Source: Fonticula alba ATCC 38817 (lineage: Eukaryota > Protista > Nucleariida). From it: 17,003 nt of DNA. The notes beneath the pieces were generated by a model that worked only from the letters and a program-made list of their open reading frames with translations, ran no database searches and was not told where the DNA came from. Both the position numbers and the translations under genes were made by a program. Positions 1 to 17,003 of this stretch are shown piece by piece (position 1 is the first letter of the stretch; each line of letters starts with the position of its first letter). The stretch lies in the NCBI GenBank assembly GCA_000388065.2, contig KB932205.1; one strand, given 5' to 3'.

Positions 1-167
1 CCCCCCGCCCCCCCCCCCCCCGGGGGGGAGAAAAGCGCCTCGCCTGGCACCACCGACCCGGAGCCGGGATGGTCTGTTAACACCGTCCCCTGCCCCTCGC
101 CCCTTCGATCCTGCCCTCGCCCGCCCCTCTCGCCGCCCACACCGGCACAAAGCCCCACCGACCAGAG

Positions 168-2135
168 ATGACCCCCGACCCGCTGACGGACACGGGGGAT
201 CGGGGCATGACTCCGCCATCGGCCTTGCCCCCGCACTTTGCCTCGCTGGAGGCGGAAACCGCCGCCGGGACGGCCTCCCCCGCCGGACCGGCCGGGCCGA
301 AGGCCCCCCTCCCCACGGTGCTGACCACCGACCACCGGATCCCACCCATCCAGGTGGCCTACAGCGCGGCCAATGGGTCCCGGCCGTCGCGGCGCCACGG
401 CGGCCCGGCCGAGCGGCGCTCCCATCCCGAGCGCGTGTTCACCGCACTGCGCAATGCCCCAAGCGCCTTGCCGCCTGACGGCCCGGCGCCTCCCGCCGAA
501 AAGCAGCCCCCGGCCGGGCAGCCGGTCGACCCTCTGAAGCTGGACATAGCCCAAGTGAGGCAGAACCTCCTGCGTGGTTCGCTCCTGGGGTATGGCATCC
601 GCGCGCTGCCGGAGCTACTCGGCCTGCTGACTGCGCAGTTTGTGCGTGCCCCGCCCTTCACCGGCGCCATCCTCTCTTCCTCATCCTGCCCCTCTTCCCC
701 CTCCTCCTCCTCCGCCTCCTTGTCCTCCTCCTCTTTCCGCCCCCTGCTCGCCAGCCCACATGCGACTGCCTGGGCCACTCCGCCGGCCCCGCGCGGATGG
801 CCGATCCCCTCGCTGACATGCTCCGCGGGACCGTCGGGCAGAACCCCTCCCGGCGGCGAGCCCTCCTCCCCCTGATCCTGGAGGTCCTCAAGCGGACCTT
901 GGCCAATGGCGGCGCCATGGCGCAGGGGCTTTTCGTCGGGGCATGGGCCGCCGGAGTGCCCCTCCTGCGCCTCCTCATCAGCCATCTTCTCCTGTACTAT
1001 CGGATTCGCGTGCACCAGCGCCGGCGGCTGGCCCTAAGTTCGCTGGCCGCCGAGCCCAGTCACAAGCCCACTCCCATGGACCGGGATCTGGCCCGGGCGG
1101 ATGTGCGGCGCTGGGCGCCGGCCGTCAGCGCCGGGGCCGGGGCCCTGGCCGGCCTGACCCTGCTTCTGGACCAGTCCCAAGCGGGCCTCGAGCAGCGGTC
1201 CACACTGGCCCTGTATGCGGTGGTCCGCGCGCTGGATGCGCTGGCCCGGCTGTCAGTCCGCCGGGGCTGGATCCCGGAGGTGCCACACGCGGCGACGCTG
1301 CTTTTCCAGCTTGCCTGCACGGAGATCATGTTCGCGTGGTTTTACCACCCCCAGGCCCTGCCCCCGAGCTACGAACGGTGGATCTCCAAAATGGCCTACA
1401 TGGATGCGCGTCTGCTGTCGGTGATCCGCCTCCGGCGGCTGGGGTTCATTCAGTATGGCCTGGTGCATGATGCCTGCCTGGCGGAGTATTGCCGCGATCA
1501 TGGGCTGGATCCCCGCCGCGGGGATCCCTTCTACGGGCATCTGGACTGCGCCATCATCCACCCGCTGGATGGGCTGTCCTGCCGGGGCAATGCCTTCCGG
1601 CGATTCCGCAATGGCTTCCTCATGGCCCTGGGCATCTATGGCCCGGTTCATGCGCTTCCCCAGCTGTTTGCCTATATCCGGGGGAAGTCATCTGTGCGTG
1701 CTCGCGGCACGGGGCCTGGCGCCATCGAGCCCCGGTGCCCTTCCACGGTGAACCCCTCGCTTGCTTGCCTGCCTGCCTCCTGCCGTCACCCATTTTCCCT
1801 TCCGCCCCCCCCCCCCCCCCCCCCCCCCCCCCCGCGCTCCCCGCACCTCCTGCACTCGGGGCGGGCCTCGATGTACAGCGCTCGCTCCAGGNNNNNNNNN
1901 NNNNNNNNNNNNNNNNNNNNNNNNNNNNNNNNNNNNNNNNNNNNNNNNNNNNNNNNNNNNNNNNNNNNNNNNNNNNNNNNNNNNNNNNNNNNNNNNNNNN
2001 NNNNNNNNNNNNNNNNNNNNNNNNNNNNNNNNNNNNNNNNNNNNNNNNNNNNNNNNNNNNNNNNNNNNNNNNNNNNNNNNNNNNNNNNAGACACCCCCCT
2101 GTCGGCTCCTGCCCTGTCGCCATGGGCTTCCCTTC

Positions 2136-2198
<63 letters not shown>

Positions 2199-3104
2199 CC
2201 CCGCCCGCGCTAACCGCACATCCTGCATTGGGGGCGGGCCTCGATGTACAGCGCTCGCTCCAGGAGATCGCCCTTTCGACGGCCACCAACTCCCTTCGGT
2301 CGTCGACCTTCCTCGGGAGCTTCATCGCGGTCATTTGGTGGACCGTGTGCATCCTGCGGAATCTGCTGCAGAATGACATCACCCTCGGGCCGCTGCTCGG
2401 GTCTTTCCTCTGTGGCCTGACACTGCTCATTGAGAAGGAGGTGTGTCCCGTGTGGGGGACGAGGGTGTGGTCCTGCGTTCCGATTGCCCTTCTTTTTTTC
2501 TTCTTCTTTTTTTGCCTCCCCCGCCCTATCCCCACACCTCACCTTTCCCGCGAATGGCACACGCCGCCGGCCCTTTTGCACACAGTCTCGCCGGATGGAG
2601 CTCGCCCTGTATGTGGTCCCGCGCGCCCTGCACGCCCTGCATTACGGCCTTTCCAAGAAGTACTCCATCTTCCGGATGCCCTATGGGTCGCTGCTGCTCT
2701 TTGTCGCTGCCTCGGCCGGGCTCACCTTCGCCCATCATCACACTTCGCCGGAGAAGGCCCTCCGGTCGAGCCTGCGGTCGTTCCTCGGGTGGCTCCTGGG
2801 CCAGCCGGCCGACGCCACCCCCATCGCTCCGGCGCCCGGGTCCCCGCCGGCCGGGAAGGGGCCCATCCATGCCGAGCACCAGCGGCCTGGACGCCCAGCC
2901 GAGGGGGGGCCCCCTGCCGGTCAGCACACCGACACGCCGGACTCCACCAGGGGCCCCGACGACTCCACAGCTCCCGAGGACCCATCGCAACGGCACATCT
3001 CCTCCACCTCCGGCAGCCTTCCCGACCTGCTGAACAATCCGGTCGGCGTGGAGGTGGCCTACTCCGGGCCGATTCTCTCCTTGGCGTCAAACAACACGAT
3101 GTGA
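168..3104 (+). CDS. TMEM135: TMEM135-family (peroxisomal/mitochondrial membrane) protein, spliced, ~706 aa
   Basis: Inferred exons 168-641, 755-1693, 2252-2440, 2586-3104 (2121 nt = 707 codons with stop; all phase-0 GT-AG introns, donors GTGCGT/GTGCGT/GTGTGT). Motifs typical of TMEM135: EIMFAWFYHPQALPPSYERWI, LDCAIIHP-x4-SCRGN, ALGIYGPVHALPQL, RSSTFLGSF, and LLIEKE|SRRMELALYVVPRAL joined across intron 3. The start codon and exon 1 are less certain than the core. Confidence 0.85.
1892..2088. other. Assembly gap (197 N)
   Basis: Run of N. Confidence 1.
2137..2195 (+). repeat. Poly-C homopolymer (intronic; length unreliable)
   Basis: Direct reading; similar runs at 1805-1833 and 4088-4102, and as poly-G on + at 13937-13951 and 15105-15128. 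Confidence 0.9.
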
Positions 3105-3637
3105 CGCGTGTGGGAGACATGCGGCCGGTCCTCCGCTCCGCCGGGGCTCGCCGCCGCCACCACCACCACCACCACCCGGTGCGGGGCCAGCGCTTTGGGA
3201 GCCGGAAAAAAGCCCAGAAGTATGATGGCGCACCAGTCAGCCGAGTCGCGCGTCGACGCCTCCATGGGCGGCGAGCCACCGAGCGAGAATACATGCTGAA
3301 AAGAAAAGAGGCTGCCACAACATCCATCCCTGCCTCCAGAGGTGGGGGGGGCGGATCGCAGAGGCCCGCCGGTCCACAGCTGGGAAGTGTCAGGCCCCCG
3401 ACAGATGAGGACCGTATTATCCGCGCGTCGGGGCCGGGCCGATGCCCGTGAACCCCGAAACACGCGACCCTGGCCGCGTTCGAGTTAAGGCTTCGCGGGG
3501 GACCGGGACTTAAATGGCGCCGCACGTGCCCGCCGGGACGACGGCCAGTGCGCCGGGATGCCCGAGACAGTGTTACATGGCTGAAAGAATAGCACGTCTT
3601 CTTGGGGGAGCTCCACACACACGGCCCGGGGGGGGGG

Positions 3638-4087
3638 NNNNNNNNNNNNNNNNNNNNNNNNNNNNNNNNNNNNNNNNNNNNNNNNNNNNNNNNNNNNNNN
3701 NNNNNNNNNNNNNNNNNNNNNNNNNNNNNNNNNNNNNNNNNNNNNNNNNNNNNNNNNNNNNNNNNNNNNNNNNNNNNNNNNNNNNNNNNNNNNNNNNNNN
3801 NNNNNNNNNNNNNNNNNNNNNNNNNNNNNNNNNNNNNNNNNNNNNNNNNNNNNNNNNNNNNNNNNNNNNNNNNNNNNNNNNNNNNNNNNNNNNNNNNNNN
3901 NNNNNNNNNNNNNNNNNNNNNNNNNNNNNNNNNNNNNNNNNNNNNNNNNNNNNNNNNNNNNNNNNNNNNNNNNNNNNNNNNNNNNNNNNNNNNNNNNNNN
4001 NNNNNNNNNNNNNNNNNNNNNNNNNNNNNNNNNNNNNNNNNNNNNNNNNNNNNNNNNNNNNNNNNNNNNNNNNNNNNNNNNNNNNNN
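3638..4087. other. Assembly gap (450 N), flanked by poly-G on the left and poly-C on the right
   Basis: Run of N. Confidence 1.
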
Positions 4088-4561
4088 CCCCCCCCCCCCC
4101 CCAGCATGCGAGGGCGGCATATACACCACCCTCGCGTACCCCCCACCCCCACACACATACACGCCCCCCCGGTCCCCCGGCCGCCCAACAGCAGTGGGCA
4201 CACGCTCACACTGGGGACCGGGCCGCCGCCCGCGCCCCAAGGTCCGCACCCCATCTCGCCGCCGCCGCCGCCGCCGTCCAACAAGCCGCGACCTTCGCGG
4301 GGCCCGGGGCTCTCCGCGGGACATCCGCCTGGGGTCGCCTCTTCCCCTGGCCGACGGGGAGGGCTTTTCGGTTGGCGCCCGGCTCCAGCCCATGTACCCC
4401 ACCATGCCCCGCTCCTGCAACCCTCCCTCCCCCCCCCCTCCCCTCTTGCCTGCCACTGCCCGTGTGTGTCCCCCGCCCCCTTCGCCCCTCTCCTCCCCTC
4501 TCCTGCCCTCTCCTCTCGCCTGTCTCCCCTCCCCTCTCCTGCGCTGCTCTCTGGACAGAGG

Positions 4562-7500
4562 ATGTCCTTCTTCAGCGAGCTCTTCGGGCTCGGTGGCGGC
4601 GACGCCGCGGCCCCCGCCGCTGCCGCTTCGCCGGAGCCCCCCCGCGCGCGGGCCCCCAGCACCGGGGCCGGCGCCGGGGCCGGGATCGTGCACCCCTGCT
4701 CCCGGCACCCGGACCGCTTCAACCAGGGCTGGTGCCTGTGCTCCCTGCCGGAGGAGCTTTTCTCCCCGCGCCAGGACGGCCCCTCGTCCAAGACCACCGG
4801 CGCGGCCGGCCACCAGGATGACTCCCTGCCGCGGGGGCTCTTCAAGGCCAATGACCTGGGCCTGCCGGATGACCATGCGGAGCTGTCGCGCTGGTCGCTC
4901 CCCTACCAGCCGGACTTGATGCTGATCATGCAACAGCGCTCGGCGGCCCTGGCCCGGGCCCAGCAGGAGGATCCCAATGGCGATCTCCTGCAGCTGCTTG
5001 ACGACGCGGACTTCGACTCGGCCGCCGGGCCGGACATCTACCGCGTGTCCGAGGAGTCGGTCCGGGTGGAAACCTACCTCTCCATGCTGGAGGCCAATGA
5101 GCAGGGCGGGTCGCATGAGCTGCCGGCCGGCTCGGCAGCCGCCGACACTTCGCGCCTGGCCGCCGCCATTCAGACCAAGCGCCAGCAACGCCGCAAGGCC
5201 GCCCGCGACCAGGCCTTCGTCACGCGACTCGAGGAGAGCGCCCTCAGCCGCAGCACCATCCCCGGCAGTCCGACCGCCGGCTCGGCCGCGCCCGCCCCCG
5301 CCCCCGCGCCGCCGAAGATGATCATGGCCCCGGTCGACCGGAACCGCCTGGGCATGCCGCAGTTCCATGTGGACATCTTCCGCTCGGAGCTCATCTTCCC
5401 CGAGCTCCAGCGCAAGGGCGGCCTCTTCTCCACCGTCACCCCGGTCAGCGCCGAGCCCGCCCGGCCGTCTCTCTACGCCGACAACGCGCCCACCACCGTG
5501 CAGCTGATCATCCGGTCCTTCCACAATGACCATCTCCTCTTCGATGCCAGCCTCAATGAGGGGGACCCGGCGCTCGGTGCGGCCGGCGTGCGCGCATCCG
5601 CCGCCAGTGCTCCGGCTGCTGCCTCGGCCGGGGCTGCCGCCACGGCCGGGACCGCCCCGGGGGCCGCCGCTGCCAGCGCCTCCGCCGCCGCCGCCGCCCC
5701 CGCCCCCACCACCACCACCACCGCCGCCACGACCGATCCCGCTGCCCAGGTCGCCGACAAGCCTCTCCTCACGCGCCAGGTGAAGTATGTCCTGGACATC
5801 CCGGTGGTTGTTATCTCGGTGCGATGCTTGCTCTTTTGCCACATTCCCCCTCGGCTGCGGTGTGCAGCTTCTCTCGACTCACACCCCTTCCTGGGCATCT
5901 GCTCCGCCCTTTCCCCGTCCCCGTCCCCGCTCCCGCCCCCGCCCCCGCCCCCGCCCCTGATCCCATCTGCGCGACGTCCACCGCACAGCGCATTCCCGCC
6001 CTCAAGGCCCATCTGCTCCATGTGCCGGAGGGGGCCACCGAGGCGGTCCCCATCGCGCGGTCCTTCGTCCTGGAGGTCCCGCGTGCGTCCACCGCCGAGG
6101 CTCTGTCTCGCCTGCTGGACCTGGTGGCCTCGGTGCACTTCATTCTGGCTGGCTGGAAGTCCGGCAAGACGCCGGCCTCCTCGGCCGGTGACCCGGCCCC
6201 CGGGACGCGCCCCCGGTCGACCACCCTCTCCTCGGTGGCTTCGCCCGTCAACAGCCTCATGCTGACCGCCCTGCCGATCGAGCTGCTGCTGTCACACACG
6301 GCCGAGTCGCAGGCCTTCCTCAACCGGATTTGGTATAGCCAGAAGTTCGCGGCCACCCGGGCCGCCGCCGCTGCCGCTGCCACCGGGCAGAAGCCCCCGG
6401 CCGAGGGGGCTGCCATGGCCTCGCGGCCCCGGCCCACCCCCCGGGAGATCACCGACCTTTCGCTCCTGCTGCTGGCGCAGACGGCGCGCGACATGACCGC
6501 CCTGCTGTCGAGCGTGGCCCCGGCCCAGCTGCCGGCCCACATGGCCACCAACAGCGCGGCTGGCCCGGCCCCCCCGGCCTCCGGGTCGATATTCTCCTCG
6601 GAAGCCCGCGTCGGCCTGCTGAACACCGTGGCCGAGTGGCACCGCCAGCGGAACCTCCTGCTGGAGCTCTTTGCCCTGTGCCATCTGCTCGGCCTGGGCG
6701 GCTTCCTGCCGATCATCACCCGCACGATCAACGTCCTGATGCGCGACGATTCGGATCTCGGTGTGCCTGTTGCCTACCTGGCCGCGCGGTGCGTTCTCGG
6801 CCCTCTCCTTCCGCCCCTCTTCTTGTCTCCTGCCTCGCCTCGCCTCGCCTCGCCTCGCCTCCCGCAGCACCCTCACCCGGACAACCGTCACCCCTCCCTA
6901 CACACGCGCACACACACACACACACACACACTCTTCCCCATCACAGCCACAACGACGAGACTCTCCTGTCCATGGCCCATGGATGGGTTCTCCGGTCGCT
7001 CTTGGACCCCGGCCGCCTGCAGAGCGCCCTCAATGTCCTGCACAATGAGTCCTTCAACCCCAACCCCAACACCAACCTCTCGGTGGATCTCTTTAAGCCG
7101 GCCGGCTCTGAGTCGGCCGTGCGCCTGATCGATTCCGGCTCCCGGCTGTCCTATCGGCGCTTCGTCATCCCGCTCTACGTCTTCCAGGGGCTGCTCCCCC
7201 GCCGGGCCTGGTACAACCTCACCCGCATGCCGCCATCTGACCGGACGGTCTGCCGGCTGGTGCGCGACCTCCGGCCCATCACCACCGGGGCCATCCCCGG
7301 GTCCGTGGGCCTCGCCTCGGCCGACTCCCAGGACTCCATCACCTCCGGTGCCATTGTCGCCACGTACACCCTCTATGAGATGCCCTCGCATCGGGCCCTG
7401 CTGTCAGCTCGCTTCGATCCCAACACCAGCGAGTATGTCATTTGCGCCGGGCGCGAGGTCATTCGCCATGGTCCCTCCTACGTCGGTGGTCTACGGTGCG

Positions 7501-8606
7501 CCTCCCTTGGCCGTCCCCCTTTCATAGACACCCCCCTGTCGGCTCCTGCCCTGTCGCCACGGGCTTCCCCTCTCCCCCCCTCCCGCCCCCCACCACAACG
7601 CGTAACTGACTCCCGACCACGGGGCATCGCTGTTGTTGCCCTCCCCCACCCCACTTGCCCGCTGTGCCAACGCAGGTACAACCTTGCTGGCACCGTCTTC
7701 ACGGTATTCAACCACGGTACGGCCACCTGCCTGACCATGCCGGCCGTGGTGGAAAACATTAGTCCCCCACGCAGCGAGCAGGCCATCATCACGTACGACC
7801 TGAACTTCTGGGGCCTTGAGCCGCGCTCCTTCCATGTGGCCCTGCCGAAGCAGGTCCGCGACCTGTCCTCGGCCCCGCCGCTTGAGGAGCAGATCGCCCA
7901 CCAGGAGGCCGCCAGTGATTTCTACCAGATCCAGAACAAGTCGCCAAAGTGGAACGAAGGTGCGTGCACTGTGCTTCCTCCTCACCCGCGGCCGCCTCCC
8001 TTCGGGGGCTCCCGCTGGCGTACATCATCAAAGGACGCCTGTCCATTGCCTGGGGGCCGTGTTGTTTTGCTTTTCCCGGGAGCAGGGCGCGGGGAGGGCC
8101 CATTGCCCGCCCTTCCTCAGGCTCTAACCTCCTTCTTTTTCCTGCCCCCCTTTGGCCGACCTCCCATGTACACACACACACGCACACACACAGAGCGTGC
8201 CACTTTCACCCTGGACTTCCGTGGCAACGTCCGCTGTGCCAGCAAGAAGAACTTCATTCTTGAGCTGCCCGCGGCCGATGCCGATTCTCGTGCGTGTGAT
8301 ATCTCCCCCTGCCGTGGGAACCTTGTTTGCATTCGCTTTTCTCCTTCATTTTGTGCATCCGCCACTGCGCTCCTCGAACCCCATCCCTCGTTCTCTCTCT
8401 CTCTCTCTCTCTCCCTCTCTCCCTCTGCTTCCCCCACCCCTCTAACATGACGACTTCCCGGCATGCAACCAGAACCCACCGAGGTGATGATGATGGGCAA
8501 GCTCGAGCGTAACCACTTCTACGTGCACTTCAATGCTCCGCTCACTCCGCTGGCGACGTTCGGCATCATCCTCAGTAGCTTCCACCGCAAGCTCATGGTC
8601 AAGTAG
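4562..8606 (+). CDS. Tubby-domain protein with N-terminal degenerate BTB/BACK-like region, spliced, ~1039 aa
   Basis: Inferred exons 4562-5818, 5989-6788, 6947-7495, 7676-7959, 8194-8289, 8473-8606 (3120 nt = 1040 codons, ends TAG). The spliced C-terminus matches Tubby motifs: VCRLVRD, SYVGGLR|YNLAGTVFTVFNHG, EQAIITYDLNFWGLEPRSFHVALP, IQNKSPKWNE|ERATFTLDFRGNVRCASKKNFIL, MMMGKLERNHFYVHFNAPLTPLATFGIILSSFHRKL. The Tubby call is strong, the BTB call moderate; extra 5' exons are possible. Confidence 0.85.
6832..6861 (+). repeat. (GCCTC)6 microsatellite in Tubby gene intron 2
   Basis: Direct reading. Confidence 0.9.
6900..6930 (+). repeat. (CA)n microsatellite near the 3' end of Tubby gene intron 2
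   Basis: acacacgcgcacacacacacacacacacaca; a similar tract at 8170-8193 ends in the acceptor AG. Confidence 0.9.
8392..8426 (+). repeat. (CT)n microsatellite in Tubby gene intron 5
   Basis: Direct reading. Confidence 0.9.
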
Positions 8607-9064
8607 ACGCCCCTCATCCTCCACCCCCCGTGTCCACCTCCTTTCCCTGGCCCCACATGCGCCGCCAGCACCACGCCACCCGCACCATCCTCCACTCCAT
8701 ATGAACATCCAAATGGCCACTTTCCCCCTCATGTCTGTCCTTGTCAACACCGCCGATGAAATATATACAAATGCATACAAACCCACATACATCTTGAAAC
8801 ATGGCCAAGAGCACCCCGAGAATGAGGGGACGGGGGGGAAGAAGGGCGAGCTGGGCAAGAAGCATGCCCCCCGGTACGTGCATGCTAAATGTGTGTGTGT
8901 ACACATAGGCGCGGATGCTGGGGGGAGGGCGGGGGGGGGAGGGAGGGGGAGGGGGAACAAGAGCTGCGCACCGGGCTCCGATGCACAACCAAGCGAGCGG
9001 GGTGCGGAGGAGAGGCGCAGGCAAGGCCCGGCAGAATATATGAAAAGAGAGGGGCTGTTTCCCT

Positions 9065-10589
9065 TTAGGTGGACTTCTCGATCGCATCCTTGATCGCCTT
9101 GGCGAGGCCGGTGGCATCCTTGTCGTTGAGGGTGCGCAGCAGGTAGCGAATGGGGGCCGGCTTGCCGTCGTCACCGACCTTGAAGGTGACAAAGTCCACC
9201 GACTTGCCCGAAAGGGTGGCCGAGGACTCCTTGAGAACGGCAGCATTCAGCAGCAGCTTGCCAGAGCCCTCCATTCGGGCGACCAGGCGGTACTTGCCAT
9301 TGGCGCGGTGCTTGTTCAGCTTCAGGAAGCCGATGCCCTGATCGACCCAGGCCTTGTTGGCCAGCTCGAGCAGCTTGAAGCGCTCGACCTCGAAGACGGC
9401 ATCCTCGTCCTCCTCGCCGGCGCCGGTCTTGATGAGCTCCTCATTGGTGCGCGTGCACTCGGGCAGCGGGGCATCGTCATCCTCCTCGTCCTGGGCAGCA
9501 GCAGCGGCAGCGCCGGTGGCACCGGCCGCGCCGAAGGTCGGCGGAGTGAAGGTGAAGGCCGAGCTACCACCAGCACCGAAGGAACCGCCCGCGCCGCCTG
9601 AGAGGGGGGTGAAGTTGAAGCCACTGGCCGAGCCACCGGCCGGGGCGGGCGGGCTGAAGGTGAAGGTGCTGGACGAGAGGGACGGCTGCTTGGCGTCACC
9701 ACCGGCCGGGGCCGGGGGGTTGAAGGTGAAGGCACTGCTGGCCCCGGAGCCGAAGGCCGGCGCGGCACCCTTGGCCCCGGGGGCGCTGCTGGTGGCGGTG
9801 CTCAGCGCGCCGAAGGTGGTGGCGCCAGAACCAAACTGGAAGCCACCGCTGTGCGGCGCATCACCGGACGCCTTGAACACGAACTTCGAGTCCTTCGGGG
9901 CCGGCCCGTCATCCTCATCCTCATCGGCATCCTCATCATTGGACCCGGACCCGGACCCGGACTCGGACCCGGACTCGGACTCGGAACCCGAGCCATCATC
10001 ACCCTCCTCGGCCTCGTCAATGTAATCGGCATCCTCCTCGTCGTCGTCGTCGTCGTCATCGTCGTGACCACCATCGCTGCTGTCCTGCATCTTGGAAGAG
10101 GGGGCCCCCGCACCAAAGCCGAAGCCACCGGCAGTCGACTTGGTGGCAGTGAAGCTGAAGCCGCCCGACAGCGGCTTGGTGGCATCAAGGCTGGACCCAC
10201 CGGAGACGGGCTTGGTCATGCCAAACCCGAGGCCCTCGGAGGCCGGCTTGGCCGCGCCGAAGCTGAAACCGCTCGAGGTGGGCTTGGAAGCGGCGCCGGC
10301 ATCGCCGGCGGCCGAGGAGGCGGACCCGGACCCGGACCCGGACCCGGAGGGCATACGAGCAAGCATTTCCCGACGGTAGGTGCTATACCGATCGGCGAAG
10401 AAGGTCAGATCGACAAAGGGATCATTGCTGATGGCCTTATTAAGGGTGGCCATGGCGCTCTTGTTGAGGGCGCTCAGCTCAGAGAGGATGCTCTCGACAG
10501 ACGTGCTGGAAGTGGACCCGGCAGCGGGGCTGGCCATGGTGGACGGAGTGGCCAACCCGAAAGAGAGGCCGGTAGCGGTAGAGCCAAAA

Positions 10590-10621
<32 letters not shown>

Positions 10622-11267
10622 AGTAGCAGAGGCAGCCGCAGGGCCACCAGTGCTGGGCTTGCTGAAGGAGAAGCCGCCGCCGAAGCCAGCCGCTGGGGAA
10701 GGGGCGCTGCGCTTGGAGGGCGGCGGTGCGGTGCTCAGAGACGACTGCGAGCCGAAGCTGGACCCGCCAGCCGGAGCCGGCGTCGGGGTTGACAGATTCT
10801 TAAAAGGGTTGTTCTTCTGGATGCGCTCCTGGACGAGGCAACGGGCATGGCAATTAGCGAGGGAGGCAGGGAGACCGAGGGGAATGCCCCATGAAGGGGC
10901 ATCATGGAAGGGGCGACAATGAGCGAGATGAGGAGGAAGGCGCATGGATGGATGTGTGCGTGTGTGCGTATGTGCGTGTGTGCTGTCTGTGGACAGGGCG
11001 GCCGTACCCCAAAATCGGACTCCTTCACCCGGCGGGCGGCCTTGAGGATTACGCGGCTGGCGCCGGTGTTCTGTGGCAGGCAATATGACATCGGAAGAAG
11101 AGGGAGGAAAAGGAGTGAGTGGTTGCCGTGGGGAGAGACCGGGGGAAAAGGCGGAGATAGCGGAAAACCGGACGCACACCACGGGGGGCGGTGCTTGAGG
11201 GGACATCGACCGAGTCATCGTCGGCCGAGTACGGGTTGAGCTGGCTGCCAGCCTGACGCTTGGACAT
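9065..11267 (-). CDS. NUP50: Nup50/Nup2-like nucleoporin (importin-alpha-binding N-terminus, FG/FxF repeats, C-terminal RanBP1-type Ran-binding domain), ~638 aa
   Basis: Inferred exons 11267-11178, 11070-11008, 10828-9065 (phase 0, GT-AG, GCTAAT branch point in intron 2). The N-terminus MSKRQAGSQLNPYSADDD...RVILKAARRVK resembles Nup50 MAKR..../R.IKKAKRR. The central LSALNKSAMATLNKAISNDPFVDLTFFADRYSTY matches the Nup50 'L.ALN...NP..DLT' helix. Many GFSFG/FTF repeats; RanBD GEEDEDAVFEVERFKLLELANKAWVDQGIGFLKLNK...YRLVARMEGSGKLLLNA. Confidence 0.88.
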
Positions 11268-12223
11268 TGCTGCAGCGGGTGCGGTGGGGGAGAGAGAGGG
11301 GGAGAGAGAGAGGGAGGGAGGGAGAAAGGAAGGGAGAGGTTTAAAGGTGCAAGGGGCAGTAGATGCGGTGTGCCCATCCCCGGGGGCGGCTGGACTCCAC
11401 GCCTGACTGTCTTTTAGACACCCCTCAGGTGTCGGCGGCCCCGCACGGTGCAGAGGGGCATGTGTGCTGGCGCGCGTGCGCGTGTGAGCGGGCAAGGGCC
11501 CAGGGGAGCAAGGGTGTATGTGCCCACGCCGCGGTGCGCGTGCACCTCCGGCCGAGACCCTCGGACAGGGGCGCAGGAACCTCGGGACGGAGACCGCCTC
11601 GTCAGGGAAAACAGCGCGCAGGGACCAGCCAGGGAGCCGGACCGACCAGGGCAGAGTAGAACCGACCAAATGAAGGGGACAGAACGAGGGAGGGGGGGGG
11701 GGGCACTCAACAGCCATCTAACCGCAACCAACGTGGCGGGCGCGCGGGAAGCTGAAACGGACGCTGACCAATCCCCAAGTGCCAACGCAATGGAGAATGT
11801 TATTCGCGACTCTCGGCGGGAGCGGCCGCCGCGGGAGGCAGGAGGGGAGGGGGGCATGCGTGACGGATTTGGGTGTATTGCTCAAAAGATTGTGGGGACG
11901 GCAAGGCCGATTGAAAAAGAGGGCACACAAAAGGCACGGGGCCTTGGGCAGAGAGAGAGAGAGAGGGAGGGAGAGAGAAAGAGAGAGAGGGAGAGAGCGG
12001 GAGGGAGAGGGGGAGGAAAAAAAAGGGCCCCGCCTCAGGTCCTGAATTGCCTTTCCTTCGCGCAGGCTGGCATCTCCAGGCTTGTCTAGATGAGGGTGGG
12101 CCGGGGAGCTGACCCATGGATGGGAGAAGAACCACAGGGCAAACCTGGCGGAGGAGCGGGCCACAGGAGGATGCATTCACAACAATCGGGACCTGCCCTC
12201 GATGCACCGCCGATCGGGGCCTG

Positions 12224-14858
12224 CTACTGCTGGTCTTTGTTGAACCTCTTGTCATTGCGCTTGGACCGGTCATCCTCCTGGTGGTTCGACTGGCGCTCGG
12301 GAGATTGGGACGAGTGGTAGCGGCGCGGGCCATGATGCCTGCGCTGCTGCGAGTCATGTCGCTGGCCCTTATGGTCGACCCATTTCTCGTTGGAGTTCGA
12401 GCGGTGGCGCTGTTGCTGGTCGCGCTCCTCCCGGTGCCGCTGGATCCGCTCAACGCGCTTCTGATGCCGATACTGGGACACCGACATGCCGGAGTCCACG
12501 CCAAAGAAGGTGCCATCCACATCCGGCGCATGGGTAGGATGCACCACACGTGTGCTCTTCCGATCTGAGTCATGTCGCTGGCCCTTATGGTCGACCCATT
12601 TCTCGTTGGAGTTCGAGCGGTGGCGCTGTTGCTGGTCGCGCTCCTCCCGGTGCCGCTGGATCCGCTCAACGCGCTTCTGATGCCGATACTGGGACACCGA
12701 CATGCCGGAGTCCACGCCAAAGAAGGTGCCATCCACATCCGGCGCATGGGTAGGATGCACCACCGGGGCCGGGGCCGTGTCGCCGGACGAGGCGGATTTG
12801 GCGGCCGCCGCCGCCGCCGCTGCCGCCGCATTCGCATCCGCATGCGCCTGTAGACGATCACCCAGGGCCTTCAGCACCGGCCGATTGGACTCATCAGCCA
12901 CCAGCTTCATGATTGCCCGGTTGCGATCCATGCGCTTGTAGAAGACCGTCACCGGGGTGCCAGGGGCCAGGGCATTTAGCAGGGAAATCTTGATTGGGGA
13001 CATCTCGGACGCCTGATCAATGATACCGTCATTGGTCAGGGCATGGGTCAAACTATCGCCCTCGGGAACCAGGAAGTCACCAGAGTGCACAAAGCCACTG
13101 GTGGAGAAGGGCGGAAGCAGCTCGATCATGATGCCAAAGTCCAACGACTGGATCACCTTGGCCGGGTATGGCTGGTTCTCCACCAGTCGACCCATCTTTT
13201 CAAGGAGAACGGTGGTGGCAGCCTGTCTCGGGAACCAGGAAGTCACCAGAGTGCACAAAGCCACTGGTGGAGAAGGGCGGAAGCAGCTCGATCATGATGC
13301 CAAAGTCCAACGACTGGATCACCTTGGCCGGGTATGGCTGGTTCTCCACCAGTCGACCCATCTTTTCAAGGAGNNNNNNNNNNNNNNNNNNNNNNNNNNN
13401 NNNNNNNNNNNNNNNNNNNNNNNNNNNNNNNNNNNNNNNNNNNNNNNNNNNNNNNNNNNNNNNNNNNNNNNNNNNNNNNNNNNNNNNNNNNNNNNNNNNN
13501 NNNNNNNNNNNNNNNNNNNNNNNNNNNNNNNNNNNNNNNNNNNNNNNNNNNNNNNNNNNNNNNNNNNNNNNNNNNNNNNNNNNNNNNNNNNNNGCGGGAT
13601 CATCAAAGCACACGGGCGGACCTTGATGGAGTCATGGTTGGCACCGGAGATATGGATGACGGCTTCTCCAGAACTGTCGGACGAAATGCTGACCGAGACA
13701 ACTGCCGGTGTGTCGGGTGGTCGAGTTAGGAGGGCGCAGAGGATCAGGGGGCCAAAGGGCAGCAATGCATGTGTGCACGTACGGTATTCCTCCTCAAAGG
13801 CGCGAATCGGGTAGGAGAACCCGAAGAGCGAAGAGATGAGCTCATTGTGGACAGGGACCACCTCTGCAGAGATGGACACGCGGGAGGCGTGGACGTTAGT
13901 CGAGGATCGATGAGCAGGGCAAAGCCCGGAGCCGGGGAGGGGGGGGGGGGGCGACGACGGGGGAATAGGGCGGGAGCAGCGCACCAACAAGCGGAATGAA
14001 CGGGTTCGGCTCGCACGGCCCCAGGGACTGCACAATCGACAGCATATCATTGTAACGCGTGGCGGAAGCCGCCTCGCAGGCAGTCAGCACTGAAGCAGGA
14101 GCAGGACGGAAGCAAAGGGATGGGAAGGTGGGGAGATGGGGAGACAGGGAGAGAAAGCGAGAGGGAGAGAAAGCGAGAAAGTGAAAGGGAGAGAAGGAGA
14201 GAAGGAGAGAAGGAGAGAAGGAGAGAAGGAGAGGGCGAGAGTGAAGATGGGGAAGTAGAAAATGGCAGGCGAGTAGGCGGGACGCAAGTGGTCAATAAGA
14301 AGGTATGGCCAAAAGGAGGGGGGGGGGATGTTGAGAAGGAAACACAATGCAAGGAGAAAGAGAGGAAGGCAGATCACGCACGAGACTCAACTTGAGGCCA
14401 GGAAAGCCCGACATTGGAGGTGGACTCCACTCGGGCACACACCAGCTCATTGTTGAAGGTGATCATGCTCGCCCGGGCATCGGCACACATTTCCTCCGGC
14501 AGGTCCGGGTCCATGACAACCAGAGGCTCATCGGGGGTCTGGCCGTCCGGGCCCTGGACCGTTGGCAAAAATAGGACACCGTCGACGGCCGACGTGATAC
14601 CGCTGAGGGGGATCCCGGTGCTGTAGAGGGACATCTGCAATGCCAGGGCATTGGCCGAAACGGAGGACCCGTTACAGAGCGTCGGGTCAATGCGATTGCT
14701 GACGGTGTAGAGGGACTCTTCCGGCGGCGGGAGCAGGCGCTGCTGGAGCCGGCAGAGGAGGTCATCTGTGTAGGAGACGGTCCCACGGGGGTGGGACGGG
14801 AGTGCAGAGGGGGAGAGCGGAAGAGTCAGCCAAAGGAGAAGACTTAGGGCGGGGGGGG

Positions 14859-14895
<37 letters not shown>

Positions 14896-16936
14896 GAGCA
14901 ACAAGGGGAACAAAAGGGGCAGAAGGAGGGGGAGGGGAGAACGCACAGGGATCGAAGCTCGACCGCCGGGACACCTGGTCAAAGCCCTCCATCAGGAACT
15001 CCTTGAGGAAGTCCGGCTCCTCCGAGGAGCACAGGGAGATGGAGTTGCTGTTTGGGGCGAAAGGGGGGCAGAATAGAGGTCGAGGTAAGCAACCGAAGGA
15101 GATGCGGGGGGGGGGGGGGGGGGGGGGGCACGGAAAGGACCCCGGAAAGGGCCCGGGAAAGGGCCCAGGAAGGGAGGGAGTGGGGACATACCTGCTGCGG
15201 GCGCGAGTGGGCCGGACTCGGAAGTTGCTGAGACAGGAAGAGGCGGTCTCCGGGGTGCCATCCGCACCGAGGAAGGCCATGGTGGCCGCGCCATGGATCG
15301 AGATCGGGATGTGGTTGTCCACCAGGGCCAGGGTACGAAGCTCGGTGGGCTGGCGACCGGACCGCCGCCGCGGCTGGGCATCCGATCCCGAGCCAAGGCC
15401 GAAGTAGAATCGCTTGAATTCCTGGACAAACAGCTGGGAAAGGGCCTCATTCAGATGGGTGAAAGTGATGGGCTGACTGGCGAACATGGCGCGCAACCGA
15501 AGGGACACATCGCGCACGGCTGTGCGCAGTGCCTGAGAAAAGTCATGCTGCACGAATGTCAAGATGTCAGAATGGACTCGGCAAAGAGGGGAGGAGAGAC
15601 AGAGAGCAAGGGAGATAGGGGGAGGGGGGGGGGCATAAAGAAGACGGAGCAAGACGGCACTCGTACCGGGGAAAGGGTATCATCGGCCAGCAGATTGCGG
15701 ACCGACGGCCCAAGATACTCCTCAACCAGGGCAAATACCAGCGGGAAGGAGGGGGAGCCGGACGTGGTGAGATCCTCGCCGGGGGCAAGGGTGCCGGCCC
15801 CCGGGGGCGCTGCCTTGACAGGAGATGACAACCCGGGCGAGAGGATCTTGACCGAGCAATCGTCCACCAAACGCTGCTGAGCATCGATCAGCAGTTGGAT
15901 CTACCGATCGAGGGGGGGAGGGGGGGGGGGCGAAAAACATCAACAACAGGGACATATGGACACGCGGTGGGCGCGTGTGCACTTGCGAGGACCAAGGCAA
16001 GAGGCAAGAGGCAAGGGGGGGAGGGCCAGGAAACGCGCACCTGCGAATGGGCCGCCTGCACCATTTGCCGGAAGGCATCGCGCGAGGTCGGCTCGCCTTG
16101 GATCTCCAACGAGAGAATTCCCTGGGTGTTGGCCACGCAGACCAGCGAGAAGTGGGCCTTTTGGATTTGCGACGAGGAGGGATTGATGACAATCGATGGC
16201 TTGGGCTCCGGGGAGGAGGGCTGCTGGGTGCCGGCGTTTTGCAGGGTGTCGACCGGATCACTGTCAGCGGCCGGGCGTTCCTGGGGAACGAGAGACACCC
16301 GCACGGCCGCCAGCGCCTCGGCGGGGGGCAGTCGACCGGAGTGAATCAACGAGCAGGCGCTGGCATTGAAGAAAGCCACATCCATCATGTCATGGTGGTT
16401 GGAGTAGATGCTGCCGATGGCGGCGATTTCACCCTGCAGATAAGTGTTGATGGGCTCGCAATTGAAGAGGTCCATGCGCGGGGCCAGCACCCGGGGCAAG
16501 ATCCGCGTGGCCAGGGTGTCGGCTCGCATGGCTTGCTCCGCGCCGGGGACCATTGCGGCTCCCTCCCACAGGAGCTCACGCTCGGGGAAGGTGATCTAGC
16601 GAGGGTGGAGGGAGGTCGGCCGAAAGGGGGAATTGGTCAGAATGGCGCAGAGGGGAGGGGGCGAAAAGGTGCTCCGTAGGGGGGCATACCAAAAGCCTGT
16701 TCGTGGAGAAGGCCTCCGGGCGCCGGGGGTTGATGGCGCTCACGATGGTGTCATATTCGCAGCGACTCTGCACCACAGAGGACAGCTGGGTCACGGTCAC
16801 CTTCGGCAGAGAGATGTCATGGTTGAAGGGGCGCTTGGAGTTGCCGGAGAGGACGACATTCGGCGTGGCCGAGGTCCCGTCATTCAGGTAACTCTTCGAG
16901 ATGGAGCCCACGGAGAAGGCCACCATCGCGCGGTCC
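12224..16936 (-). CDS. PNPT1: Polyribonucleotide nucleotidyltransferase (PNPase)-like protein, PH1-helical-PH2-KH-S1, highly divergent, 5' end beyond window
   Basis: Inferred exons 16936-16690, 16595-16041, 15900-15667, 15547-15192, 15047-14947, 14765-14382, 14089-13985, 13863-13783, 13701-13622, 13222-12224; phases are mutually consistent through to TAG 12226-12224. PH1: GDRAMVAFSV, DVAFFNASACSL, AVRVSL, INPSSSQIQKAHFSLVCVA. PH2: RRSGRQPTELR, IHGAA, CNGSS, LYSTGIPLS. KH: PLVEVVPV. S1: YPAKVIQSLDFGIMIELLP..GFVH. The last exon carries a 216-nt artefactual insertion. Confidence 0.85.
12351..12763. repeat. Identical 197-bp direct duplication (12351-12547 / 12567-12763) separated by the adapter; assembly artefact
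   Basis: Both copies run GAGTCATGTCGCTG...GGATGCACCAC with no differences seen; the spacer is exactly the 19-nt adapter. Confidence 0.95.
12548..12566 (+). other. Illumina TruSeq adapter/primer sequence embedded in the assembly
   Basis: ACGTGTGCTCTTCCGATCT is the 3' end of the TruSeq read-2 primer. Its reverse complement translates to the well-known adapter peptides QIGRAHV and DRKSTR, both visible in the ORF track. Confidence 0.97.
13061..13373. repeat. Identical 147-bp duplication (13061-13207 / 13227-13373) abutting an N-gap; probable assembly artefact
   Basis: Both copies run CTCGGGAACC...TTTTCAAGGAG, and the second ends exactly at the gap (13374). Confidence 0.9.
13374..13593. other. 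Assembly gap (220 N) inside the last visible PNPase intron
   Basis: Run of N. Confidence 1.
14188..14233 (+). repeat. (GGAGAGAA)~5.7 tandem repeat in a PNPase intron
   Basis: Direct reading; reads as a TTCTCTCC pyrimidine tract on the sense (-) strand. Confidence 0.9.
14862..14892 (+). repeat. (GA)n microsatellite in a PNPase intron
   Basis: Direct reading; further GA-rich tracts at 11288-11338 and 11948-12010. Confidence 0.9.
15132..15174 (+). repeat. 12-bp minisatellite (GGAAAGGRCCCN) x3.5 in a PNPase intron
   Basis: ggaaaggacccc ggaaagggcccg ggaaagggccca ggaaggg. Confidence 0.8.
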
Positions 16937-17003
16937 CTGTGTGAGGCAGGGCAACCGGCAGAGGGAGGTCAGTGTACAAGACGGCGGCGACCGGGCAGGG
17001 GGG

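What the first reader, a model, noticed from the sequence alone, without database searches (positions are those of the whole stretch)
5470..8606. Apparent BTB(-BACK)-Tubby fusion: a possible CUL3-coupled Tubby protein
Seen upstream of a clear Tubby domain, in the correct order, are segments resembling each BTB element, separated by Ala/Pro-rich insertions: TTVQLIIRS (beta1); VKYVLDIPVVVIS|RIPALKAHL (cf. F.AHK.VLAARSPYF.A.F); SFVLEVPRASTAEALSRLLDLV (cf. IEL.DVSPEAF..LL.F.Y); NLLLELFALCHLLGLGGFLPIITRTI (cf. NV.ELL.LA..L.I..L...C..FL); then LGVPVAYLAAR|HNDETLLSMAHGWVLRSL (cf. BACK start C....LA..YN...L...A..YI..NF). Known: plant Tubby-like proteins carry an F-box (SCF/CUL1) and animal TULP4 a SOCS box (CUL5-type); BTB-BACK recruits CUL3. 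Inference: a third, convergent way of coupling a phosphoinositide-binding Tubby domain to a cullin E3 ligase. I do not recall this architecture being described, but could not search.
Basis: partly seen in the sequence, partly recalled or inferred. Interest (0 to 1): 0.8.

Follow-up and report, generated by a model that had tools for sequence, protein, structure and literature searches.

The report
Tubby protein with a BTB-like module
A transcribed Fonticula alba gene joins a clear Tubby domain to a very divergent helical module that looks like the back half of a BTB domain plus its cullin-3 "3-box"; this hints at, but does not prove, a third way of wiring Tubby proteins to cullin ubiquitin ligases.

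Summary
The gene is real. Six GT..AG exons (4562-8606, +) encode a 1039-aa protein identical to Fonticula alba H696_03324, and all five splices lie on one RNA contig. The Tubby domain is solid (Pfam Tub, E 8e-34).

The BTB claim is only partly supported. No sequence method finds BTB or BACK in this protein (Pfam, PDB sequences, an exhaustive HMMER run). The only relative found is a 726-aa protein from an uncultured eukaryote.

Low-confidence AlphaFold models were made separately for each orthologue. In unbiased structure searches both bring BTB/3-box proteins to the top (SPOP, KLHL3, KBTBD4, NPR1, KEAP1). Protein-language-model neighbours are about 80-90% BTB families. A poxvirus BTB profile matches the orthologue's A4-A5 hairpin in register (0 of 2000 shuffles).

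No BTB beta-sheet is predicted. CUL3 binding is untested. The Tubby phosphoinositide pair K-x-R reads G-x-R in both orthologues.

My estimates: about 0.6 that a BTB-derived module is present, and about 0.3 that the protein is a working CUL3 adaptor. I class it as a new variant of a known kind. The scan has not noted this elsewhere.

The parts
4562..5818 (+). Exon 1 (aa 1-419).
   Evidence: ATG at 4562 and GT donor at 5819. RNA contigs cover 4552-5665 and 5737-5817. No Pfam family at E<=10.
5989..6788 (+). Exon 2 (aa 420-686, last codon split).
   Evidence: Joint 5817/5988 in RNA contigs. The spliced product is identical to P0001.
5492..6126 (+). Present, but not verified as BTB.
   Evidence: Coordinates. 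No significant similarity to the orthologue, to a BTB HMM or to Pfam. pLDDT is below 50. Language-model neighbours of aa 400-540 are mostly BTB/POZ families, but at a score of only 0.71.
6157..6591 (+). Poorly conserved Ala/Pro-rich stretch with a few helices (aa 476-620). It has no clear counterpart in the 726-aa orthologue.
   Evidence: Alignments; composition.
6652..6729 (+). BTB A4-A5-like helical hairpin (aa 641-666, NLLLELFALCHLLGLGGFLPIITRTI).
   Evidence: Conserved with P0002 NVYELLALSHFLGISELQRLCAKRI. The P0002 copy matches a poxvirus BTB HMM in register at 11.6 bits, reached by 0 of 2000 shuffles. Both models superpose on SPOP, KLHL3 and KBTBD4 A4-A5.
6754..7004 (+). 3-box / BACK-start-like helix pair (aa 675-705, DLGVPVAYLAAR|HNDETLLSMAHGWVLRSLL). 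It spans intron 2 (6789-6946).
   Evidence: Conserved with P0002 aa 374-406, including an invariant Trp. It aligns with SPOP 298-329, KLHL3 to residue 194 and BTBD9 to residue 168. GMCL1 BACK start in PDB phmmer.
6947..7495 (+). Exon 3 (aa 686-869): end of the helical module, a linker, and the first strands of the Tubby domain.
7353..8585 (+). Tubby C-terminal domain (aa 822-1033 by Pfam; the barrel probably starts near aa 775). Interrupted by introns 3-5.
   Evidence: Pfam PF01167, E 8.1e-34, profile positions 24-255 of 256. Exon pieces also hit Tub. Alignment with canonical Tubby proteins.
7488..7490 (+). Codon for Gly867, at the position of the PI(4,5)P2-binding Lys (mouse Tubby K330). The partner Arg869 is kept (split codon 7494-7495 + 7676).
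   Evidence: Alignment A7: canonical GKLRS against GGLRY (Fonticula) and GGIRC (P0002). The role of K330/R332 is taken from PMC10445746 and PMC6366083.
7676..7959 (+). Exon 4 (aa 869-964).
   Evidence: Joint 7494/7675 in RNA contigs; Pfam Tub.
8194..8289 (+). Exon 5 (aa 964-996).
   Evidence: One RNA contig runs from 7675-7959 straight into 8201-8289. The spliced product equals P0001.
8473..8606 (+). Exon 6 (aa 996-1039 plus the TAG stop).
   Evidence: Joint 8289/8473 in RNA contigs; Pfam Tub C-terminus.

Best explanation
H696_03324 is a transcribed Tubby-family protein. Directly upstream of its Tubby barrel lies a strongly diverged, BTB-derived helical module. The module comprises at least the A3/A4-A5 helices and the two '3-box'/BACK-start helices that BTB adaptors use, together with the BTB core, to dock on cullin-3.

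Shown: the architecture, its transcription, its conservation in a second eukaryote, and the BTB-like shape of aa ~640-705.

Inferred: the module works like the BTB/3-box of SPOP- or KLHL-type proteins. That would mean self-association and possibly docking on CUL3. The Tubby barrel would then be the target-recognition or membrane-recognition end, or the fate of the barrel itself would be controlled. My sub-estimates are: BTB-derived module present ~0.6; complete BTB fold including the beta-sheet ~0.35; functional CUL3 adaptor ~0.3.
For: - Gene model and transcript. Tubby domain.
- Orthologue P0002 (726 aa, uncultured eukaryote, full ORF on a 2.3-kb intronless contig) aligns from aa 643 to 1039 (E 1e-46). 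The helical part alone scores 45 against a null of 26 +/- 4, reached by 3 of 500 shuffles.
- Language-model neighbours were asked three times. About 82 of 100, 89 of 100 and about 89 of 100 nearest clusters are BTB/POZ/BACK families, for P0001:290-720, P0001:400-540 and P0002:180-470.
- The sole PDB sequence hit of P0002:270-470 is the BTB-BACK protein GMCL1. It aligns in register from B3 to the BACK start (E 0.93; E 0.08 with a profile).
- A poxvirus BTB-BACK HMM gives P0002 340-420 a score of 11.6 bits, reached by 0 of 2000 shuffles, aligned on A4-A5. hhalign picks the same segment.
- Structure search without Foldseek, over 48,161 PDB representatives. The P0002 model gives SPOP BTB/3-box at Z 10.2, 9.8 and 9.5 as the top three, with KBTBD4, NPR1, KLHL3 and KLHL22 in the top 12. 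The independently built Fonticula model gives SPOP at 8.7 and 8.5, KLHL3 at 7.9 and NPR1 at 7.9 and 7.7 as the top five, aligned on aa 639-720.
- In AFDB Swiss-Prot, 27 of the top 30 hits are BTB proteins, with rmsd about 1.1 A over about 60 residues. AFDB clusters give BACK/BTB proteins.
- Context: mammalian TULP3 associates in trans with CUL3 and KBTBD6/7 (PMC7948452).
Against: - Pfam finds no BTB, BACK or Skp1_POZ in either orthologue on any slice.
- An exhaustive HMMER run on aa 1-720 found nothing.
- PDB phmmer on the Fonticula slices gives no BTB chain. The narrower two-sequence profile A4 loses GMCL1.
- hhalign of the orthologue pair against the poxvirus BTB profile gives probability 0.03.
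- Fonticula aa 636-720 alone is not significant against the poxvirus HMM (217 of 2000 shuffles reach its score).
- Both AlphaFold models are poor (mean pLDDT 46 and 48; the best stretch is 55-74). They predict only helices and no B1-B3 sheet.
- All Foldseek E-values exceed 0.08. Z values of 8-10 fall in the range the tool calls 'middling' for helical models.
- Language-model scores (0.71-0.82) are below the tool's 0.9 threshold for more than a lead.
- AlphaFold and the language model may both be reading the same short A4-A5 motif, so these lines of evidence are not fully independent.
- No conserved phi-x-E CUL3 contact motif is evident.
Confidence: 0.55

Rival explanations
1. Degenerate BTB remnant. 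The module descends from a BTB-3-box domain but has lost the beta-sheet half and the CUL3 contact. It now serves only as a dimerisation or scaffolding helix bundle next to the Tubby barrel.
For: Only the C-terminal helices are conserved between the two orthologues. The region upstream of aa 643 is Ala/Pro-rich and could not be aligned. No beta-strands are predicted. The N-terminal halves give no BTB HMM signal.
Against: P0002 aa 283-345 is compact, free of low-complexity sequence, and by eye collinear with B1/A1-B3-A3. The trimmed VIA alignments extend to SPOP residue 211 and KEAP1 residue 79, which is into the N-terminal half. Language-model neighbours of Fonticula aa 400-540 alone are still BTB/POZ families.
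Confidence: 0.25
2. The module is not BTB-related. It would be a lineage-specific helical extension of the Tubby domain, built of generic helical hairpins whose likeness to BTB/3-box is convergent or an artefact of poor models.
For: No significant profile hit. Low pLDDT. Helical hairpins match many folds at Z 6-8 (notes).
Against: BTB families dominate every ranked list from two separately modelled orthologues, across four structure libraries, and in the language-model search. BTB chains are, from my own knowledge, a very small fraction of these libraries. The shuffle test of the A4-A5 motif gave 0 of 2000. The structural register agrees with the sequence-motif register.
Confidence: 0.15
3. 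Divergent F-box-Tubby. The conserved helices around the invariant Trp (MAHGW / CYQW) would form an F-box, as in plant Tubby-like proteins, coupling the protein to Skp1-CUL1.
For: F-box-Tubby is the common architecture outside animals (PMC8335595 and PMC6366083). From memory, the 3-box is structurally analogous to the F-box, and the spacing of Leu residues and the Trp loosely recalls '...VCKxW'.
Against: No Pfam F-box or F-box-like hit at E<=10. No F-box protein appears among the top structural hits, whereas BTB proteins fill them. The conserved block starts with an A4-A5-type hairpin, which an F-box lacks. About 70 residues separate it from the barrel, whereas I recall the F-box lying close to the barrel in plant TLPs.
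Confidence: 0.05

Closest known systems
SPOP / KLHL / KBTBD-type BTB-3-box(-BACK) substrate adaptors of cullin-3 ligases
   Same: Helices aa ~640-705 (P0002 345-405) superpose on A4-A5 plus the 3-box: SPOP 254-331 at rmsd 1.3-1.6 A over 65-67 residues, and KLHL3 116-194. The order is the same, with an N-terminal adaptor module and a C-terminal recognition domain.
   Different: No Pfam BTB or BACK match. The B1-B3 sheet and A1-A2 are unverified. Large low-complexity insertions are present in Fonticula. The recognition domain is a Tubby barrel rather than MATH or Kelch. CUL3 binding is untested.
Plant-type Tubby-like proteins (F-box + Tubby; SCF/CUL1)
   Same: A small helical cullin-adaptor-type module lies N-terminal to a Tubby barrel in one polypeptide.
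   Different: No F-box is detectable here, and the module resembles BTB/3-box. The linker to the barrel is longer. The Lys of the PIP2 pair is missing.
Animal TULP4
   Same: A Tubby barrel is combined with a cullin-box-type element.
   Different: No WD40 or SOCS box (Pfam). The order and size differ.
Mammalian TULP3 with CUL3-KBTBD6/7 (PMC7948452)
   Same: It links a Tubby protein with CUL3 and BTB adaptors.
   Different: There the BTB adaptor is a separate protein and TULP3 appears to be the substrate. Here the BTB-like module is in cis.
GMCL1 (germ cell-less-like 1; BTB-BACK protein, PDB 9ijj)
   Same: It is the only PDB chain that phmmer finds with P0002:270-470, aligned in register from B3 to the BACK start.
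   Different: E is 0.93 (0.08 with a profile), which is not significant. Fonticula slices do not find it, and neither does the narrower profile.

Membership tests
Tubby (Pfam PF01167) | Significant match to the Tub profile over the whole barrel | tested here: met
   E 8.1e-34, 117.9 bits (cut-off 27), profile positions 24-255 of 256, aa 822-1033. P0002: E 2.3e-35.
Tubby (Pfam PF01167) | Canonical PI(4,5)P2 pocket pair K-x-R (mouse K330/R332) | tested here: not met
   GKLRS in canonical Tubby proteins against GGLRY (Fonticula) and GGIRC (P0002): the Lys is replaced by Gly and the Arg is kept. Residue roles from PMC10445746 and PMC6366083. Placing K330/R332 on the GKLRS motif rests on my own knowledge.
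BTB/POZ (Pfam PF00651, clan POZ) | Match to a BTB/POZ profile HMM | tested here: not met
   No BTB, BTB_2, Skp1_POZ or BACK hit at E<=10 on the whole proteins or on 20 slices. The filters drop hits above about 0.1, so weak matches are not excluded.
BTB/POZ (Pfam PF00651, clan POZ) | Core fold: three-stranded sheet B1-B3 packed against helices A1-A5 | tested here: inconclusive
   AlphaFold2 with 1 or 4 sequences gives mean pLDDT 46 and 48. A3-A5 are recovered at pLDDT 55-74. The candidate B1-B3 region is below 50 and drawn as helix.
BTB/POZ (Pfam PF00651, clan POZ) | A4-A5 hairpin with the N-x-x-x-L-L-x-x-A...L...C...F/I-L pattern in register | tested here: met
   P0002 340-420 against the poxvirus BTB HMM: 11.6 bits, 0 of 2000 shuffles. 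hhalign picks the same segment. Structural superposition on many BTB proteins. For Fonticula this is met only through homology to P0002 and its own model; its own HMM score is not significant.
BTB-3-box/BACK CUL3 adaptors | Helix pair (3-box) directly after A5, continuing into BACK helices | tested here: inconclusive
   The structural alignments run through SPOP 298-331, KLHL3 to 194 and BTBD9 to 168. They rest on low-confidence models and Z values of 8-10. There is no Pfam BACK hit. Only about 90 residues separate A5 from the barrel, shorter than the roughly 100-130 residues I recall for a full BACK domain.
BTB-3-box/BACK CUL3 adaptors | Binding to the CUL3 N-terminal domain (phi-x-E motif plus 3-box contacts) | not testable with these tools
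   No multimer prediction is available and the Fonticula CUL3 sequence was not fetched. No phi-x-E conserved between the two orthologues was seen by eye.
F-box-Tubby (plant TLP type) | F-box profile match N-terminal to the barrel | tested here: not met
   No F-box or F-box-like family at E<=10.

The most novel reading that the evidence does not exclude
The Fonticula lineage and at least one other uncultured eukaryote carry a single-chain BTB-3-box-Tubby protein that docks on cullin-3. The Tubby barrel would then have been coupled independently to all three major cullin adaptor systems: F-box/CUL1 in plants, the SOCS box of animal TULP4, and BTB/CUL3 here. With the Lys of the canonical PIP2 pair lost, the barrel may serve as a protein- or altered-lipid-recognition module of a CRL3 ligase. 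It would be a cis version of the TULP3-CUL3-KBTBD6/7 relation seen in mammals.
Probability: 0.3. Interest if true: 0.7.

Novelty: new variant of a known kind. Interest (0 to 1): 0.5.

Why it matters
Tubby proteins are phosphoinositide-regulated adaptors. Their link to ubiquitin ligases is known only through F-box fusions (plants and protists) and the SOCS box of TULP4. In mammals TULP3 stability depends on CUL3 in trans.

A cis BTB/3-box-Tubby protein would be a third, convergent coupling. It would suggest that putting a Tubby barrel on a cullin is a recurrent and selectable solution. It would also offer a simple two-domain system in a culturable holomycote for asking what a Tubby barrel recognises when it sits on an E3.

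It is also an example of a domain invisible to profile HMMs that language-model and structure-based searches recover consistently.

If the BTB reading fails, the finding reduces to an ordinary divergent Tubby protein with a lineage-specific helical extension.

Tried and rejected
1. Pfam on six exon pieces, on the whole proteins and on 20 slices of both orthologues gave only Tub, plus chance hits at E>0.08 (Fervidolysin prodomain, Cullin_Nedd8).
2. Exhaustive HMMER of aa 1-720 against 1.84 billion representatives gave 0 hits, not even the query's own protein. I cannot explain this, so I do not read it as proof of absence.
3. Word-indexed searches: aa 400-540 gave nothing at E<=10. The Tubby region gave only the protein itself and P0002.
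4. A metagenome scan with the orthologue alignment returned eight ordinary Tubby proteins and no further subfamily member.
5. PDB sequence searches with Fonticula slices gave only chance hits: Cgi121, designed repeats, procarboxypeptidase prodomain, UBR4. The profile A4 hit a designed repeat protein through summed repeats.
6. I built a BTB-BACK profile from poxvirus BTB-Kelch genes fetched with a degenerate AHKxVLAAxSxYF pattern. It is narrow (about 5 distinct sequences). hhalign against the orthologue pair gave probability 0.03.
7. I considered an alternative A4-A5 for Fonticula at aa 506-532 (NSLMLTALPIELLLSHTAESQAFLNRI), which would imply a compact BTB at 404-535. Neither the HMM nor the orthologue supports it.
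8. Three mutually exclusive alignments of the N-terminal halves came from MAFFT or by eye. None is significant.
9. The N-termini (aa 1-300 against P0002 1-80) show no significant similarity.
10. One shuffle script with hhalign timed out. Three hmmsearch scripts failed on an incompatible pair of options before the version that ran.


Full report
WHAT IS THERE. The window is GC-rich eukaryotic DNA. Reading 4300-8800 gives six exons with GT..AG introns of 158-234 nt: 4562-5818, 5989-6788, 6947-7495, 7676-7959, 8194-8289 and 8473-8606. The spliced product has 1039 residues. It is letter-for-letter the database protein P0001, 'hypothetical protein H696_03324 [Fonticula alba]' / 'Tubby C-terminal domain-containing protein'. 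Public RNA-derived contigs of the same organism carry all five joints on one 2155-nt contig (5737-5817 | 5988-6788 | 6949-7494 | 7675-7959 | 8201-8289 | 8473-8775), and another contig covers exon 1. The BTB-like region and the Tubby domain sit on one mRNA.

TUBBY DOMAIN. Pfam gives Tub at aa 822-1033 (E 8.1e-34, profile 24-255 of 256) and nothing else on the whole protein. When the barrel is aligned with canonical Tubby proteins fetched from metatranscriptomes, the motif GKLRS reads GGLRY in Fonticula and GGIRC in its orthologue. From my own knowledge, that motif carries the PI(4,5)P2-coordinating pair K330/R332 of mouse Tubby; the role of the pair is documented in PMC10445746 and PMC6366083. 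The Lys is lost in both orthologues and the Arg is kept. 'Phosphoinositide-binding' should therefore not be taken for granted.

SEQUENCE TESTS OF THE BTB CLAIM. All direct tests are negative.
- Pfam finds no BTB, BACK or Skp1_POZ at E<=10 on exon pieces, the whole protein, or many slices.
- phmmer against all PDB sequences gives only chance hits.
- An exhaustive HMMER search of aa 1-720 against 1.84 billion representatives returned nothing. It did not return the query's own protein either, so I treat this result with caution.

THE ONE RELATIVE. A search with the Tubby region among proteins of similar length found one relative, P0002. It has 726 aa and comes from a JGI environmental sample. It is a complete ORF with UTRs on a 2.3-kb intronless contig of 40% GC, and four near-identical sequences exist on other contigs.

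BLASTP aligns Fonticula aa 643-1039 with P0002 346-726 (29% identity, E 1e-46). Without the barrel, the helical part still scores 45 against a shuffle null of 26 +/- 4, reached by 3 of 500 shuffles.

Upstream of aa 643 the two proteins are not demonstrably alike (best local score 31, null 28 +/- 4). MAFFT placed the upstream parts in three incompatible ways. P0002 also has no Pfam BTB.

EVIDENCE THAT THE CONSERVED HELICES ARE BTB-LIKE.
1. Language-model neighbours. For Fonticula aa 290-720, Fonticula aa 400-540 and P0002 aa 180-470, about 82, 89 and 89 of the 100 nearest Atlas clusters carry BTB/POZ/BACK families. The scores are 0.79, 0.71 and 0.82, which the tool itself rates as leads only.
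2. PDB sequence hit. The only PDB hit of P0002:270-470 is the BTB-BACK protein GMCL1, aligned in register from B3 to the first BACK helices (E 0.93; E 0.08 with a three-sequence profile). A narrower profile loses it.
3. BTB profile. I built a BTB-BACK profile from poxvirus BTB-Kelch genes. P0002 340-420 scores 11.6 bits on its C-terminal half, aligned on A4-A5, and 0 of 2000 shuffles reach that score. The whole candidate BTB (283-373) scores 7.8 bits (2 of 2000), again through A4-A5 only. The candidate N-terminal halves of both proteins, and Fonticula 636-720 alone, are not above shuffles. hhalign picks the same A4-A5 segment (P 0.04). It gives no significant profile-profile match.
4. Structure. 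AlphaFold2 without a real alignment is poor. Fonticula 400-720 has mean pLDDT 46. P0002 275-480 with four sequences has mean pLDDT 48 and pTM 0.48, all helices, with pLDDT 55-74 only over residues ~50-130.

Even so, the search that aligns all 48,161 PDB representatives without Foldseek puts BTB proteins at the top for both models.
- For the P0002 model, SPOP BTB/3-box takes ranks 1-3 (Z 10.2, 9.8, 9.5), and KBTBD4, NPR1, KLHL3 and KLHL22 are within the top 12.
- For the separately built Fonticula model, SPOP (8.7, 8.5), KLHL3-Cul3 (7.9) and NPR1 (7.9, 7.7) take ranks 1-5. The aligned part is model residues 240-321, which is aa 639-720.
- The second look at Foldseek's list gives 16 BTB rows before the first unrelated one, among them SPOP 254-331 at rmsd 1.3-1.6 A over 65-67 residues and the KEAP1 BTB.
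- In AFDB Swiss-Prot, 27 of the top 30 hits are BTB proteins, such as BTBD9 108-168 at rmsd 1.1 A. AFDB clusters give BACK/BTB proteins.

The offset of the SPOP alignment (P0002 residue minus 76) places NVYELLALSHFLGISELQRLCAKRI on SPOP A4-A5 and VVLAGHLG...YQWICSNL on the SPOP 3-box. This is the register the motif comparison suggests. The SPOP sequence is recalled from memory and was not fetched.

WEIGHING. Every individual number is weak: Foldseek E values above 0.08, Z values of 8-10 that the tool calls middling for helical models, and language-model scores below 0.9. AlphaFold and the language model may both be responding to one short motif. What carries weight is consistency. Two orthologues with about 20-25% identity in this region were modelled separately. 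Four structure libraries, a language-model search, a shuffle-controlled HMM test and the single PDB sequence hit all name the same family. From my own knowledge, that family makes up a very small fraction of each library. It is also the family proposed beforehand.

I therefore accept, at about 0.6, that aa ~620-705 descend from or closely mimic the helical half of a BTB domain plus its 3-box. I do not accept as shown that a complete BTB fold exists. In the simplest collinear alignment with P0002 they are not even the counterparts of P0002's candidate B1-A3 (aa 283-335). Those counterparts would instead be Fonticula aa 573-640, where the B3 position is a Pro/Ala-rich loop. A full BACK domain is not shown either; only about 90 residues lie between A5 and the barrel.

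MECHANISM. Shown: the architecture, its transcription, its conservation, and its BTB/3-box-like shape. Inferred from what BTB-3-box modules do in SPOP- and KLHL-type proteins: self-association, and docking on the CUL3 N-terminal domain, with the C-terminal domain (here the Tubby barrel) selecting the target or the membrane. I put CUL3 docking at about 0.3, because the half of the BTB that carries the phi-x-E contact is unverified and no such motif is conserved between the orthologues. A remnant used only for dimerisation (0.25), an unrelated helical extension (0.15) and a cryptic F-box (0.05) remain open.

NOVELTY. The protein is annotated with Tub only. The searchable literature has no paper holding both 'tubby domain' and 'BTB domain'. 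Papers holding both BTB and tubby do not describe a fusion. The nearest is TULP3 as a partner of CUL3 and KBTBD6/7 in trans (PMC7948452). I could not query InterPro architectures. I class the finding as a new variant of a known kind (a Tubby barrel joined to a cullin-adaptor-type module), with moderate interest (0.5). The scan's earlier notes hold nothing on this elsewhere.

Noticed in passing
window 7496-7675, 7960-8193 and 8290-8472: Frame 0 runs without a stop from 6636 to 8450, so introns 3 and 4 (180 and 234 nt) and nearly all of intron 5 (183 nt) are stop-free in the exon frame. A purely ORF-based reading would run straight through introns 3 and 4. RNA contigs show all three introns are spliced out.
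   Followed up: yes
window 6909-6930, 8171-8192, 8393-8412: (CA)n and (CT)n microsatellites sit just upstream of the acceptor sites of introns 2, 4 and 5.
   Followed up: no
window 1892-2088, 3638-4087, 13374-13593: Three assembly gaps (runs of N). The second lies about 475 nt upstream of the start codon, so the promoter and 5' region of this gene are incomplete.
   Followed up: partly
window 9065-11377 (-): The convergent neighbour is a 770-aa Ser/Gly/Ala-rich protein with FG-type repeats, an acidic stretch and a C-terminal RanBP1 domain (Pfam PF00638, E 5e-13). It looks like a Nup50/Nup2- or RanBP3-like nuclear transport factor.
   Followed up: partly
P0002 (JGI sample 3300050370, contig Ga0506604_010556; locus L009 52-2232): The only orthologue comes from an unidentified eukaryote with 40% GC. 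It has long Glu/Lys-rich low-complexity runs where Fonticula has Ala/Pro-rich ones. Both insertion-prone sites appear to lie before the conserved helices. The organism was not identified.
   Followed up: partly
search of P0001:1-720: The exhaustive HMMER search returned zero hits at E<=0.001, not even the query's own full-length protein, which is in the word-indexed collection. This is unexplained; its cluster representative may be another protein, or the protein may be left out.
   Followed up: no
ORFs there gave no Pfam family at E<=0.001 in my one scan. I did not examine it further.
   Followed up: no

What the first reader, a model, noticed from the sequence alone, without database searches (positions are those of the whole stretch)
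14382..15047. PNPase homologue with a dismantled catalytic site: candidate pseudo-PNPase
Seen (hand-spliced PH2 domain): VSRRSSFDP|YDLL, TLCNGSSVSAN (14676-14650) and VMDPDLPEEMCADARAS (14514-14467). Known: active PNPases have RRE(I/L)GHG, ESNGSSSMA and TDILGxEDxxGDMDFK; the Ser triplet and His bind phosphate, and the two Asp (human D538/D544, E. coli D486/D492) bind the metal. By my alignment the RR pair is kept but ExGHG is gone, the third Ser (human S484 equivalent) is Val, D538 is Glu and D544 is Arg. The HGSALFTRGxTQ motif is also eroded (HGAATMAFLG). The frame stays intact over 10 exons with all domains present, so this looks like a maintained non-catalytic protein rather than a pseudogene. 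Inference: a scaffold or RNA-chaperone role, or a dead subunit of a heterotrimer with an active paralogue.
Basis: partly seen in the sequence, partly recalled or inferred. Interest (0 to 1): 0.82.

Follow-up and report, generated by a model that had tools for sequence, protein, structure and literature searches.

The report
Catalytically dead PNPase relative in Fonticula
The amoeba Fonticula alba, a close relative of fungi, has an intact, spliced gene for a very divergent copy of the RNA-degrading enzyme PNPase that keeps the enzyme's shape but has lost nearly every residue needed for catalysis, so it most likely works as a non-enzymatic RNA-binding or scaffold protein.

Summary
The window's minus strand (16926-12224) carries a 10-exon gene. 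My hand-spliced CDS is identical to the public protein H696_03326 of Fonticula alba, annotated "hypothetical protein".

**It is a true PNPase homologue.**
- It has the collinear PH1, alpha, PH2, KH and S1 architecture.
- NCBIfam PNPase gives E=6e-16, and my own HMM built from 70 PNPases gives E=4e-22.
- The AlphaFold model (pTM 0.76) matches only PNPases (Foldseek E about 1e-35).
- It is far outside the family's normal range: 18-22% identity, 58 bits against a 471-bit equivalog cut-off, and no Pfam RNase_PH hit.

**The active site is eroded.** At positions invariant in 71 diverse PNPases (E. coli numbering):
- S439 is V530, D486 is E586, D492 is R592, K494 is S594 and D508 is E608.
- The RREIGHG loop (R398, R399, H403) is deleted or unrecognisable.
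- The FFRR channel loop is also gone, and the KH GXXG motif is degraded to GFS.
- NGSS, the HG motif and the S1 core are kept.
- No reading frame of the locus encodes the missing motifs.

**It still looks like a working gene.** The frame is open (20 and 40 stops in the other two frames). GC3 is 0.78 in the exons, and all introns are consensus GT..AG. RNA runs hold exon words but not intron words.

**Not settled.** The protein's role, whether an active paralogue exists, and its cellular location are untested. I found no close relatives anywhere.

The parts
12224..16926 (-). Whole CDS of the PNPase-like gene (Fonticula alba H696_03326), 10 exons, from the ATG at 16926 to the TAG stop at 12226-12224
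   Evidence: The hand-spliced CDS translates exactly to P0001.
16690..16926 (-). Exon 1 (residues 1-79)
   Evidence: The donor is CTTTTG|gtatgc. A gap of about 1970 N starts 77 bp upstream of the ATG.
16041..16595 (-). Exon 2 (residues 80-264), core of the PH1 domain
   Evidence: The PNPase HMM aligns residues 149-280.
15667..15900 (-). Exon 3 (residues 265-342), end of PH1 and the all-alpha linker
   Evidence: The model has helices at 251-278 and 316-391.
15192..15547 (-). Exon 4 (residues 343-461), start of PH2, including RRRSGR...HG (H427-G428 at 15295-15290). An alternative in-frame acceptor lies at 15532.
   Evidence: hmmalign places residues 402-430 on E. coli 314-341.
14947..15047 (-). 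Exon 5 (residues 461-495). It ends in VSRRSSFDP, the remnant or deletion point of the RREIGHG phosphate and RNA 3'-end loop (R488-P494 at 14968-14948).
14382..14765 (-). Exon 6 (residues 495-623), the PH2 catalytic core
   Evidence: This exon alone retrieved P0001 at 100% identity.
14659..14673 (-). Remnant of the serine triplet: N526 G527 S528 S529 V530. E. coli has N435 G436 S437 S438 S439, so the third Ser is Val here.
14467..14496 (-). Remnant of the metal site, E585-S594 (EEMCADARAS) against E. coli EDHLGDMDFK. D486 is E586, D490 is kept as D590, D492 is R592 and K494 is S594.
   Evidence: The roles of these residues are described in PMC2723993 and PMC12685370.
13985..14089 (-). Exon 7 (residues 623-658), the helix that ends PH2 and the linker to KH
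13783..13863 (-). Exon 8 (residues 658-685), first half of the KH domain. The GXXG motif is degraded to G672-F673-S674 (13822-13814).
   Evidence: G570 is kept, G573 is Ser.
13622..13701 (-). Exon 9 (residues 685-711), second half of the KH domain
12227..13222 (-). Exon 10 (residues 712-1043). It holds the S1 domain (about 13177-12971) and a long basic, Arg/His/Gln-rich C-terminal tail that is absent from canonical PNPases.
   Evidence: The S1 core residues F740, G741, G754 and H757 are kept.
12351..12763 (-). Assembly artefact inside the annotated CDS. A 19-nt Illumina adapter (12566-12548) sits between two identical 197-bp copies, so 72 annotated codons are spurious.
13374..13593 (.). Assembly gap (N run) inside annotated intron 9. 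It is flanked by a 147-bp false duplication of the S1 exon (13373-13227 is identical to 13207-13061).

Best explanation
This gene encodes a real, expressed protein that descends from polynucleotide phosphorylase. On present evidence it is most likely the Fonticula counterpart of mitochondrial PNPT1. It keeps the PH1, alpha, PH2, KH and S1 fold but can no longer carry out phosphorolysis or NDP polymerisation.

**Shown**
- Homology to PNPase and the PNPase fold.
- Replacement of the phosphate-binding third serine (S439 is Val).
- Replacement of the metal ligands (D486 is Glu, D492 is Arg, K494 is Ser, D508 is Glu).
- Loss of the R399 / G-H403-G loop.
- Loss of the FFRR channel loop and of the second half of the KH GXXG motif.
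- An intact, coding-like reading frame.

**Inferred**
- The protein is kept by selection for a non-catalytic job.
- The best-conserved parts are the KH-S1 cap and the ring-forming PH cores. In human PNPase the S1 domain is the platform that binds RNA and the SUV3 helicase. The protein has also gained a long basic C-terminal tail.
- I therefore read it as an RNA-binding or scaffold (carrier-type) protein. Actual RNA cleavage in its compartment would be done by another nuclease, by analogy with fungi, which use hydrolytic Dss1 with Suv3.
For: **Gene model.** My splice equals the public protein.

**PNPase homology.**
- NCBIfam PRK11824 gives E=6e-16 and TIGR03591 gives E=9e-13.
- The best matches among solved structures (PDB) are all PNPases, down to E=1.3e-5, and are collinear over residues 214-277 and 498-759.
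- tblastn matches to 113 metagenomic PNPases cover up to residues 47-757.
- My HMM of 70 PNPases gives 64 bits, E=4e-22.
- The nearest protein-language-model clusters are mitochondrial PNPT1, at score 0.90 with 200 shared features.
- The AlphaFold2 model has pLDDT 74.7 and pTM 0.76. Its top 50 PDB matches are all PNPases, with E down to 6e-35 and TM by target 0.65-0.83. The AFDB and Atlas searches agree.

**Dead site.**
- The residue map is identical across phmmer, hmmalign and five MAFFT modes.
- The replaced positions are 100% invariant in 71 PNPases that are only 35-49% identical to one another.
- D486, D492 and K494 bind the metal, and D492G abolishes activity (PMC2723993).
- Human S482-484, H450 and R446 bind phosphate; D538, D544 and D560 bind Mg (PMC12685370).
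- R446, S484, D538 and D544 are critical for activity (PMC8836086, PMC12599292).
- No frame of the locus encodes GHG or D[ML]DF.

**Maintained gene.**
- There are no internal stops, against 20 and 40 in the other frames.
- GC by codon position is 0.62 / 0.46 / 0.78, close to the neighbouring gene's GC3 of 0.81, while intron GC is 0.54-0.71.
- Four RNA runs hold 30-38% of the words of the locus. None is listed for intron 2, which the four source DNA runs hold at 100%.

**Non-catalytic roles of PNPase are known.** Examples are the E. coli RNA-carrier mode and stimulation of RNA import by human PNPase (PMC8836086). The S1 domain and C-terminal extension form the SUV3 platform (bioRxiv 10.64898/2026.09.06.749684).
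Against: - There is no biochemical evidence.
- No orthologue was found, so dN/dS could not be computed and conservation of the dead site cannot be shown.
The RNA evidence rests on shared 31-mers, with only 11 sampled words for the intron.
- The AlphaFold model was guided by an alignment to PNPases, so the fold match is partly circular. The stretch 443-493 next to the active site is modelled poorly.
- The channel loop and the KH GXXG motif are degraded too, which weakens the idea that RNA is threaded as in PNPase.
- The true N-terminus may lie in an assembly gap, so mitochondrial targeting is unproven.
- E586 could in principle still bind a metal.
Confidence: 0.66

Rival explanations
1. It is a dead subunit paired with an active paralogue. 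Fonticula would also encode a canonical PNPase, and this protein would join it in mixed trimers or regulate it.
For: The PH cores that form the ring are the confidently modelled parts. Nothing I could run excludes a second gene.
Against: No second PNPase was seen in this scan's notes on the genome, but that is very weak evidence. Most eukaryotes outside plants have a single PNPT1 (my own knowledge). At about 20% identity, the trimer interface would have had to co-evolve with that of a canonical partner.
Confidence: 0.12
2. It is a gene on its way out. Selection would have been relaxed after another nuclease took over, so the ORF is intact only by chance or recency and has no function.
For: The fungi studied so far, the sister group, lack mitochondrial PNPase and use Dss1 (PMC9014873, PMC9181182, PMC12599292). 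The protein is an orphan and has eroded everywhere, not only at the active site: only 38 of 92 near-invariant columns are kept.
Against: Divergence to about 20% identity requires far more change than a neutral sequence could take without stops or frameshifts. The same DNA has 20 and 40 stops in the other frames. Codon-position GC periodicity, all splice sites and a foldable core are preserved. RNA runs hold the exon words.
Confidence: 0.12
3. It is still an enzyme. It would be an active phosphorylase or nuclease using a rebuilt site, for example with Glu586 and Asp590 binding the metal, or Arg592 standing in for the cation.
For: N526-G527-S528-S529, D580, E585, D590 and H427-G428 are retained. 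D486 to Glu is a conservative change.
Against: Single substitutions at D492, S484 (human), R446 (human) or D538/D544 (human) already cripple the enzyme (PMC2723993, PMC12599292, PMC8836086). Here all of these, plus K494, D508 and H403, are changed together. The loop that carries R399 and H403 is missing or unrecognisable.
Confidence: 0.05
4. It is an artefact. Mis-assembly or mis-annotation would make a normal PNPase look dead, for example through a lost exon or a wrong splice at the exon 5/6 junction.
For: This assembly is poor around the gene. There is an adapter-mediated duplication in the CDS, an N gap with duplicated flanks in intron 9, and a gap of about 1970 N just upstream. In the MAFFT alignment, the apparent loop deletion falls exactly at the exon 5/6 junction.
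Against: Exons 4-7 (15547-13985) lie in gap-free sequence. Independent 2025 DNA runs and a soil metagenome hold 54-59% of the words of the locus. No frame of intron 5, or of any other part of the locus, encodes GHG or DMDF-like motifs. The metal-site and Ser-to-Val changes lie in the middle of exon 6, far from any junction.
Confidence: 0.03

Closest known systems
Polynucleotide phosphorylase (bacterial Pnp; human mitochondrial PNPT1)
   Same: It has the same five-part architecture (PH1, alpha, PH2, KH, S1) and is collinear with PNPases from about residue 47 to 757. The predicted fold is the same (TM by target 0.65-0.83). NGSS, the HG motif, D480, E485, D490 and the S1 core residues are retained.
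   Different: - Identity is 18-22%, against at least 35% among the 71 PNPases compared (human and E. coli are 40% identical, PMC8836086).
- It scores 58 bits against the 471-bit equivalog cut-off.
- Catalytic S439, D486, D492, K494, D508, R399 and H403 are replaced or missing.
- The FFRR loop is missing and the KH GXXG motif is degraded.
- A basic C-terminal tail of about 170 residues has been added.
Eukaryotic RNA exosome core (Exo9: six RNase PH-like subunits plus S1/KH cap proteins)
   Same: Exo9 is a ring of PNPase and RNase PH ancestry that lost phosphorolytic activity in yeast and animals and survives as an RNA-binding scaffold for hydrolytic nucleases (PMC5735172; bioRxiv 10.64898/2026.09.06.749684). 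It is the best functional analogy for a dead PNPase.
   Different: The exosome is built from nine separate polypeptides of archaeal type. The protein here is a single PNPase-type chain. No partner nuclease has been identified here, and ring formation is not shown.
Catalysis-independent modes of active PNPases (E. coli PNPase-Hfq-sRNA carrier complex; human PNPase in RNA import)
   Same: In these modes RNA is bound by the KH and S1 cap without being degraded (PMC8836086). The carrier-complex structures 7OGK, 7OGL and 7OGM are among the best structural matches.
   Different: Those proteins remain fully active enzymes that switch mode. In the Fonticula protein the loss would be permanent.

Membership tests
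Polynucleotide phosphorylase (PNPase/PNPT1), as homologous family | Collinear architecture of RNase PH1, all-alpha domain, RNase PH2, KH and S1 | tested here: met
   HMM and phmmer matches in PH1, PH2 and KH-S1 are in the right order. tblastn to a metagenomic PNPase covers residues 47-757. Foldseek's top 50 PDB matches are all PNPases.
Polynucleotide phosphorylase (PNPase/PNPT1), as homologous family | Significant match to curated PNPase or RNase PH profiles | tested here: inconclusive
   NCBIfam PRK11824 gives E=6e-16 but only 57.9 bits against a cut-off of 471. TIGR03591 gives 47.6 bits against 525. Pfam RNase_PH_C passes at 22.8 bits against 20.8. RNase_PH, PNPase, KH_1 and S1 are not reported.
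Polynucleotide phosphorylase, as enzyme (equivalog) | Phosphate site: the Ser-Ser-Ser triplet of NGSSS, plus His403 and Arg399 of RREIGHG | tested here: not met
   S528 and S529 are kept, but the third Ser is V530. G402-H403-G404 is absent in every alignment. R399 aligns to a gap or to S490.
Polynucleotide phosphorylase, as enzyme (equivalog) | Metal site: Asp486, Asp492 and Lys494 (plus Asp508, human D560) | tested here: not met
   The aligned residues are E586, R592, S594 and E608. All four positions are invariant in 71 PNPases.
Polynucleotide phosphorylase, as enzyme (equivalog) | Phosphorolytic and NDP-polymerising activity | not testable with these tools
   This needs purified protein.
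Polynucleotide phosphorylase, as enzyme (equivalog) | RNA path: the FFRR (human YLRR) PH1 loop and the KH GXXG loop | tested here: not met
   F77-R80 align to a gap, and residues 84-105 are modelled at pLDDT below 50. GXXG is G672-F673-S674, so the later glycines are lost.
Pseudoenzyme (maintained catalytically dead homologue) | Homology to an enzyme together with loss of essential catalytic residues | tested here: met
   See the rows above.
Pseudoenzyme (maintained catalytically dead homologue) | Expressed and kept by purifying selection | tested here: inconclusive
   The frame is open, with GC3 periodicity and consensus splice sites. RNA runs share exon words but not intron words. No orthologue was found for dN/dS, and read-level splicing was not seen.
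Mitochondrial PNPT1 orthologue | N-terminal mitochondrial presequence, and grouping with eukaryotic PNPT1 | tested here: inconclusive
   The nearest language-model clusters are metazoan PNPT1. The annotated N-terminus has few basic residues, and an assembly gap lies 77 bp upstream. A tree is not meaningful at 20% identity, and I had no eukaryotic sequences to include.

The most novel reading that the evidence does not exclude
On the fungal side of the tree, Fonticula may preserve an intermediate stage of the switch from PNPase to Dss1. In this reading a catalytically inert PNPase ring stays in the mitochondrial degradosome. It would act as an RNA-capturing, Suv3-docking scaffold for a hydrolytic RNase II-type nuclease. 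That would be an independent, single-chain replay of how the eukaryotic exosome core (Exo9 with Dis3) arose from an active phosphorolytic ring.
Probability: 0.1. Interest if true: 0.85.

Novelty: new variant of a known kind. Interest (0 to 1): 0.55.

Why it matters
PNPase is regarded as a highly conserved enzyme. The reviews I read describe eukaryotic lineages as either having an active mitochondrial PNPase (animals, plants) or lacking it altogether (yeasts, trypanosomes).

A full-length PNPase that keeps its fold but has lost its chemistry has not, as far as my searches show, been described. One full-text search for PNPase together with "pseudoenzyme" returned nothing relevant.

If the protein is functional, three things follow:
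- It would show that the catalysis-independent roles of PNPase (RNA binding or carrying, helicase docking) can be enough to keep the protein.
- It would give a natural separation-of-function variant for studying those roles.
- It would mark a possible intermediate in the replacement of PNPase by Dss1 near the root of fungi, mirroring the inactivation of the exosome core.

It also corrects a public annotation. A "hypothetical protein" with no domains becomes a PNPase-like protein, and 72 of its annotated codons turn out to be a sequencing-adapter artefact.

Tried and rejected
- **Single exons against Pfam and PDB.** These gave almost nothing, only RNase_PH_C at E 0.04-0.09. The homology shows only with the whole protein or with PNPase-specific profiles.
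- **Atlas search with exon 2 alone.** This gave misleading M16-peptidase leads at scores of 0.86 or lower. I rejected them once the full-length query gave PNPT1.
- **Exhaustive phmmer of exon 6 against 1.84 billion representatives.** It found only the protein itself plus repetitive bacterial proteins (P0002-P0007), which I judged to be low-complexity noise.
- **Word-based searches and a metagenome scan with P0001.** Two searches of 5.8 billion proteins (whole protein, and residues 400-800) and one metagenome scan found no relative. No dN/dS was therefore possible.
- **First AlphaFold run.** With 20 gammaproteobacterial PNPases as the alignment it was poor (pLDDT 48). The run with 75 diverse PNPases was usable.
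- **The search for related loci with E. coli PNPase.** It returned only close gammaproteobacterial genes, too narrow for a profile. It was replaced by the alignment-seeded metagenome scan.
- **Hidden catalytic exon or alternative splice.** I considered this and rejected it. No GHG, RRE[IVL]G or D[ML]DF is encoded in any frame of 12200-17003, and intron 5 is CT-rich low complexity.
- **Fate of the RR pair.** I could not decide between 'loop deleted' and 'loop kept in length but unrecognisable'. The answer depends on the gap penalty.
- **The scan's own notes.** They hold nothing on a second PNPase, Suv3 or an RNB nuclease in this genome. That says little, since only things that struck readers are noted.
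- **Atlas search with RNase_PH clusters excluded.** It showed only PNPase fragments and no large family of similar dead PNPases.

Full report
**What is there.** The finding lies in a GC-rich eukaryotic gene on the minus strand. Reading the three minus-strand frames, I spliced ten exons:

| Exon | Window coordinates |
|---|---|
| 1 | 16926-16690 |
| 2 | 16595-16041 |
| 3 | 15900-15667 |
| 4 | 15547-15192 |
| 5 | 15047-14947 |
| 6 | 14765-14382 |
| 7 | 14089-13985 |
| 8 | 13863-13783 |
| 9 | 13701-13622 |
| 10 | 13222-12227 |

All introns have GT(A/G)(C/T)G donors and (C/T)AG acceptors, and several have CTRAC branch-point motifs. An exhaustive search with exon 6 returned a 1043-aa protein that contains it at 100% identity. 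My spliced CDS translates to that protein exactly. It is "hypothetical protein H696_03326" of Fonticula alba, with no precomputed Pfam domain, on scaffold KB932205.1.

**Is it a PNPase homologue?** Yes, but an extreme one.
- Single exons hit nothing convincing.
- The whole protein matches only PNPases among solved structures. The best is E=1.3e-5, and the matches are collinear over residues 214-277 and 498-759.
- It matches the two NCBIfam PNPase equivalog models at E=6e-16 and 9e-13. The scores are only 58 and 48 bits against cut-offs of 471 and 525.
- Pfam reports only RNase_PH_C, at 22.8 bits.
- I seeded a metagenome scan with an alignment headed by this protein. It gave 113 PNPase loci that tblastn links to it at 19-27% identity, some over residues 47-757.
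- An HMM built from 70 of these full-length PNPases (41-84% identical to E. coli) scores the protein at 64 bits, E=4e-22, in three collinear stretches: PH1, the NGSS region of PH2, and KH-S1.
- Protein-language-model features place it nearest to mitochondrial PNPT1 clusters, at score 0.90 with 200 of 256 shared features.
- With those PNPases as the alignment, AlphaFold2 gives pLDDT 74.7 and pTM 0.76. The first attempt, with a narrow alignment, failed.
- The model's top 50 PDB matches are all PNPases, bacterial and human, with E down to 6e-35 and TM by target 0.65-0.83. The AFDB clusters and the Atlas give only PNPases too. Because the alignment guided the model, this fold evidence is not fully independent.

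**Is the catalytic site gone?** The map onto E. coli numbering is the same in phmmer pairwise alignments, in hmmalign with posteriors of about 0.8-0.9, in five MAFFT modes and in the tool's own alignment:

| E. coli residue | Fonticula residue | Status |
|---|---|---|
| N435, G436, S437, S438 | N526, G527, S528, S529 | kept |
| S439 | V530 | replaced |
| D480, E485, D490 | D580, E585, D590 | kept |
| D486 | E586 | replaced |
| D492 | R592 | replaced |
| K494 | S594 | replaced |
| D508 | E608 | replaced |
| K510 | T610 | replaced |

Every one of these columns is invariant in 71 PNPases that are only 35-49% identical to each other. The literature gives the roles of the lost residues:
- D486, D492 and K494 hold the metal in E. 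coli, and D492G abolishes both activities (PMC2723993).
- In human PNPase, phosphate is held by S482-484, H450 and R446, and Mg by D538, D544 and D560 (PMC12685370).
- R446, S484, D538 and D544 (E. coli R399, S439, D486, D492) are the residues called critical for catalysis (PMC8836086; mutant table in PMC12599292).

All four critical residues are changed here.

**The RREIGHG loop.** This is the one ambiguous part. MAFFT pairs FDPY with FPPY and deletes K397-G404, exactly at the exon 5/6 junction. A profile alignment with stiffer gap penalties keeps the length and pairs R489 with R398, S490 with R399 and P494 with H403. AlphaFold is unsure over residues 443-493. In every version G-H-G is absent, and at most one Arg survives. 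I looked for a hidden exon or alternative splice that could restore the motifs. No frame between 12200 and 17003 encodes GHG, RRE[IVL]G or D[ML]DF.

**Erosion beyond the active site.**
- Only 38 of 92 near-invariant PNPase columns are kept, and 23 of 62 in PH2.
- The FFRR loop of PH1, which guides RNA in the channel, aligns to a gap and is disordered in the model.
- The KH GXXG motif is reduced to G-F-S.
- By contrast, KH-S1 is the best-scoring stretch at 28.5 bits, with the S1 core residues F740-G741, G754 and H757 kept.
- The protein ends in a long Arg/His/Gln-rich tail that canonical PNPases lack.
- In the human degradosome, the S1 domains and the C-terminal extension form the platform for RNA and for the SUV3 helicase (bioRxiv 10.64898/2026.09.06.749684).

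**Gene or pseudogene?**
- The frame is open for 1043 codons, while the other two frames of the same CDS carry 20 and 40 stops.
- GC at codon positions 1, 2 and 3 is 0.62, 0.46 and 0.78. GC3 is 0.67-0.94 in every exon, like the neighbouring gene (0.81). Introns are 0.54-0.71 GC.
- A sequence that drifted neutrally to about 20% identity would not have kept this pattern. That is an inference, not a measurement.
- Four small RNA runs of the source organism hold 30-38% of the 31-mers of 13600-16950. Exon-internal words make up about 56% of that stretch.
- For intron 2 alone, the four source DNA runs hold 100% of the words and none of those RNA runs is listed (only 11 sampled words). This fits a spliced transcript.

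**Assembly caveats.**
- A 19-nt Illumina adapter at 12566-12548 sits between two identical 197-bp copies. As a result, 72 codons of the annotated tail are spurious and the true protein is about 971 aa.
- The N gap at 13374-13593 lies in intron 9 and has a 147-bp duplicated flank. The annotated exon 9/10 junction is nevertheless collinear with E. coli, with no missing residues.
- A gap of about 1970 N begins 77 bp upstream of the ATG. The true N-terminus, and hence any mitochondrial targeting, is unknown.
- Exons 4-7, which carry the finding, lie in clean sequence. Independent 2025 DNA runs and a soil metagenome also hold that sequence.

**Relatives and paralogues.** No close relative appeared in 1.84 billion cluster representatives (exon 6 query), in 5.8 billion proteins or in metagenome contigs. 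An Atlas search that excluded RNase_PH clusters found only PNPase fragments. I had no way to search the Fonticula genome for a second PNPase, Dss1 or Suv3, and the scan's notes are silent on them.

**Interpretation.** The most likely reading (about two in three) is a maintained, catalytically dead PNPase derivative. It would keep the ring fold and the KH-S1 cap for RNA binding, partner docking or both. The context fits: the yeasts and other fungi studied so far lack mitochondrial PNPase and use hydrolytic Dss1 with Suv3 (PMC9014873, PMC9181182, PMC12599292). PNPase also has documented catalysis-independent roles (PMC8836086). The eukaryotic exosome core is a precedent for a phosphorolytic ring turned into an inert scaffold (PMC5735172).

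The rival readings are:
- a dead subunit paired with an active paralogue;
- a relic under relaxed selection;
- a rebuilt active site;
- an assembly artefact.

Each is listed in the rival explanations with the result that would refute it.

**Novelty and score.** It is a new variant of a known kind, namely a pseudoenzyme form of PNPase. It is interesting mainly for the evolution of mitochondrial RNA decay. Its value is limited by being a single-species orphan with no biochemistry and an untested paralogue question.

Noticed in passing
window 12351-12763 (minus strand): An Illumina TruSeq adapter (19 nt, 12566-12548) is embedded in the assembly between two identical 197-bp copies. The public protein H696_03326 therefore carries a false 72-residue duplication, including the adapter-encoded residues DRKSTR.
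   Followed up: yes
window 13061-13593: An N gap (13374-13593) is followed by a 147-bp exact duplicate of part of the S1 exon (13373-13227 is identical to 13207-13061). This is a gap-edge assembly artefact lying in annotated intron 9.
   Followed up: yes
L082 3954-5923, starting just beyond window position 17003: A run of about 1970 N begins 77 bp upstream of the annotated start codon, and another 2.1-kb N run lies further on. The 5' end of the gene may be incomplete. A possible acceptor (cacacag|G) lies 11 nt before the ATG, with the frame open upstream of it.
   Followed up: partly
window 9065-11377 (minus strand): A long ORF with FG/FxFG-type repeats, an acidic stretch and a C-terminal RanBP1 domain (Pfam PF00638, E=2e-14) looks like a Nup50/Nup2/RanBP3-type protein. 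The public annotation instead calls a 197-aa gene with no domains on the opposite strand at window 9432-10025, which is probably spurious.
   Followed up: partly
window 15532-15549 (minus strand): Two in-frame acceptors lie 15 nt apart at the start of exon 4 (gtgcag|CATGAC... and ttctcag|GCACTG...). Alternative use would add or remove the residues HDFSQ.
   Followed up: no
runs X5, X7, X9, X11, X25, X26 (organism B, 2025) and X6 (soil metagenome): DNA runs under another organism label, and a soil metagenome, hold 34-82% of the 31-mers of this locus, introns included. The same or a very close Fonticula strain is therefore present in those samples. Large 2026 RNA-seq runs carry that same label.
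   Followed up: no
AFDB cluster hit A0A6A5KTN3; Atlas cluster with a Chytridiomycota member: The best AFDB structural neighbour is an unnamed 931-aa protein with 16% identity. An Atlas cluster of PNPase fragments also has a chytrid member. These hint that some fungi may carry PNPase-like genes, contrary to the usual summary that fungi lack PNPase.
   Followed up: no
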